Part shown: positions 1-64,000 of the stretch, in pieces
How positions within the stretch are numbered: position 1 is the first letter of the stretch
How the letters are laid out: every line of letters starts with the position of its first letter
DNA from: Pseudomonadota bacterium
GTDB taxonomy: Bacteria; Pseudomonadota; Gammaproteobacteria; Burkholderiales; JAJZUU01
NCBI GenBank assembly: GCA_021848325.1
Contig: JAJZUU010000006.1
Coordinates: 969-64,968, forward strand
Direction of reading: 5' to 3'
Length of the DNA stretch: 64,000 bases
Translations under genes and position numbers: made by a program
The notes under the pieces: generated by a model
What the model was told of the DNA's origin: nothing
The model's database searches: none
Seen by the model: only the letters and a program-made list of their open reading frames with translations

Positions 1-141
1 GGACTCAATCAGCGGATTCCATCAGGGACAGAGGCGATAAGCTTCACACAAAGTCCGGATGTATGGCTGCAATCTTTACCTACGCTCGATATCATCGATT
101 GAAAGCTTGGCAAAAAAGTGGGCGTCCATGTATGCCGGGGG

Positions 142-163
142 ATACTTACTGCTTAACAGGTCC
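142..163. mobile_element. Terminal inverted repeat (right end) of an element extending beyond the left window edge; same family as the 45-bp palindrome
   Basis: atacttactgcttaacaggtcc matches the 22-bp palindrome arm acacttaatgcttaacaggtcc at 20/22 and is followed by TAA, like the copy at 61360-61404. Confidence 0.7.
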
Positions 164-609
164 TAACCCCCGCGCACCAACAGTACCGGCTTCGGCGAGC
201 GGCGCGCCACGTCCTCGGCCACGCTGCCCATAAGCAGGTGATCCAGTCCGCGGCGGCCGTGGGTGCCGAGGACGATTAGGTCCGCTGGCCATGCCTCTGC
301 CTCTGCCACGATCGTGCCGGCGATGCGCCGGCCCGGGGATTGTATGTCGAGCAGCTTCGTTTCGGCTTCCACTCCCGACTTGCGTGCCACCGCCTGCGCG
401 TCTTCCAGGATGGCGTTCCCCGATTGGCGCAGGGCCTGCTGAATCGCTCCCACGTCCACGAATTCCAAGTCCAGCGGGTACATGAGCGCATCAATGACAT
501 GGACGATGCGCAACTTGGCCTGCTGACTCTCGGCGAGCTTGATCGCTTCCTGCAAGGCTAGGCCGGAGGTGTCGCTGCCGTCCACCGGGACTAATATCTG
601 CTTATACAT
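163..609 (-). CDS. Universal stress protein (UspA family)
   Basis: MYKQILVPVDGS N-terminus; ADLIVLGTHGRRGLDHLLMGSVAE...PVLLV C-terminal motif; start moved to ATG at 609. Confidence 0.95.
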   Translation of the reverse strand: MYKQILVPVDGSDTSGLALQEAIKLAESQQAKLRIVHVIDALMYPLDLEFVDVGAIQQALRQSGNAILEDAQAVARKSGVEAETKLLDIQSPGRRIAGTIVAEAEAWPADLIVLGTHGRRGLDHLLMGSVAEDVARRSPKPVLLVRGG

Positions 610-676
610 GGGGCTTCGCCTCCTGCGTGTAAAGTGGGTTGCATGGCTGCCGGGGCGGCGGACCCGGTCCCGTGTT

Positions 677-1237
677 TCACCGCCGGTCCCTGGCTCCGGC
701 CGGTTGCCAAAGCACATCGCCGTGACCAAGGTGCTGGTTGATGGTGCGGCACATCACGAACAGAAGGTCGGACAGGCGGTTGAGGTAGCGGCGTACCGGT
801 GCGGCCACCTCCTCGGCACGGTGCAGGCTGACCACGCGCCGCTCGGCGCGGCGGCACACCGCGCGGGCCACGTGACACAGACCTGCCCGGCGGGAGCCGC
901 CGGGCAGGATGAACTCGCGCAAAGGGGGCAAGGGGGCGTTGAGTTGGTCCAGTACCTGCTCCAGGCGCGCCACCTGAGCCTCCCCCAAGGTGGCGCGTCC
1001 GGGCACGCTGAGTTCCGCCCCCAGGTCGAACAGTTCGTGCTGCACCCGGGTGAGGCACTGGTGCACCGCCGGCGGCAGGTCTTCGGCCAGAAGCAGGCCG
1101 AGGTGGCTGTTCAATTCGTCCACGGCGCCGATGGCCTCGATGCGCGGGCTGTCCTTGCCCGTGCGCGAGCCGTCGCCGAGGCCCGTGCTGCCGTCGTCGC
1201 CGGTGCGGGTGTAGATCTTTGAAAGGCGATGGCCCAT
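677..1237 (-). CDS. Cob(I)alamin adenosyltransferase, PduO type
   Basis: KIYTRTGDDGST, FILPGG, RAVCRRAERR and YLNRLSDLLF motifs. Confidence 0.95.
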   Translation of the reverse strand: MGHRLSKIYTRTGDDGSTGLGDGSRTGKDSPRIEAIGAVDELNSHLGLLLAEDLPPAVHQCLTRVQHELFDLGAELSVPGRATLGEAQVARLEQVLDQLNAPLPPLREFILPGGSRRAGLCHVARAVCRRAERRVVSLHRAEEVAAPVRRYLNRLSDLLFVMCRTINQHLGHGDVLWQPAGARDRR

Positions 1238-1306
1238 GGTTTTACCTGCCGTCTGTGGGGGAATATTGTATCTATTAGCACGGGGAGGGCGTGAAAGAAA
1301 GCCCCT

Positions 1307-1828
1307 TCACGCGGAAGACGGCCCTGCGCTCAGCGCAGCCAGGATGCCCTGCATGATGGCGGTGGGGCTGGGCGGGCAGCCGGGCACGGCGACATCCACC
1401 GGGATGACATGGTGGACCGGGCCCAGGCAGGCGTAGCTTTCCCCGAATATGCCGCCGTCGCAGCCGCAGTCGCCCAGCGCGACCACCAGCTTGGGGTCGG
1501 GAGTGGCCTGGTAGGTGCGCTTGAGCGCCGTCTCCATGTGCCGCGCCACCGGACCGGTCACCAGCAGGAGATCGGCGTGGCGGGGGCTGGCGACGAAGTG
1601 TATGCCCAGCCCTTCCAGGTTGTAATAGGGATTGCTCAGGGCGTGGATCTCCAGCTCGCAGCCGTTGCAGGAGCCGGCGTCCACATGGCGGATCGCCAGG
1701 GCCCGGCCGAAGTGTTTGAGGATATCCTGCTGCAGGCGCTGCGGCGCGACACGCATGCCCGGGTCCGGTGCGGGCGGCGCCTCGCTCTTGATGCCGCTGC
1801 TCAGGATCTGCCTGATCAGTTTGTACAT
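1307..1828 (-). CDS. hyfI: NuoB/HyfI-like small Fe-S subunit of an Ehr complex
   Basis: DAGSCNGCELE, ASPRHADLLLVTG, GDCG and PGCPP give all four cluster ligands; start at MYKLIRQ. Confidence 0.9.
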   Translation of the reverse strand: MYKLIRQILSSGIKSEAPPAPDPGMRVAPQRLQQDILKHFGRALAIRHVDAGSCNGCELEIHALSNPYYNLEGLGIHFVASPRHADLLLVTGPVARHMETALKRTYQATPDPKLVVALGDCGCDGGIFGESYACLGPVHHVIPVDVAVPGCPPSPTAIMQGILAALSAGPSSA

Positions 1829-1891
1829 GGGGCGAGGCTCCGGTGGGGCGCCGCGGGGCGGCGCGCAGGCCAATTCCGCTGTTTCACGGTG

Positions 1892-3433
1892 TCACAGGTC
1901 ATGTCCGCTGTAGCTCAGGTTGAACGACTTGTTGATGAGGGGGAAATCGGGGACGATGTTGCCGATCACCGCGTGCTCCAGCACCGGCCAGTTGTGCCAC
2001 GACGGGTCGTGGGGGTGGACCCGCCGCAGGGCGCCGTCCTCTCCCGTGTGCAGCGCCAGCAGCACTTCCCCGCGCCAGCCCTCCACCCAGCCGATGCCCA
2101 GGCCCGCCGGTTGCATGGGATTGAGCGGGGTGCTGGTTTCCCCTTCCGGCATCTTTCTGAGGAGGATGCGGCACAGCCGCATGGATTCCGTCAGTTCCTC
2201 GAAGCGCACCGTGACTCGGGCCGCCACGTCGCCTCCCCGGTGGGTGGCCATGCGCACCTCCAGTCCGTCGTAGGGGGCGCACGGGAACTGGGCGCGCAGG
2301 TCCCAGGACTGGCCGCTGGCACGCCCGGCCAGGCCGGCGAGCCCGAGGCGCGCAGCCAGGTCCGGCTTGACCCGGCCGGTGGTGAGGAAGCGGTCCTGTA
2401 GCCCTGCGTGGTCCTCGAATATGCGCTTGAGCCGGGGGACCTCCCGTTCCAGCTCGGTGATCTCCTCGATGATGCGGGAGAAGCCCCGGAAGTCCACGTC
2501 ATGGGCGACGCCCCCCGGCACGATGGCGTCCATCAGGTAACGGTGGCCGAACAGGGCCTGGTTGGTGCGCAGCACGTCCTCCTTGAGGCGGGAGAACTGG
2601 GCCAGGGCGAAGGCCAGCCCCGCGTCGTTGCCCAGCGCCCCCAGGTCCCCGAGGTGGTTCATGATGCGCTCGCGCTCGAGAAACAGGGCGCGCAGCCATA
2701 GGGCGCGGGGGGGCGGGGTGCTGCCGCTGACGCCTTCCGCCGCCATGGCGTAGGCCCAGGCGTAGGCCACGGTGCTGTCGCCGCTGATACGCCCGGCTAG
2801 GCGCGCGCCCTGTTCGACGGTCATGGCCTCGAACAGCTTCTCGATGCCCTTGTGCGTGTAGCCCAGGCGCTGCTCCAGCCGCAGTACCTTTTCCCCCACC
2901 ACCGAAAAGCGGAAGTGGCCCGGTTCGATGGTGCCGGCGTGCACCGGTCCCACCGGGATCTCGTGCACCCCCTCGCCCTCAACGGCGACGAAGGGATAGG
3001 TGTCCCCCTCCGGCGGGAAGGCGCGTGTGCCGTCGAACTCCTTGCTCAGGGGGAACCGGTCGGCGGGCCAGTGGCCGTGCCGCAGCCATGGCCTCCGGTC
3101 CGCGGCATGGGCGGCCTGGAAGCCCAACAGGTCGGCCACCGCGCGCTGCATGCGGCCCGCCGCGGGAAAGATGTCGCTGATATCCGGGAAGGCGGGGGCC
3201 TCCCGTTCCAGCGGCAGGCTGGCCACGGCGAGCCCCTGCTGCACGGCCACGGCCACGTGCAGGGCGAACGACGGCCCACCCCCCTGGCTGCCCCACAGGG
3301 CCACCAGCCGTCCGCCGGCGCTGCGCACGTCCTGGCACAGCGGCCGTAGCCGGCCGGGGTCGAGGGCCCCGTGCCAGACCGGGGCGGCACCGGGCAGCGC
3401 TGCGAATTCCGGTTGGAAATCCTCGATTTTCAC
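1892..3433 (-). CDS. hyfG: HyfG/HycE-like large subunit (NuoC+NuoD-like) lacking Ni-Fe ligands
   Basis: VGPVHAGTIEPGHFRF and GYTHKGIEK present; RISGDST replaces RxCGxC; ends DFPLINKSFNLSYSGHDL with no DPCxxC. Confidence 0.9.
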   Translation of the reverse strand: MKIEDFQPEFAALPGAAPVWHGALDPGRLRPLCQDVRSAGGRLVALWGSQGGGPSFALHVAVAVQQGLAVASLPLEREAPAFPDISDIFPAAGRMQRAVADLLGFQAAHAADRRPWLRHGHWPADRFPLSKEFDGTRAFPPEGDTYPFVAVEGEGVHEIPVGPVHAGTIEPGHFRFSVVGEKVLRLEQRLGYTHKGIEKLFEAMTVEQGARLAGRISGDSTVAYAWAYAMAAEGVSGSTPPPRALWLRALFLERERIMNHLGDLGALGNDAGLAFALAQFSRLKEDVLRTNQALFGHRYLMDAIVPGGVAHDVDFRGFSRIIEEITELEREVPRLKRIFEDHAGLQDRFLTTGRVKPDLAARLGLAGLAGRASGQSWDLRAQFPCAPYDGLEVRMATHRGGDVAARVTVRFEELTESMRLCRILLRKMPEGETSTPLNPMQPAGLGIGWVEGWRGEVLLALHTGEDGALRRVHPHDPSWHNWPVLEHAVIGNIVPDFPLINKSFNLSYSGHDL

Positions 3434-3450
3434 TCAGTCGTTCCCATGGG

Positions 3451-4902
3451 CTATCCGATCAGGGCGGCCGCCTGGCGGTACCAGTCGGCGAGGTAGGGCG
3501 GGATGTACAGCCCCAGCAGCAGGACCAGGGCCAGATGGGCGAATACCGGCAGCAGCGCCGGGGGGTGGGGCAGCCGCTGGGCCGTGGTCTCGCCGAATAC
3601 CATGGGCTGGACCTTGCCGAAAATGGCCGCGAATGCCACTCCCAGGGCTGCCAGCAGGAAGGGGGTGGCCCACGGGTGGCTGTGCATGGCCGTGGTCAGG
3701 ATCAGGAACTCGCTGGCGAACACGCCGAATGGCGGCATACCCAGGATGGCGAGGCTGCCCAGCATCAGCCCCCACCCCACCGTGGGGCTTTGTCGGAGGA
3801 GCCCGCGGATGTCGTCCATGATCTGGGTGCCGGTTTTCTGGGCGGCATGCCCTGCGGCGAAAAAGATCGCCGATTTGGTAAGCGAGTGCACCGTCATGTG
3901 CAGCAACCCGGCGAAGCTGGCCACCGGCCCGCCCATCCCGAAAGCGAAGGTCACCAGCCCCATATGCTCGATGGAGGAGTAGGCGAACAGGCGCTTGATG
4001 TCCTTCTGCCGGGACAGGAAAAAGGCGGCCACCACCACCGACAGCAGACCGAAGCCCATCATCAGGTTCCCGGCCAGGTGCGAGGCCAGTGCCCCGTCCA
4101 CCAGGATCTTGCTGCGTACCACGGCGTACAGCGCCACGTTGAGCAACAGCCCGGAAAGCACCGCCGACACCGGCGTTGGCCCCTCGGCGTGGGCGTCCGG
4201 CAACCAGTTGTGCAGCGGCGCCAGTCCCACCTTGGTGCCGTAGCCCACCAGCAGGAAGACGAAGGCCAGGGATAGCACGGTGGGCTCCAAGTGGGCCTTG
4301 ACCGCATTCAACTGGGTCCAGAGCAGGGCGCCGCCGCCCGCGCCCAGCACCTTTTCCGCGGCGAAATACAGCAAAATGGTGCCGAACAGCGCCTGGGCGA
4401 TGCCCACCCCGCACAGGATGAAGTATTTCCACGCCGCCTCCAGGCTGGAAGGCGTGCGATACAGGCTGACCAGCAGCACCGTGGTGAGGGTGGCGGCCTC
4501 CATGGCGACCCACAGGATGCCCATGTTGTTGGTGAGCAGGGCCAGCAGCATGGTGAAGATAAACAACTGGAACATGCTGTGATACAGCCGCATCCGGTTG
4601 GGTCCAAGCTTTCCGCGGTGCTGCTCGATGCGCATGTAGGGGCGGCTGAACAGCGCGGTGGTGAAGGCGACGAATGCCGTCAACGCCACCAGGAACACGT
4701 TGAACGAATCCACGAAGAACTGCCCCTGCACCGCCAGCAGGGGACCGTCGGCGATGACGCGGGCGGTGAGGGCGGCGGCCGCGGCGAGGGTGGCGCCGCT
4801 GGCCAGTGCGTTGAGCTCCGCCGCCCGTCGCTTATGCCCCCACAGGGCGAGCAGCAGCGCGCCCAGCAGGGGGAGGCCCAACACCGAGAGGATTTCCGTC
4901 AT
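3451..4902 (-). CDS. hyfF: Hydrogenase-4 subunit F-like antiporter-type membrane subunit
   Basis: LEAAWKYFILC, GYGTKVGLAPLHNWLPDAHAEGPTPVSA, KRLFAYSSIEHMG; start at MTEILSV. Confidence 0.92.
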   Translation of the reverse strand: MTEILSVLGLPLLGALLLALWGHKRRAAELNALASGATLAAAAALTARVIADGPLLAVQGQFFVDSFNVFLVALTAFVAFTTALFSRPYMRIEQHRGKLGPNRMRLYHSMFQLFIFTMLLALLTNNMGILWVAMEAATLTTVLLVSLYRTPSSLEAAWKYFILCGVGIAQALFGTILLYFAAEKVLGAGGGALLWTQLNAVKAHLEPTVLSLAFVFLLVGYGTKVGLAPLHNWLPDAHAEGPTPVSAVLSGLLLNVALYAVVRSKILVDGALASHLAGNLMMGFGLLSVVVAAFFLSRQKDIKRLFAYSSIEHMGLVTFAFGMGGPVASFAGLLHMTVHSLTKSAIFFAAGHAAQKTGTQIMDDIRGLLRQSPTVGWGLMLGSLAILGMPPFGVFASEFLILTTAMHSHPWATPFLLAALGVAFAAIFGKVQPMVFGETTAQRLPHPPALLPVFAHLALVLLLGLYIPPYLADWYRQAAALIG

Positions 4903-5564
4903 CAGTCCTCCCTGAGCCTTTCCATGTGCTTGAGATCCAGGCTGTCGAAGGCCTCGCGGATCTGGAAGAAGAAGATCCCCAGGATCAGGGTGCCTACCAG
5001 GATATCCAGAGCGATCCCCAGTTCCACCACCATCGGCATGCCGTAGGTGGTACTGGTGGCGGCGAAGAACAAGCCGTTTTCCATGGCCAGGAAGCCGATC
5101 ACCTGGGGTACCGCCTTGCGTCGGGTGATCATCATGAGGAACGAGAGCAGGACGCTGGCCATGGCGATGCCCAGGGTGCTGCGGGTGATGGTGCCGGCCA
5201 GTTGCGCAATGGGCAGCGCCAGATTGAAGGCGAACACCACCAGCACGATCCCTACCAGCAGGGTGACGGGGATGTTGAGCAGGGGCTCCACGTCCCATTT
5301 GACGTTCAGCTTGCGGATCAGGCGGTGCAGGATCCACGGCAGCAGCAGCACCTTGAGCAGCAGGGTGAGCGCGGCGGAAAAATAGAGGTGGTCCTGGCCG
5401 GTGGAATAGGCCACGGTGAAGGTGTTGACCGCCAGCACCAGACCCTGCCAGGCGTACAGGTTGATGAGGGACAGCACCCGGCGCTGGGACAGCATGGCGA
5501 AGGAGATCAGCAGCAACAGTGCCGCCAGCACGTTGATCAGTTGGGAGGTGAGGGGGAGCGCCAT
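4902..5564 (-). CDS. hyfE: Hydrogenase-4 subunit E-like membrane protein
   Basis: Hydrophobic 220 aa; QVIGFLAMENG and MPMVVELGIALD motifs; operon position. Confidence 0.88.
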   Translation of the reverse strand: MALPLTSQLINVLAALLLLISFAMLSQRRVLSLINLYAWQGLVLAVNTFTVAYSTGQDHLYFSAALTLLLKVLLLPWILHRLIRKLNVKWDVEPLLNIPVTLLVGIVLVVFAFNLALPIAQLAGTITRSTLGIAMASVLLSFLMMITRRKAVPQVIGFLAMENGLFFAATSTTYGMPMVVELGIALDILVGTLILGIFFFQIREAFDSLDLKHMERLRED

Positions 5565-5565
5565 G

Positions 5566-6516
5566 TCAGGTTTCCAGCAGGAAGTGGGTCAGCATGCCCA
5601 GTACCGCCAGCAGAAAGGCAGTCCCCAGGAACTCGGGGGCGCGGAAGATGCGCAGCTTGGCGGACAGGGTCTCCAGCAGGGCGAGGCCCGGCCCGGCTAC
5701 GGCCAGCTTGGCCAGCAGCGCGCCCACCGCGACCGGCAGGGCCGACCAGTCTCCGGCCTGGGCGATGCCGAAGGGGAGAAACAGGGCGATCCCGATGACG
5801 GTGTAGGTCAGCAGCTTGATGCTGCTCGCCCATTCGATCAGGGCCAGGTGTCTGGCCGAATACTCCAGTACCATGGCCTCGTGGATCATGGTGAGCTCCA
5901 GGTGGGTAGCCGGATTGTCCACCGGCAGACGCGCGTTCTCCGCCAGCAGCGCCATCAGGAAGGCGACGCTGGCGAAGGCCATGCTGGGGTACAGGGCGAA
6001 CTGTTTATGGGCCAGGGTTTCCACGATGGTGGTGAGCGCGGTGGAATGGCTGATCAGGGAGGCGGTAAAAAACACCATCAGCAGGGCCGGCTCCGCCAGG
6101 AAGGCGATCAGCATTTCGCGGCGCGCCCCCAGGCTGCCGAAGGCCGTGCCCACATCCATGGCGGCCAGGGCCATGAATACCCGGGCCAGGGCGAACACGC
6201 CCACCAGGGCGATGACATCGGCGGCGGGCGAATAGGGCAGGCTGGTGGCGAGAACCGGCACGATGCCCGCGGCGAGCCACATGCAGCCGAACAGGATGTA
6301 AGGCGTGGCGCGGAACAGGGGCGAGGCGCGATGGGCCAGCAGCGCTTCCTTGTTGAACAGCTTGGCCAGGCCCCGGTAGGGCTGAAACAGCCCGGCGCCG
6401 CGCTTGTTCTGCAGCCATGCCCGCCACTGGTTCACCCAGCCCAGCCACAGGGGCGCGACGGCCACCAGCAGCAAGGACTGGCCGAGTTGGAACAGGATGC
6501 CGGCGGTCTGGTTCAT
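5566..6516 (-). CDS. hyfC: HyfC/NuoH-like membrane subunit
   Basis: QPYRGLAKLFNKE and AENARLPVDNPATHLELTMIHEAMVLEYS motifs; start at MNQTAG. Confidence 0.9.
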   Translation of the reverse strand: MNQTAGILFQLGQSLLLVAVAPLWLGWVNQWRAWLQNKRGAGLFQPYRGLAKLFNKEALLAHRASPLFRATPYILFGCMWLAAGIVPVLATSLPYSPAADVIALVGVFALARVFMALAAMDVGTAFGSLGARREMLIAFLAEPALLMVFFTASLISHSTALTTIVETLAHKQFALYPSMAFASVAFLMALLAENARLPVDNPATHLELTMIHEAMVLEYSARHLALIEWASSIKLLTYTVIGIALFLPFGIAQAGDWSALPVAVGALLAKLAVAGPGLALLETLSAKLRIFRAPEFLGTAFLLAVLGMLTHFLLET

Positions 6517-8525
6517 TGCGTGAACAACAGGAGGAACAGCAGGGTGGCGAAACTGTACATCAGGTACAGGTGGATGCGTCCGTGGTGCAGCCTGCCGATC
6601 AGGCTGGACAGCCGCTCCGCCAACCTGGCGACCGGCAGATAAAGCCACTGCCACAGGCGGTCTCCCACCTGCACCCGGTAGACGGGCTGCCGGTCGAACG
6701 GGTCAGGTAGATGGCGTTCCATCAGGAACACCGGCTCGAATATCTGCCGGATGGGCTGTCCGAAGCCCTCCGCGGTATCCTGCATGCGTGCTGTCTGGGC
6801 CGGGTAGCCGCAGTCCCAGGGGTCGCTGCGGCGTATCTTCCCGTGGTAGAGGCGCCTGACCACCAGGAAGGTGAGCAGCACCACCGCCACGATCACCAGC
6901 AGGAAGAACAGCGGGCTGTAGCTGGCGCGCGCCGGCGCCACCGGGGTGAGGAACAGCCAGCCCGATTGGGCGGCGGTGGCACCGATGCTGCCGCCCGCCA
7001 GCAGCGCCACCGCGCTGTCCAAGTGGCGGATGACGAACACCGGGAACAGCCCCAGGGCCAGGCAGCCCAGGGCCAGCCAGCCCATTCCGGCGCGCTCCCA
7101 CAGGCCGGCGTCCTGGGCTTGGCTCAGCCTTTCCTCCCGCGGTTGGCCGAGGAAGGTGATGCCGTAGAACTTCACCATCACATAGGCGGCGAGGGCGCTG
7201 GCCAAAACCAGGGCGCCGGCCGCCACCGGGATCAGCATGTTGAGGTAGGGATGGGGCAACCCGGGGGTGAGCAGAAATGCCTGCAGCAGCAGCCATTCCG
7301 AGACGAAGCCGTTGAGGGGCGGCAGATTGGCGATGGCCAGGGTGCCCACCAGGGTGAGCATGGCGACCCAGGGCATGGGATGGATCAGGCCCCCCAGGCG
7401 CCCCAGGTTGCGCTCTCCGGTGGCGTTCAGCACCGAGCCGGTGCCCAGGAACAGCAGCCCTTTGAAAAAGGCGTGGTTCACGCTGTGGTACAGGGTGGCG
7501 GTCAGGGTGAGCGCCGCAAGTGCGGTCTCGCCGTAGCTGTGGAACAGGAGGGTCAGCCCGATGCCGGCCAGGATGATGCCGATGTTCTCGATCGAGGAAT
7601 AGGCCAGCAGGCGCTTCATGTCGGTCTGCACCGCCGCGAACATGACGCCGAACAGGGCGGTCAACAGGCCCAAGCCCAACGCAAGCGCGCCCCACCACCA
7701 GATCGGGGCGTGCAGCAGGTCGAAGGTGACCCGCAGGATGCCGTATACCGCCGTCTTCAGCATGACCCCGCTCATCAGGGCGGAAACCGGCGAGGGCGCC
7801 GCCGGATGCGCCTCGGGCAGCCAGGCGTGGAACGGCAGCACGCCCCCCTTGGCGCCGAAGCCGACCAGCGCCAGCAGGAAGGCCGCCGTGGCCCAGAACG
7901 GGGACAGATGGTTGCCGCGCATGGCGGCGAAGCTATAGTCGCCGTGGCCTCCCTGGATGACGCCGAAGCAAAGCAGGATGGCGAGCGCCCCAAGATGGGC
8001 CATGAGCAGGTAAAGGAAGCCTGCGCGCCTGATGTCCGGGATCTTGTGGTCGGTGGTGACCAGGAAATAGGAAGAGAGCGCCATGGATTCCCAGGCCACC
8101 ATGAACAGGTAGGCGTCGTCGGCCAGGAAGATCAGCCCCATGCTGGCCAGGAAGACGTGGTATTCGAGGCACAGCAGCCCCAGGGTGGGCCCGTCCATGT
8201 GCCGCAGATAGCCGGCGGCGAACAGGGATATGCCGAACGAGACGCCCCCCAGCAGGGCGAGAAAAAACGCGGACAGGGCGTCCAGGCGCAGGTGGAAAGG
8301 CAGGCCGGGCAGCCCCAGCGGCAGCACCGCCGCTTCCGCGCCTTGCCCCGCCCCCCATATGCCGACAACCAACACCATCAGGGAAATCAGTGCGCCCGCC
8401 GGGAACACGGCGCCGCTTACTAAACGCGGCATACCCTGGAGGGAAAGGCCTGCCAGCCCCAGGAGCAACCAACAGACCAAGGCGCCTATGGCCAAATCGA
8501 TGGGAAGAACGGCTGCCAAGCCCAT
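6513..8525 (-). CDS. hyfB: Hydrogenase-4 subunit B-like antiporter-type membrane subunit
   Basis: PFHAWLPEAHPAAPSPVSALMSGVMLK, KRLLAYSSIENIG, PPLNGFVSEW, PWDCGY. Confidence 0.92.
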   Translation of the reverse strand: MGLAAVLPIDLAIGALVCWLLLGLAGLSLQGMPRLVSGAVFPAGALISLMVLVVGIWGAGQGAEAAVLPLGLPGLPFHLRLDALSAFFLALLGGVSFGISLFAAGYLRHMDGPTLGLLCLEYHVFLASMGLIFLADDAYLFMVAWESMALSSYFLVTTDHKIPDIRRAGFLYLLMAHLGALAILLCFGVIQGGHGDYSFAAMRGNHLSPFWATAAFLLALVGFGAKGGVLPFHAWLPEAHPAAPSPVSALMSGVMLKTAVYGILRVTFDLLHAPIWWWGALALGLGLLTALFGVMFAAVQTDMKRLLAYSSIENIGIILAGIGLTLLFHSYGETALAALTLTATLYHSVNHAFFKGLLFLGTGSVLNATGERNLGRLGGLIHPMPWVAMLTLVGTLAIANLPPLNGFVSEWLLLQAFLLTPGLPHPYLNMLIPVAAGALVLASALAAYVMVKFYGITFLGQPREERLSQAQDAGLWERAGMGWLALGCLALGLFPVFVIRHLDSAVALLAGGSIGATAAQSGWLFLTPVAPARASYSPLFFLLVIVAVVLLTFLVVRRLYHGKIRRSDPWDCGYPAQTARMQDTAEGFGQPIRQIFEPVFLMERHLPDPFDRQPVYRVQVGDRLWQWLYLPVARLAERLSSLIGRLHHGRIHLYLMYSFATLLFLLLFTQ

Positions 8526-8718
8526 TAGTTGTTATCCAGCCCTCGGGCGGGGGAAAACGCCATTATAGCGACATCGGCGGCAGGGTGTGAAGGCGGGTGT
8601 GCCACTGGTCTCGTGTCCCGCCATGCCTGGACCTGGGATATGTTTAGCTGACGGTGCCATTTATGCCTAGAATTATAAAGGCAAGGGTATGTTGCGTAAG
8701 GAAAGGAGGCGGGCAACC

Positions 8719-8961
8719 ATGGACATGCAAGGAAGGCCTTATGGAAAACTGGCGATCTCGGGCGTCATCTCGCTATCGCTTTACCTGCTCCTGTTCTTCT
8801 ACGAGGACCAGGTCATGGCGAACTACACCCGCACGGACGGATTTTATCCTGCGCTCCCGGTGGTGACGGCGCTGGCCTTCTCGTTTGCCCACGGCAGCTT
8901 TACTGCGTATTTCTGGGAAATGCTGGGTGTCAGGGGAAGACACGAAAAGGGGACAAACTAA
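8719..8961 (+). CDS. Small two-TM membrane protein preceding a TauE/SafE gene
   Basis: Strong RBS AAGGAGG; two hydrophobic segments; FSFAHGSFTAYFW motif; abuts the next gene. Confidence 0.75.
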   Translation: MDMQGRPYGKLAISGVISLSLYLLLFFYEDQVMANYTRTDGFYPALPVVTALAFSFAHGSFTAYFWEMLGVRGRHEKGTN

Positions 8962-10035
8962 ATGGAAAATGCCGCGATTGCGTTTGTTGACCTGGAGCTT
9001 CCCAACGTCGTCTTTCTCTTGCTGGTGGGGTTCGTCGGGGGGTTGGTGAGCGGGTTCATCGGTTCCGGCGGCGCCTTCGTGCTCACCCCTGCCATGATGA
9101 GCATGGGCGTGGCGGGGGTGGTGGCGGTGGCGAGCAACATGTGCCACAAGTTTCCCAAGGCCCTGGTGGGCGCGTTCAAGCGCTACAAGTACGGGCAGGT
9201 GGACGTCAAGCTCGGGTTGGTGATGGCCGTCTCGGCCTCGGTGGGGGTATGGGTGGGGGCGGATATCCAGCACGCCGTCAAGGCGAATTTCGGGGAGGCC
9301 GGGTCCAGCCTGTATGTGAGCGTGGCCTTCGCGCTGGTGCTGGCGATCGTGGGCGGAGTGGTGTTGCGCGATGCGCTGAGACTGCACCGCACGGGCAGGG
9401 CGCACGAGGATGAAGAAACGTCACGCCTGGCCAAGTGGGTTCAATCGGTCGAGATACCGGGTACCATGCTCCGCTTCAAGACCGCCGATATCCGGGTCTC
9501 GGCCCTGTTTACCCTGCCGGTGGGCTTCGCCACCGGCATGCTGGCTGCCACCATCGCGGTCGGCGGATTCATCGGGGTGCCGGGGATGATCTACGTGCTG
9601 GGCGTCCCCAGCCTGGTCGGCACGGCCACCGAGTTGGTCATCGCCTTTGTCATGGGGCTGGGCGGCACGGTCACATACGCCCTGCACGGCCTGGTGGACA
9701 TCCGGCTGGCCATGATCATCCTGGCGGGCTCCCTGTTCGGCATCCAACTCGGGGCCATCGGCACCACTTACGTCAAACCCTATATGGTCAAGGTGGTGAT
9801 GGCGTCGATCATGCTGATCGTGGCGGTGAGCCGGGGCCTGATTATCCCGGTCTATCTCACCCAACTCGGGTGGTTGGGGCTGAGCGCCAAAATGCTGGAA
9901 TTCTTGCGGGACACCAGCTTCATGTTCATGATCGCCGCCCTGCTGACGGGGGCGATCATCATCGTCGGCGCCATGATACGCGGCCACCGGGACCATAAGC
10001 TGAGTCTGGCCAAAGAGAAGGCGGCGATGCGCTAG
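8962..10035 (+). CDS. Sulfite exporter TauE/SafE family protein
   Basis: GFVGGLVSGFIGSGGAFVLTP and second repeat TGMLAATIAVGGFIGVP; multiple TM helices. Confidence 0.88.
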   Translation: MENAAIAFVDLELPNVVFLLLVGFVGGLVSGFIGSGGAFVLTPAMMSMGVAGVVAVASNMCHKFPKALVGAFKRYKYGQVDVKLGLVMAVSASVGVWVGADIQHAVKANFGEAGSSLYVSVAFALVLAIVGGVVLRDALRLHRTGRAHEDEETSRLAKWVQSVEIPGTMLRFKTADIRVSALFTLPVGFATGMLAATIAVGGFIGVPGMIYVLGVPSLVGTATELVIAFVMGLGGTVTYALHGLVDIRLAMIILAGSLFGIQLGAIGTTYVKPYMVKVVMASIMLIVAVSRGLIIPVYLTQLGWLGLSAKMLEFLRDTSFMFMIAALLTGAIIIVGAMIRGHRDHKLSLAKEKAAMR

Positions 10036-10076
10036 CGCCTGCCCCGCGGGATGGCCAGGCCCCCGTATCTATTTTA

Positions 10077-10326
10077 GGAGCCTGCCGGACTTAGGACCTG
10101 TTAAGCATTAAGTGTAACACTTAATGCTTAACAGGTCCTTAAAGGAAATCGGCTGCAAATCCGCCTGACCGGTCCATATTTCGCCGCTTTTTTGGCCAAT
10201 AGAACGACTATATGACCTGCAAAATCGACAAAATCTGTCCTCGGCCAGCCGAATTTTGCGAGCAGCCGCTACGCGGCTTGCCTGCCTGACCCGCTTCGCT
10301 TCGATTCTTCAAGCCCGACAGGCTCC
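10077..10326 (+). mobile_element. MITE copy 1 (250 bp) carrying two internal insertions
   Basis: Ends ggagcctgccggactt / aagcccgacaggctcc, flanked by TA; near-identical to 12540-12701 apart from 48-bp, 39-bp and 1-bp additions and a few substitutions. Confidence 0.9.
10094..10138. mobile_element. 45-bp perfect palindromic mini-element, copy A, nested in the MITE
   Basis: ggacctgttaagcattaagtgt-a-acacttaatgcttaacaggtcc; TTA duplicated at 10091-93 and 10139-41; MITE copy 2 has a single TTA at this site. Confidence 0.92.
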
Positions 10327-10360
10327 TAGCCCCAGAGGGCTCCACGAAAGGGACCGATGC

Positions 10361-12415
10361 ATGGTGGAACTCATCCACCAATTGATCGCCTGGATCGGCA
10401 GCCACCCGCATGCGGCCGGCGTGATCGTAGCCCTGGTGGCGTGCGCAGAGTCGTTGGCGTTTGTCGGGCTGATCGTTCCTGGGGTGGCAATGATGCTCGG
10501 TGCCGGGGCGCTGGTGGGGGCCGGCGTTATGGCATTCTGGAGTACCCTCGCCTGGGCCGTGGCCGGTGCGGTGATCGGTGATGGCGTCAGCTACTGGCTC
10601 GGCCGCCATTACCGGAACGGGCTGCGCCGCCTGCGGCCGTTGCAGGCTCACCCGGAACTGCTGGCGCGCGGCGAGGCGTTCTTCCACCGCCACGGCGGCA
10701 AGAGTATCCTGTTGGCCCGTTTCGTCGGCCCCGTGCGACCGGTGGTCCCCGTCATCGCCGGGATGCTGGGCATGGCGCCCACTCGGTTCTATGTCTACAA
10801 CCTGCTCTCGGCGCTGGTATGGGCACCGGCCCACCTGCTTCCCGGAATGGCCTTTGGCGCCTCGCTGGCGCTTGCCGGTCGGGTCGCCGCGCGGCTGGCG
10901 TTTCTGTTGAGCATGCTGTCGGTCTCTGGATGGATGCTGGTCTGGTTGGTTCGTGCAAGTTACCGCCGGCTGCAGCCGCATGCTGCCCAATGGGCGAGGG
11001 GAGCCATGCTCTGGGGGCGAACCCATGGCCGCCTGGCGTGGCTGGTCGCGGACCTGGTCGATCCGGCGCGGCCGGTATCGCGGGCATTGTTTGTCTGGCT
11101 GGTGCTGTTGATTGCCGGGAGCTGGCTGTTTTTCGGCGTTCTGGAGGATGTGCTGAGCGTTGACCCGCTGGTGCAGGCGGGCCAGTCGTTTTATCACCTG
11201 TTGCAGCAGTTGCGCACGCCCCCGGGTGATCGGATCATGGTCGTCCTGACCGAACTGGGCGATGCGGCCGTCGCGATTCCGCTCGTAGCCGCGGCCCTCG
11301 CCTGGCTGTTATGGCGGCGCGCCTGGCGAGACGCGCTATATTGGTTGGCCGCCGTCGGCTTCGGGGCGCTGGCGGTGGCGGCCGTCAAGCTGGCATTGCA
11401 GGTGCCGCGACCGGTCGAACTCTATTCCGGACTGGTCGCGTACAGCTTTCCGAGCGGTCATGCGGCCATGAGCACGGTCATCTACGGCTTTCTGGCCGTG
11501 CTCAGTGCACCTTCATTCGGCTTGCGCGCGCGCTGGATCCCGTATGCGGCGGCCACACTGCTGGTCGGCGGAATCGCGTTTTCCCGGCTCTACCTGGGCG
11601 CGCACTGGCTGGCCGATGTGGCCGCCGGGGTGGGACTGGGCACCGCCTGGGTCGCCGTGCTGGCGATCGCGCGGGAACGCCACCGTCGAGCACCTGCGCA
11701 GCCGGAGGCCCGCGGACTGGCTACGGTTGCCGTGCTGGTGTTCCTTGGCGCCGGCATCTGGCATGTTCACATCCGGCTACAGCCGGACCTTGAGCGCTAC
11801 GCGGTGCGCCATCCCGTTCTGGAGATGAGCGCGCAGCAATGGTGGGAGAGGGGCTGGCGGAAGTTGCCCGCCTACCGGCTGGACCTGGAGGGCGAACAGA
11901 AGCAACCGCTGAATGTTCAATGGGCGGGCGAGTTGCCACCCTTGCGGAAGTATCTCCTGTCCGAAGGCTGGCGTGAAGCGCCTGCGCTCACCCCGCGCAC
12001 CGCACTGCGTTGGCTGCTCCCCAACCCGTCGCTCGATCAACTGCCGCTGTTGCCGCAACTCCACGACGGCCAATACGAGTCGTTACTCCTGGTCCGCACC
12101 GGGGAGCCGGCGACGCATCCCGGCAATCAGATCGTCCTGCGTCTTTGGCCGACCAACGTGAAGCTGCAGCCCGGCAATGCACCCGTCTGGGTTGGCACCA
12201 TCGATCGGCAACGCATCCGGCATCTGCCGCTCGTCAGCTTTCCTCGGTCCGCCGGTGGCTACGACGAGGCAGTCTTGGCCTTACGGTCGATGTTGAAGGG
12301 TGCGAGGGGGAGGGTGGTGCAACGTCTGGCTCGGGTAGGTGATGAAGATATGCAATGGGGAAGCAACGTCCTGTTGGCGACCAGCGAGCGGAACGGGGCG
12401 AGTCCGGCAAAGTGA
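10361..12415 (+). CDS. DedA (VTT) + PAP2 phosphatase + LssY-like C-terminal domain membrane protein
   Basis: DedA motifs AESLAFVGLIVPG and LARFVGPVR; PAP2 motifs KLALQVPRP, SFPSGH, SRLYLGAHWLAD; C-terminal QPLNVQW; start moved to ATG 10361. Confidence 0.9.
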   Translation: MVELIHQLIAWIGSHPHAAGVIVALVACAESLAFVGLIVPGVAMMLGAGALVGAGVMAFWSTLAWAVAGAVIGDGVSYWLGRHYRNGLRRLRPLQAHPELLARGEAFFHRHGGKSILLARFVGPVRPVVPVIAGMLGMAPTRFYVYNLLSALVWAPAHLLPGMAFGASLALAGRVAARLAFLLSMLSVSGWMLVWLVRASYRRLQPHAAQWARGAMLWGRTHGRLAWLVADLVDPARPVSRALFVWLVLLIAGSWLFFGVLEDVLSVDPLVQAGQSFYHLLQQLRTPPGDRIMVVLTELGDAAVAIPLVAAALAWLLWRRAWRDALYWLAAVGFGALAVAAVKLALQVPRPVELYSGLVAYSFPSGHAAMSTVIYGFLAVLSAPSFGLRARWIPYAAATLLVGGIAFSRLYLGAHWLADVAAGVGLGTAWVAVLAIARERHRRAPAQPEARGLATVAVLVFLGAGIWHVHIRLQPDLERYAVRHPVLEMSAQQWWERGWRKLPAYRLDLEGEQKQPLNVQWAGELPPLRKYLLSEGWREAPALTPRTALRWLLPNPSLDQLPLLPQLHDGQYESLLLVRTGEPATHPGNQIVLRLWPTNVKLQPGNAPVWVGTIDRQRIRHLPLVSFPRSAGGYDEAVLALRSMLKGARGRVVQRLARVGDEDMQWGSNVLLATSERNGASPAK

Positions 12416-12539
12416 TTGCGCGAGAAAAAGCTGCTTCGTTTGGCGACACCGCCGGCGCGATGATGCCCGGCTAGCTCGACCGAAAGCCGCGCGGGCGGCG
12501 CGCCAGCCGCGTTCCCTTGCGAGAAGGACCGGACTCCTA

Positions 12540-12701
12540 GGAGCCTGTCGGACTTAAAGGAAATCGGCTGCAAATCCACCTGACCGGTCCATATTTCGCC
12601 GCTTTTTTGGTCAATAGAACGACTATTGACCTGCAAAATCGACAAAATCTGTCCTCGGCCAGCCGAATTTTCGCTTCGATTCTTCAAGTCCGACAGGCTC
12701 C
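12540..12701 (+). mobile_element. MITE copy 2 (162 bp, no insertions)
   Basis: Perfect 16-bp TIRs ggagcctgtcggactt / aagtccgacaggctcc; TA on both sides; internal hairpin gtcaatag-aacga-ctattgac. Confidence 0.92.
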
Positions 12702-14506
12702 TAGCGCGTCTCGCCGTTGGGCAGGCTGGCGTTGCATTCTCTGAAGATCCGCGCCTCGCAGGTGCGGCAGATTTCCGTGTCCAGCCTGGGGTAGATATTC
12801 TCGATCGGACGCGTCTTGGCGGGAAAGATGTTTTCGTCGCCGATATCCAGGATAAGCCTGTCTTTGCGCAACAGACCGTACACCCCATCCTTCATGCGGT
12901 AGAAGTACAGCCCGCCGCCGATCTTCTTGCGCCGCTTGGCTTCCTGGGCCAGCATCTCGGCGCCGGCAATGTCCACGAAGTTGATGCCGCTGGCCAGGAT
13001 CACCACGTGTTTGGCCTGGGGGTTGACCTCGTCGATTTCCTGCAGGGACAACTGCACGTGGTTGACGGCGCCGAAGAAGATGGAGCCGTTGATGCGCACT
13101 ATTCTTACCTGCGGGCATTCCGGCCGGTTCTCGGCCGGGATGTAATGGTAGCTGTCGGGTTCGGGATCCGGCACCATGGCGCTGATGGCCGGGCGGGAGG
13201 TGCGGTACAGGTACAACACCAGGGACAGGATGATGCCGAAGAAGATGCCCTTTTCCAGGTCCACCAGGGTGCCTATCAGGGTCACTAGGAGCACCACCGT
13301 TTCGGCGCGGCTGGTCCTGAAGATGGAGCCGATGTGGTGGAAGTCGATCAGGCCGTAGGCCACCAGGAACAGGATGCCGGCCATGGCCGCGGTGGGCAGA
13401 TAGGCGGCGAGGGGCGCCACCAGCAGCAGGATCAGCACCAGGAAGACGGACGCGAACACCGCGGCCAGCGGGGTGCGCGCGCCGGAGGTGTAGTTCACGC
13501 CGCTGCGGTTGAACGAGCCGCTGGAGGCGTAGCCGGAGAAAAAGCTGCCCAGGATGTTGGACATCCCTTGGCCGATGAACTCCTGGTTGCCGTCAATGCG
13601 CTGCTCGGAGCGCACGGCGATGGCCCGCGAGATGGACACCGCCTCGGTCAGTGCCAACAGGGTCACCACCAGGGCGGGGAACACGGTGTGCTTGATGGAG
13701 GCCAGCGAGAAGTCGGGATGGGAAAGCGGCGGCAGCCCGGACGGCAGCGCCCCTACCGCGCCGATATGGCTGGTGTCGATGCCCACCGCCGCGTTGACGA
13801 TAACGGCGACGATACTGCCGATGATCATGGCGGCGATCATGTAGGGGAACTTCGGTAAGAAACGCTTGACGAAAATACCCGAGATCAGGGTGATTACCCC
13901 TACCGTGGTGACATAGGGATTGATGTCGCCGAACTGGGCGAACACCTGATGGATCACCTCATGGAAAGGGGTGCCGCGGGGAATGCTGATGCCGAAGAAG
14001 TGCTTGATCTGGCTCGATGCGATCAGCACCGCGGCACCGGCGGTGAAGCCGATCACCACGGTATGGGATATGAAATTCACCAGCGCGCCCATGCGCGCCA
14101 GCCCCAGGATCAGCTCGAAAACCCCGGTGAGGAAGGTGAGGGTGAGCACCATGCTGATGAACTGCGGGGAACCCGGCTCCGCGAACGGACTCACCGAGGC
14201 GAATACCGCGATGGAGATGGCGGTGGTCGGCCCGGACACCAAGTGCCAGCTGGAGCCGAATAGAGCGGCGATGACGGCGGGCACCATGGCCGCGTACAGA
14301 CCATACTCGGGTGGCATGCCGGCGATGGTGGCGAAGGCGACTGCTTGGGGCAACACGATCATGGCGCCGGTTAAGCCCGCCATCAGGTCGGCGCGGCCGC
14401 TTTCCCTGGTGACCATGGGCGCCCAGCGCAGGAACGGAAATACCTTATAAAGCCAGACGTTACAAGCGAGGATGTCTTTCAATGCGGCGTTCCGATCTGT
14501 TCTCAA
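12701..14506 (-). CDS. SulP/SLC26 inorganic anion transporter with STAS domain
   Basis: DLMAGLTGAMIVLPQAVAFA, GLYAA, NQEFIGQG, SFNRS; C-terminal STAS (INFVDIAG); start codon uncertain. Confidence 0.93.
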   Translation of the reverse strand: MRTDRNAALKDILACNVWLYKVFPFLRWAPMVTRESGRADLMAGLTGAMIVLPQAVAFATIAGMPPEYGLYAAMVPAVIAALFGSSWHLVSGPTTAISIAVFASVSPFAEPGSPQFISMVLTLTFLTGVFELILGLARMGALVNFISHTVVIGFTAGAAVLIASSQIKHFFGISIPRGTPFHEVIHQVFAQFGDINPYVTTVGVITLISGIFVKRFLPKFPYMIAAMIIGSIVAVIVNAAVGIDTSHIGAVGALPSGLPPLSHPDFSLASIKHTVFPALVVTLLALTEAVSISRAIAVRSEQRIDGNQEFIGQGMSNILGSFFSGYASSGSFNRSGVNYTSGARTPLAAVFASVFLVLILLLVAPLAAYLPTAAMAGILFLVAYGLIDFHHIGSIFRTSRAETVVLLVTLIGTLVDLEKGIFFGIILSLVLYLYRTSRPAISAMVPDPEPDSYHYIPAENRPECPQVRIVRINGSIFFGAVNHVQLSLQEIDEVNPQAKHVVILASGINFVDIAGAEMLAQEAKRRKKIGGGLYFYRMKDGVYGLLRKDRLILDIGDENIFPAKTRPIENIYPRLDTEICRTCEARIFRECNASLPNGETR

Positions 14507-14627
14507 TGGTATTTTGAAGGCGCGAATAGTCTAAACTTGCGGATTATCCGATAATTCCGGCCCGCCTGTAAACCGCGGCCAGAGTTGCGTGGCCTGGCGG
14601 CGGTGACGGGGAAGCCGGGCGCCGGGG

Positions 14628-15068
14628 CTAGCGTGTCCCCGCCGTTGCTTGGCGTTTCAGGCAGTCCAGGTAAAGCGCGCCGTCGAAGGCGGTGTGATGG
14701 CGCTGTGCCTGCCAGATCACCTCGGCCAGGCAGTCCATGACCCGGTGCTGCGCGTCGTGGGCCTGGGCGCCCTGGGCCGTGATGCGCTGATAATGCGCCT
14801 TGATGCCCCGGGGCTGGTCGATGGAAAGCTGCTCCTCGATGGCAAGGTGCATGCTCAGGTGCAGGAACGGGTTGGTTTCCCCCCCTTCGGGCGGATAGTC
14901 GCGGTCTGCGTACGCTTCCGGGTCGGCCAGCATCGGGTGATATTCGGGGTGCTGCAGCAGGACCGTCAGCGCCGTGCCTTCCAGCCCGATGAGCGGCGTT
15001 CGTTCCAGGTACTTGCGCCAGGTCTCGAAGAAGAAGCGGCGCGCCTGGTCGCGGCTGGGGCTAAACAT
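14628..15068 (-). CDS. DUF1841 family protein
   Basis: MFSPSRDQARRFF...HPEYH...NPFLHLSMHLAIEEQLSIDQP; typical position after nth. Confidence 0.88.
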   Translation of the reverse strand: MFSPSRDQARRFFFETWRKYLERTPLIGLEGTALTVLLQHPEYHPMLADPEAYADRDYPPEGGETNPFLHLSMHLAIEEQLSIDQPRGIKAHYQRITAQGAQAHDAQHRVMDCLAEVIWQAQRHHTAFDGALYLDCLKRQATAGTR

Positions 15069-16152
15069 CGGCGGCGAACAGTCCCAGCACCGCGGAGTAT
15101 TGGAACAACTGGCTGGCCCCGTGCAGCGGCGCAATCTCCCCGTTGCCGTAGAAACCGATCAAGGGCAGGCCGGGGAAGCGCTGCTTCACCAGGTCCAGGT
15201 CGCGATCGACCCCGCCGTAGAAATACGGCCCGCGTCCCATGCAGGAAAACAGCAGGCCGAAGTCGGGAGCGGCCGGCAACCGGTCTTGCAGCCGATCGAT
15301 GGTCAAACGCATGTCCCGCTCCGCGGCCAGGGGCTGGCGCAGCGCCCAGAACAGCTTTTCGCCCCGGGTCAGCCGGGTGGAAAGGGTGACCGAACGGTCC
15401 TCGGCGTTGGTGGAGATGATCGGGGTGAGGTGGAAGCGGCCTTCCGCGACCGCCGTGGCAGTGTCGCCGAATGTCACGCCGGCCATGATCAGATGCAGCG
15501 GGATGCGCTCCATTTCCCTTACTTCCAGGGGGAGTTCCCGGGCCAGGATGTTGAGCGCCGGCTGTTCGGCCAGGGTCAGCACGTCGTAGCCGCTCAGCCG
15601 GGTAATCTCCCGCGGCACGCTGATCGGGCGTATCCCCTGGGACACGCCGACCGCGCCACGGGCCCCCCTTATGGTGGTTTCACAACGGCCCGTGGGGCTT
15701 TCCTTGCTGCCGCACCAGACCTTGAACGGCCCCTGCCCGGTGGCGTCCCCGGACACGCCGCCGTAGCGCATGCCGGGTTCCGACAGCCAGGTGGTGTTGA
15801 TGGCGCTGGGTGCGGCCATGGACAGGATGAGATCGTCCGCGCCGGCGTCGTTGCAGGGCGCCAGACCCAGGCTGCCCCCGAACGCCATTGCGGCGGCCGC
15901 CGGGGAGTCCAGCACCCATTCCTGCTCGGTGAAGATGCCGGCCGCCGAACAGCCGAGGATGCGGGTGCAGTTGCTGGCCCGCGCAGCCGCCAGCAGCGCG
16001 GGCTGGGGATCGCGGGCAAACTCGGAGGTGAGAAACAGCAGCACACTGTTGGCGATATCCAATCCGGCCTGGTCCATGGCCTGCGCTACCGCCTGCCTGG
16101 CAAGGTCGGGTGTTGCGGTGTGACCTACCGCAAGGCCGGTTGCAATGTTCAT
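15061..16152 (-). CDS. FIST N/C domain protein
   Basis: LGCSAAG, YGGVSGD, SQGIRPI, FSCMGRG, GFYGNGEIAP motifs; start at MNIATG. Confidence 0.88.
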   Translation of the reverse strand: MNIATGLAVGHTATPDLARQAVAQAMDQAGLDIANSVLLFLTSEFARDPQPALLAAARASNCTRILGCSAAGIFTEQEWVLDSPAAAAMAFGGSLGLAPCNDAGADDLILSMAAPSAINTTWLSEPGMRYGGVSGDATGQGPFKVWCGSKESPTGRCETTIRGARGAVGVSQGIRPISVPREITRLSGYDVLTLAEQPALNILARELPLEVREMERIPLHLIMAGVTFGDTATAVAEGRFHLTPIISTNAEDRSVTLSTRLTRGEKLFWALRQPLAAERDMRLTIDRLQDRLPAAPDFGLLFSCMGRGPYFYGGVDRDLDLVKQRFPGLPLIGFYGNGEIAPLHGASQLFQYSAVLGLFAADV

Positions 16153-16156
16153 CTGA

Positions 16157-16795
16157 CTACGCCGAAGAAGGCTTGCCCTTGTACTCGCAAAGGTCGCTGA
16201 TGGGGCATTCCGCGCAGTTGGGCCTGCGCGCCTTGCATAGGTAGCGCCCGTGCAGGATGAGCCAGTGGTGCGCATGCTGCAAGAACTCCCTTGGAATGTA
16301 TTTTAGCAGCTTTTTTTCCACCTCCAGGACGCTCTTGCCCGGGGCCAGGCCGGTACGGTTGGCCACCCGGAAGATGTGCGTATCCACCGCCACCGTGGCG
16401 TGGCCGAATGCGGTGTTCAGCACCACGTTGGCGGTTTTGCGGCCCACCCCGGGCAGTTTTTGCAGCGCCTCCCGGCTGGCCGGCACCTCGCCCCGGTGAT
16501 CCGCCACCAGGATCCTGCAGGTCTCGATGATGTGCCTGGCCTTGCTGCGGTACAGCCCCAGGCTCCTGATGTATTGTTCGAGCCCGGCGACGCCGAGGTC
16601 CAGGATCGCCTGGGGCGTATTGGCGACCGCGAACAGCTTCCGGGTGGCGAGGTTTACCCCCTTGTCGGTGGATTGGGCGGACAGGATGACCGCGATCAGC
16701 AGCTCGAACGGGCTGCTGTAGGCCAGCTCGGTGGTGGGGGCGGGGTTTGCGGCGGCCAGCCGGGCGAAGATCTCTCGGCGCTTCTGGGCGTTCAT
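16157..16795 (-). CDS. nth: Endonuclease III
   Basis: HhH motif LPGVGRKTANVV, AVDTHIFRV, Fe-S motif CKARRPNCAECPISDLC. Confidence 0.97.
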   Translation of the reverse strand: MNAQKRREIFARLAAANPAPTTELAYSSPFELLIAVILSAQSTDKGVNLATRKLFAVANTPQAILDLGVAGLEQYIRSLGLYRSKARHIIETCRILVADHRGEVPASREALQKLPGVGRKTANVVLNTAFGHATVAVDTHIFRVANRTGLAPGKSVLEVEKKLLKYIPREFLQHAHHWLILHGRYLCKARRPNCAECPISDLCEYKGKPSSA

Positions 16796-16802
16796 TTGCC
16801 GG

Positions 16803-17486
16803 CTAGGCCGCAACCGGGCCGGCCTGAGCCCGCCGAGGCGTGGCCTCGGTCTTGCGTTGTTCGATGTGGTTTTTGAGGGCGATCAGCAGCCCGAGGCCGA
16901 TGAATGCCCCCGGGGGCAGGATGGCCAGCAGGAAGCCGTGGTAGCCGGGCAGCAGGTGAATGACCCAATGCTTGGCCGGCTCGCCGAAAGCAAGCTCGAT
17001 GCCCGACAGCAAGGTGCCCTTGCCGAAGATCTCGCGCATGGCGCCCAGCACCGCCAGCACCAGGGTAAGGCCGAGTCCCATCATCAGCCCGTCGACCAGG
17101 GAGGGTAGCACGCGGTTCTTGGCGGCGAAGGCCTCGGTCCGGGCCAGCACGATGCAGTTGGTGACGATCAGCGGGATGAAGATGCCCAGCACCAGGTACA
17201 GGTGGTGGAAATAGGCGTTCATGGTCAGTTCCACCACCGTCACCAGGACCGCGATGATGAGGATGTATACCGGGATGCGGATCTCGTTGGGTACCAGGTT
17301 GCGCACCCCCGATACCGCCCCGTTGCTCAGGGCCATCACCAGGGCGGTGGCCAGGCCCAGGCTGGCGCCGTTCACCAGGGTGGTGCTTACCGCCAGCAGC
17401 GGGCACATGCCCAGGATCTGCACCAGGCTGCTGTTTTGGCGCCACAAGCCGTTGAGGACGATCTCTTTGTAGCCGATATCGCTCAT
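16803..17486 (-). CDS. rnfE: Rnf/Rsx complex subunit E
   Basis: LGMCPLLAVS, IPLIVTNC, ILPPGAFIGLG. Confidence 0.95.
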   Translation of the reverse strand: MSDIGYKEIVLNGLWRQNSSLVQILGMCPLLAVSTTLVNGASLGLATALVMALSNGAVSGVRNLVPNEIRIPVYILIIAVLVTVVELTMNAYFHHLYLVLGIFIPLIVTNCIVLARTEAFAAKNRVLPSLVDGLMMGLGLTLVLAVLGAMREIFGKGTLLSGIELAFGEPAKHWVIHLLPGYHGFLLAILPPGAFIGLGLLIALKNHIEQRKTEATPRRAQAGPVAA

Positions 17487-18157
17487 GGTGATTGTTCTCC
17501 TTGCGCTTTGCCCGTTCGGTCGGCAGGGGGTTGGGGCGGGCCCAGCAGCATGGCCCGGTGTTGCCCGAAATATTCGAGGGCGTTGTGCACGGCCTTGACT
17601 ATCGCCCGGGGGGAGATGGTCGCGCCGGTGACATAATCGAATTTGCCGCCGTCCTTCTTGACCCGCCAGTCCTGGGGGGCGTAGCGCCGCAGGGAGGCGC
17701 CGTCGAATATCCTGATCCAGTCGCTCTTGGCGATCTCGATGTAGTCCCCCAGGCCGGGTGTCTCGTGGTCCGCCAGCACTCGCACCCCGGCGATCTCGCC
17801 GTTGCTGCGGATGGCCACCAACAGCTTGATGTCGCCGCCGTAGCCGTCCGGTGCGTTGGCCTCCATTACCAACGCGCTGGGCTGGCCGCGCAGGCGGGCG
17901 CGGTAGGCGAGACTGGCTTCGTCCGTCCCCAGTTGGGCGCTGGGGGGGAGGGTGAGGGTATCGTGCAGCAGGTCGTTGTCGTACAGATCTGGCGGCAGCA
18001 CCTGGCCGATGAGGGCCAGCTTCGCCTGTTCCTCATTGCGCGCGACGATGCCCCGGGTCATGTTGAAGGTGAAGGCCAGAAGGGCCGTGCCGACTACGGC
18101 GAAGACGAGAAGGATCGCCGCGGTGCGCGCCGTAAGCTTGTGGATCGCCGGCTTCAC
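17483..18157 (-). CDS. rnfG: Rnf/Rsx complex subunit G
   Basis: APDGYGG, HETPGLGD, FMN site TGATISPRA; GTG start. Confidence 0.93.
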   Translation of the reverse strand: MKPAIHKLTARTAAILLVFAVVGTALLAFTFNMTRGIVARNEEQAKLALIGQVLPPDLYDNDLLHDTLTLPPSAQLGTDEASLAYRARLRGQPSALVMEANAPDGYGGDIKLLVAIRSNGEIAGVRVLADHETPGLGDYIEIAKSDWIRIFDGASLRRYAPQDWRVKKDGGKFDYVTGATISPRAIVKAVHNALEYFGQHRAMLLGPPQPPADRTGKAQGEQSP

Positions 18158-19194
18158 TGCTGCGTCCCCCGGCCGGGCTTGGTAGGATGGCCGAACACCC
18201 GCGGCTGGGTATAGGCGTCGATCAGGGGGACGCAGATGTTCATCAGCAGCACGGCGAACGCCACGCCGTCCGGGAAGTTGCCGAAGGCGCGGATGATGTA
18301 GGTGAGGAGCCCGATCCCGGCCCCGAAGATCAGCTTGCCCTTGGGGGTGGTGGCCCCGGTCACCGGGTCGGTGGCGATGAAGAAGGCCCCCAGCATGGCC
18401 CCGCCGCTCATCAGGTGGAACCAGGGCGGCGCGAAGTGGGCCGGGTCGTGCAGGTAGAACGCCCCGGCCGCCAGCGCCAGGGTCGCCAGGAACGCGGCGG
18501 GGATGTGCCAGGTGATCACCCGCTGCTGCCACAGCAGCAGGCCGCCGGCAAGGTAACACCAGGCCACCGTTTCGCTCCCCTTGCCGCTGAAGGCCCCGAA
18601 AATGGGCATCTGCCGGATGGTCTCCACGGAGTGCCCCAGCTTGAGTTGGGTACGCAGGGTATCCAGCGGCGTGGCCATGGTGACGGCGTCCAGTTTGGCG
18701 CCGTCGGGCAGGGTGCCGCCGAACATGTACTGCAGTTCCTGCAGGAAGGACAGATGGAGGCTGGCCAAGGCATGGGGGGCCTGCCATTGGGTCATCTGGG
18801 CGGGGAACGAGATGATCATCACCGCATAGCCCACCATGGCCGGGTTGAACAGGTTGCTTCCCAGGCCGCCGTAAAGCTGCTTGGCCACCACGATGGCGAA
18901 CGCCGTGCCTACCACCACCAGCCACCACGGGGCCAGGGGAGGCATGGCGAGCGCCAGCAGCCAGGCGGTGACGAGGGCGCTGCCGTCCAGCAGGAAGGGT
19001 TTGATCGGATAGCGCCGCAGGCGCAGCATGAACGCCTCGCAGGCCAGGGCGGTGGCGCTGGCGAGGGCGATGCCGATCAGGATGGCGGGCCCGAACAGCA
19101 GCACGTAGGCGGCGACCGCCGGCAGCAGGGCGAGCAGCACCTTGAGCATGATGGTGCTCACGCTGCTGCTGCCGGTTACGTAGGGTGGGTTCAC
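18154..19194 (-). CDS. rnfD: Rnf/Rsx complex subunit D
   Basis: KQLYGGLGSNLFNPA, FMN site DAVTMATPL, FFIATDPVT; GTG start. Confidence 0.94.
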   Translation of the reverse strand: MNPPYVTGSSSVSTIMLKVLLALLPAVAAYVLLFGPAILIGIALASATALACEAFMLRLRRYPIKPFLLDGSALVTAWLLALAMPPLAPWWLVVVGTAFAIVVAKQLYGGLGSNLFNPAMVGYAVMIISFPAQMTQWQAPHALASLHLSFLQELQYMFGGTLPDGAKLDAVTMATPLDTLRTQLKLGHSVETIRQMPIFGAFSGKGSETVAWCYLAGGLLLWQQRVITWHIPAAFLATLALAAGAFYLHDPAHFAPPWFHLMSGGAMLGAFFIATDPVTGATTPKGKLIFGAGIGLLTYIIRAFGNFPDGVAFAVLLMNICVPLIDAYTQPRVFGHPTKPGRGTQQ

Positions 19195-20831
19195 GGTTCC
19201 TTTTCCTCCGCCACGGGCCGGCGCGCCATGTCCCTTACCTGCGCCCGTCTCGCCTCGATTTTCGCGATCTCCTCCAGGGCCTCCGGGGGCAGGTTGTCGA
19301 CGTTCCTGGGGGCCGCCGCCGCTTTCTTCGCCTTGGCCCGCTCCACGGCGGCCAGGATCGCCGCCTTCTTGGCGTCGGCCTCGCCTGGGGCGGGCGCCGC
19401 CTTGGCGGCGGTCTTCTGCGCAAGCTTCTCCGCCCGCTCCCGCTTTTCCCGCTCCAGCCGGAGTTGTCTGAATTCGTGCCGCTCCCGTGCCAGGTCGGCG
19501 GCCTTCTTTTCCTTTTCCCGCGCCCAGATCTCGCTCTTGGCGAAGCGGTAATACTGCACCAGGGGGATATGGCTGGGGCAGACATAGCTGCAGCAGCCGC
19601 ACTCGATGCAGTCGAACAGGGCGTATTCCTGCGCCTTGCCGAAGTTCTTGGCGCGGGCGAACCAGTACAGCTCCTGGGGCTGGAGTTCGACCGGGCAGGC
19701 CCGGGCGCAGCGGCCGCAACGGATGCACGGCATGGGCGCGGGCGCGGGCTTGAACAGGGCCGGCGAGGCGGCGATGACGCAGTTGCACGCCTTCACCAGG
19801 GGTACCTCGGGCGATGGCAAATCGAATCCCATCATCGGGCCGCCCATGACCAGCCGGTCCGTGCCCTCCCTGGCACCGCCCGCGGCCGCCACCAGATCGC
19901 TCACCGGAGTGCCGATCAGGGCCTCGAAGTTCCGGGGCTCCCGCACGTTGCCGGTCACCGTCACGACGCGCGAGACCACCGGTTCCCCGTGATCGACGGC
20001 GCGGTGCACGGTGTAGGCGGTGGCCACGTTGAAGCAGGCCACCCCCACGTCGGTGGAGCGTCCGCTGGAGGGCGCCTCCTTGCCGGTCAACACCTTGATC
20101 AACTGTTTGGCGCCGCCGGCCGGATAGAGGGTGGGCACCGCCACCACCTCGATCGGGAACGCGCTTTGGGCGCAGGCCTCGGCCATGGCGGCGATGGCCT
20201 CGGGTTTGTTGTCCTCGATTCCCACCAGCACTTCCTGGGAGCCCAGCATGAAGCGCATGACGGCGATGCCCGCCACGATCTGGGCGGCCCGCTCCCGCAT
20301 CAGGCGGTCGTCGCAGGTGATCCACGGCTCACATTCCGCGCCGTTCAGGATCAGGGTCGGGACCCTTTGCTGCGCCCCGGGGTTGAGCTTGATGAAAGTG
20401 GGGAACACCGCGCCGCCCAGCCCCACCACTCCGGCGTCCCGCAGCCGGTTGCGCAGGGTGCTGGCATCCAGTTCCCGGTAGTCGATCGGTTGGCGCTCGA
20501 TCCAGCGGTCTTCGCCGTCCGCCTCCACGGTGATGCACAAGTCGGGCAGCCCCGAAGGATGGGGAACCAGGTGCATGGCCACCGTACTGACGGTGCCGGA
20601 GGTGGGGGCGTGGACCGCCGCCGAGACATAGCCCTCCGCCTGGGCGATCAACTGCCCTTTCAGCACCCTGTCGCCGGGCTGGACCAGGGGTTTGGCGGGG
20701 TTGCCGATGTGCTGGTGCACCGGCACCACCAGGCGCGCGGGGAGCGGGGCCGGGACGATGGGGTGTCCACTGGACTCCTCCTTGTGCTGGGGCGGGTGCA
20801 CGCCGCCGTTGAAACGGTATAGTGGCCTCAT
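19191..20831 (-). CDS. rnfC: Rnf/Rsx complex subunit C
   Basis: [48 protein letters not shown]. Confidence 0.95.
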
Positions 20832-21379
20832 GACGCGCGTTTGAACTGGTATACGGGGTACTTCCACTTCCAGGTGGCGATCTCTTCCCTCAACTCCACC
20901 ATGGCGATGCAGTCCACCGGGCAGGGGGGCACGCACAGCCCGCAGCCGGTGCATTCGGCGGCCAGCACGGTGTGCATCTGCTTGGCCGCCCCCAGGATGG
21001 CGTCCACCGGGCAGGCCTGGAGGCACAGGGTGCAGCCGATGCACAGCCGCTCGTCGATGACCGCCACCGACTTGGTCTTGGGCGCCCCGTGCTCGGCGTT
21101 GAGGGGCTTGAATTCCTTGCCCAGCAGTTCGGCCAGTTTGCGGATGCCCTCCTCGCCCCCGGGCGGACACTGGTTGATGTCGGCCCGCTCTTCGGCAATG
21201 GCCTGGGCGTAGGGCTTGCACCCCGGAAACCCGCACTGGCCGCACTGGGTCTGGGGCAGAATGGCGTCGATCTTCTCCACCAGGGGGTTATCCTGGACCC
21301 TGAACTTGACCGCCGAAAATCCCAGCACCGCCCCCAGCACCACGGCCAGCCCCGACATGACCAAGATGGCGGCTAGCAT
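20828..21379 (-). CDS. rnfB: Rnf/Rsx complex subunit B
   Basis: [14 protein letters not shown] and two ferredoxin CxxCxxCxxxCP motifs. Confidence 0.95.
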
Positions 21380-21404
21380 GGATATCCGGCTTTCGGCCGC
21401 GCCC

Positions 21405-21980
21405 TCATTTGACCAGCCCGCCGAAGCCCATGAACGCCAGGCTCATCAGGCCGGCGGTGACCATGGCGATGGCCGTGCCCCGGAACACCCCGGGCACATC
21501 GGCTGCCTCGAGCCGCTCCCGCATCCCGGCGAACAGGATCAGTACCATGGAAAATCCCGCGGCGCCCCCCATGCCGAACACCAGGGACTGGAGGAAATTG
21601 TGCTTCTCCTGGACATTGAGCAGCGGTATGCCCAACACGGCGCAGTTGGTGGTGATCAGTGGCAGGTAGATGCCCAGCACCTGGTACAGCACCGGGCTCA
21701 CCTTGCGGATGAATATCTCGGTGAACTGCACGATGCCGGCGATCACCACGATGAAGGACAGAGTGCGCAGATAGGCGAGGTCGGCGCCCAGCAGATAGCG
21801 GTTGATGAGATAGCTGGAGCCGGAGGCCAGGGTGAGCACGAAGGTGGTGGCCGCGCCCATGCCGATGGCGGGCTCCAGTTTCTTGGAGACCCCCATGAAG
21901 GGACACAGGCCGAGTATCTTCACCAACACGATGTTGTTGACGAACACGGCGCCGACGATCAGCAGCAGATAGCTTTCCAT
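21405..21980 (-). CDS. rnfA: Rnf/Rsx complex subunit A
   Basis: VNNIVL...[21 protein letters not shown]. Confidence 0.96.
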
Positions 21981-22106
21981 GAGCCTTTATTGTGGGTGGC
22001 GGCCGCTTGCACAAGGGGAGGATTATCGCCCGCCGGACGCCGTGTTTCAACCATGACGCACGCGCATATATTGCCCGCCGGGCAACGGGCGCAGGAGAGG
22101 CCCGCC

Positions 22107-23225
22107 TCAGGTGCCGCCCAGCGCCTGATCCGGAGGAACGAAGGCGCGGTCCAGGTCCTGGGCGACGGCGGGGTGGGTGATCTGCCCCAGGCAAAGGTTG
22201 AGGCCGTCGCGCAGCCCGCGGTCGTCCGTCAGCGCCTGACGGTATCCTTTCGCCGCGATCCGCAGGGCATAGGGGAGGGTCGCCTGGGTCAGCGCCAGGG
22301 TGGAGGTGCGGGCGCAGGCCGCGGGCATGTTGGTGACGCAGTAATGAACCACCCCGTGCTCGATGTAGGTGGGGGCGGAGTGGCTGGTGGGGCGGGAGGT
22401 CTCGGCGCAGCCGCCCTGGTCGATGGCCACGTCCACCAGCACGGAGCCGGGCGCCATCGCGGCCACGGTGGCGCGGCTCAACAATTTGGGTGCCCGTTTC
22501 CCCGGCAGATAGATTGCACCGATCACCAGATCGGCGGCGCGGGTAAACTCTTCGATCGCCTGGGGCTCGGAATAGCAGGTCTTCAGCCGCGAGCCGAAGA
22601 CGTCGTCCAGGCGGCGCAGGCGGGCATGGCTGATATCCAGCAGCGTCACGTCCGCCCCCAGGCCGATCGCCATCTTCGCCGCGTTGGTCCCCACCGTGCC
22701 GCCGCCCAGCACCACCACCCGGGCCGGCGGCACGCCGGGAACCCCTCCCAGCAGGGTGCCGTTGCCGCCGCTGATCATTTGCAGGGCGCTGGCGCCGGCC
22801 TGGGCGGCCAGCCGCCCCGCCACTTCGGACATCGGGGTGAGCAGCACCGTGGCGCCCTGGCTGTCGGTGACCGTCTCGTAGGCGATGCCCACGACCTTGC
22901 GCGCCAGGAGGGCGGCGGCGAGTTCCGGGGCCGGCGCCAGGTGCAGATAGCCGAACAGGATCTGGCCCTCCCGCAGCAGGGGGAACTCGCCGGGCTGGGG
23001 CTCTTTCACCTTGAGGATCATCTCCGCTTCGTAGACTTCCGCCGGGCCGGGCACGATCTCCGCACCCACCGCCCGGTACAGGTCGTCGCCGAAGCCGATG
23101 CGCGCCCCCGCCCCCGACTCCACCCGCACTGCATGGCCGGCGGCTACCAGCGCCCTCACGCCGGAGGGTGTGGCCCCTACCCGGAACTCGTGGTCCTTGA
23201 TCTCTTTGGGAATGCCGATGAGCAT
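22107..23225 (-). CDS. ald: Alanine dehydrogenase
   Basis: IGIPKEIKDHEFRV, KVKEP, YLHLA, PMSEVAGR, DVAIDQGG, HYCVTNMP. Confidence 0.96.
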   Translation of the reverse strand: MLIGIPKEIKDHEFRVGATPSGVRALVAAGHAVRVESGAGARIGFGDDLYRAVGAEIVPGPAEVYEAEMILKVKEPQPGEFPLLREGQILFGYLHLAPAPELAAALLARKVVGIAYETVTDSQGATVLLTPMSEVAGRLAAQAGASALQMISGGNGTLLGGVPGVPPARVVVLGGGTVGTNAAKMAIGLGADVTLLDISHARLRRLDDVFGSRLKTCYSEPQAIEEFTRAADLVIGAIYLPGKRAPKLLSRATVAAMAPGSVLVDVAIDQGGCAETSRPTSHSAPTYIEHGVVHYCVTNMPAACARTSTLALTQATLPYALRIAAKGYRQALTDDRGLRDGLNLCLGQITHPAVAQDLDRAFVPPDQALGGT

Positions 23226-23267
23226 GATGTTCGCGCCGAGTTGTGGTGGATGGGAGCGCCCGAGCCG

Positions 23268-24290
23268 TCATGCCGGTCGGCACAGGCTCCCGGCGACTTC
23301 CGCGATCAGTGCGGGCCCGCGGTAGATCAGGCCGCTGTAGATCTGGACCAGACTCGCCCCCGCCTTGATCTTCTCCTGGGCATCCAGCCCGTCCATGATG
23401 CCCCCCACGCCGATGATGGGGATCTTGCCTTGCAGCGCCAGGCTCAGTTGCTTGACCACCGCGCTGGACGGGAGCCGCAGCGGCGCGCCGCTCAGCCCCC
23501 CGGTCTCGGCTCCGTGGGCCAGGTGTTCCACCCCCCGGCGCGAAACCGTGGTGTTGGTGGCGATCACCCCGTCGACACCGTAGTGTACAAGTAACCCGGC
23601 GATGGCGACAATCTGGTCGGTGGAGAGGTCGGGGGCGATCTTGAGCGCCAGCGGGACATACTTGCCGTGGCTTTGGGCCAGCGCCTGCTGCTCCCCCTTG
23701 AGGGCCTCCAGCAGGGCCCCCAGTTCGTGGGACTGCTGCAACAGGCGCAGGTCCTTGGTGTTGGGGGAGGAGATGTTGACCGCCACGTAGCCGGCGTAGG
23801 GATAGACCTTGCGCAGGCAGGTGAGGTAGTCGTCCGCCGCCCGTTCCAGGGGGGTGTCGAAGTTCTTCCCGATGTTGATGCCGAGGATGCCACGGTAGCG
23901 GGCCTTCTTCACGTTTTCCACCAGCCGGTCGACCCCCTCGTTGTTGAATCCCATGCGGTTGACGATGGCGTTCGCCTCGGGGATGCGGAACAGGCGCGGC
24001 TTCGGATTGCCCGGCTGGGGGCGGGGGGTGACCGTGCCCACCTCGATGAAGCCGAAGCCCAGGGCGGCCAGGGCGTCGATGTGGGCGCCGTTCTTGTCCA
24101 GGCCGGCGGCGAGCCCGACCGGGTTGGGAAAACGCAGGCCCATCACCGTCCGGGGCGGACAGGGGGGCGCCTTCGAGAGGAGGCTGGAAAGCCCCCACCG
24201 GTAGGATGCGTCCAGGGCCTCCAGGGTGAGGCGATGGGCAGTCTCGGGGTCGAGACGGAACAGCAGCGGGCGTAGCAGGGGATAGATCAT
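23268..24290 (-). CDS. pyrD: Quinone-dependent dihydroorotate dehydrogenase
   Basis: [36 protein letters not shown]. Confidence 0.97.
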
Positions 24291-24299
24291 GGCGGGACG

Positions 24300-25226
24300 T
24301 CAGCCGCTCCAGCCGGCGCGCTTGGCCGGTGCCAGGTCGCTCCACAGCAGGACGCGGTTGCGCCCGGCGTCCTTGGCCGCCAGCATGGCGCGATCGGCGC
24401 GGGCGATGACCTCCTCCACGGAGGCGCCGGGGTCGATCTCGGCGATCCCGAAGGAGGCCGTGACCTGTACCGAGGTACCGTCCTTGAGGGCGATGGGCAG
24501 CGCCTCCAGCCCCGCCCGCAACCGGTCCACGATGTTCTTCGCCCCCTGCGGGGCGGTGTCCGGCAGGCACAGCAGAAATTCCTCGCCGCCGTAGCGGTAG
24601 ATGCTGTCGTACTTGCGCAGCAGGGTGGCGACGAACTGGACCGCCGCGCGCAGCACCTGGTCGCCCGCCTGGTGGCCGTAGATGTCGTTCACGTTCTTGA
24701 AGTTGTCGAAGTCCATCATGCAGACGCAGCAGGGCTGGGCGATGCGCAGGCTGCGCTCCCGCTCCTGGGCGAGCCGCGGCAGCATCCCTCGCCGGCTGGG
24801 GATGCCGGTCAGGGGGTCGCTGTCCGACAGCCGCGCCACCATGCTCAGCTGCAGGTCGCGGATGCGGGACACGAAGGCGATCGAGAGGTCGATGAAGCGA
24901 TCATAGTCGGCCGGCTCCAGCGGCGCCCCCGCGCCTGCCTTGTGCAGCAGATCCCGTGCCCGGTCGTGCATGGTGTGGTGCCCCTCGCCCAGGGAGCGAA
25001 AGCCCGCAGCGGCGGGCAGGCCGGGATGGGGGCAGCCGTAGTACCAGCGCCCGAAATCGCAGCGGCAGTGGGCGTCCGGCTCCAGGTCGTCGGGATTGGG
25101 AGGGAGCCGGCACAGCAGGGCGCGGTGCAGGTTCTTGAGCCAAGCGCTATGGCTGAGGATGCATTGCTCCAGTTCCTGGACCATTTCCCGGGTTCGGGCG
25201 TTATCCAGGTCGATGCCTTCAGGCAT
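24300..25226 (-). CDS. Diguanylate cyclase with N-terminal CZB zinc-binding domain (DgcZ-like)
   Basis: CZB ligands HSAW, HCRCDFGRWY, HHTMH; GGEEF with RKYD I-site; start uncertain (25226 or 25259). Confidence 0.88.
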   Translation of the reverse strand: MPEGIDLDNARTREMVQELEQCILSHSAWLKNLHRALLCRLPPNPDDLEPDAHCRCDFGRWYYGCPHPGLPAAAGFRSLGEGHHTMHDRARDLLHKAGAGAPLEPADYDRFIDLSIAFVSRIRDLQLSMVARLSDSDPLTGIPSRRGMLPRLAQERERSLRIAQPCCVCMMDFDNFKNVNDIYGHQAGDQVLRAAVQFVATLLRKYDSIYRYGGEEFLLCLPDTAPQGAKNIVDRLRAGLEALPIALKDGTSVQVTASFGIAEIDPGASVEEVIARADRAMLAAKDAGRNRVLLWSDLAPAKRAGWSG

Positions 25227-25317
25227 GGCGGGCTTGTCTCCCAACGTTTCGTGGCACACGGGCGGGCAGGCCCGGCCGCGGCGCCTGTCTTCGTGCCGTT
25301 CCGGGCGAGGGTTCGCG

Positions 25318-28281
25318 CTATTTCCTGGCCGTTCTGCGGAGCCGCGCCAGCAGCCTGCGCGCCAGTTCCCCGAACAGTTCGGTCTGGGTCGGGTGGGGAT
25401 GGATGGCCTGGGCCACCTGGGTCAGGGTCAGGCCCCCGGCCACCATCATCACCGCCTCGCCGATCAGGGTGTCGGTGTGGTCGGCCAGCAGGTGCACGCC
25501 GATGATCCGCTGGCTGGCCTTGTCCGCCACCAGCTTGATCATGCCGTGGGTCTCCAGGGAGATCATGGCCTTGGCGTCGATGCTCATGGGCATCTTGGCC
25601 TCCACCGCGTCGATCCCCCTGGTCTTGGCCTGGGCCACGCTCAATCCCACGAAGCCGGCCTGGGGGCGGCTGAAGATCACGCCGCAGTCGAGGTCCTGGT
25701 TGTACTTCAGGGGCTCGCCCAGCAGGTTGGCGGCGGCTACCCGGCCCTGGGTGCCGGCGGTGTGGGCCAGCATGTAGCCGCCGATCACGTCGCCGACCGC
25801 ATAGATGTGGGGCACGCTGCTGCGGCAGGCGGCGTCGGCCTGGATCGTCGCGCCGTCCAGGGCGACGCCCGCCGCCTCCAGGTTGAGGCCGGAGGTGTCC
25901 GGGCGCTTGCCGGTGGCCATCAGCACGTAGTCGCAGGGGAATTCCCGGGGGTCCCCTTCCGGCCCGGCGTATTTCAGGGTCATCTTGCCGGGCTTGCCGG
26001 TGATCTCGCCGATCTTGGCCGAGGTCACAACCGTCAGGCGCGGCTCCTGGCCGAGGATCTCGGTCAGGTGCCTGGCGATCTCCTCCTCCACCTCCGCCAG
26101 GGGGCGGTCCTTGGCCTCCAGCAGCAGCACCTCGGCCCCGAAGTCGTGGAAGATCTGGGCCATTTCCACCCCGATGGCGCCGCCGCCGATCACCCCCAGG
26201 CGCTTGGGCGGCCGGGGCAGGTCCCATACCGTGTCGGAGGTGATCACCCCGCCCGCGGCCAGGCCTTCCCCGGCCCCGGGGATGGGCGGCACGAAGGGCG
26301 GGGCGCCGGTGGCGATCACGGCGGCGCCGAAGGTCAGGCGGTAAGGGTCGCCCTCCACCGGCTCGACCTCCACGGTATGGGCGTCGACGAAGCGGGCATA
26401 GCCTTGGCGCACGTCGATCTTGATCCCCTTGTCGGTCTTCAGGGCCATCTCGCCGCGGGTGGCGAGCACGTTCTTGCGGTGCGCCTCCAGGGTGTCCCAG
26501 GCGAGTTTCGGCCGGTCGGTGCCCTGGATGCCCTTGGCCCCGTCGTGGGCCCGGTCGCGCACCAGGTCGGCGGCGTGGCGCCAGGCCTTGGACGGGATGC
26601 AGCCGCGCCACAGGCACTCCCCGCCGGGGAACGGGGCGTCGTTGATCATGGCCACCTTGACGCCGTGCTCGGCCAGGTCGCGGGCGCAATCCTCGCCGCC
26701 GGGCCCGCCGCCAATCACCACCACCGGGAAGTCCCACTCGCCTTGCGGGATGGGGGAGACGGCGGGTGCTGCGGCGCCTTCCATCCAGGTCCCGGGGTTC
26801 TCCACGACTTCCTTCAGGTCGGCCAGGTAGGCCGCCACGTGGGCGCCGTTCACCACCCGGTGGTCGGCGGTGACGTTGACCGGCATGCCATCCGGCCCGT
26901 TGGCGGAGATGGCCATGATGGCGGCGATGCCCGGGGTGGGGATGGCGGTGAAGTGGGTGACCCCGAACATCCCCATGTTGGAGATGGTGAAGGTGGGGTT
27001 GGCGTATTCCGCCGGGGCGAGCTTGCGCACCCGGGCCCGCGGCATCAGGTCGTTCCACTCCGCCTGGAGTTGTTCCAGGGTCTTGGCCTCGATGTTGCGC
27101 AGGATCGGCACCACCAGGCCGCCGCTGTCCGCCGCCACCGCCAGGCCGAAGTCGTGGTTGCTCCGCTCCACCACGCGGTCGATGGGCTGATAGGCGCAGT
27201 TCATCATGGAATGCTTCTGCATCGCCACCGAGCAGGCCTTGGCGATGGCCACCGTCACCGACACGCCCTTGGCCTTGGCCGCGGCGATCAGCTTTTCCGG
27301 ACGGATGTTCACCGTGACGTGGAAGGTGGGCAGGGTGAGGGCGGCGCTCATGGAATGGGCCACCGCCTTTTCCATCGCGGTCATGGGGCGTCCTTCCCCG
27401 GGCACCTGCACCTGGGGCAACTGGTGCGCCACCTCCGCCATGCTGGGACGGGCCCTGGTGACGTCGGCGGCCACGATCACGCCGTTGGCGCCGCCGGCGG
27501 AGACCTGGTTCAGGTCCACCCCCATCTGCGCCGCGATCTTGCGCGCGTAGGGGCTGGCGTAGCGGTTGGCCGGGCGTGGCGCCGGTTTCGCCTTGACCCG
27601 GGGCACATGGCTCAGATCGGGGCGGGCCACGGCGGTGGCCGTCGCCGCCGCGGCGGCGGGCCGGGCCGGCTGCTCCACCACCTTGTGCTCAGCGGACAGG
27701 ACCACCTCGGACTCCACCACCTTTTCCTGCTCGGCGACGACGAAGCCCATGGGATGGCCCACCTGCACCACACTGTCCGCCGCGGCCAGCGGGCCGGACA
27801 AATAGCCTTCCTGGAACACCTCCACGTCCATGATGGCCTTGTCGGTCTCCACCGTGGCCACGATGTCGCCCCGGGCCAGACGGTCGCCGAGGGCTTTTTC
27901 CCAGGTCACCACGGTGCCCTCGGTCATGGTGTCGGACAACTGCGGCATCAGGATCGGGCTGCCGGCATCGTGGGGGATGATGTCCGCGGGGACCCGGTGG
28001 CTGACCACCTCGTCCGGGGACACGGCCACGTCGCCCGGGGTGTCGCTGATGTAGCCCAGGGCCGCGCCCACCGGGACGGTGGCCCCGGGTTCGGCCAGCG
28101 GGCCGGCCAGGTAACCGTCGGTGAAGACCTCGACGTCCATGATGGCCTTGTCGGTTTCCACCGTGGCCACGATGTCGCCGCGGGAGATCTTGTCGCCGGG
28201 CTGCGCTTCCCAGGTGACCACCACCCCTTCGGTCATGGTGTCGGACAGCTGCGGCATGGTGATGACGTGATGTGAAGACAT
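25318..28281 (-). CDS. pdhC: Fused pyruvate dehydrogenase E2-E3 (two lipoyl domains, PSBD, acetyltransferase, dihydrolipoamide dehydrogenase)
   Basis: Two ETDKA lipoyl motifs, ASPYARK, DHRVVNG, then GGGPGG, GGECLWRGCIPSK and HPHPTQTE in one 987-aa ORF. Confidence 0.92.
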   Translation of the reverse strand: MSSHHVITMPQLSDTMTEGVVVTWEAQPGDKISRGDIVATVETDKAIMDVEVFTDGYLAGPLAEPGATVPVGAALGYISDTPGDVAVSPDEVVSHRVPADIIPHDAGSPILMPQLSDTMTEGTVVTWEKALGDRLARGDIVATVETDKAIMDVEVFQEGYLSGPLAAADSVVQVGHPMGFVVAEQEKVVESEVVLSAEHKVVEQPARPAAAAATATAVARPDLSHVPRVKAKPAPRPANRYASPYARKIAAQMGVDLNQVSAGGANGVIVAADVTRARPSMAEVAHQLPQVQVPGEGRPMTAMEKAVAHSMSAALTLPTFHVTVNIRPEKLIAAAKAKGVSVTVAIAKACSVAMQKHSMMNCAYQPIDRVVERSNHDFGLAVAADSGGLVVPILRNIEAKTLEQLQAEWNDLMPRARVRKLAPAEYANPTFTISNMGMFGVTHFTAIPTPGIAAIMAISANGPDGMPVNVTADHRVVNGAHVAAYLADLKEVVENPGTWMEGAAAPAVSPIPQGEWDFPVVVIGGGPGGEDCARDLAEHGVKVAMINDAPFPGGECLWRGCIPSKAWRHAADLVRDRAHDGAKGIQGTDRPKLAWDTLEAHRKNVLATRGEMALKTDKGIKIDVRQGYARFVDAHTVEVEPVEGDPYRLTFGAAVIATGAPPFVPPIPGAGEGLAAGGVITSDTVWDLPRPPKRLGVIGGGAIGVEMAQIFHDFGAEVLLLEAKDRPLAEVEEEIARHLTEILGQEPRLTVVTSAKIGEITGKPGKMTLKYAGPEGDPREFPCDYVLMATGKRPDTSGLNLEAAGVALDGATIQADAACRSSVPHIYAVGDVIGGYMLAHTAGTQGRVAAANLLGEPLKYNQDLDCGVIFSRPQAGFVGLSVAQAKTRGIDAVEAKMPMSIDAKAMISLETHGMIKLVADKASQRIIGVHLLADHTDTLIGEAVMMVAGGLTLTQVAQAIHPHPTQTELFGELARRLLARLRRTARK
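27740..28260 (-). repeat. Internal duplication encoding two lipoyl domains
   Basis: MPQLSDTMTEG...RGDIVATVETDKAIMDVEVF occurs twice with near-identical DNA; boundaries approximate. Confidence 0.85.
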
Positions 28282-28339
28282 GGGAATTCCTGAACGCTTG
28301 ATCGGGAGAAACTGTTTTCGTACCGGGCTGCCGGTCGTG

Positions 28340-29323
28340 CTACGCCTTGCCGAATAGCCTCAGCACCGCCCGCACCACATCCTCGTGGTCGGGGATCGCG
28401 GCCTTCTCCAGCTTGTGGTTGTAAGGGATCGGCACATTGGCCGCGTGCACCCGCACCGGGGCCGCGTCCAGCTCGAAGAAGCACTCCTCGTTGATGATGG
28501 CGATGACCTCGGCGCCCACCCCCACCGGCGCCTCGTCCTCCTCGGCGATCACCGCGCGATGGGTCTTGGCCACGGACTTCCGGATGCCCGCCCGGTCCAG
28601 GGGGGAGAGGGCGTAGAGGTCCACCACCTCGGCGCTGATGCCGTGCTGCTTGGCCAGGATGTCCGCCGCCTTGAGGCACCAGTGCACCGAGATGTTGTAG
28701 CCGAACAGGGTGACGTCCTGGCCGACGCGGGTCACTTCGGAGCCCTCCAGGGGGTGGAAGTATTCGCCGTCGGGCACCTCGCCCTTCATGTTGTACATCA
28801 GCTCGTGCTCGTTGATGAACACCGGGTCGTCGCTGCGCACCGCGGACTTCAACAGGCCGTAGGCCTGCTTCGGGTTGGACGGGGTGACCACCCGCAGCCC
28901 GGCGATGCCCATGAACACCTTTTCCATGCGCGCCGAATGCTGCGCCCCCAACTGGTGCGCGGTGCCGCCGGGGGAGCGGATCACCACCGGGGCGGCGAGC
29001 TGGCCGCCCGACATGTAGCGCACCTTGGCGGCGGTGTTGACAATCTGGTCCGTGGCCAGCCAGGCGAAGTTGACCGACATGATCTCGATGATCGGCCGCA
29101 CGCCGAGGAACGAGGCGCCGATGCCCAGGCCGGTGTAGCCGTTTTCCGAGATCGGGGTGTCGATCACCCGCAGCGGGCCGTATTTCTCGTGCAGGCCCTT
29201 GGTGGCCTTGTAGGTGCCGCCGGCCACGCCGATGTCTTCCCCCATGCAGATCACCAGGGGGTCCCGTGCCATCTCTTCGTCGTGGGCGCGCAGAATCGCC
29301 TCCCAGTACATCATTTCTGCCAT
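28340..29323 (-). CDS. pdhB: Pyruvate dehydrogenase E1 beta subunit
   Basis: GEDIG, DTPISE, GAQHS, EHELMY; start at MAEMMYWEA. Confidence 0.95.
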   Translation of the reverse strand: MAEMMYWEAILRAHDEEMARDPLVICMGEDIGVAGGTYKATKGLHEKYGPLRVIDTPISENGYTGLGIGASFLGVRPIIEIMSVNFAWLATDQIVNTAAKVRYMSGGQLAAPVVIRSPGGTAHQLGAQHSARMEKVFMGIAGLRVVTPSNPKQAYGLLKSAVRSDDPVFINEHELMYNMKGEVPDGEYFHPLEGSEVTRVGQDVTLFGYNISVHWCLKAADILAKQHGISAEVVDLYALSPLDRAGIRKSVAKTHRAVIAEEDEAPVGVGAEVIAIINEECFFELDAAPVRVHAANVPIPYNHKLEKAAIPDHEDVVRAVLRLFGKA

Positions 29324-29451
29324 CTTCGTATCCTTTTCGAATTCTTTGCCCCAGGGGCCCGGAGGAATGCAAAATCGAGCGGGGCGATTCCCCGGATCCT
29401 GCAATCCCCCGTATTCACGTATTCAGTCCGGGCCCTCTGCAGTGAATGCCT

Positions 29452-30411
29452 CTAAGCCAATACGTATTTTTCCAGATCGGCCACGTCCGGTTCCGGCGAC
29501 TCGTCGGCGAACCGGATCACCTCGTTCTCGATATAGCCGTCGATCTCCTTTTCCAGGGCGGCGAATTCGTCCATGGTCATGGCGCCGGCGTCCACCAGCC
29601 GGTCGCGCAGGATGAAGATCGGGTCGCGCTGCTTCCACATCTCTTCTTCCTCGCGGGTGCGGTAGGAACGGGAGTCGGACATGGAATGGCCGCGGTAGCG
29701 GTAGGTCATCAGTTCCAGGAAATACGGGCCCTTCCGGTCGCGCACATGGGACACGGCGGTCTTGGCATGCTCGTACACCACGTCGAAGTCCTGGCCGTCG
29801 CACTGGGCGGCCTCGATGCCATAGCCGCACACCCGCTTGAACTGGTCCAGCACCGCGGTGGAACGGTGGATCACGGTGCCGATCCCGTACTGGTTGTTTT
29901 CGCACACGAACAGCACCGGCAGGTTCCACAGCTTGGCCATGTTCATGGTTTCGTGGAAGGTGCCCTGGTTGTTGGCCGCGTCGCCCAGGAAACAGATCGC
30001 GATCTCGTCGCCGCCCTTCATCTGGATCGCCTTGGCGATGCCGGTGGCCAGGGGGAACGGTCCGCCTACCAGGGCATAGCCGCCCATGAAGTGGTGCTTC
30101 ACGTCGAAGATGTGCATGGAGCCGCCGCGCCCCTTGGAGGAGCCGGTTTCCTTGGCGTACAGTTCGGCCATCACCTCTTTCGGGTCGGCGCCGCACTTGA
30201 TGGCGTGCACATGGTCGCGGTAGCCGGTGATCACGTAGTCCTGGCCCGGCCGCGCCGCCTCCATGACACCGTTGACGCAGGCCTCCTGGCCCGGGTAGAG
30301 GTGCAGGAAACCGCCGATCTTGCGCTCCATGTATGCCTGGTAGCAGCGCTCCTCGAAGCGGCGCCCCAGCACCATCTCGCGCAGGACGCGTTTTTTGTCT
30401 TGCAAGTTCAT
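29452..30411 (-). CDS. pdhA: Pyruvate dehydrogenase E1 alpha subunit
   Basis: GGFLHLYPGQEA, GRGGSMH, TPP motif GDAA...ENN, TYRYRGHSMSD. Confidence 0.96.
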   Translation of the reverse strand: MNLQDKKRVLREMVLGRRFEERCYQAYMERKIGGFLHLYPGQEACVNGVMEAARPGQDYVITGYRDHVHAIKCGADPKEVMAELYAKETGSSKGRGGSMHIFDVKHHFMGGYALVGGPFPLATGIAKAIQMKGGDEIAICFLGDAANNQGTFHETMNMAKLWNLPVLFVCENNQYGIGTVIHRSTAVLDQFKRVCGYGIEAAQCDGQDFDVVYEHAKTAVSHVRDRKGPYFLELMTYRYRGHSMSDSRSYRTREEEEMWKQRDPIFILRDRLVDAGAMTMDEFAALEKEIDGYIENEVIRFADESPEPDVADLEKYVLA

Positions 30412-30705
30412 TGGGGTCCTTCCGTCAAAGTCAGTAAAATTCTTGCAATCGGGTGGCGCCGGATGCAGCGGATAAGCCCCCCCCCGAATCCCGAAAAATC
30501 GTCAGCGGCACGCCCGGCGGCGGCCGAATTCCCCGCAGTGCGCTTTGACCGGCGGCGCGCCGGATGTTATGGTTGTTATGCGCCTTAGGCGGCTGATCGG
30601 AATAAACTTGCTATCATTACGAAGTTGGCGGTTTTGGTCAAGTTTTAGACCCCGCAAGCGGCGGCCCGCCCCAGGCATCTTGACGGATTTTGATGTAATC
30701 TGAAT

Positions 30706-30720
30706 TGGCATCCTGTTTGC
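30706..30720 (+). promoter_or_regulatory. Possible sigma54 -24/-12 promoter
   Basis: TGGCATCCTGTTTGC has exact GG-N10-GC spacing, 12 nt before the MoxR ATG. Confidence 0.4.
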
Positions 30721-30732
30721 GGAACAACCACC

Positions 30733-31830
30733 ATGCGACCCTCCCATATCCTGTCCATCCTCGACCGAGAGTTCTCCAGCACGCTGAACAAGCAGCACAC
30801 GCCGGTGATGCTGTGGGGACCGCCCGGCGTGGGCAAGTCCCAGATCATCGCGGAAATCGCCCAGCGCCACCGGGTGCCCCTGATCGACATCCGCCTGTCG
30901 CAGATGGAGCCCACCGACCTGCGCGGCATCCCGTTCCGGCGCCAGGAACTGGTGGAATGGTCGGTCCCCGCCGCCCTGCCGAACGCCGAGCGGCACGGGG
31001 AGAAGGGCATCCTGCTCCTGGACGAGATCAATTCCGCCCCCCCCACGGTTTCCGCAGCGGCCTATCAGCTCATTCTCGACCGCCGCCTGGGGGAATACGC
31101 GGTCCCGGAGGGCTGGGCCATCTTCGCCGCCGGCAACCGCCAGGGCGACCGGGGGGTGACCTACGTCATGCCGGCGCCCCTGGCCAACCGCTTCACCCAC
31201 TACGAGGTGGAGGCGCACCTGGATGACTGGGTGTCCTGGGCCCACGGCTACGACATCGACCCCCGCATCATTGCCTTCCTCCGCTTCAGGCCCGACATGC
31301 TGTTCGATTTCGATCCGGCGCACAATCCGGTGGCGTTTCCGTCGCCCCGCTCCTGGGAATATGCCCATCGCGCCCTGCACAAGTTCGCCGACATCCCGCA
31401 GCTGATGCTGGACACCCTGCAGGCCTGCGTCGGGCCCACCGCCGGGATCGAACTGAAGGCCTTCATCGACAACATGGCGCAACTGCCCGACATCGATGGC
31501 ATCGTGCGCGGCGAGGAGGCCCAGGTGCCAAAGGGCATCGACCTGCAATACGGGGTGGCCGCGGCGCTGGTGCGGCGCGCCGTGCAGGCCAGGGACAGCG
31601 CCGCGGCGTCCCCCGAGGGGACTTCCTGCGGGGCGAACGGGGTGTTCGGCAACATCCTGAAGTACGCCAAGCGCTTCCCCCAGCGCGAGATGGGGGTGAT
31701 GCTGGTGACCGACATGCACCGGGCCATCGGCAAGCCGCTGTTCGCCGTCCCCGAATTCGCGGATTGGGCCAACACCATCACCGACCTGATGCTGTACGAC
31801 CTGAAGTGGTCCTCCAGCAAGGCGGACTAA
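30733..31830 (+). CDS. MoxR-like AAA+ ATPase
   Basis: Walker A GPPGVGKS, Walker B LLDEIN, AAGN, PLANRFTH, PSPRSWE. Confidence 0.92.
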   Translation: MRPSHILSILDREFSSTLNKQHTPVMLWGPPGVGKSQIIAEIAQRHRVPLIDIRLSQMEPTDLRGIPFRRQELVEWSVPAALPNAERHGEKGILLLDEINSAPPTVSAAAYQLILDRRLGEYAVPEGWAIFAAGNRQGDRGVTYVMPAPLANRFTHYEVEAHLDDWVSWAHGYDIDPRIIAFLRFRPDMLFDFDPAHNPVAFPSPRSWEYAHRALHKFADIPQLMLDTLQACVGPTAGIELKAFIDNMAQLPDIDGIVRGEEAQVPKGIDLQYGVAAALVRRAVQARDSAAASPEGTSCGANGVFGNILKYAKRFPQREMGVMLVTDMHRAIGKPLFAVPEFADWANTITDLMLYDLKWSSSKAD

Positions 31831-31847
31831 GCCGGGAGGGAGCGGGC

Positions 31848-33173
31848 ATGGTGTACGATCTTGCGGAAATCGGGACCAAGCTCAGCGCGGCGCGCACCCG
31901 GCTGATCCTGGAAAAGCCCTTCATCGGCGCCCTGGTGATGCATCTGCCCCTGGTGGCCGCCGCCGGTTCCTGGTGCCGCACCACCGCCACGGACGCCAAG
32001 GCGCTCTACTATAACCCGGAATTCATCGACACCCTGAACCTGGCCGAGACCCAGTTCATGCTGGCCCATGAGGCGCTGCACTGCGCCCTGGGCCATTTCG
32101 CGCGGCGCCACCACCGCATGAAGCACCGCTGGGACGTGGCCTGCGAACATGCCGTCAACCTGCTGCTGGTGGCGGAGGGGATGAAGCCGCCGGAGGGCGC
32201 CCTGCTCAACCATCTGTACGAGAACCTGACCGCTGAGGAGATCTATCCCCTGATCCAGCAGGGATCTTCCGAGAAGACCCTGGACCATCATCTGTTCGAC
32301 GGCATGGGCGACGACGACCAGGGCAAGGGCGAAGGCGAGTCCGACGTCGAGCAATCGGCCGGCGGAGGGGGGCAAGGGGAGCGGCGCGACAGCGGCGAGG
32401 AGGGCGACGAGCGGGAGGGCCAGGGCGGCGGCCGCAGCGCCCGGGGCGAACCGGACAAAGGGAGCGGCCAGGGAGAGGAGCAGGATAACCGCGAGTGGCA
32501 GTCCCAGTTGCGCCGGCGGCCCCCCGACCAACCGGGCGTGAGCGAGAAGGAAGAACTGGCCGCCCAATGGCGCCAGCGCCTCGCCTCGGTGGCGCAGCAG
32601 GCTAGGCAGGCGGGCCGGCTGGGGGAATCCTGGATGCGCACCCTGGACGATCTGCTGCAGCCGAAACTGCCGTGGCGCATGCTGCTGGCGCGCTACATGA
32701 TGAGCGTGGCGCGGGACGACTACAGCTTCCAGCGCCAGTCCCGGCGCGAGGACGACGCCCTGCTGCCGAGCCTGTACAGCGGCGAGGTGAACGTGGTGGT
32801 GGCCCTGGACACCAGCGGCTCGGTGAGCGACGAGGAAATGCGCGAATTCGTGGGCGAGATCGACGCCCTCAAGGGCCAAGTGCGCGCACGGGTCACCCTG
32901 CACGCCTGCGACGAGCGGCTGAGCGAGCACGGCCCCTGGGTGTTTCAGTCCTGGGATCCGGTCAGCCTGCCGCGCGCGGTGAGCGGCGGCGGCGGCACCC
33001 GCTTCACCCCGGTGTTCGAATGGGTGGAGCGGGAAAACCTGCGGCCCGACCTGCTGCTTTATTTCACCGACGCGGAAGGGGAGTTCCCGCCTGGCGCACC
33101 CGCGTACCCGGTGATCTGGCTGGTCAAGGGCAAGGCCGCCGTGCCGTGGGGCCAGAGGATCCAGCTTAACTAG
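31848..33173 (+). CDS. DUF2201-type putative metallopeptidase + VWA domain protein
   Basis: TATD, HEALH (HExxH), acidic Gly-rich linker, MIDAS DTSGS, GGGGTRF, YFTDAEG. Confidence 0.88.
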   Translation: MVYDLAEIGTKLSAARTRLILEKPFIGALVMHLPLVAAAGSWCRTTATDAKALYYNPEFIDTLNLAETQFMLAHEALHCALGHFARRHHRMKHRWDVACEHAVNLLLVAEGMKPPEGALLNHLYENLTAEEIYPLIQQGSSEKTLDHHLFDGMGDDDQGKGEGESDVEQSAGGGGQGERRDSGEEGDEREGQGGGRSARGEPDKGSGQGEEQDNREWQSQLRRRPPDQPGVSEKEELAAQWRQRLASVAQQARQAGRLGESWMRTLDDLLQPKLPWRMLLARYMMSVARDDYSFQRQSRREDDALLPSLYSGEVNVVVALDTSGSVSDEEMREFVGEIDALKGQVRARVTLHACDERLSEHGPWVFQSWDPVSLPRAVSGGGGTRFTPVFEWVERENLRPDLLLYFTDAEGEFPPGAPAYPVIWLVKGKAAVPWGQRIQLN

Positions 33174-33199
33174 CCCGGTCCGGGCGCATCGGGAAGACC

Positions 33200-35005
33200 A
33201 TGTCCGTTCACACCGTTTTGCCCCAGGGCGCCCGCTACAACTGGCGTTACATCGTTTCCATCGTCCTGCGGCACAAGCGGCGCCTGGTCAAGGCCCACGG
33301 GGTGGCGATCCTGGCGGTGCTGGCCAGCGTGCCGATCCCGCTCTTGATGCCGCTGCTGGTGGACGAGGTTCTGCTGCACAAGCCCGGACGCATGCTGGCC
33401 CTGGTGGACGCCCTGTTCCCCGCCGCCTGGCATGGCCCGCTGCTCTATATCGGCGCGGTCCTGGCGCTCACTGTCGTGCTGCGGCTGGCGGGGCTGCTGC
33501 TGGGGGTGTGGCAGACCCGGGACTTTACCCTCATCGCCAAGGACGCGACCTTCCGCATGCGCCAGGAACTGTTGCAGCGCCTGCGGCGGATCGCCATGTC
33601 GGAGTACGAAACCCTGGGCAGCGGGGCGGTGGCCTCCCACTTCGTGACCGACCTCAATGCGGTGGACGATTTCGTGGGGGCCGGCGTCAGCAAGTTCCTG
33701 GTGGCGGTCCTGTCCCTGGTGGGCACTTCCGCCATCCTGTTGTGGATGCACTGGCAGTTGGCCCTGTTCATCCTGCTGATGAACCCGGTGGTGATCTATT
33801 TCACCACGGTACTGGGCAAGCGGGTGAAGGAGCTGAAGCGGCGGGAAAACTCCGCCTTCGAGCTGTTCAACCAGGCCCTCACCGAGACCCTGGATGCCAT
33901 CCAGCAGATCCGGGCGGTCAACCGGGAGCGCCATTACATCGGCCGCGTCATCGACCGGGCGCGGGGCATCAAGACCCACGCCGCGGCGTATTCCTGGAAG
34001 AGCGACGCGGCCAGCCGCTTCTCCTTCATGGCGTTCCTGGTCGGCTTCGACGCGTTTCGCGCCATCAGCATGCTGATGGTGGTGTTCTCCAATCTCACCG
34101 TGGGCGAGATGATGGCGGTGTTCGGCTACCTGTGGTTCATGATGTCTCCGGTGCAGGAGATCCTCGGCATCCAGTACGCCTACTATGCCGCCAACGCCGC
34201 CCTGGGGCGCATCAACCGCCTGCTGACTCTGCGCGCCGAGCCCCAATACCCCCACCTCAAGGACCCGTTCGCCGGCAAGCACACCGTGGGGGTGCGGCTG
34301 GAAGACGTATCCTTCGCCTACGGCGAGGGGCCGCTGGTGCTGGACCGGGTAAGCCTGGATATCCGCCCCGGGGAGAAGGTGGCCCTGGTGGGGGCCAGCG
34401 GAGGCGGGAAATCCACCCTGGTGCAGGTGCTGCTGGGGCTCTACACCCCCCAGTCCGGCATGCTCTACTTCGACGGCGTGCCGCTCACCGAGATCGGGCT
34501 GGAGGTGGTGCGGGAGCACGTGGCCACGGTGCTGCAGCACCCGGCCCTGTTCAACGACACGGTGCGCATGAACCTGACCCTGGGCCGCACCTTCTCGGAA
34601 CAGGAACTGTGGCAGGCCCTGGAGGTGGCCCAGTTGCGCGCCACGGTGAAGGCGATGCCCAACGGCCTGGATACCGTGGTGGGACGCAACGGGGTGCGCC
34701 TGTCCGGCGGCCAGCGCCAGCGCCTGGCCATCGCCCGAATGATACTGTCGAAACCTCATGTGGTGATCCTGGACGAGGCCACCTCGGCCCTGGACAGCGA
34801 GACCGAGGCGCGGCTGCACGAGGCCCTGCGCGAATTCCTCAAGGACCGCACCACCCTCATCGTGGCCCACCGCCTGAGCGCGGTCAAGCAGGCCGACCGG
34901 GTCTACGTGTTCGACGGCGGGCGCATCATCGAGGAGGGGGCGCACGAAGATCTGCTGCGCAGCGACGGCATCTACCGCCGCCTCTACGGACAGCTGCAGC
35001 ACTGA
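33200..35005 (+). CDS. ABC exporter, fused permease and ATP-binding domain
   Basis: N-terminal TM domain; GASGGGKST, LSGGQRQR, LDEATSALD, IVAHRL. Confidence 0.95.
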   Translation: MSVHTVLPQGARYNWRYIVSIVLRHKRRLVKAHGVAILAVLASVPIPLLMPLLVDEVLLHKPGRMLALVDALFPAAWHGPLLYIGAVLALTVVLRLAGLLLGVWQTRDFTLIAKDATFRMRQELLQRLRRIAMSEYETLGSGAVASHFVTDLNAVDDFVGAGVSKFLVAVLSLVGTSAILLWMHWQLALFILLMNPVVIYFTTVLGKRVKELKRRENSAFELFNQALTETLDAIQQIRAVNRERHYIGRVIDRARGIKTHAAAYSWKSDAASRFSFMAFLVGFDAFRAISMLMVVFSNLTVGEMMAVFGYLWFMMSPVQEILGIQYAYYAANAALGRINRLLTLRAEPQYPHLKDPFAGKHTVGVRLEDVSFAYGEGPLVLDRVSLDIRPGEKVALVGASGGGKSTLVQVLLGLYTPQSGMLYFDGVPLTEIGLEVVREHVATVLQHPALFNDTVRMNLTLGRTFSEQELWQALEVAQLRATVKAMPNGLDTVVGRNGVRLSGGQRQRLAIARMILSKPHVVILDEATSALDSETEARLHEALREFLKDRTTLIVAHRLSAVKQADRVYVFDGGRIIEEGAHEDLLRSDGIYRRLYGQLQH

Positions 35006-35094
35006 GAGGTTGTGAAGAAACCGTCGCGAGCGTCCGGAGTGCGAGGCGCGAACGATGCGAACGACGAGACATATCGAATGGATAGGCGAGGCGG

Positions 35095-35565
35095 ATGGAC
35101 AGCCAAGAACCTTGTCCCTGCGGCAGCGGCAAACCCTTCTCCGCCTGCTGCGACCCCTATCTGGCGGGGCTGCGGCAGGCCCCCACGGCCCAGGCGCTGA
35201 TGCGCTCGCGCTACAGCGCCTATGTGCGCCGGGACCGGGTCTACCTGCTGCGCACCTGGCACCCCGCGACCCGTCCGAAGGAACTGGACTTGAGCGGCGG
35301 CGGCGAGGCGTGCTGGCTGGGGTTGCAGGTACTGGGGACGGAAGCCGGGGGCCCGGGGGAGCGGGAAGGGACGGTGGAATTCATCGCCCGCTACCAACTC
35401 GGCGGCCAGCCCCAGGCCCTGCGCGAGACCAGCCGCTTCCTGCGGGAAGACGGGCAATGGCTGTACCTGGAGGGGGCCGTCTCGCATTCCCGGGAGGGCC
35501 GCAACGCCCCCTGTCCCTGCGGAAGCGGGAGGAAATACAAGCACTGCTGCCTGGGCAAGGATTAG
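35095..35565 (+). CDS. ychJ: YchJ family SEC-C motif protein
   Basis: CPCGSG...CC, LMRSRYSAY, TWHP, VEFIA, C-terminal GRNAPCPCGSGRKYKHCC. Confidence 0.93.
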   Translation: MDSQEPCPCGSGKPFSACCDPYLAGLRQAPTAQALMRSRYSAYVRRDRVYLLRTWHPATRPKELDLSGGGEACWLGLQVLGTEAGGPGEREGTVEFIARYQLGGQPQALRETSRFLREDGQWLYLEGAVSHSREGRNAPCPCGSGRKYKHCCLGKD

Positions 35566-35673
35566 AGGGGGTCATTCCAACAGCGAGTCCAGGATGCGGG
35601 TTTTTTCCGTCATCAAGAGAATTAGGTCGGCAAAGTTAAGTTTTTGTTACATTTTAAACGTCCTGATTAATAC

Positions 35674-35715
35674 TTGAATAAGCGGGATAACTATGTAAAC
35701 TGTATATGCCGTTTA
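35674..35715 (+). promoter_or_regulatory. Putative sigma70 promoter overlapped by an imperfect 20-bp palindrome
   Basis: TTGAAT-16-TAAACT; taaactgtatatgccgttta matches its reverse complement at 16/20. Confidence 0.4.
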
Positions 35716-35738
35716 TTTATTATGACTGGAGCCCGATC

Positions 35739-36269
35739 ATGATCGATGATACCGACAAGCCCGCTGAAAAAGCATCCGGAAAACCCCAAGCAGTCACGAG
35801 CGCTACAGCCCCCGCCGCCAGACCTGTAGCGAAGCCAAGAACTCCCAGGACTGCCCCCGCTTCGAGTTCGACAGCATCAAGGAAACGTCCCGCATCCGCT
35901 ACCAAAGCCAAGCCGACAACTGCATCCAAATCGATTAATCGTACTGCAGTGGCGAAAAAATCGATCACTGGGGAAAAAGCCGTCGTTAAGGCATTGCCGG
36001 TTGCGGACAAGAAAACGGGGGCGTCAAAACCCGGCAAGGTGAAAAAGCCCAAGCTGGTGCGCGACAGCTTCGCCATGCCAAAAGGGGAATATACCGTTAT
36101 TGCAACGTTGAAGGAACGCTGCCAGAAATCTGGGGTGCCTGCGAAAAAAAGCGAGATTCTGCGCGCGGCGATTGCGAATCTGGCCAAGCTAAGCGATGCA
36201 TCGCTGGCTGGCGCGATTCAGCATCTCGAAGTCATCAAGACCGGGCGACCTGCCAAGGGCTCGAAGTAG
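35739..36269 (+). CDS. Hypothetical protein: Lys/Ala/Pro-rich N-terminus and putative ribbon-helix-helix-like C-terminus
   Basis: GGAG RBS; KPKLVRDSFAMP...KKSEILRAAI...IKTGRP; DNA visibly AT-richer than flanks. Confidence 0.75.
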   Translation: MIDDTDKPAEKASGKPQAVTSATAPAARPVAKPRTPRTAPASSSTASRKRPASATKAKPTTASKSINRTAVAKKSITGEKAVVKALPVADKKTGASKPGKVKKPKLVRDSFAMPKGEYTVIATLKERCQKSGVPAKKSEILRAAIANLAKLSDASLAGAIQHLEVIKTGRPAKGSK

Positions 36270-36351
36270 CCTGTTTGAGCTACAGATAAAGAAAACGCCA
36301 AGAAATAACCCCTGCATGGCCGCTCGCCGGGTTCAGCGGCAGGTTGACGGG

Positions 36352-36776
36352 CTACTCGCGGGCAAGCGTCCGACCCTGTTCGGCACTGGAAGGGGCCATC
36401 CGTGCGGCCAGCGCATCGCGGGCGGCAAGGGCCCGCCCTGCGAATGCCGCGTTGTCGAACAACCCGGGCCGGGATCGGGAGAAATGCACAGCCAGGGCGT
36501 ACCATTTGAGGGCCCGGGCTGCGTCCGCCGACACGCCTTCCCCGCGCTCATAAAACCTGCCCAGGGCCAGGTGGGCCCCAGCCAATGGGCCGCCTTTCGG
36601 TAATCCTGGGCGAAACCGGGGGACCAGCCGTGGAAGTTTCCGGTTTCGTATGCATAGCCGAGTTCGAACTGGATTTCGGGGCATCTGTCCACCCCCGCTA
36701 CGAGGATCCCGCACAGGACCGACGCCGCGATCAGCCCGGCCGTGCGCCACGCGCGATTCGTCCGGGAAACCGCCAA
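36352..36776 (-). pseudogene. Sel1-repeat protein, frameshifted with internal deletion
   Basis: One frame gives QFELGYAYETG...QDYRKAAHWL; another continues AHLALGRFYERGEGVSADAARALKWY; junction about 36578. Confidence 0.7.
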
Positions 36777-36811
36777 CCGTCTCTCCCTTCAGGAAAGAAT
36801 TAGAATTGGAA

Positions 36812-37483
36812 TCAGGCGCCGGGCGCGCCGCCTTCCCCCGCCTGTTCCAGGGCCTCCGCCGCGATCTCGCGCACTTCCCGGTCCGCGTCGGCCAGACAGG
36901 CCCGCAGATAGGGCAGCACTTGGCTGCCCCCGATCAGGGACAGGAAATGGCAGGCATCCGCCCGGATGCGGGCGTCCTGGTGGCGGGTGAGGGCGCCCAG
37001 GCGCGGGATCATTACCTCGGAGATGCCGCTGCCCTGCAGCTCTTCCAGCACCGCGCCGATGCCCAGGCGCACCGCCATGCTGGTCTCCGGGTCCTCCAGC
37101 AGGTGCGCCAGGGCCTCCAGGCGCCGAGGCTCCCGGCGCGCCATTTCCTCCACCCGGCCGCGCCTGCCGCTGATCAAGAGCTGGTAGAAGTACTGCGCCA
37201 TGCCCTCGACGGTGCCCGCGCCTTCCGCCCAGCGCCGCAGCTCCCCGGGGGATTGCTCCCCTTCCAGTTCGTAGGGTCCGATGCGGGTCCAGGGCACCGA
37301 GCGCACTCCCAGTTCCCTGGCACGCTCCGGCAGCAGCGCCACGTTGACCGCCTCCAGCCGGCCGATCGCCCCTTCCTTCAGCAGCTTGCCCAGTCCCTCC
37401 AGCACCGCGCCGCAGTGGGGGCAGCCGGTGGCCAGCAGTAGCAGGGCGTCTGGTGGGGCCGGGCGTTGCTCGGTGTCGCTCAT
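36812..37483 (-). CDS. Thioredoxin-like (CPHC) + HEAT-repeat protein
   Basis: GCPHC, GVRSVPW, C-terminal DARIRADACHFL and DREVREIAAEAL repeats. Confidence 0.8.
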   Translation of the reverse strand: MSDTEQRPAPPDALLLLATGCPHCGAVLEGLGKLLKEGAIGRLEAVNVALLPERARELGVRSVPWTRIGPYELEGEQSPGELRRWAEGAGTVEGMAQYFYQLLISGRRGRVEEMARREPRRLEALAHLLEDPETSMAVRLGIGAVLEELQGSGISEVMIPRLGALTRHQDARIRADACHFLSLIGGSQVLPYLRACLADADREVREIAAEALEQAGEGGAPGA

Positions 37484-37508
37484 CAATTCGCCTTTTTGGG
37501 TTGTCGTA

Positions 37509-37763
37509 CTAGTGGAAGCGTCCTTTGGCCGCCTCGCCGTAGGGCCTGCCGTCCAGGCAGGCGGACAGCATCCAGGCCTGTTCCGGTTCCAGGGCGCTCG
37601 CGCCGGCCAGATAGGCAGCGGCCAGCCGCCGCTCCAGGGCCCGCATCCGGTCCGGGTCCGAGGCGATGGCCAACTCGTGGATCAATGGCGTCAGATCGGG
37701 GCGGTGGGCCTCGATCTGCATCAACACCTCGACCGGGATCGAGGGTGCGGCCCGCGCGCTCAT
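37509..37763 (-). CDS. Small hypothetical protein (84 aa)
   Basis: ATGA overlap with the hemH stop; fills the gap; host-like codon usage. Confidence 0.6.
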
Positions 37764-38854
37764 GCCCTGGCGCCCGCGGCCAGGGCCCTGGTGCGCCGTT
37801 GCTGCGCGGTGTCGGCGTCTTCCGCGCCGTTTTCCCAGCCTTGCAGGTTCTCCAGCACGATGTTGCTCAGGGCGCGGATCCAGTCGTCGCGCTCGTTGAG
37901 CGCCGGGATATAGTGGAATTCCTTGCCGCCCGCCTTCAGGAAGGTGGCCTTGCCGCCCATGGCGATCTCTTCCAGGGTCTCCAGACAGTCGCCGGCGAAG
38001 CCCGGGCAGACCACGTCCACCCGAGGAACGCCCTGCTTGCCGAGGGCCTCCAGGGTGGCGGCGGTGTAGGGCTTGAGCCATTCGGCGGGGCCGAAGCGGG
38101 ACTGGAAGCAGATCTGGTAGCGGTTCTCGTCCAGCCCCAGCGCCTGCGCCAGCAGCCGGCCGGTCTTCAGGCACTCGCAGTGGTAGGGGTCGCCCTTGTC
38201 CAGGGCAAAGCGCGGCACACCGTGGAAGCTCATCACCAGCCGGTCGGGGCGGCCGTTTTTCTCCCAATAGTCGCGCACGCTCTGCGCCAGGGCGCGGAGG
38301 TAGTCGGGATGGTCGTGGTAATGCCTGACGGTACGCACGGCCGGTACGTTGCGCATGCGCTGCAGGGCGCGGAACACCGCATCGAAGGCGGTGCCGGTGG
38401 AACTGGCGGCATATTGCGGGTAGAGGGGCAGCACCAGGATCCTGTCGCAGCCCTGCTCCCTGAGGCGGGAAAGGGCGCCCTCGACGGAAGGGGCGCCGTA
38501 GCGCATGGCGTATTCGACCCGGTGCGGCGCCTTCAGCCGCTCTCCCAGATAACCCTTGAGCAGCTTCGTTTGCCGTTCAGTGTGCAGCTTTAGCGGAGGA
38601 CCCTCCCGGGTCCAGATCTGGGCGTATTTCTCGGCGGACTTCTTGGGGCGGGTGTTGAGGATGATGCCGTTCAGGACCAGCCACCACAGCGCCCGCGGCA
38701 TCTCCACCACCCGCGGATCGGACAGGAACTCCTTGAGGTACGGGCGCAGGGCGCGTGCGGTGGGGGCCTCGGGCGTGCCCAGGTTGATCAGCAGGATGCC
38801 GATCTTGCGGCTGCTGCCGTGATCGAACGGGGGTTCAGGGCGATAGGCTGGCAT
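37760..38854 (-). CDS. hemH: Ferrochelatase
   Basis: [50 protein letters not shown]. Confidence 0.97.
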
Positions 38855-38901
38855 GGCTGCTCACGGGGTGACGGTTGCGGGGGGAGGCAACCCCCGCCGG
38901 C

Positions 38902-39921
38902 TCAATGGTACGACAGGGCGCTGCTCAACAGCTTGGCGGTGATGTCCACGATGGGGATCACCCGCTCGTAGGCCATGCGAGTGGGGCCGACCACCCCCAC
39001 GGTGCCCACGACCTGCCCATCCACCTCGTAAGGGGCCGTCACTACGCTGCACTCGTCCAGGGGGACCAGGCCGGATTCGCCGCCGATGAAGATCTGCACC
39101 CCATGGGCGCACTGGCTCACGTCCAGCAGTTGCAGCAGCTCGGTCTTCTGTTCGAACACGTCGAACAGCCGGCGCAGACTGCCCATGTTGAAGGAAAGGT
39201 CCTGCACGTGCAGCAGGTTGCGCTCCCCTGAAATGACGCAGTCTTCCTGGTCGTCCTTCATGGCCTGGCTGCCCGCCTCCAGCGCCGCGGTCATCAGGGA
39301 GGTCATGTCCCGGTGCAGTTTTTGCAGTTCGTTGCGTATCCGTTCGCGCACCTGGTCGAAGGTGCAGCCGCTGTAGTTCTGGTTGAAGAAGTTGGCGGCC
39401 TGGGTCAGTTCGGATGGGGAATAGGGCTTCTCGGTAAGGATGATGCGGTTTTGCACCTCCCCCTCCCGGGTGACGATGATGAGCAGGATGCGCTTCTCTG
39501 CAAGCCTGACGAATTCCAACTGGCGAAAGACCGTGCTGCGGCGCTTGGGGATCAGCACCACCCCGGCGAAACGGGTCAGATCGGACAGCAGGTGCGAGGC
39601 GGCGGAAAGCACCTTGTGCGGGTCGTCCGGGTGGAGCTGGGTTTCCACCTGGTGGATCTCGATGGCCTCCAGCGGCTTGACGGTCAGCAGCGTGTCCACG
39701 AAAAAGCGAAAGCCTTTGGGCGTCGGCACCCGGCCGGCGGAGGTGTGCGGGCTGCTGATCAGTCCCATCTCTTCCAGGTCGGCCATCATGTTGCGGATGC
39801 TGGCCGGGCTCAGGTCCAGCCCGGAATATTTGGACAGCATGCGCGAGCCGACCGGCTGGCCGTCGCTGATATAGCGTTCGACCAGCGTCTTCAACAGGAT
39901 TTGCGCGCGTTGGGTCAGCAT
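38902..39921 (-). CDS. hrcA: Heat-inducible transcription repressor
   Basis: [35 protein letters not shown]. Confidence 0.97.
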
Positions 39922-39992
39922 GGCTGCATTCTACACAAAATCGCGGGATTGGATAACGTGTCAAAAGGGGCCGCGAAAGCTATAATTGGGCC
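39922..39992. promoter_or_regulatory. Back-to-back -10 boxes for hrcA and nadK
   Basis: Plus strand GTGTCA-17-TATAAT (39981-86), 6 nt before the nadK ATG; minus strand TGTGTAGAAT, 6 nt before the hrcA ATG. Confidence 0.55.
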
Positions 39993-40865
39993 ATGTCCCA
40001 CACCTTCAAGACCATCGCGCTGATCGGAAAGTACAGCAGCCCCGAGATCAGCGCGCCCCTGCTGCGCCTGGCCAGGTTCCTGGAGGAGCGGCACTACAAC
40101 GTGGTCGTGGCCAGGCAGACGGCGGAGACCATCGGCTCGGCCGGCTATCCCATGGCGAATCTGTCGGAGATCGGCGAAGTGGCCGATCTGGCGGTGGTGC
40201 TGGGCGGCGACGGGACCATGCTCAACATCGCCCGCAACCTGGTCGCCTTCAGGGTCCCGCTGGTGGGCATCAATCAGGGCCGGCTCGGGTTTCTTGCCGA
40301 CGTCTCGGTGGAAATCATGCTGGACACCATGGACGAGATGCTGGCGGGCCGGTTCAACAGCGAGGAACGCATCCTGCTGCGCGCGGAAATACGGCGCGGC
40401 AACGAGAAGGTGTTCGATGCCTGCGCGCTCAACGACGTGGTGGTGAACAAGGGCAACATCGGCCGCCTGATCGAGATGGAGACCGTCATCGACGGCGAAT
40501 TCGTCAACAGCCAGCGGGCGGACGGGCTGGTGGTGGCCACGCCCACGGGGTCCACCGCCTACGCGCTGTCCGCCGGCGGCCCCATCCTGCACCCTTCGCT
40601 GGAAGTCATCGTCCTGGTGCCCATCTGCCCGCACACCCTGGCGGCCAGGCCGATCGCGGTCAGTGGCCGATCGACGGTGGAGATCATGGTGATCAATGCC
40701 GACGATGCCCGGGTCCATTTCGACGGGCAGCGGCATTTCGACCTGCGGAAAGGGGATAGGGTGATCATCCAGCGCGCCGAGAATACCGTTCGCCTATTGC
40801 ACCCGGTCGGCCACAGCTACTACGATATGCTGCGGCAAAAACTGCATTGGGGCGAAAAACTGTAG
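39993..40865 (+). CDS. nadK: NAD kinase
   Basis: LGGDGT, GINQGRLGFL, ALND, DGLVVATPTGSTAYALSAGGP. Confidence 0.97.
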   Translation: MSHTFKTIALIGKYSSPEISAPLLRLARFLEERHYNVVVARQTAETIGSAGYPMANLSEIGEVADLAVVLGGDGTMLNIARNLVAFRVPLVGINQGRLGFLADVSVEIMLDTMDEMLAGRFNSEERILLRAEIRRGNEKVFDACALNDVVVNKGNIGRLIEMETVIDGEFVNSQRADGLVVATPTGSTAYALSAGGPILHPSLEVIVLVPICPHTLAARPIAVSGRSTVEIMVINADDARVHFDGQRHFDLRKGDRVIIQRAENTVRLLHPVGHSYYDMLRQKLHWGEKL

Positions 40866-40956
40866 CGGGAGCGGCGCGCCTCGCGGGCGCCATCCCGGCG
40901 GCGGGATACTTCGCCTTGCCCTTGCGTCCAGAACTTTTCAGCCAGTTTTTGAAATT

Positions 40957-42615
40957 ATGTTGAATCACCTGAGCGTTCAGGATTTCGTCATCGTCGACCG
41001 GATTGAGCTCGAATTCGATCGCGGCTTCACCGTGCTCACCGGCGAAACCGGCGCGGGCAAGTCCATCCTTGTCGATGCCTTGGCGCTGGTTCTCGGCGAA
41101 CGGGGTGACGCCGGCATGGTCCGCGTGGGCCGCGAGCGCGCCGAGGTGCTTGCCGAATTCGATGTCAGCGGCGTGCCGGGGGTGCGGGACTGGCTCGAGG
41201 AAAACGAATTCGTCGGCGACCCGGGGGTATGCCTGGTGCGCCGGGTGATCGAGGCCGGCGGGCGCTCCCGCGGCTTCGTCAACGGCCGCCAGGCCACCCA
41301 GCAGCAGTTGCGCGCCCTGGGGGAGTTCCTGGTCGACATCCACGGCCAGCACGCGCACCAGTCCCTGCTCAGGCCCGAGGCAGAGCGCGACTTGCTGGAC
41401 GGTTATGCCGGGACGCACGATTTGGGCGCGCGGACGACCGCGGCCTATCGCCGCTGGCAGGAATTGCACAGGCGGCGCCTGGACGGGGAGAAGAACGCGG
41501 AGGCCTTCGCCGCCGAGCGCGAACGCTTAGAGTGGCAGGCAAGCGAGCTAAAGACGTTGAATTTCGGCCCGGACGAGTGGCGCGAACTGCTTGCCGAGCA
41601 CGGTCGGCTGTCCAACGCGGCGAGCCTGATGGAGGGCGCGCAGTTCGGCCTGGAGCTGCTTTCCGAGGGAAGCGCGGCCTGCCTGCCGCAGCTCGGCGGC
41701 CTTACCTCGCGTCTCGGCAGCCTGTCCGAACACGACCCGGCGCTGAAGGAAATTCTGGACATGCTGGAACCGGCGGAGATCCAGTTGCAGGAGGCCGCCT
41801 ATGCCCTGAGGCATTATCTGCAACGGCTGGACCTGGACCCGGAGCGACTGCGCCAGTGCGAGGAAAGGCTGAGCGCCGTCCATTCCGCGGCGCGCAAGTA
41901 CCGTACCGTGCCCGAGGAGTTGCCGCAACTGCTGGCCGAGTGGGAGACGCGCCTGCAGGAACTAGGTGGCGGCGGCGACGGCGAGGCGCTGCGGCAGCAG
42001 GAGGAGGCCGCCCGGTCGGATTATCTCGCCCTGGCGCAGAAGCTGAGCGCGGGAAGGAACAAGGCGGCTGTGGAAATCTCGGGCAAGGTGAGCGCCGCCA
42101 TGCAGGACCTGGCCATGGCCGGGGGCCGGTTCCAGGTTGAACTCGCACCCCTTGCCGAGGGCGGCGCCTTCGGCCTGGAGCAGGTGGAATTCCTGGTCGC
42201 CGCGCATCCCGGGCTGCCCGCGAGGCCGTTGGCCAGGGTCGCCTCGGGGGGGGAGCTTTCCCGCATCAGCCTGGCGATCCAGGTGGTCACCAGCAGGGTA
42301 TCCCTGGTGCCTACCCTGGTGTTCGACGAAGTGGACGTAGGCATCGGCGGGGGCGTGGCCGAAATCGTGGGACAAATGCTGAAGCGGCTCGGAGCGGAAC
42401 GGCAGGTGCTGTGCATCACCCACCTGCCCCAGGTGGCAGCCCTGGGGGACCATCACTGGCAGGTGGCCAAGATCTCCCGGGACGGCGCGGTGGTCAGCCG
42501 CATCTCCGTGCTGGAGGGCGTGGCCCGGGTGGAAGAGGTGGCGCGCATGCTGGGCGGGGTGGACATCACCGAAACCACCCGCTCCCATGCCGCGGAGATG
42601 CTCGGGTTGTCGTGA
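40957..42615 (+). CDS. recN: DNA repair protein RecN
   Basis: LTGETGAGKS, DIHGQH, VASGGELSR, FDEVDVGIGG, ITHLPQVA. Confidence 0.97.
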   Translation: MLNHLSVQDFVIVDRIELEFDRGFTVLTGETGAGKSILVDALALVLGERGDAGMVRVGRERAEVLAEFDVSGVPGVRDWLEENEFVGDPGVCLVRRVIEAGGRSRGFVNGRQATQQQLRALGEFLVDIHGQHAHQSLLRPEAERDLLDGYAGTHDLGARTTAAYRRWQELHRRRLDGEKNAEAFAAERERLEWQASELKTLNFGPDEWRELLAEHGRLSNAASLMEGAQFGLELLSEGSAACLPQLGGLTSRLGSLSEHDPALKEILDMLEPAEIQLQEAAYALRHYLQRLDLDPERLRQCEERLSAVHSAARKYRTVPEELPQLLAEWETRLQELGGGGDGEALRQQEEAARSDYLALAQKLSAGRNKAAVEISGKVSAAMQDLAMAGGRFQVELAPLAEGGAFGLEQVEFLVAAHPGLPARPLARVASGGELSRISLAIQVVTSRVSLVPTLVFDEVDVGIGGGVAEIVGQMLKRLGAERQVLCITHLPQVAALGDHHWQVAKISRDGAVVSRISVLEGVARVEEVARMLGGVDITETTRSHAAEMLGLS

Positions 42616-42623
42616 AGCCGGCC

Positions 42624-43061
42624 TTACGCGCCGCCCTTTTCCTTGTAGGGACACGCCTTCTTGATGCAGTCGGCGTAGAGGTACAGGGAGTGGTCGCGGA
42701 TGGAAAAGCCTCGTTCCTCGGCGATCTTTTTCTGGCGGCGCTCGATCTCCTCGTCGAAGAACTCCTCCACCCGGCCGCATTGCAGGCACACCAAGTGGTC
42801 GTGATGCCCGCCCTGGTTCAGCTCGTAGACGGCCTTGTCGCCCTCGAAGTGGTGGCGCGCCAGCAGCCCGGCCTGTTCGAACTGGGTCAATACCCGGTAC
42901 ACCGTCGCCAGCCCCACGTCTTCCCCTTCCGCCAGGAGGCGCTTATACACATCCTCGGCGGTCATATGGCGGGTGGTGCTCTGCTCGAAGAGATTGAGTA
43001 TCTTGAGGCGCGGCAGGGTGGCCTTGAGGCCGATGTTTTTCAACTCGCTGGGGTCGCTCAT
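42624..43061 (-). CDS. fur: Ferric uptake regulator
   Basis: [28 protein letters not shown]. Confidence 0.97.
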
Positions 43062-43264
43062 CGCGGAGTGCCTGAATCGATATAGTACAGGATATCATAT
43101 AGTTTTCCCCCTCCTTTGCAAAACTTTGGGGGTCGAGCACGAATCCGTTCCGACATTGGCCCGGGAAGCGGGCGTTGCGGAACCCGTTGCCGCCTCATGG
43201 CAATTCGGTCTGGGAAAGGTATAATGACCGGCTTGGATCGAGAAACCATTTTGACGAATCGCTC

Positions 43265-44507
<1,243 letters not shown>

Positions 44508-44719
44508 AGACCTGTCGACTTGGGGCGACTCAACTTTAGACACTCGCATTTCGCCCTCGCCGCCCCTGGCCGGGGCACCGATGGCAGATGAAACCTGCGA
44601 AATCATACCGACCGCCGATGAGTGCCACCCTACGACCGCAATCTTGAAGCGCCGCGGTAAGTTTGGCAACGGGGGCGCTTTTCGAACCATCTCCATGCGT
44701 GCAAGCCCAGATAAGGGCC

Positions 44720-46063
44720 TTACTTGGTTCTCAACTCCGGCACCGCCCCACCCATTAGGGTTTGCAGGGCGGCCTGCTGTTCGAGCAGGCTTTGATTGAG
44801 GTTGAGCAAATCCAGGCGGCGGTTGAGCCAGGCGGTTTTCAGCAGCACGTAGTCGGTTTCGGACAAATCGCCCTGCGCCAACGCCGCGTCCGCACGTTTG
44901 AGGGTTTGCGCTGCGAGCGCGATGCCCTGTTCGATTTCCCGGCGCTGGCTTTGCAGCAAGGCCTGGTCTTGGAGGATGCGTTCGATGTCGGCGCGCGCGC
45001 TCATGAGGCGGGCCGCGTATTCGTCGTGCAGGCGCCGCCGGGTGGCCTTTTCGATGGCGATGTTGCCGCGGTTGCGGTTGAAGATGGGCAGGGTGAGGGA
45101 AATCCGGAAGCCGCGCGTGTTGACGCCGCCGGTGTCGCGCGCGCGCACGAAGCCGACGTCGATGGCGGGGAACTGCTGCAGGATGGCCTGCCGATAGTGC
45201 GCTTCCTGGCTTTGATAGCCGGCCGCCAGGGCCAGCAGGTCGGGGCGGCGGCGCGGCAGTTCGGCGAGGTCGCGGCGCACGGCAGTGTCGGTGACGGCAG
45301 GGATGGCGGACGGACCGACCAGGTCGAGTCTGGCGCGCGCGGAGAGGCCGAGAAGGGAGTTCAAGGCCTGGCCGGTGGCCGCCAGTTGGCGCTGCAGGCC
45401 GTTGGCGCGGGTTTCCACGGCCTGCAGGCTGGCGAGGTCGGCGCTTACCGCGCCCAGGATCACGTCGCCGTGGTGGTAGGCTTCGACCATGCGGGCGTGG
45501 CGCTGCGCCAGGAGTTCCCGCTCCTGGGTGAGCAGGGCGAGCGCCTGCTCTTCGTAGTCATGGCGGATGAAGAGCTGGCGCGCGGCGCTGACGACCTGCC
45601 ATTCCAGCCAAAGCAGATTGAGATCGACCTGGCGCGCCGAGGCCTGGGCAGCCTGCCTGGCGGTGGAGCGCGTGAGCAGGGAGGTGATGTCGTAGGACAG
45701 GCCCAGATCGAAAGCCGTGCCGGTGGCAAGGCCGCTGATGGGGAAATCTCGCGCCATGCCCAGCACCGGGTCGGGCAGCAGACCGGCAGCGAAGGCCTGG
45801 GCGCGGGCGATGCCGAGCCCCTCGCGGGCGAGCTTGAGTTCGGGGTTGTTGGCCACCGCCAGCATGGCGACTTCCGTCATGTCGAGGCCGTTGCCCGGGT
45901 CGAAAACGTGGTGGCGCAGTTCCGGCAGGGGCATGGCTGCGGCGCTGACTTTGATATCGGCGGGATTGGCCGGGGCACGCACGTGGGTGTCGAGCGGCAG
46001 GGGCCGGTAGCTGGCGCAGCCGGCCAGCAGCAGGGGGACGAGAAAGGCGGGGCGCAGCTTCAT
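44720..46063 (-). CDS. TolC-family outer membrane efflux lipoprotein
   Basis: LLAGC lipobox, AVANNPEL, RRRPDL, LPIFNRNRG; downstream of the RND gene. Confidence 0.88.
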   Translation of the reverse strand: MKLRPAFLVPLLLAGCASYRPLPLDTHVRAPANPADIKVSAAAMPLPELRHHVFDPGNGLDMTEVAMLAVANNPELKLAREGLGIARAQAFAAGLLPDPVLGMARDFPISGLATGTAFDLGLSYDITSLLTRSTARQAAQASARQVDLNLLWLEWQVVSAARQLFIRHDYEEQALALLTQERELLAQRHARMVEAYHHGDVILGAVSADLASLQAVETRANGLQRQLAATGQALNSLLGLSARARLDLVGPSAIPAVTDTAVRRDLAELPRRRPDLLALAAGYQSQEAHYRQAILQQFPAIDVGFVRARDTGGVNTRGFRISLTLPIFNRNRGNIAIEKATRRRLHDEYAARLMSARADIERILQDQALLQSQRREIEQGIALAAQTLKRADAALAQGDLSETDYVLLKTAWLNRRLDLLNLNQSLLEQQAALQTLMGGAVPELRTK

Positions 46064-46076
46064 CAAAAGTATCAGA

Positions 46077-49000
46077 TCAAGGAAGGGTTTTCTCAAGCTT
46101 GCGCCCCCAGCGCAGATAAAGCGCCGGCAGCAGATTGGTGGACAGAACGGAACTCCACAGCACGCCGCCCAGCACGACGATGGCCAAGCCCTGCTCGGGT
46201 GCCGCGCCGGTGCCGAAGCCGAGCGCGGTGGGCAGCATGCCGAGCACGGCGGTGAGCGTGGTCAGCACGATGGGGCGGAAGCGTTCGCGCACCGCGCGGC
46301 GCACGGCGTCTTCGGGTGCCAGACCCTGCTTTTCGTGCGCCCGCACATAGGCCAGCAGCACGATGCCGTGGTTGAGGCTGACGCCGACCAGGGTGAGGAA
46401 GCCGATCAGCCCGGTGGCGTTGAGGCCGACGCCGGAGACAGCGAGGGCGAGCGCCGCGCCGGTGAAGGCGAGCGGCGCCTGCAGCAGCAGGATCGCGGGC
46501 AGGCGCAGGCCGCCGAATTGCAGGGCCAGTATTCCCAGGGTGAGGAACAGGGCGCCGACGGCCGCCACCCCCATGCCCTCGGCGGTGTGCAGCAGCTCGG
46601 AGTAGAGCCCGCCGAAGGCGACGCGGTAGCCGGCGGGCAGATGCAGTCCCGCCAGGGCTCGTTGGGCGGCGGCGACGGTGCTGCCCAGCGGCCCCAGCGG
46701 CGTGGCGAGGATTTCGAGGGCGCGCGCGCCGTTCAGATGGCGCAACTGGTTGGGCTGGGTCTGCAATTCGAGCCGCGCCACGCGCGCCAGCGGCACCCAG
46801 CCGGCCGCCGTGTGGATGGGCTGGCGACCAAGCCGGTCGAGGCCGAGGTAGGGCGCATCGGGCAGGCGCATATAGAGGTCCAGATGGCTGACGCCGTCGG
46901 GCAGCCGCGCCAGCACGCGCCCGCGCAGCAGCAGATCGAGCTGCGCGGCGAGGCTTGCCGGGGTAAGGTCGAGACTGCGCATTACCTCGGAACGGGGGCT
47001 GATCACCAGTTGCGTCACCGGGTAGGCGTCGTTGTTGAAGATGTCCGCCAGCGCCGGCACGGTCTTGAGGCGGGCGGTAACGGCCTCGGACAGGCTGCGC
47101 AGGGTGGCGATGCGGTTGCCGAAGATGGTCACCTCGAAGGGCTGCGGCAGGCCGGAGAGGCTTTCCCCCAGACGCTCGATGGTGGGGGTGTCGAAGCTCT
47201 GCTGCGCGCCGGGCTGTTTCGCCTCGTCGCGCAATTGCGCGGCGAGGCGGTCGAGGTGGTTGGCGTTGACGTCGGGCTTCAACAGCACCTGGATTTCCCC
47301 GGCGAAGCTTTTTTCCGTATAGGCCGTGTCGCGCGCCGAGCCGATGCGCGCAAACACGTGCGCCACCGCGGGGTTTTGTTTGAGCGCCGCGCTCATGCGG
47401 TCCACCGTGGCGACGGTTTCGTCGAGCGAGGTGCCCGGCGCCAGGGTGAAGCTGTCCAGGAGCACGCCTTCGTTAGGCAGCGGCAGGAAGTTTACCGGCA
47501 CCACGGCCAGCGCGGCGACGGCCAGCGCGAAGGCGGCCAGCGCGCCGGCGAGGCTCGCGCGCGGCCGGCGCAGCGTGAAGTCGAGCAGCCTTTCGTTGCC
47601 TTGTGTCAGCCAGCCGAGAAAACGCCGTCCGCTCGCCGGGGCGGCGCCGGCCCCGCCGCGGTGGGCGAGCAGCAGGGGGATGAGGGTGAGCGACACCAGC
47701 AGCGAGGCCAGCAGCGCCAGGCTCATGGCGAGCGCAAAGGGCCGCATGAAGAGCCCCGCCAGGCCGCCCACCGCCAAAAGGGGAAGATAGGCCGCCACCG
47801 TGGTGAGCGTGCCGGTGATGTCGGCCGCGGCGATGTCGCGCAGCCCGGCGCGCACCCCGTCCCAGCCGGCTGCGCCGCTTTCCCATCGGTGGTGGATGGC
47901 CTCGACGACGATGATGCCGTCGTCCGCCAGCAGGCCGACGGCGACGGTGAGCGCGCCCAGGGTGAGCAAGTTGAGGCTTTGCCCCAGCGCATAGAGTCCG
48001 CCGATGGCGAGCAGCAGGGCGGTGGGGATGGACAGCGCCAGCACGCCCACGCCCTGGCGGCGCCCCAAAAGCCACACCAGCACGAGGATGGCGAGCGCGC
48101 CGCCGATCAGCAGGTTGCGCGAGAGGTCGCGGCCGATGAGCGCAACCAGGTGCGCCTGACGGTAAATGGGCACCCAGCGCGCACCGCCCGGCAATTGGTT
48201 TTGCAGGCCGGCCAGGGTGTTTGTGATCGCCGCATCCACCGGCACGGTGGACGCCCCCGGCTGTTTGAAGACGATGAGCCCCAGCCCCGGCCGGCCGTCC
48301 AGTTGTAGGCCGTAATGGATGGGCGGCGGCGACTTCACCACGTGCGCCAGGGCGGCCAGCGGCAGCGGCCCGCCCGGCGTCGGCACGGGGATGTCCATGA
48401 CCTGCTGCGCGCCAAGCGGTAGATGGCGCACTTCCAGCAGCACGTCCTGGTGGCCGAGATCGAGGCGCCCGGCGGGCCTGAGCACTACCGCGTCGCCCAC
48501 CGCGCGCGCCAGCGCGGCGATGCCGACATGGTGCTGGATGAGTGCCGCGGGGTCGGGCTGGATCCATAGCGTCGGCGGCCCGGCGCCGAACAGCTCCACG
48601 CGCTGCACGCCGGGGATGGCGCGCAGCGCCGGCAGCACGCGCGTGCGCACGGCGTTTTCCACCTGCCAGGCGGGCACCTCGGCGGGCGGGCTTACGCCGT
48701 AATCGGCCACCTCGTTGATGGCGTTGCCCATGATTTCGGCATACGGCGCCAGCCCCGGCGGCAGGCTGGCATGCGCGCGGTCGAGGGCGCCGTACACCGC
48801 CTGCAGGGCAAGCTGGGGGTCGCTGCCTTCGCGGAAGCGCGCGGTGAACTGGGCGCTGCCCTGGGCAAGCGTGGTGCGCAGGGTCGAGAGGCCTTGCAGC
48901 CCCATGATCTGGCCTTCCAGCGGACGCGCCACCAGCGCTTCCATTTCCACGGCGGAGTAGCCCGGCGCATGCACGATGACGCCGATCTGCGGGAAATCGA

Positions 49001-49115
49001 AGCGCGGCAGCACTTCGGCGGGAATGCGCCAAAGGGCATATGCGCCGTAGGCCAGCAAAGCCGCGTACACCATGGCCCACAACAAAGGGCGGCGCAGCAG
49101 ATCGGGCAGGCGCAT
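46077..49115 (-). CDS. RND efflux permease (CusA/CzcA/AcrB-like)
   Basis: 1012 aa; LNLLTLGAL, ADDGIIVVE proton-relay aspartates, RFRPIVLT. Confidence 0.92.
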   Translation of the reverse strand: MRLPDLLRRPLLWAMVYAALLAYGAYALWRIPAEVLPRFDFPQIGVIVHAPGYSAVEMEALVARPLEGQIMGLQGLSTLRTTLAQGSAQFTARFREGSDPQLALQAVYGALDRAHASLPPGLAPYAEIMGNAINEVADYGVSPPAEVPAWQVENAVRTRVLPALRAIPGVQRVELFGAGPPTLWIQPDPAALIQHHVGIAALARAVGDAVVLRPAGRLDLGHQDVLLEVRHLPLGAQQVMDIPVPTPGGPLPLAALAHVVKSPPPIHYGLQLDGRPGLGLIVFKQPGASTVPVDAAITNTLAGLQNQLPGGARWVPIYRQAHLVALIGRDLSRNLLIGGALAILVLVWLLGRRQGVGVLALSIPTALLLAIGGLYALGQSLNLLTLGALTVAVGLLADDGIIVVEAIHHRWESGAAGWDGVRAGLRDIAAADITGTLTTVAAYLPLLAVGGLAGLFMRPFALAMSLALLASLLVSLTLIPLLLAHRGGAGAAPASGRRFLGWLTQGNERLLDFTLRRPRASLAGALAAFALAVAALAVVPVNFLPLPNEGVLLDSFTLAPGTSLDETVATVDRMSAALKQNPAVAHVFARIGSARDTAYTEKSFAGEIQVLLKPDVNANHLDRLAAQLRDEAKQPGAQQSFDTPTIERLGESLSGLPQPFEVTIFGNRIATLRSLSEAVTARLKTVPALADIFNNDAYPVTQLVISPRSEVMRSLDLTPASLAAQLDLLLRGRVLARLPDGVSHLDLYMRLPDAPYLGLDRLGRQPIHTAAGWVPLARVARLELQTQPNQLRHLNGARALEILATPLGPLGSTVAAAQRALAGLHLPAGYRVAFGGLYSELLHTAEGMGVAAVGALFLTLGILALQFGGLRLPAILLLQAPLAFTGAALALAVSGVGLNATGLIGFLTLVGVSLNHGIVLLAYVRAHEKQGLAPEDAVRRAVRERFRPIVLTTLTAVLGMLPTALGFGTGAAPEQGLAIVVLGGVLWSSVLSTNLLPALYLRWGRKLEKTLP

Positions 49116-50122
49116 CAGTCGGGCGGCGTGTAATGGGCCGCAAAATCGCGGTGATAAAGCAGATAGGCCTGGCGCACCACCACCGGCGTAGCGGGCGCAA
49201 GTCCGGCCAGGATCAGCACCTCATCACCGCGCGCCGGCCCCGGCTTGACGCGCAGCGCCGTCAGCTTGCCCGCCGCCGCGCTCAGCACGTACCACCGTCC
49301 GGCATCGAGGATCAAGGCCCCGGCCGGCACCGCCACCGCCGGCTGCGGCGCGCCGGCAATGACGACTTCGCCGCTCTCGCCCGCCTGCCAGTGCGGCGCC
49401 GCGCGGCGCGGCGCGAAATTCACCACGCGCGCGCCGTTGGCGGCACGCGCCGGCAGCTCGTCCGCCAGGCGCACGGTCACGGTCTGCCCGTCGGCGGAGA
49501 CGAAGCGCGCCGCCGTGCCGGGGGCCAGCGGCAGGCGGCCGAACACCTCCGCACGCAGCCACAGGTGGCCCTGCGGCAACAGCGTCAAAAGCGCCGCGCC
49601 GGCCGGCAGGTCGGCGCCCGGCGCGGCGCTCACGCTGCTCACCACCGCAGGCAGCGGACTGGCCAGCCAGGTTTGCGCGCGCAGCGCCTGTTCGTCCGCC
49701 CGCGCCTGCGCGAGCCGCCCCGCGGCGGCCGCCAGGGCGGCCCGCGCTGCCGCGAGCGCCCGGCGGTTAGTCAGCGCCGGGAAGGTACGCGCTACCGAGG
49801 CGGCGCTTTGCTGCGCCGCCGCGAGTTCCTGCGCCGCCGCCGCCACACGCGCGCGCGCCGCGGCCAGTTGCCCGGCCATTTGCGGCCCCCCCAGCCGCAC
49901 CAGCGGTGCGCCCGCCGCCACCGTCTCGCCGGGGCGGGCGTTGAGAGCTGCCACGCGCGCCGCCAGCGGCATGCGCAGGGTGAGCGGCGCCAGCGTTTCC
50001 ACGCGCGCCCAGGCGTGGACTTCGGGCTGGTAGTCGACGGCGCGCGCCGGCAGCGTCACCACGCCGGCGAGGGCGGGTGGCAGCAGGCAGAGGAACAGCA
50101 GCAGGGTGCGCAGTAGAGACAT
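49115..50122 (-). CDS. RND periplasmic adaptor (membrane fusion protein)
   Basis: Signal peptide, RPGETVAAGAPL lipoyl-like half, Ala-rich coiled coil, AVAVPAGAL. Confidence 0.82.
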   Translation of the reverse strand: MSLLRTLLLFLCLLPPALAGVVTLPARAVDYQPEVHAWARVETLAPLTLRMPLAARVAALNARPGETVAAGAPLVRLGGPQMAGQLAAARARVAAAAQELAAAQQSAASVARTFPALTNRRALAAARAALAAAAGRLAQARADEQALRAQTWLASPLPAVVSSVSAAPGADLPAGAALLTLLPQGHLWLRAEVFGRLPLAPGTAARFVSADGQTVTVRLADELPARAANGARVVNFAPRRAAPHWQAGESGEVVIAGAPQPAVAVPAGALILDAGRWYVLSAAAGKLTALRVKPGPARGDEVLILAGLAPATPVVVRQAYLLYHRDFAAHYTPPD

Positions 50123-50140
50123 TGTTTAAAATTTTAAACA
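50123..50140. promoter_or_regulatory. Perfect 18-bp AT-rich palindrome, putative operator
   Basis: tgtttaaaattttaaaca directly abuts the adaptor start codon. Confidence 0.6.
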
Positions 50141-50172
50141 CAACTTCGTAACGGCTTGGGAGACGGGCGATG

Positions 50173-50961
50173 TCAGCCGCCTTGGCGAAAATCGGGATAA
50201 AGCAGCATGCCGCCGTCGACCGGAACGGTGATGCCGGTGATGTAGCTGGCGAGGTCGCTGCACAGGAAGGCAATGGCATGGCCGATCTCGTCCGGCTCGC
50301 CGACCCGGCCCATGGGGATCTTCCCGTCAAGATCGGCAAGTCCCTTGGGGTCTTGCCAGACGTTGGCGTTGATCGGGGTCTTGACCGCGCCGGGAGCGAT
50401 GGCGAGGACCCGGATGCCCTGGGCCGCCACCTCCTGCGCCAATGTCTTGCTGAACATGCTCAGCGCCGCTTTCGCGCTGGTGTAGGCGCTGTATCCGGCC
50501 CACGGGATGAACTCGTGGACGGAGCTCGTATTGACGATGACGCCGCGGCCCTGCCTGCCCATCCGCGCCACGGCCTCCCGGGCACAGTAGTAAGGGCCGA
50601 ACAGGTCGATCTCTACGACCTGACGCCAAGCCGCGACGTCGCTGTCGGCACATAAAGCGCGGGGGCCGTCGGTGCCGGCATTGTTCACGAGGATGTCGAG
50701 GCCGCCGAGTTCTTGATCCACCTGTCTAAAGAGCGCATCCACGTCTTCCTTTTGTGAAATATTGTCCAATCGGAAGGCGTATGCCTTCACGCCGAAAGAC
50801 TGCACCACGGTTGCCACCTGCTCCGCGGCTTTGGACTCGTAACGATAGGTAATCGCGACATCGGCGCCCGCCTGGGCAAGGGATTTCGCCGTCGCCGCGC
50901 CCAGACCGGAGTCCCCGCCGGTGATAAGCGCCTTGCGGCCTTGAAGTTCGATTGCAATCAC
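50173..50961 (-). CDS. Glucose 1-dehydrogenase-like SDR
   Basis: TGGDSGLG, NNAG, SSVHEFIPW, YTSAK, PGAVKTPIN; GTG start with AAGGAG RBS. Confidence 0.88.
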   Translation of the reverse strand: MIAIELQGRKALITGGDSGLGAATAKSLAQAGADVAITYRYESKAAEQVATVVQSFGVKAYAFRLDNISQKEDVDALFRQVDQELGGLDILVNNAGTDGPRALCADSDVAAWRQVVEIDLFGPYYCAREAVARMGRQGRGVIVNTSSVHEFIPWAGYSAYTSAKAALSMFSKTLAQEVAAQGIRVLAIAPGAVKTPINANVWQDPKGLADLDGKIPMGRVGEPDEIGHAIAFLCSDLASYITGITVPVDGGMLLYPDFRQGG

Positions 50962-50976
50962 ACTGTTCTCCTTTTG

Positions 50977-53307
50977 CTACTCGGTAACCCGCACTTCGTA
51001 ATCCCGGCCTTCCCATATGTTCCGATCCAGCCAGTAGAAGGTGAATTGAACGGTCTCTCCCGCGTTGAGCCCGCCGAGCGGGAGATCGACCACGTATACG
51101 CCAAGCCCGGTATCCCTGGTGTCGCTGTCCCGGGGGGCTTTCCAGCCGTTGAGGCCCCAATGCACGCGGGCCGGCGCCCTGAGCGCAATGGTGAATTGGT
51201 TGCCCGCGCGTACGCGGCGCGGACGATAGCGCGGGCCCCAAATGTCATGGGAAATCTTGGGGCGCATTCCCTGGTAGCGCTCCCAGGTGGCCACGGGCCG
51301 GTCCACTGGATAACCCAGCGCGCGGCTGTAACACAGCTTGATGAACTCGCCATGCGCCCACACCAGCGGCATGGCGGAACCGCTCGGTTTGCCCGGCTCC
51401 AGACGGTGCTCCGGGAAGGGGTTCCAATCCCAAACCTGCTCCGGCAGGAGACCGGCGGCGCCGGTCATGGCGGCCATGCCTTCGAGATAGGGCAGGGGAT
51501 CTTCCCCCGCGAGGAGCGCATAGTGTCCCCGCTCTCCCGTCAGGAGCGGCCAGCCCCGCCCGCGGCCGGTGCCGTCGAAGGCGCCGCCGTCATTATGTTC
51601 GCCGTAGCCGTCCCCGTTGTATCGGTGCCAGACCGGGCCGTTTGGGGTGTCCGTCTTGAGCATCTGGTCGACGGCCTTCAGGCTGTCGAGAATGAAGGGA
51701 TCGTCCGGTCGGCGCAGTCCGTAGCGCACCAGTTGCAGGAAGTCCGTCCCGATCTGCTCATCGGCGGGCAAGTCCGGGTCGCGGGCGCGGTTCTTGATCA
51801 ATATATGCTCCGCCTGGGCGCCATCGTGCACCAGCGCATCCGGCGGAGCGGTGCGGATGTAATACCCCCCCACCCCGAGGCGCCGCGCCAGCGCCGTGTC
51901 CTTCGCAACCGTCCAGTCATCGAGCCGGGCGTTCCAGATGTCCGCGAGCAGGAGCGCGAATTCCCGCGCCTCCCCGTCGAGAAAGGTGCTGCCTTCCACC
52001 AGCGCGGCAATGGCGATGGCGAGGGTGAACGTATTGATGCCGGGGTCCTCCTCCCACCTGTCCTGGCCCGTGGTGGGGCCCTGGCGGGTGATGAAGGAGA
52101 GTGCCCGCCGCACCATGTCCGTGACCGGGATGCCGTCCAGGGCGCCCCGCTCGCGCAGCGCGGAAGCCAGAAGGACAGGGAAGGCGGTCTCGTCGAGCTG
52201 AATGCCCTGCCAGAACGCGTCGCCCCCAAGCCACTGGTTCTGGAGCCAGTGCCCGTCCTCCTGCTGGGTGGCGATCAGGTAACGCAGCACGTCGCGGGCA
52301 TCCTCCAGCGCCCCCATGGCCACCAGCGCGCCCGCGGTTTCCACCAGATCGCGGCACCACACCAGGTGATAGCCGCCGCGGCTCTGGCTGCTTTCCCCCC
52401 AGGGTACGGCGAGGCTTGCCACCGCGGCACCGGAATAGGTCCGATCCTGATGGACCTTGAGCACCATGGCGGAAAGCGCGACCATTTCGCGAAGATGGCC
52501 GGGTAAATCGGGAAATCGGCATCCTCCCAACCAGGATTCCCAGACCCGGCATTGCGTGCCCCAGGCCGTCGAAAAATCTTCCATAAGGCTCGCTATCGCC
52601 AGCGTTGCCGCCGACCTCCTGCTCGTCCCGAGGCCGAGAGCGAGGGTGGCCTGGCGCGGCAGTTCGCCCATCAGGGAGACCACTCCCGGCCCCGCGCTGT
52701 CGTATTGCCACGTCATGCGTCCGTGCCGGTCGAAGTCCTGCCAGCCGTCGCTCGCGCCGAGGCAGCCGACGGAGCAACGCCGCCAGGCGTCGGAACCGTC
52801 TTTTCCCATCGCCACCAGCGCCAGCCCGAAGGGTCCCTGCTTCGCCCACAGGACGGTACGGCCGTTGTGCTTGGCGACGGCGGCCTCATTATTTTCCGCA
52901 TCTCCCCCCAGCCGGGACGCCAGAAGTGCATAGGGCCGCAGGCCTTCATCCCCCTCCAGCCGATAACGCAGCAGAAGCGTATCGCGTTGTTGCGAAGGGC
53001 AGATTTGCAGCGTGAAGGTAAAACGCGGGTGCCGATGAACGACCGTGACGGTGGGTATTCCGGGCTTGGGCAAGGCCACTTCGTAGTTCCCGAGTCGGCG
53101 CAACTCGACCCAGAATCCCCGGTCATCCGCGATGATAAAGCCGAGATCCCTGATTTGGGGGATGTCGATGCGCGGGTAGTAAACTTCCGTGACGATGCCC
53201 TCGGCGACGGTAAACCAGAGCCGTGAAGAGCCGAGGCTGGTGCCCACCATATCCTTGCCGGCGTGGGCCCAAGTAGGGTGCGAAGAGGCTGCCTGTGGTG
53301 CTTTCAT
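50977..53307 (-). CDS. Glycoside hydrolase family 15 (glucoamylase/glucodextranase-like)
   Basis: GIVTEVYYP N-domain, GGYHLVWCRD, QDRWEE, RYNGDGYGE, LLPEQVW, PLVWAH. Confidence 0.92.
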   Translation of the reverse strand: MKAPQAASSHPTWAHAGKDMVGTSLGSSRLWFTVAEGIVTEVYYPRIDIPQIRDLGFIIADDRGFWVELRRLGNYEVALPKPGIPTVTVVHRHPRFTFTLQICPSQQRDTLLLRYRLEGDEGLRPYALLASRLGGDAENNEAAVAKHNGRTVLWAKQGPFGLALVAMGKDGSDAWRRCSVGCLGASDGWQDFDRHGRMTWQYDSAGPGVVSLMGELPRQATLALGLGTSRRSAATLAIASLMEDFSTAWGTQCRVWESWLGGCRFPDLPGHLREMVALSAMVLKVHQDRTYSGAAVASLAVPWGESSQSRGGYHLVWCRDLVETAGALVAMGALEDARDVLRYLIATQQEDGHWLQNQWLGGDAFWQGIQLDETAFPVLLASALRERGALDGIPVTDMVRRALSFITRQGPTTGQDRWEEDPGINTFTLAIAIAALVEGSTFLDGEAREFALLLADIWNARLDDWTVAKDTALARRLGVGGYYIRTAPPDALVHDGAQAEHILIKNRARDPDLPADEQIGTDFLQLVRYGLRRPDDPFILDSLKAVDQMLKTDTPNGPVWHRYNGDGYGEHNDGGAFDGTGRGRGWPLLTGERGHYALLAGEDPLPYLEGMAAMTGAAGLLPEQVWDWNPFPEHRLEPGKPSGSAMPLVWAHGEFIKLCYSRALGYPVDRPVATWERYQGMRPKISHDIWGPRYRPRRVRAGNQFTIALRAPARVHWGLNGWKAPRDSDTRDTGLGVYVVDLPLGGLNAGETVQFTFYWLDRNIWEGRDYEVRVTE

Positions 53308-53508
53308 AGGGGCTTTCGTGTTGATTGTTATGGTGAAGAGACCAGGGTTTTGCCCGAATGGTTCATAAATTCGTGCAATAGCCGTAAAGGGCATCTCTGC
53401 CGGGGCAACACAAAAGCCGCGCGCCGGCAAGATGGTCGCGCCGCGTCAAACTTGCAGGGGATAGGAGAAAAAGTAAGGCAAAGACAAAAAAGGAGCCAAG
53501 CTCCCGGC

Positions 53509-54282
53509 TCAGGAGCGAAAAACGCCGTAGCGGTCATGCTCGAAGTGGTGCAGCTTGGCCACCGCGATCGGCGACCAACGCCGCCCGGTCAGTCGATACA
53601 CGGCCACCCCCAGCAGCGTGCCCAGCAACGGGCCCAACCAATACACCCACCAGGCATGCCAGTCGCCGGAGATCAGGGCCGGCCCAAAGCTGCGCGCCGG
53701 ATTGGTGCTGGTTCCGGAGACATTCGCCTCGACGAAAACCATGACCGCGTAGAGGAAGGGAAAAAGCGCCGGCGTAAAGGCCCGCAAGCGCCGGTGCTGA
53801 AGGAAGAAGAACAATCCAAAGATGAGGGCGAAAGTGGTCGCCGTCTCCCCCAGCAGCGCCCAACCGGCGCCGTAAGCGGCACCAGGCAGCGTCGCGCCGA
53901 AGGCGATGCTGCGCCCCATTGCCCCCCACGCCAGCAGCGGCACCGCCCCTACCACCGCACCTGCGATCTGCGCGAACACGTAGCCCAGGACATGACGGGC
54001 CTTCAGCTTGCCCATCAGCCAGAATCCCAGGGTAACGACCGGGTTGATATGCGCCCCGCTCTCTTTGCCGAGCGGCGAAAGAGCGATCAGGGCACCGGTT
54101 GTGCCAAACAGGAAGCCGGTGATCAGCCGCCGCCAACCGGCGCTGGGGAGAAGCTGAACCACGGGGCTGCCCTGGCCGAAGTCCAGGATCACGATCGACA
54201 GCCCCACCGCGACGAGAATGGCCGTGCCGGCCAGTTCTGCGCCGAATAGCATCCAGGGAACAGACCGATCAGATATGTCCAT
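53509..54282 (-). CDS. Aquaporin/MIP channel
   Basis: AELAGT, SGAHINPVVT, GTSTNPARSFGPA, WVYWLGP. Confidence 0.92.
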   Translation of the reverse strand: MDISDRSVPWMLFGAELAGTAILVAVGLSIVILDFGQGSPVVQLLPSAGWRRLITGFLFGTTGALIALSPLGKESGAHINPVVTLGFWLMGKLKARHVLGYVFAQIAGAVVGAVPLLAWGAMGRSIAFGATLPGAAYGAGWALLGETATTFALIFGLFFFLQHRRLRAFTPALFPFLYAVMVFVEANVSGTSTNPARSFGPALISGDWHAWWVYWLGPLLGTLLGVAVYRLTGRRWSPIAVAKLHHFEHDRYGVFRS

Positions 54283-54588
54283 AATGCAGGATCTTGCCCC
54301 ATCGGCCGTAGCTTATTGCGCGCCGCGATCGCGACAGAATCGGACGTGGCCGGCCAACTCCCGCGAGTAACCGGGTGCGCGGATTTTCCGCATCGGGTTT
54401 CAAGCGAACGGCCTTATCAAGATTATCACGGCTGGCAAAGACTTCCGGCATTCGGACCATTTTACAGGCTCAGTGGGCACTGTTCGACGTCGGCGCCGGG
54501 CCAGAGTTCGCGATATCAGCGAAAAATATGCCTCTGAATCATTTCCGGAGCGGGACTTGCGGTCGGCCCGGCTGCGTGTCCCCGCGGC

Positions 54589-54728
54589 CGCAGGAACTCC
54601 CGGCGCACGCCCCATTGCTCCAGGGGCAGCACCTTGAAGCGGCAGCGGATCACCACCGCTCCCGCGGTGGCGAGGATCGGCGCGATGGAGATGCCCAGTT
54701 CGCTCAGCACCAGCATGCCCGCCACCAC
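54589..54728 (-). pseudogene. Internally deleted MscS-family mechanosensitive channel remnant
   Basis: LVLSELGISIAPILATAG (TM2/3-like) joined directly to AVVIRCRFKVLPLEQWGVRREFLR (C-terminal-domain-like). Confidence 0.65.
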
Positions 54729-54965
54729 GCTATCCAAGTAAGCCGCTTCGCGGTAGCCTGTTGCGCGCACTGAAGTAGTCCCCTCTCCGTATCGACTGAA
54801 TCGGCCAAGCTCTTGGCCGAACGTCTGTATCTCTGTTCTCCCCCTCGGACCGTCGCCTCGCCTCGGGGGCGGCAAAAGGGCTCCCCCATGTTTCATGCCA
54901 AAATGCTGGAATGTGGGACCGATTCCGCTGACGTTCGTGGTTTGTCTGGTGCGGGGTGAGCGGGC

Positions 54966-56408
54966 CTACAGGCTTGCGCGCAGCGCCTCGCCGTAGGCTT
55001 TGAGCCGGTTGAGCAGGGCGCGTCGCGCTGCCGTTGTGCCGGGCTCCGCGCTCAATTCCGCAAGGCGTGCGGAGTATTGTTCAAGGGTGATGCTGCCGCC
55101 GCCATCGGGGTTGCTGAGGCGCTGCCCGCGGTATTCCAGCCAGCGGGCTTGCTCTCCGGCAGCGAGGGTTTCCGGGTAGTTGCGGGCCCGGTAGCGGAAC
55201 AGCATCTCGGGAATGCGCGGGTCGTCGAAGGGCAAGGCGAGCTTGCCCAGTTCCGCCGGGGGCGTGCTGCGAATGACTTCCATCCGTGCCCGGTCTTTGT
55301 CGCTGAAGAAACTGCCGCCATAGAGGGCAAGGTCGGGATCGGTTTCCGGTTCGAACCGGCCGGCCTCGAATATCTCGCCGATCTTCTGCGCCAGCCCATG
55401 GGTGGCCTTGAGTCTTTCCAGGTGCTTCAGGCACTGGCCGACATCGAGCTGCAAACGTGCCTCGGCCCCGGGGTTGAGGGTCTTGGGCGTGACCAGCACC
55501 GGGCACTTGTTGAGGTGCACGGTCTTGAGCGGGATGCGCTCGGCGCCTTCCCCTTGCTCGGCAAGGGGGGTGAACAGCCGTTCCCGGATCGTGTCGGCGT
55601 CGAACTCGATCAGAGGCGCGGGGTCGTAGCGCAGGTCGTAGACGATGACGCCGTTCTTGTTGGCGGGGTGCATCGCCAGCGGTGCGACCAGGGTGGTGCA
55701 GCAGAACTCGCCCGAAATCATCCCGGAGGTGTGCAGCACCGGTTTCATCTCGCGCACGTCGATTTGCCCGGCGGCGAGCCGCTTGCTGCGCAGGCGGTAG
55801 AGGTAGTCGTAGAGCCGCGGCTGCCTCTCCCTGATCAGGCGGGCGACGGCGATGGTGGCGCGCACGTCGGAGAGGGCGTCGTGGGCCGCCTCGTGGGCGA
55901 TGCCGTTGGCCCGGGTCAGGGCCTCCAGCTTGAAGTCGGGGTTGCCGTTTTCGCGGTCGGGCCACTCGATCCCCGCCGGGCGCAGGGCGCGGGTGGCGCG
56001 CGCCATGTCGATGATGTCCCAGCGCGAGTTGCCGTTTTGCCACTCACGGGCGTAGGGGTCGTAGAAATTGCGGTACAGGGTGTTGCGGGTGAATTCATCG
56101 TCGAAACGCAGGGTGTTGTAGCCGCAGCCGCAGGTTCCGGGCCGCGCCAGCTCGGCGTGGATGAGGCGGATGAACTCGGCCTCGGTCACGCCCTTGTCCA
56201 TCAGGTCCTGCGGCGCCAGGCCGGTGACCAGGCAGGCATCCGGGTTCGGCAACAGGTCGTCGGCCGGTTTGCAATAGATATCCAGCGGCTTGCCGATTTC
56301 GTTCAGCGCCTCGTCGGTGCGGATGCCGGCGAATTGCAGGGGACGGTCGCGCCTGGCATCGATGCCGGAGGTTTCGTAATCGTGCCAGTAGAGGGTGTTG
56401 TCGCTCAT
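54966..56408 (-). CDS. sbcB: Exodeoxyribonuclease I
   Basis: WHDYETSG, GYNTLRFDDE, AHDALSDV, FRYRARNYP. Confidence 0.96.
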   Translation of the reverse strand: MSDNTLYWHDYETSGIDARRDRPLQFAGIRTDEALNEIGKPLDIYCKPADDLLPNPDACLVTGLAPQDLMDKGVTEAEFIRLIHAELARPGTCGCGYNTLRFDDEFTRNTLYRNFYDPYAREWQNGNSRWDIIDMARATRALRPAGIEWPDRENGNPDFKLEALTRANGIAHEAAHDALSDVRATIAVARLIRERQPRLYDYLYRLRSKRLAAGQIDVREMKPVLHTSGMISGEFCCTTLVAPLAMHPANKNGVIVYDLRYDPAPLIEFDADTIRERLFTPLAEQGEGAERIPLKTVHLNKCPVLVTPKTLNPGAEARLQLDVGQCLKHLERLKATHGLAQKIGEIFEAGRFEPETDPDLALYGGSFFSDKDRARMEVIRSTPPAELGKLALPFDDPRIPEMLFRYRARNYPETLAAGEQARWLEYRGQRLSNPDGGGSITLEQYSARLAELSAEPGTTAARRALLNRLKAYGEALRASL

Positions 56409-56677
56409 GGGCTTCCTTTTCGTTTGCCGTTCATCATAACCGCACGGCGCGGCCGTTGCATACCGGCCACCGTCCCGGGGAGGATATCCCAGGATCGTAT
56501 GCGTTCGTAGAGGGCGCGGGGAACACATACGAAAATCAGTGGATGAGCGCGCATGGCGGATCACCTGCCCGGAGACGATGTGACCCTTCCTAACCCGTGG
56601 GATGCGTCTGCGTCCCCGGCGGATCAATCGCTTTTTTAGGTTTATAATGCCGGGATCGGAATGCCTTTATCTTCTTC

Positions 56678-57349
56678 ATGAAACTCCTCGCCCTGGACAC
56701 CTCTACCGAATACTGCTCGCTCGCCCTGTGGCTGGAAGGGGAGGTGGTCTCGCGCGAGGCGCTGGCCGGGCAGCGCCACTCCGAGCTGGTGTTGCCCATG
56801 TTGCAGGAACTGCTGGCGGAGGGGGGGGTGACGCTGGGCGCCCTGGACGGCATCGCCTTCGGCTCCGGGCCGGGGTCGTTCACGGGCCTGCGCATTGCCT
56901 GCGGGGTGGCCCAGGGGCTGGCCTTCGGCGCCGATCTGCCGGTGGCAGGGGTGTGCACCCTGGAAGCCCTGGCCCAGGGGGCGGGTGGGAAGCGGGTCAT
57001 CGCTTGCCTGGATGCACGCATGGGTGAGGTGTACCACGCCGCGTATGTCAGGGGGGAGGAGCGCTGGCAGACCCTGAGCATACCCGGGCTTTATTCGCCG
57101 GAACAGGTGCCGGCCGTGGACGGAGGCGGCTGGATCGGCTGCGGCAGCGGATTTGCCGCCTACGGCGAGCAGTTGCGGGGACAGTACGGGGAGCGGCTCA
57201 CGGGCGTGATGGGGGAGGTCTTCCCCCATGCGCGCCACATGGCGCCCCTGGCTGTCGCGCTGTTCGAGGATGGTGCGGCGGTGGAGCCGTGGCATGCGGC
57301 CCCGCTTTACATCAGAGACAAGGTCGCCCTGAAGGTCGGCGAGCGATGA
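56678..57349 (+). CDS. tsaB: tRNA t6A biosynthesis protein TsaB
   Basis: LALDTST, HSELVLP, GPGSFTGLRI, DARMGEVY, PLYIR. Confidence 0.96.
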   Translation: MKLLALDTSTEYCSLALWLEGEVVSREALAGQRHSELVLPMLQELLAEGGVTLGALDGIAFGSGPGSFTGLRIACGVAQGLAFGADLPVAGVCTLEALAQGAGGKRVIACLDARMGEVYHAAYVRGEERWQTLSIPGLYSPEQVPAVDGGGWIGCGSGFAAYGEQLRGQYGERLTGVMGEVFPHARHMAPLAVALFEDGAAVEPWHAAPLYIRDKVALKVGER

Positions 57350-57807
57350 GCGCCCTCTTGAAGGAGACCCCGATGTTCAGGCCGATGGGTCGGGAGGACC
57401 TGGGCGCGGTGCTGGCCATCGAGTGCGACGTCTACCCCTTCCCCTGGACCAGGGGAAATTTCAGCGATTCCCTTCAGGCCGGCTATGGTTGTTGGGTGTA
57501 CGAGGTGAATGGGGCCGTGGTGGGCTACGGGGTAATGATGCTGGCGGCGGGGGAGGCCCATCTGCTGAACGTGGCCATCGCCCGAAAATGGCAGCGCCGG
57601 GGCATGGGGCGCAAGCTGATGCAGCACCTGATCAAGGTGGCGCGGGAATACCACGCCGAATTCATGTTCCTGGAGGTGCGCCCGAGCAATATCGCCGCCC
57701 ACCGGCTTTACGAGGACCTGGGTTTTACCGAGATCGTGGTGCGCAAGAACTACTACCCTGCCCACAAGGGGCGCGAGGACGCCGTCATCATGGGGCTTTC
57801 CCTGTGA
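57346..57807 (+). CDS. rimI: Ribosomal protein S18 alanine N-acetyltransferase
   Basis: FPWTRGNF, EAHLLNVA, FLEVRPSN, RKNYY, EDAVIM. Confidence 0.95.
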   Translation: MSALLKETPMFRPMGREDLGAVLAIECDVYPFPWTRGNFSDSLQAGYGCWVYEVNGAVVGYGVMMLAAGEAHLLNVAIARKWQRRGMGRKLMQHLIKVAREYHAEFMFLEVRPSNIAAHRLYEDLGFTEIVVRKNYYPAHKGREDAVIMGLSL

Positions 57808-58544
57808 GCGGGATGCGCGCGGCCTATCTCAGGGAGATGGGGCTGTGGCCGCTGTGGCGGCTGCGCCAGGGACAGGCGGCCGGCTCGGCGCAGGGCACGC
57901 AGCCGCAGGCCGTCCCGTTGCCGGCCGGCGAAGGGGCTTCCCCGGCGGACGGCGGGGGGGCGGAGATCGCGCGCCTGGACTGGGCGGCGCTCAAGGAGCG
58001 GGTGACGGCCTGCACCGCCTGCCCCCTGCACCAGACCCGGACCCAGGCGGTGTTCGGCGTGGGCGACGAAGCCGCCCAGTGGCTGTTCGTGGGAGAGGCG
58101 CCGGGGGCCGAGGAGGACGCCCGGGGCGAGCCCTTCGTGGGCCAGGCGGGCAAGCTGCTGGACAATATGCTGGCGAGCATCGGCCTTGGGCGCGGTGACA
58201 ACGTGTATATTGCCAACGTGCTCAAGTGCCGCCCGCCGGGCAACCGCAACCCGCATCCGGACGAGGTGCGCCGGTGCGAGCCTTACCTGGCGCGGCAGAT
58301 CGAGTTGATCCGGCCCCGGCTCATCGTCACCCTGGGCAAGTTCGCGGCCCAGACCCTGCTCGGCAAGGAGGCGACCATCGCCAGCCTGCGCGGCACCGTG
58401 CACGATTACCGCGGCATTCCGCTGATTGTGAGCTACCACCCGGCCTACCTGCTGCGCAATTTGCCGGACAAGGCCAAGGCCTGGGAAGACCTGTGCCTGG
58501 CCAGGCAGACCATGGCGGAGCGCCAGGGGACGGAGGCGCGCTAG
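57804..58544 (+). CDS. Uracil-DNA glycosylase family 4
   Basis: CTACPL, GEAPG, GEPFVG, KCRPPGNRNP, YHPAYLLR; start uncertain. Confidence 0.93.
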   Translation: MSGMRAAYLREMGLWPLWRLRQGQAAGSAQGTQPQAVPLPAGEGASPADGGGAEIARLDWAALKERVTACTACPLHQTRTQAVFGVGDEAAQWLFVGEAPGAEEDARGEPFVGQAGKLLDNMLASIGLGRGDNVYIANVLKCRPPGNRNPHPDEVRRCEPYLARQIELIRPRLIVTLGKFAAQTLLGKEATIASLRGTVHDYRGIPLIVSYHPAYLLRNLPDKAKAWEDLCLARQTMAERQGTEAR

Positions 58545-58564
58545 GCGAAAGCGGGGCTTCCCGG

Positions 58565-59782
58565 TCAGCCGTGCGCCGGCTGTGGCCTATGGCGGCGGTA
58601 GATGGCGGCCATGGTAACGCTGATGAAGAGTCCGAACATTACGATAATGGCGTTGATATGCAGGTCCGTTCCCACCATTACCGTGTAGGCCCCGAGCAGC
58701 AGCAGGATCCCGATGTTCTCGTTGAAGTTCTGCACCGCGATGGAGTGGCCGGCCCCCATCAACAGGTGGCCGCGGTGTTGCAGCAGGGCGTTGAGGGGTA
58801 CCACGAAAAAGCCGCTCATGGCGCCGATCAGGAACAGCAGCACGGCGGCGAGCCACAAATGTTGCACCAGGACCATCACCACCACCAGCAGCCCCATGAC
58901 GATGCCGGCGGGCAGGGACTTGACCGCATGCTCCAGCTTGATGAAGCGCGCGGCTGCGATCGCCCCCATGGCGATGCCGAGCGCCACGATGACGGTCAGC
59001 AGGGGCGCGTTTTCGGGCTTGAAGTGAAGCGCTGCCACCGCCCACACCAGCACCACCAGCCTCAGGGTCGCACCCACTCCCCAGAACAGGGTGGTAACCG
59101 CCAGCGAGACCCGGCCTTGCGGATCGCGCCATAGCAGCGAGAACGCGTGCCAGAAGTCGTGCAGCACGTAGAGGGGGTTCTTCTTGGGCAGCCGGTGGTC
59201 GATGGGCACATGGGGGATGTACAGGTTGATCACCGCTGCTAGCACGTACAGGGCCGTGATGACGGCAATGGCGAATTCCGGCGGGCGGAGCCAGGAAAGA
59301 TCCCAGCGGTGAATGAAACAATCGGCCACCGCGGGGGTCACCAGCACGGTGCCCAGGATGGCCCCCAGCACGATGGCCGCCACGGTGGTGCCTTCCATCC
59401 AACTGTTTGCCGCGACCAGTTTGTGGGGGGGCAGGTACTCGGTAAGGATGCCATACTTGGCGGGAGAATAGGCCGCCGCGCCGATGCCCACGACCCCATA
59501 GGCGTACAGAGGTTGCATCCCCAGCAGCATGGCCATGCAGCCCGCGAACTTGATGGCGTTGCTGACGAACATCACCTGCCCCTTGGGGATGGCGTCGGCG
59601 AAAGAACCGACGAAGGGCGCCAGCAGAATGTACGCGATGACGAAAAATTCCTGCAGCAGCGGGGTGTGCCAGGCCGGGGCGCTGAGTACCTTGAGCAGGG
59701 CGATGGCCGCGAACAGCAGGGCGTTGTCGGCCAGAGCGGATACGAATTGGGCGGTGAGGATGGTGTAGAAGCCGCGATCCAT
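58565..59782 (-). CDS. lplT: Lysophospholipid transporter (MFS)
   Basis: AQFVSALADNALL, AYSPAKYGILTE, VVPLNALLQHRG, SIAVQNFNEN. Confidence 0.93.
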   Translation of the reverse strand: MDRGFYTILTAQFVSALADNALLFAAIALLKVLSAPAWHTPLLQEFFVIAYILLAPFVGSFADAIPKGQVMFVSNAIKFAGCMAMLLGMQPLYAYGVVGIGAAAYSPAKYGILTEYLPPHKLVAANSWMEGTTVAAIVLGAILGTVLVTPAVADCFIHRWDLSWLRPPEFAIAVITALYVLAAVINLYIPHVPIDHRLPKKNPLYVLHDFWHAFSLLWRDPQGRVSLAVTTLFWGVGATLRLVVLVWAVAALHFKPENAPLLTVIVALGIAMGAIAAARFIKLEHAVKSLPAGIVMGLLVVVMVLVQHLWLAAVLLFLIGAMSGFFVVPLNALLQHRGHLLMGAGHSIAVQNFNENIGILLLLGAYTVMVGTDLHINAIIVMFGLFISVTMAAIYRRHRPQPAHG

Positions 59783-60057
59783 CAGATGGTGGGGTCGTCA
59801 AAGAATACTTTGGATTTCCGGAAGGCGGCGCGCGCCAGCCAGCTTTATACCATGAAAAGACGGGGGTGGCCACGGCCGCGGCCGATTCCTTCCCGATCGC
59901 CGGCCGCTTGGATGGAAGTCCCGTCGGCGGCCGTGGCCGCCCTATGCTAATCGTCAAAAGTATGGTTCAATTATAGGTTCCCGCACGCGTCTAGATCCTG
60001 CCCATCTCCAGGATGCGCGGGCCCGTTTTCGGTAGTCTTCAGGAATTCGAGTCGACC

Positions 60058-60987
60058 ATGGCAGATCGCCGCATACAGGTCTTTTACACCGTCGCCAAAC
60101 AGCTCAGTTTCACCAAGGCGGCGGAACTGCTGTTCATGACCCAGCCGGCGGTTACCTTCCAGGTGAAGCAACTGGAAGAGCACTTCAATACCCGCCTGTT
60201 CGAGCGGACCCACGGCAGGATATTGCTCACCCCGGCCGGGGAACTGGCCCTGGAATACGCCGAACGCATCCTGAGCCTCGGCGCCGAAATGGAGACCCGG
60301 GTGGGGGAACTCACCGGGCAGATCAGCGGCCCCCTCATGATCGGGGCCAGCACCACCATCGCCGAGTACATGCTGCCGCGCATGCTGGGAGAGTTCAAGG
60401 CGCTGTATCCCCAGGTACAGGCCCATCTCACCGTGGCGAACTCGGAAACCATCGAAACCAAGGTGTCCGACCATACCCTGGATATCGGGCTGATCGAGGC
60501 GTCGTCCCACCATCCCAACCTGATCACCGAGGTCTGCTGCGACGACGAACTGGTGGTGATCTGCGCCCCCGACCACGAGTTTGCCCGCGCACCCTGCGTC
60601 ACCCCCATCCAGTTGGCCGAACAGCCCTATGTCAGCCGCGAGGTGGGCTCCGGTACGCGGGAGGTGGTGGACGACTATTTCCGCGAGGCGGGGGTGTCTC
60701 CGGACGACCTGAACATCGTGATGGAGATGGGCAGCCGCGAGGCGATCAAGGGCGCCGTGGAGGCCGGGCTGGGCATCGCCATCATCTCCAGTTCCACGGT
60801 GCTGAAGGAACTCAAGCTGGGGGACCTGGTGGCCGTGCCGCTCAAGCCCCGCCTGATTCGGCCCCTCTCCCTGGTGTACCCCCAAGAGAAATTCCGCTCC
60901 AAGCTGCTGCAGGCCTTCCTGGATTTTCTGGCGGGCACCGCCCTGTTCAGAAACAAGGCCGAGGAAATCGAGGCGATGCGAACTTAG
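60058..60987 (+). CDS. LysR-family regulator (CysL/YeiE-like)
   Basis: SFTKAAELLFMTQPAVTFQVKQLE HTH; IGASTTIAEY, REVGSGTR. Confidence 0.93.
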   Translation: MADRRIQVFYTVAKQLSFTKAAELLFMTQPAVTFQVKQLEEHFNTRLFERTHGRILLTPAGELALEYAERILSLGAEMETRVGELTGQISGPLMIGASTTIAEYMLPRMLGEFKALYPQVQAHLTVANSETIETKVSDHTLDIGLIEASSHHPNLITEVCCDDELVVICAPDHEFARAPCVTPIQLAEQPYVSREVGSGTREVVDDYFREAGVSPDDLNIVMEMGSREAIKGAVEAGLGIAIISSSTVLKELKLGDLVAVPLKPRLIRPLSLVYPQEKFRSKLLQAFLDFLAGTALFRNKAEEIEAMRT

Positions 60988-60994
60988 GGCGCGT

Positions 60995-61342
60995 ATGTTG
61001 AGCGGCGAGAAGATCCTGATCCGGCTGTTCCGTTCCCTGCCCGATCCCGACCGGCAGACGTTGCTGGCCTTTGCCGAGTTTCTGGCGGGGAGGGTGCGGG
61101 AGGGCGCGGCGGAAAAGGTCGCGGAGCCGCTGGACATCCCCCGGCCGGAGCAGGAAAGCGTGGTCAAGGCCATCAAGCGGCTGACGGCCACCTATCCCAT
61201 GCTGGACCGGGGCAAGCTGCTGCACGAAACCTCCAGCCGCATGACCGAGCACCTGATGCACGGCAAGCCCGCCAGCCAGGTAATCGACGAGCTGGAGGTG
61301 GTATTTTCCACCCACTACCAGCGGTTCAAGGTGGAGCAGTAG
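60995..61342 (+). CDS. Hypothetical protein (115 aa)
   Basis: Starts 7 nt after the LysR stop; TLLAFAEFL, PRPEQESVVKAIKRL, YPML, VIDELE; host-like codon usage. Confidence 0.8.
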   Translation: MLSGEKILIRLFRSLPDPDRQTLLAFAEFLAGRVREGAAEKVAEPLDIPRPEQESVVKAIKRLTATYPMLDRGKLLHETSSRMTEHLMHGKPASQVIDELEVVFSTHYQRFKVEQ

Positions 61343-61359
61343 GCGTTTTAGGAGCCTAA

Positions 61360-61404
61360 GGACCTGTTAAGCATTAAGTGTTACACTTAATGCTTAACAG
61401 GTCC
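61360..61404. mobile_element. 45-bp perfect palindromic mini-element, copy B
   Basis: Same arms as 10094-10138 with central T (opposite orientation); TAA duplicated at 61357-59 and 61405-07. Confidence 0.92.
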
Positions 61405-61793
61405 TAAAACAGGCTGAAAATGTCGTTGACCACGTCGTTGGCCACGGCAAAGCCGGCGCCCATCCCGAGCCCGCTGGCCATGCTGCCCATGAAGCCGCCG
61501 CCGGGCCGCCCGGTCCAGCCCTGCGGCTGGACCGTGGGGTTGGGGTGGGTCTCCAACTGCGCTTCCAGGGTCTTGATATATTCCGCCATCTGGTTCACCA
61601 GCATGGCCGTGGCCTGGGTCTGGCTTTGCACGGACATGGCGATTTCCCGGAGGTCCATCGCCCATTCCCTGCCGGCGGTTTCGTCCGGGGCGGCGGCCCG
61701 CAGTTTCTGGGCTAGGGCCTGCATGCCCTGGACCATGGTTTGGGATTGCTGCTGCACCTGCATCACCTGGTTTTCCGCACTGGCGTAGTCCAT
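61404..61793 (-). CDS. Hypothetical Gln-rich helical protein with Gly-rich hydrophobic C-terminus
   Basis: AAGGAG RBS; ends GGGFMGSMASGLGMGAGFAVANDVVNDIFSLF. Confidence 0.8.
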   Translation of the reverse strand: MDYASAENQVMQVQQQSQTMVQGMQALAQKLRAAAPDETAGREWAMDLREIAMSVQSQTQATAMLVNQMAEYIKTLEAQLETHPNPTVQPQGWTGRPGGGFMGSMASGLGMGAGFAVANDVVNDIFSLF

Positions 61794-61896
61794 CTCTTGC
61801 TCCTTTCCGCATCCGGCAATGATTGATGCCGAGTGAGACAGGCGTGGGGCGGGTGCGGTTCCCCGCGCCTTTCGGAAAACCCGGCAGACTTCCCGG

Positions 61897-63297
61897 TTAC
61901 AGCGCCTCGGCGGCGTAGTCGGCCAGGCGCGAGCGCTCGCCCCGCTGCAGGGTCACATGGCCATTGTGGGACCAGCCCTTGAAGCGGTCCACCACGTAGG
62001 TGAGCCCGGAACTCCCCTCGGTGAGGTAGGGGGTGTCGATCTGGGCGATGTTGCCCAGGCACACCACCTTGGTGCCCGGGCCGGCCCGGGTGATCAGGGT
62101 CTTCATCTGCTTGGGGGTGAGGTTCTGGGCCTCGTCGATGATCAGGTATTTATTGATGAAGGTGCGGCCGCGCATGAAGTTCAGCGACTTGATCTTGATC
62201 CGGGAGCGGATCAGGTCCTGGGTCGCGGCGCGCCCCCAGTCGCCGGCCTCGTCGTCGGTCCGGTTCAGCACGTCCAGGTTGTCTTCCAGGGCGCCCATCC
62301 AGGGGGTCATCTTTTCCTCCTCGGTGCCCGGCAGGAAGCCGATGTCCTCCCCCACCGGCACGGTCACCCGGGTCATGATGATCTCCGAGTAGGTCTTGTG
62401 CTCCAGGGTCTGCATCAGGCCCGCCGCCAGGGTCAGCAGGGTCTTGCCCGTCCCCGCCTGTCCCAGCAGCGTGACGAAATCGACGTTTGGGTTCATCAGC
62501 ACGTTCAGGGCGAAGTTCTGCTCCCGGTTGCGGGCGGTGATTCCCCACACGTTGTTCTTCTGGTGGGTGTAGTCCTTCACTGTTTCCAGCACTGCGCTGT
62601 CGCCCTTCACCTCCTTGACGAGGACGTAGAGCGGGCGGTTTTGCTCCTGGTACAGGAATTCGTTGACCAGGAAGCCGTGGCACAGGGGGCCATGCACCCG
62701 GTAGTAGTTGCGCCCGCCGTCCGCCCAGGACTCGACGCCTTTGCCGTGGGTCTCCCAGAAATCCGGCGGCAGCTCCCGTACGCCAGAATAGAGGATGTCG
62801 GTGTCTTCCAGCACCTTGTCGTTGAAGTAGTCCTCGGCGGCGAACCCCAGGGCGCGCGCCTTGATGCGCATGTTGATGTCCTTGGAGACCAGGATCACCT
62901 GGCGCTTGGGGTGCTGCTGGCACAGGGACAGCACTACCCCCAGGATCTGATTGTCCACCTTGCTGGAGGGCAGGGTGGCGGGCAGTTCCCCGTTCATGGT
63001 GCGGGTCTGCAGGAACAGCCGGCCGGTGGCGCCGTTATGGCTGTGGGGGGCGAGGGGGATGCCCGCCTCGATCTCCTGTTCGTAGTCGCGCACGATCTCG
63101 TCCAGGAAGCGGCTGGCCTGGCGGGCGTTGCGCGCCACCTCAGACATGCCTTTCTTGTTGTGGTCCAGCTCCTCCAGGGTGGCCATGGGCAGGAAGATGT
63201 CGTGCTCGTCGAAGTGGTAGAGGCTGGTGGGATCGTGCATCAATACGTTGGTGTCCAACACGAACAGCTTGGTTTGCACGCGGGGTTGTCGCGCCAT
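61897..63297 (-). CDS. PhoH-family protein with N-terminal PIN domain
   Basis: VLDTNVLMHD, EELD, VSKDINMR; GQAGTGKT, GFLPG, MRGRT, IIDEAQN. Confidence 0.95.
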   Translation of the reverse strand: MARQPRVQTKLFVLDTNVLMHDPTSLYHFDEHDIFLPMATLEELDHNKKGMSEVARNARQASRFLDEIVRDYEQEIEAGIPLAPHSHNGATGRLFLQTRTMNGELPATLPSSKVDNQILGVVLSLCQQHPKRQVILVSKDINMRIKARALGFAAEDYFNDKVLEDTDILYSGVRELPPDFWETHGKGVESWADGGRNYYRVHGPLCHGFLVNEFLYQEQNRPLYVLVKEVKGDSAVLETVKDYTHQKNNVWGITARNREQNFALNVLMNPNVDFVTLLGQAGTGKTLLTLAAGLMQTLEHKTYSEIIMTRVTVPVGEDIGFLPGTEEEKMTPWMGALEDNLDVLNRTDDEAGDWGRAATQDLIRSRIKIKSLNFMRGRTFINKYLIIDEAQNLTPKQMKTLITRAGPGTKVVCLGNIAQIDTPYLTEGSSGLTYVVDRFKGWSHNGHVTLQRGERSRLADYAAEAL

Positions 63298-63332
63298 CTA
63301 GAGTTCCCTCTTGCTGAAAGATCGGTTCATGC

Positions 63333-63360
63333 AAAAAAACGGCTTACCGCCGGGCGGCCG
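63333..63360 (-). terminator. Possible intrinsic terminator after bcp
   Basis: GC-rich bulged stem followed by T7 on the minus strand. Confidence 0.45.
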
Positions 63361-63392
63361 GGGCCTTTCTTCAAGCCCCAAGGGGAAAGGGG

Positions 63393-63860
63393 TCACGTCG
63401 CTAAACACAGCTCCCTCGCGAACTCCAGCACCTCCTGGGCGTGGCCCGCCACCTTGACGCCGCGCCACTCCCTACGCAGCCGGCCCTGCCCGTCGAGCAC
63501 GAAGGTGCTGCGCTCTATGCCTCGCACCTGCTTGCCATACATATTCTTCATCCTGATGACGCCGAACAGATGGCAGGCCTTTTCCTCGGCGTCGCTCAGC
63601 AACTCGAACGGCAGACCCTGTTTGGCCTTGAAGTTCTCGTGGGACTTGATGCTGTCGCGGGAGATGCCGCAGACCTCGGCCCCCAGGGCGGCGAATTGCG
63701 GGTACAGACCGCGGAACTGCTGGGCCTCGGTGGTGCAGCCCGGAGTACTGTCCTTGGGATAGAAATAGAGTATGAGGGGTTTGCCGCGGGCCGCCGACAG
63801 GCGAAAGATTTTGCCGCCGGTGGCCGGCAGTTCGAAGTCCGGGACGGGTTCGTTCAGCAT
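63393..63860 (-). CDS. bcp: Peroxiredoxin (Bcp/PrxQ)
   Basis: LYFYPKDSTPGCTTEA, GISRD, LLSD, RSTF; start at MLNEPVPDF. Confidence 0.93.
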   Translation of the reverse strand: MLNEPVPDFELPATGGKIFRLSAARGKPLILYFYPKDSTPGCTTEAQQFRGLYPQFAALGAEVCGISRDSIKSHENFKAKQGLPFELLSDAEEKACHLFGVIRMKNMYGKQVRGIERSTFVLDGQGRLRREWRGVKVAGHAQEVLEFARELCLAT

Positions 63861-63951
63861 GGATTCGCTTGGGGTGGGATGATTCGTCACAACAAGCATT
63901 GTTGACAAAATCCGTGTCAAAGGCAAGCGCCGCCGCCGGGTGCCGGGCCCC

Positions 63952-63981
63952 TTGACGCTACCGGGTCCGCTCCGCTATATT
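63952..63981 (+). promoter_or_regulatory. Possible sigma70 promoter for a gene beyond the right edge
   Basis: TTGACG-18-TATATT; the -10 is overlapped by inverted repeat cgctatat-N8-atatagcg. Confidence 0.4.
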
Positions 63982-64000
63982 CGGTCAGATATAGCGCATT

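Follow-up and report, generated by a model that had tools for sequence, protein, structure and literature searches.

A 45-bp palindrome in a bacterial genome as the probable stump of a 266-bp MITE

A perfect 45-bp palindrome in a draft bacterial genome is probably what is left of a MITE of about 266 bp without coding capacity, a stump formed by a recurrent collapse of the nearly-precise-excision type. We put the probability of this reading at about 0.7, and we read the stump as a scar and not as a working unit. The palindrome lies in a window of 64,000 nucleotides (the whole stretch of DNA that was analysed; G000:C96:969-64968), which belongs to a 3.0-Mb draft genome (G000) of 119 contigs with 64% G+C, a shortest contig of 3057 bp and a completeness of 94%. 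The first-pass annotation of the window had treated the palindrome as a minimal transposon, and had offered a second reading, in which it may be a collapse product that a larger element leaves behind time and again. Our analysis sides with the second reading: copies of 152-266 bp share the ends of the palindrome, and its junction falls in a self-complementary 9-mer. The same reading is backed by the occurrence of the 45-bp form in two TIR subfamilies and by one site that holds a long copy in one genome (G401) and a short copy in another (G291).

The palindrome and its surroundings in the window

The palindrome at 10094-10138 is composed of two 22-nt arms, GGACCTGTTAAGCATTAAGTGT and ACACTTAATGCTTAACAGGTCC, around a central A, and TTA is present on both sides (Table 1); in these respects the sequence readout agreed with the first-pass annotation. 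The 22-nt arm (with up to 3 mismatches) had five matches within the window, compared with none in each of 100 dinucleotide shuffles. Folded as a single-stranded DNA hairpin, the 45-mer reached -22.4 kcal/mol (z -13), and none of 200 shuffles was equally good. An Rfam search of window positions 9000-13500 gave no match at E up to 0.1.

Table 1 Positions of the palindromes and related features in the window, and of the short family forms in genome G000
Feature	Position	Strand	Basis or remark
Single family arm (2 mismatches), followed by TAA; inner side abuts an IS110-family element	142..163	-	arm search
Host MITE copy, GGAGCCTG...CAGGCTCC, TA/TA flanks; 250 bp = 202 bp + 48-bp insertion	10077..10326	.	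only 250-bp pair among 87
Left 3-bp target duplication (TTA)	10091..10093	.	single TTA in empty allele
45-bp palindrome (putative stump): two 22-nt outer TIR segments + central A	10094..10138	.	sequence, ssDNA hairpin
Right copy of target duplication (TTA)	10139..10141	.	sequence
Second host MITE copy, 162-bp form, carries the empty site	12540..12701	.	sequence, genome pairs
Unoccupied TTA target, reads ggacTTAaagg	12554..12556	.	empty allele
Left target duplication (TAA) of second 45-mer	61357..61359	.	sequence
Second 45-bp palindrome (putative stump), centre T	61360..61404	.	reverse complement of first 45-mer
Right target duplication (TAA) of second 45-mer	61405..61407	.	sequence
Nine 45-mers in G000	C7:33617, C12:5755, C20:35247, C49:19469, C70:15687, C80:27543, C82:5296, C96:11062, C96:62328		arm readout, G000
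Other short forms in G000	56-mer C40; 25-mer C2; 22-mer C70:45341		one each

The palindrome was also said to be nested in another MITE whose second copy keeps the TTA empty, and this was borne out (12554-12556). The host MITE has the TIR GGAGCCTGTCGGACTT and CTA...TAG flanks, and G000 contains 222 matches to this TIR and 87 paired copies, among them 43 of 162 bp, 38 of 201 bp, three of 202 bp and one of 250 bp. The context of the empty target, ACTTAAAGG, is present in 100 of the 222 TIR matches. Only two of the paired copies are mini forms (50 and 55 bp), a contrast to the many short forms in the family of the 45-mer that would speak for the collapse reading. The summed contig depth of the host MITE in metagenome runs ranged, depending on the run, from hundreds to more than 10,000, against about 3-40 for the flanks. 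The host MITE and the MITE family of the 45-mer have been nested or recombined repeatedly: a 216-bp family copy (G000:C45:4112-4327) includes a host-MITE fragment, and a truncated family end at about 19330-19431 of G000:C68 adjoins a palindromic host-MITE-like mini form of about 60 bp.

An identical second copy with a TAA duplication had been reported from the same window. The TAA is indeed present on both sides, and the identity holds except at the centre, which is T and not A. Since 61360-61404 is the exact reverse complement of 10094-10138, the two are one element in opposite orientations. Both are perfect and identical, as expected of recent copies of each other; this identity is not diagnostic, because both equal the family consensus.

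A fifth arm in the window, on the minus strand near its start, was absent from the first-pass annotation. The element next to it (Transposase_20, E 6e-28; window 1-166, G000:C96:1-1134) runs off the window start, and because it abuts the inner side of the arm, its insertion point appears to have been the centre of a stump or of a MITE end, or a position close to it. The terminal 29 nt of this IS110-family element are single copy in the G000 assembly.

As an independent check of the site we used Logan contigs from other public runs, which are contigs and not long reads. One contig (run X3) spans 8905-10141 and hence the whole palindrome, another (X1) reaches 10120, and a third (X5, from a different study) reaches 10117, with the central A included; none of them differs from the window. 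In total, contigs reaching 10094-10141 show the 45-mer in three of the four runs compared, and no long copy at the window site itself was seen in the contigs of these runs. In the fourth run (X8, from a third study), a single contig with a depth of 2.3 is without 10090-10325. It joins 10089 to 10326 over a 2-nt overlap, so that nothing of the 45-mer and only about 14 nt of the host MITE remain. This junction is a different, larger deletion at the 45-mer locus in another population. Because it shows no clean empty site and no long allele either, the contig was rejected as evidence on the mechanism.

The putative parent family and its short forms

The 45-mer is no stand-alone system but belongs to a MITE family with a 3-bp TWA duplication. 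Each arm corresponds to the outermost 22 nt of the family's TIR of about 30 nt (GGACCTGTTAAGCATTAAGTGTTACACGCG); the canonical form of the family is 266 bp long and has two internal hairpin modules and no ORF. In the G000 genome we found 52 arm matches (with up to 4 mismatches). They include five complete long copies (152, 168, 168, 216 and 266 bp) and one composite, in addition to the short forms listed in Table 1. Twelve arms are situated no more than 250 nt from a contig end and represent long copies at which the assembly broke; the remaining single arms are truncated or interrupted by other insertion sequences (ISs). Ends of 22-30 nt are common to all copies, in elements from 22 to 266 bp, and the scars make up about one third of the recognisable family copies in G000.

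The genome-wide count that had been proposed in the first-pass annotation thus gave nine 45-mers, and target duplications accompany all nine. It had been envisaged there that other copies might lack duplications and empty sites; the duplications were present in all nine, and empty sites were found for copies in G291. The flanks of the 45-mers, TTA/TTA or TAA/TAA, match in 9 of 9, and therefore both ends were true transposon ends at insertion. A simple fold-back duplication of one end was ruled out, as the flanks are direct and not mirrored (it would give TTA...TAA). In the long copies and the other short forms the target duplication mostly matches as well, with exceptions on C24 (ggt/taa), C40 (taa/tat) and C45 (tta/ttg). 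Empty sites were found both paralogously, in the host MITE, and orthologously, in related species of G291. When the flanks of 17 elements were searched for in duplicate or haplotype contigs, only host-MITE repeats came up. Two of the 45-mers in G000 (C49:19469-19513 and C70:15687-15731) have one intact arm and another with 4-6 changes, mostly G-to-A, which is an arm- or strand-asymmetric decay of the palindrome.

Outside G000, none of 40 genomes of the same order, none of which was from the family of G000, carried the 45-mer. Among 401 genomes sampled from the order, two had the arm, namely G000 and G291, which belongs to another family; in the genus of G291 it was present in 4 of the 18 species. 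The 22-nt arm was also found at one locus in a collection of genome contigs (a Hydrogenophilales MAG record) and at nine loci in metagenome contigs, including one copy of 266 bp, one palindromic version of 54 bp and one decayed copy of 43 or 44 bp with TAA/TAA. No locus from these collections had flanks matching G000 over at least 300 nt, so there were no orthologous sites among them. A distant search of a plasmid collection with the 266-bp element gave only one 30-nt chance match.

Two further TIR subfamilies are found in G291 and its relatives, the second with GGGCCTGTTAATGGATAAATGT and the third with GGACCTATTAAGCAWTAAGCGT. Copies of 266 bp and mini forms of 45, 46 and 54 bp also occur within the second subfamily, whose TIR differs from the G000 type at 6 mirrored positions. 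The second-subfamily 45-mer therefore cannot descend from a G000-type 45-mer, and the 45-bp architecture has arisen at least twice. Every mini form in G291 has its own arm sequence. A 407-bp family copy in G291 (L088 1501-1907; C31:14480-14886) has a third, small inverted-repeat element, with ends CTAGTAGTCAGTCAC..., inserted in its first internal module.

Empty sites in related species, which the first-pass annotation had suggested looking for, were found for some of the G291 mini forms. The 45-mer on C3 has a precise empty site in G405, and that on C25 has precise empty sites in G405 and G412. In the case of the 45-mer on C61, matches in G405, G124, G406, G404 and G402 are about 50 bp shorter (in loci that were left unaligned), which we take as an apparent empty site. 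These empty orthologous sites show insertion polymorphism; they do not reveal the inserted length. A decayed stump at an orthologous site is common to G291 and G405, and therefore stumps outlive speciation.

At one site the long form and a remnant were both recovered. A 266-bp copy in G401 (C1:517787-518052) and a 47-mer in G291 (C79:50788-50834) occupy one intergenic TAA; both read TCAGGTT-TAA-element-TAA-GTTAACG, with a T just before the duplication. Both carry the rare TIR variants A7/C20, and each is the sole such copy found in its genome. The site was recovered in 16 species and is empty in the other 14. By the flanks of the locus, G291 is nearest to G018, G412, G409 and G408 (about 90.5%) and G401 to G403 (89.5% on the left, 93.5% on the right), compared with 84% between G291 and G401. 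The two copies with their shared duplication are thus in species that are not sisters at the locus, and the nearest relatives of both are all empty, with CTGG or CTAG in place of the TTAA of the filled alleles. A single origin therefore needs lateral transfer of a short allele between lineages. From the shared site and variants, a single origin of the two elements is nevertheless likely but not proven, and we consider it much more likely than two independent insertions by a subfamily without another copy in either genome. Given a single origin, long-to-short at a fixed site is the only possible direction.

The family had been placed near IS5-family groups and PIF/Harbinger elements. The 3-bp TWA duplication stood, and the rest of this placement was without support, as no transposase sharing the ends was found; an origin from the IS5 family (IS1031/IS427-like) or of the PIF/Harbinger type would have that duplication as its one indication. 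A three-nucleotide insertion site is described as a common feature of the IS1031 group (PMC2516522). In G000, an assembly without contigs below about 3 kb, PF01609 gave 12 hits, PF13586 none and PF13359 one, and no hit was bounded by the TIR. Likewise, the TIR-flanked loci of 18 genomes of the genus of G291 included no DDE transposase between the same TIRs. The transposase with the same TIR that the first-pass annotation had proposed to look for was thus not found among the loci searched in both.

Three apparent IS ends beginning GGACCTGTTAA were considered as the partner IS and turned out to be other ISs inserted in the TTAA of an arm. Insertions of the GGGCACCTCT family in this motif are on C74 and at C47:28191, and the insertion at C47:1-891 is an IS with a DDE_5 transposase. 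The end of an insertion in an arm at C75:1-170 is similar to C14, which has a 481-aa DDE_Tnp_1 frame. C7:26945 was rejected as an IS end, being a solitary look-alike after an ORF. A family with GGGCACCTCTAA ends is situated in arms at TTAA motifs in four cases (C33:14486-14664, C47:28191, C64:95 and C74:393). Four different ISs, including the IS110-family element, target the AT-rich arms in this genome of 64% G+C.

The proposed collapse and its alternatives

Positions 19-27 of the TIR read GTGT(T/A)ACAC, which is a self-complementary 9-mer. Because the 9-mer is its own reverse complement, the two ends of an element share a direct repeat besides the inverted one. Read on the same strand, the left end gives GTGTTACAC and the right gives GTGTAACAC, which makes an 8-of-9 direct repeat. 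In a folded-back element, the two copies of the 9-mer would stand opposite one another in the stem, and a copy-choice slip from one to the other would delete everything between them. The predicted product is 18+9+18 = 45 bp with an untouched target duplication, and the side of the crossover would set whether the centre is T or A. Such a deletion would probably be made by the host replication machinery and not by a transposase, and both window copies would have collapsed at their present locations. Inverted repeats are described as stimulating copy-choice between short direct repeats, a process independent of transposase (d'Alencon et al., via PMC12524634).

In the short forms, the deletions end within short direct repeats that are part of the inverted ends, as in nearly precise excision. 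The junctions are in GTGTWACAC in the 45-mers, CGCGT in the 56-mer and TTAA in the 25-mer of G000, and elsewhere in CG in the metagenome 54-mer and GCGT in the G291 47-mer. The 25-mer could be derived from the 45-mer by a further slip at TTAA. Counting against the collapse is the distribution of these junctions: with nine products sharing one junction and three having others, one collapse followed by copying would also fit. A stump that keeps the outer 22 nt of both ends may still bind transposase.

Copying after one deletion is the essence of an alternative that we hold to be unlikely, namely that the 45-mer is an ordinary, extremely short MITE, made by an internal deletion that happened once or a few times and then copied in trans to TTA/TAA by the transposase of a resident IS. 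It would account for the perfect 3-bp duplications in 9 of 9 45-mers, the retention of the outer 22 nt of both ends, the identity of the two window copies and the precise empty sites in relatives for three G291 mini forms; in addition, Made1 is described as a recognised multi-copy MITE family, so that end-only elements exist (PMC1784062). However, the duplications and empty sites are equally expected from a long insertion followed by collapse, and one stump (in G291) is at the same site as a long copy (in G401). The arms of each G291 mini form are also different, and the 45-mers of G000 have no private substitution in common that is absent from the long copies: T13, G17 and A21 are also found on long ends. 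Tracing each 45-mer to a long parent by these three variants was rejected, because copies that are unrelated repeatedly show G-to-A changes at identical positions, and the sharing of variants may therefore be parallel mutation.

The arms of the 45-mers are, moreover, more diverged than those of long copies, with a mean of 0.94 mismatches to the consensus per 22 nt, compared with 0.22 for 32 full-TIR arms (one-sided Mann-Whitney p 0.02; this test is rough, as the arms are not independent and the 32 include two arms of the 56-mer). The search of G000 found no transposase with matching ends. Besides, the persistence length of DNA far exceeds 45 bp, and on general reasoning the ends of so short a duplex would be unable to meet in one synaptic complex. 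The pattern of arm decay and divergence fits passive relics, although some 45-mers may have been mobilised in trans, since the outer 22 nt of their two ends are retained.

It is very improbable that the 45-mer moves as a single-strand hairpin or an extruded cruciform. The single-stranded hairpin is very stable, as given above, and in subfamily II of the genus of G291 the arms are alike within an element (0.29 differences within, 1.43 between elements; permutation p 1e-4). However, this symmetry extends to the 266-bp copies, and it has a known cause other than transposition: part of it is subfamily structure, and the rest may be template switching in quasipalindromes, which is reported to homogenise the arms of inverted repeats (PMC7202029, PMC8604942). 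In the mini forms of G000 the arms are not homogenised (1.8 differences within against 2.07 between elements; permutation p 0.19), and two 45-mers have one decayed arm. The direct TTA/TTA is also unlike the TTA...TAA product of simple fold-back copying.

In several copies from G291 and G405 (L091, L094, L081, L096 and L098), both ends share a variant while the copies differ from each other: A14 is present at both ends of one copy, G23 at both ends of another, and C6 or G22 in both arms of mini forms. Such symmetric private variants were rejected as proof of hairpin copying, as a number of them mark subfamilies and the others may be accounted for by template switching. For example, A7/C20 (in the long copy of G401) and A14 (in several copies) were supposed to be private and proved to be subfamily markers. 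We therefore give very little credence to the 45-mer as a working minimal transposon with the arm identity in the genus of G291 as the trace of a fold-back intermediate. The minimal transposon of the first-pass annotation, moving as a hairpin in an undescribed system, found no positive support; in G000 the arms decay independently and diverge more than full-length ends.

Finally, an assembler that shortened a longer element to 45 bp, a danger raised in the first-pass annotation and conceivable in a family that breaks the assembly elsewhere (the 12 arms near contig ends), is practically out of the question, because independently built contigs (X3, X1 and X5) cross or enter the palindrome centre without differences; besides, the 45-bp form is present at nine loci in G000 and in another genome, and the central A at the window site stands where the full-length TIR has T.

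Relation to known elements and significance

The mechanism closest to the proposed formation of the 45-mer is the nearly precise excision of Tn10. In that process, the interior of the transposon is deleted between short direct repeats inside the long inverted ends, and a palindromic stump and the target duplication are left. The Tn10 remnant was reportedly described by Ross, Swan & Kleckner in 1979 and by Foster et al. in 1981. Common to both cases are the loss of the interior between repeats inside inverted ends, the short palindromic stump and the intact target duplication. In our case, however, the direct repeat is only an 8-of-9 match that comes from the self-complementary TIR core, the parent is a 266-bp MITE and not a 9-kb composite transposon, and the stumps form a natural population of multiple copies in multiple genomes and not a laboratory class of revertants.

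The closest look-alike of the 45-mer is human Made1 (MiHsmar1), an element that is almost only its two ends: it is described as a near-perfect palindrome with 6 bp between two 37-bp TIRs, which folds into a stable hairpin (PMC1784062). In contrast to the stumps, which have 45 bp, a 1-nt spacer and at most nine copies per genome, Made1 is an 80-bp, eukaryotic element that is derived from Tc1/mariner and has a TA duplication. The type I MITEs of bacteria (MITEAba12, Correia) resemble the family in their TIRs, target duplication, non-coding nature, multiple copies, insertion polymorphism and derivation by internal deletion. Unlike them, the 45-mer is at or below their lower size bound, stated as about 50 bp in a range up to about 600 bp (PMC6382973), and the search for a resident parent IS sharing its ends found none.

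REP and REPIN sequences (RAYT, Y1) are likewise short extragenic palindromes in many copies. According to the account in PMC3733652, REPs have no target duplication and many have a GTAG or CGTC tag at one end. The 45-mer differs in having a TWA duplication, no such tag, and arms that are MITE TIRs. In addition, no arm lies beside the two Y1_Tnp genes of G000, which are at C94:3485 and C71:251; of these two contigs, just C94 carries an arm, at C94:14560. In a limited search of the literature on the size limits and internal deletions of prokaryotic MITEs, we found no account of such stumps.

The stumps provide a natural record, spread over multiple genomes, of bacteria whittling down small transposons. 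The self-complementary core of the TIR would fix the break point, and the result would be a predictable 45-bp palindromic scar, with its target duplication intact, that outlasts speciation. Annotation pipelines commonly assume a MITE length of at least 50 bp and will miss such scars, or may call them REP-like repeats or regulatory hairpins. Should the 45-mers turn out to move, which we consider improbable, DDE-type transposition would have a new lower size limit. In the genome itself, at least four other insertion sequences have used the scars, which are AT-rich and contain TTAA, as landing pads.
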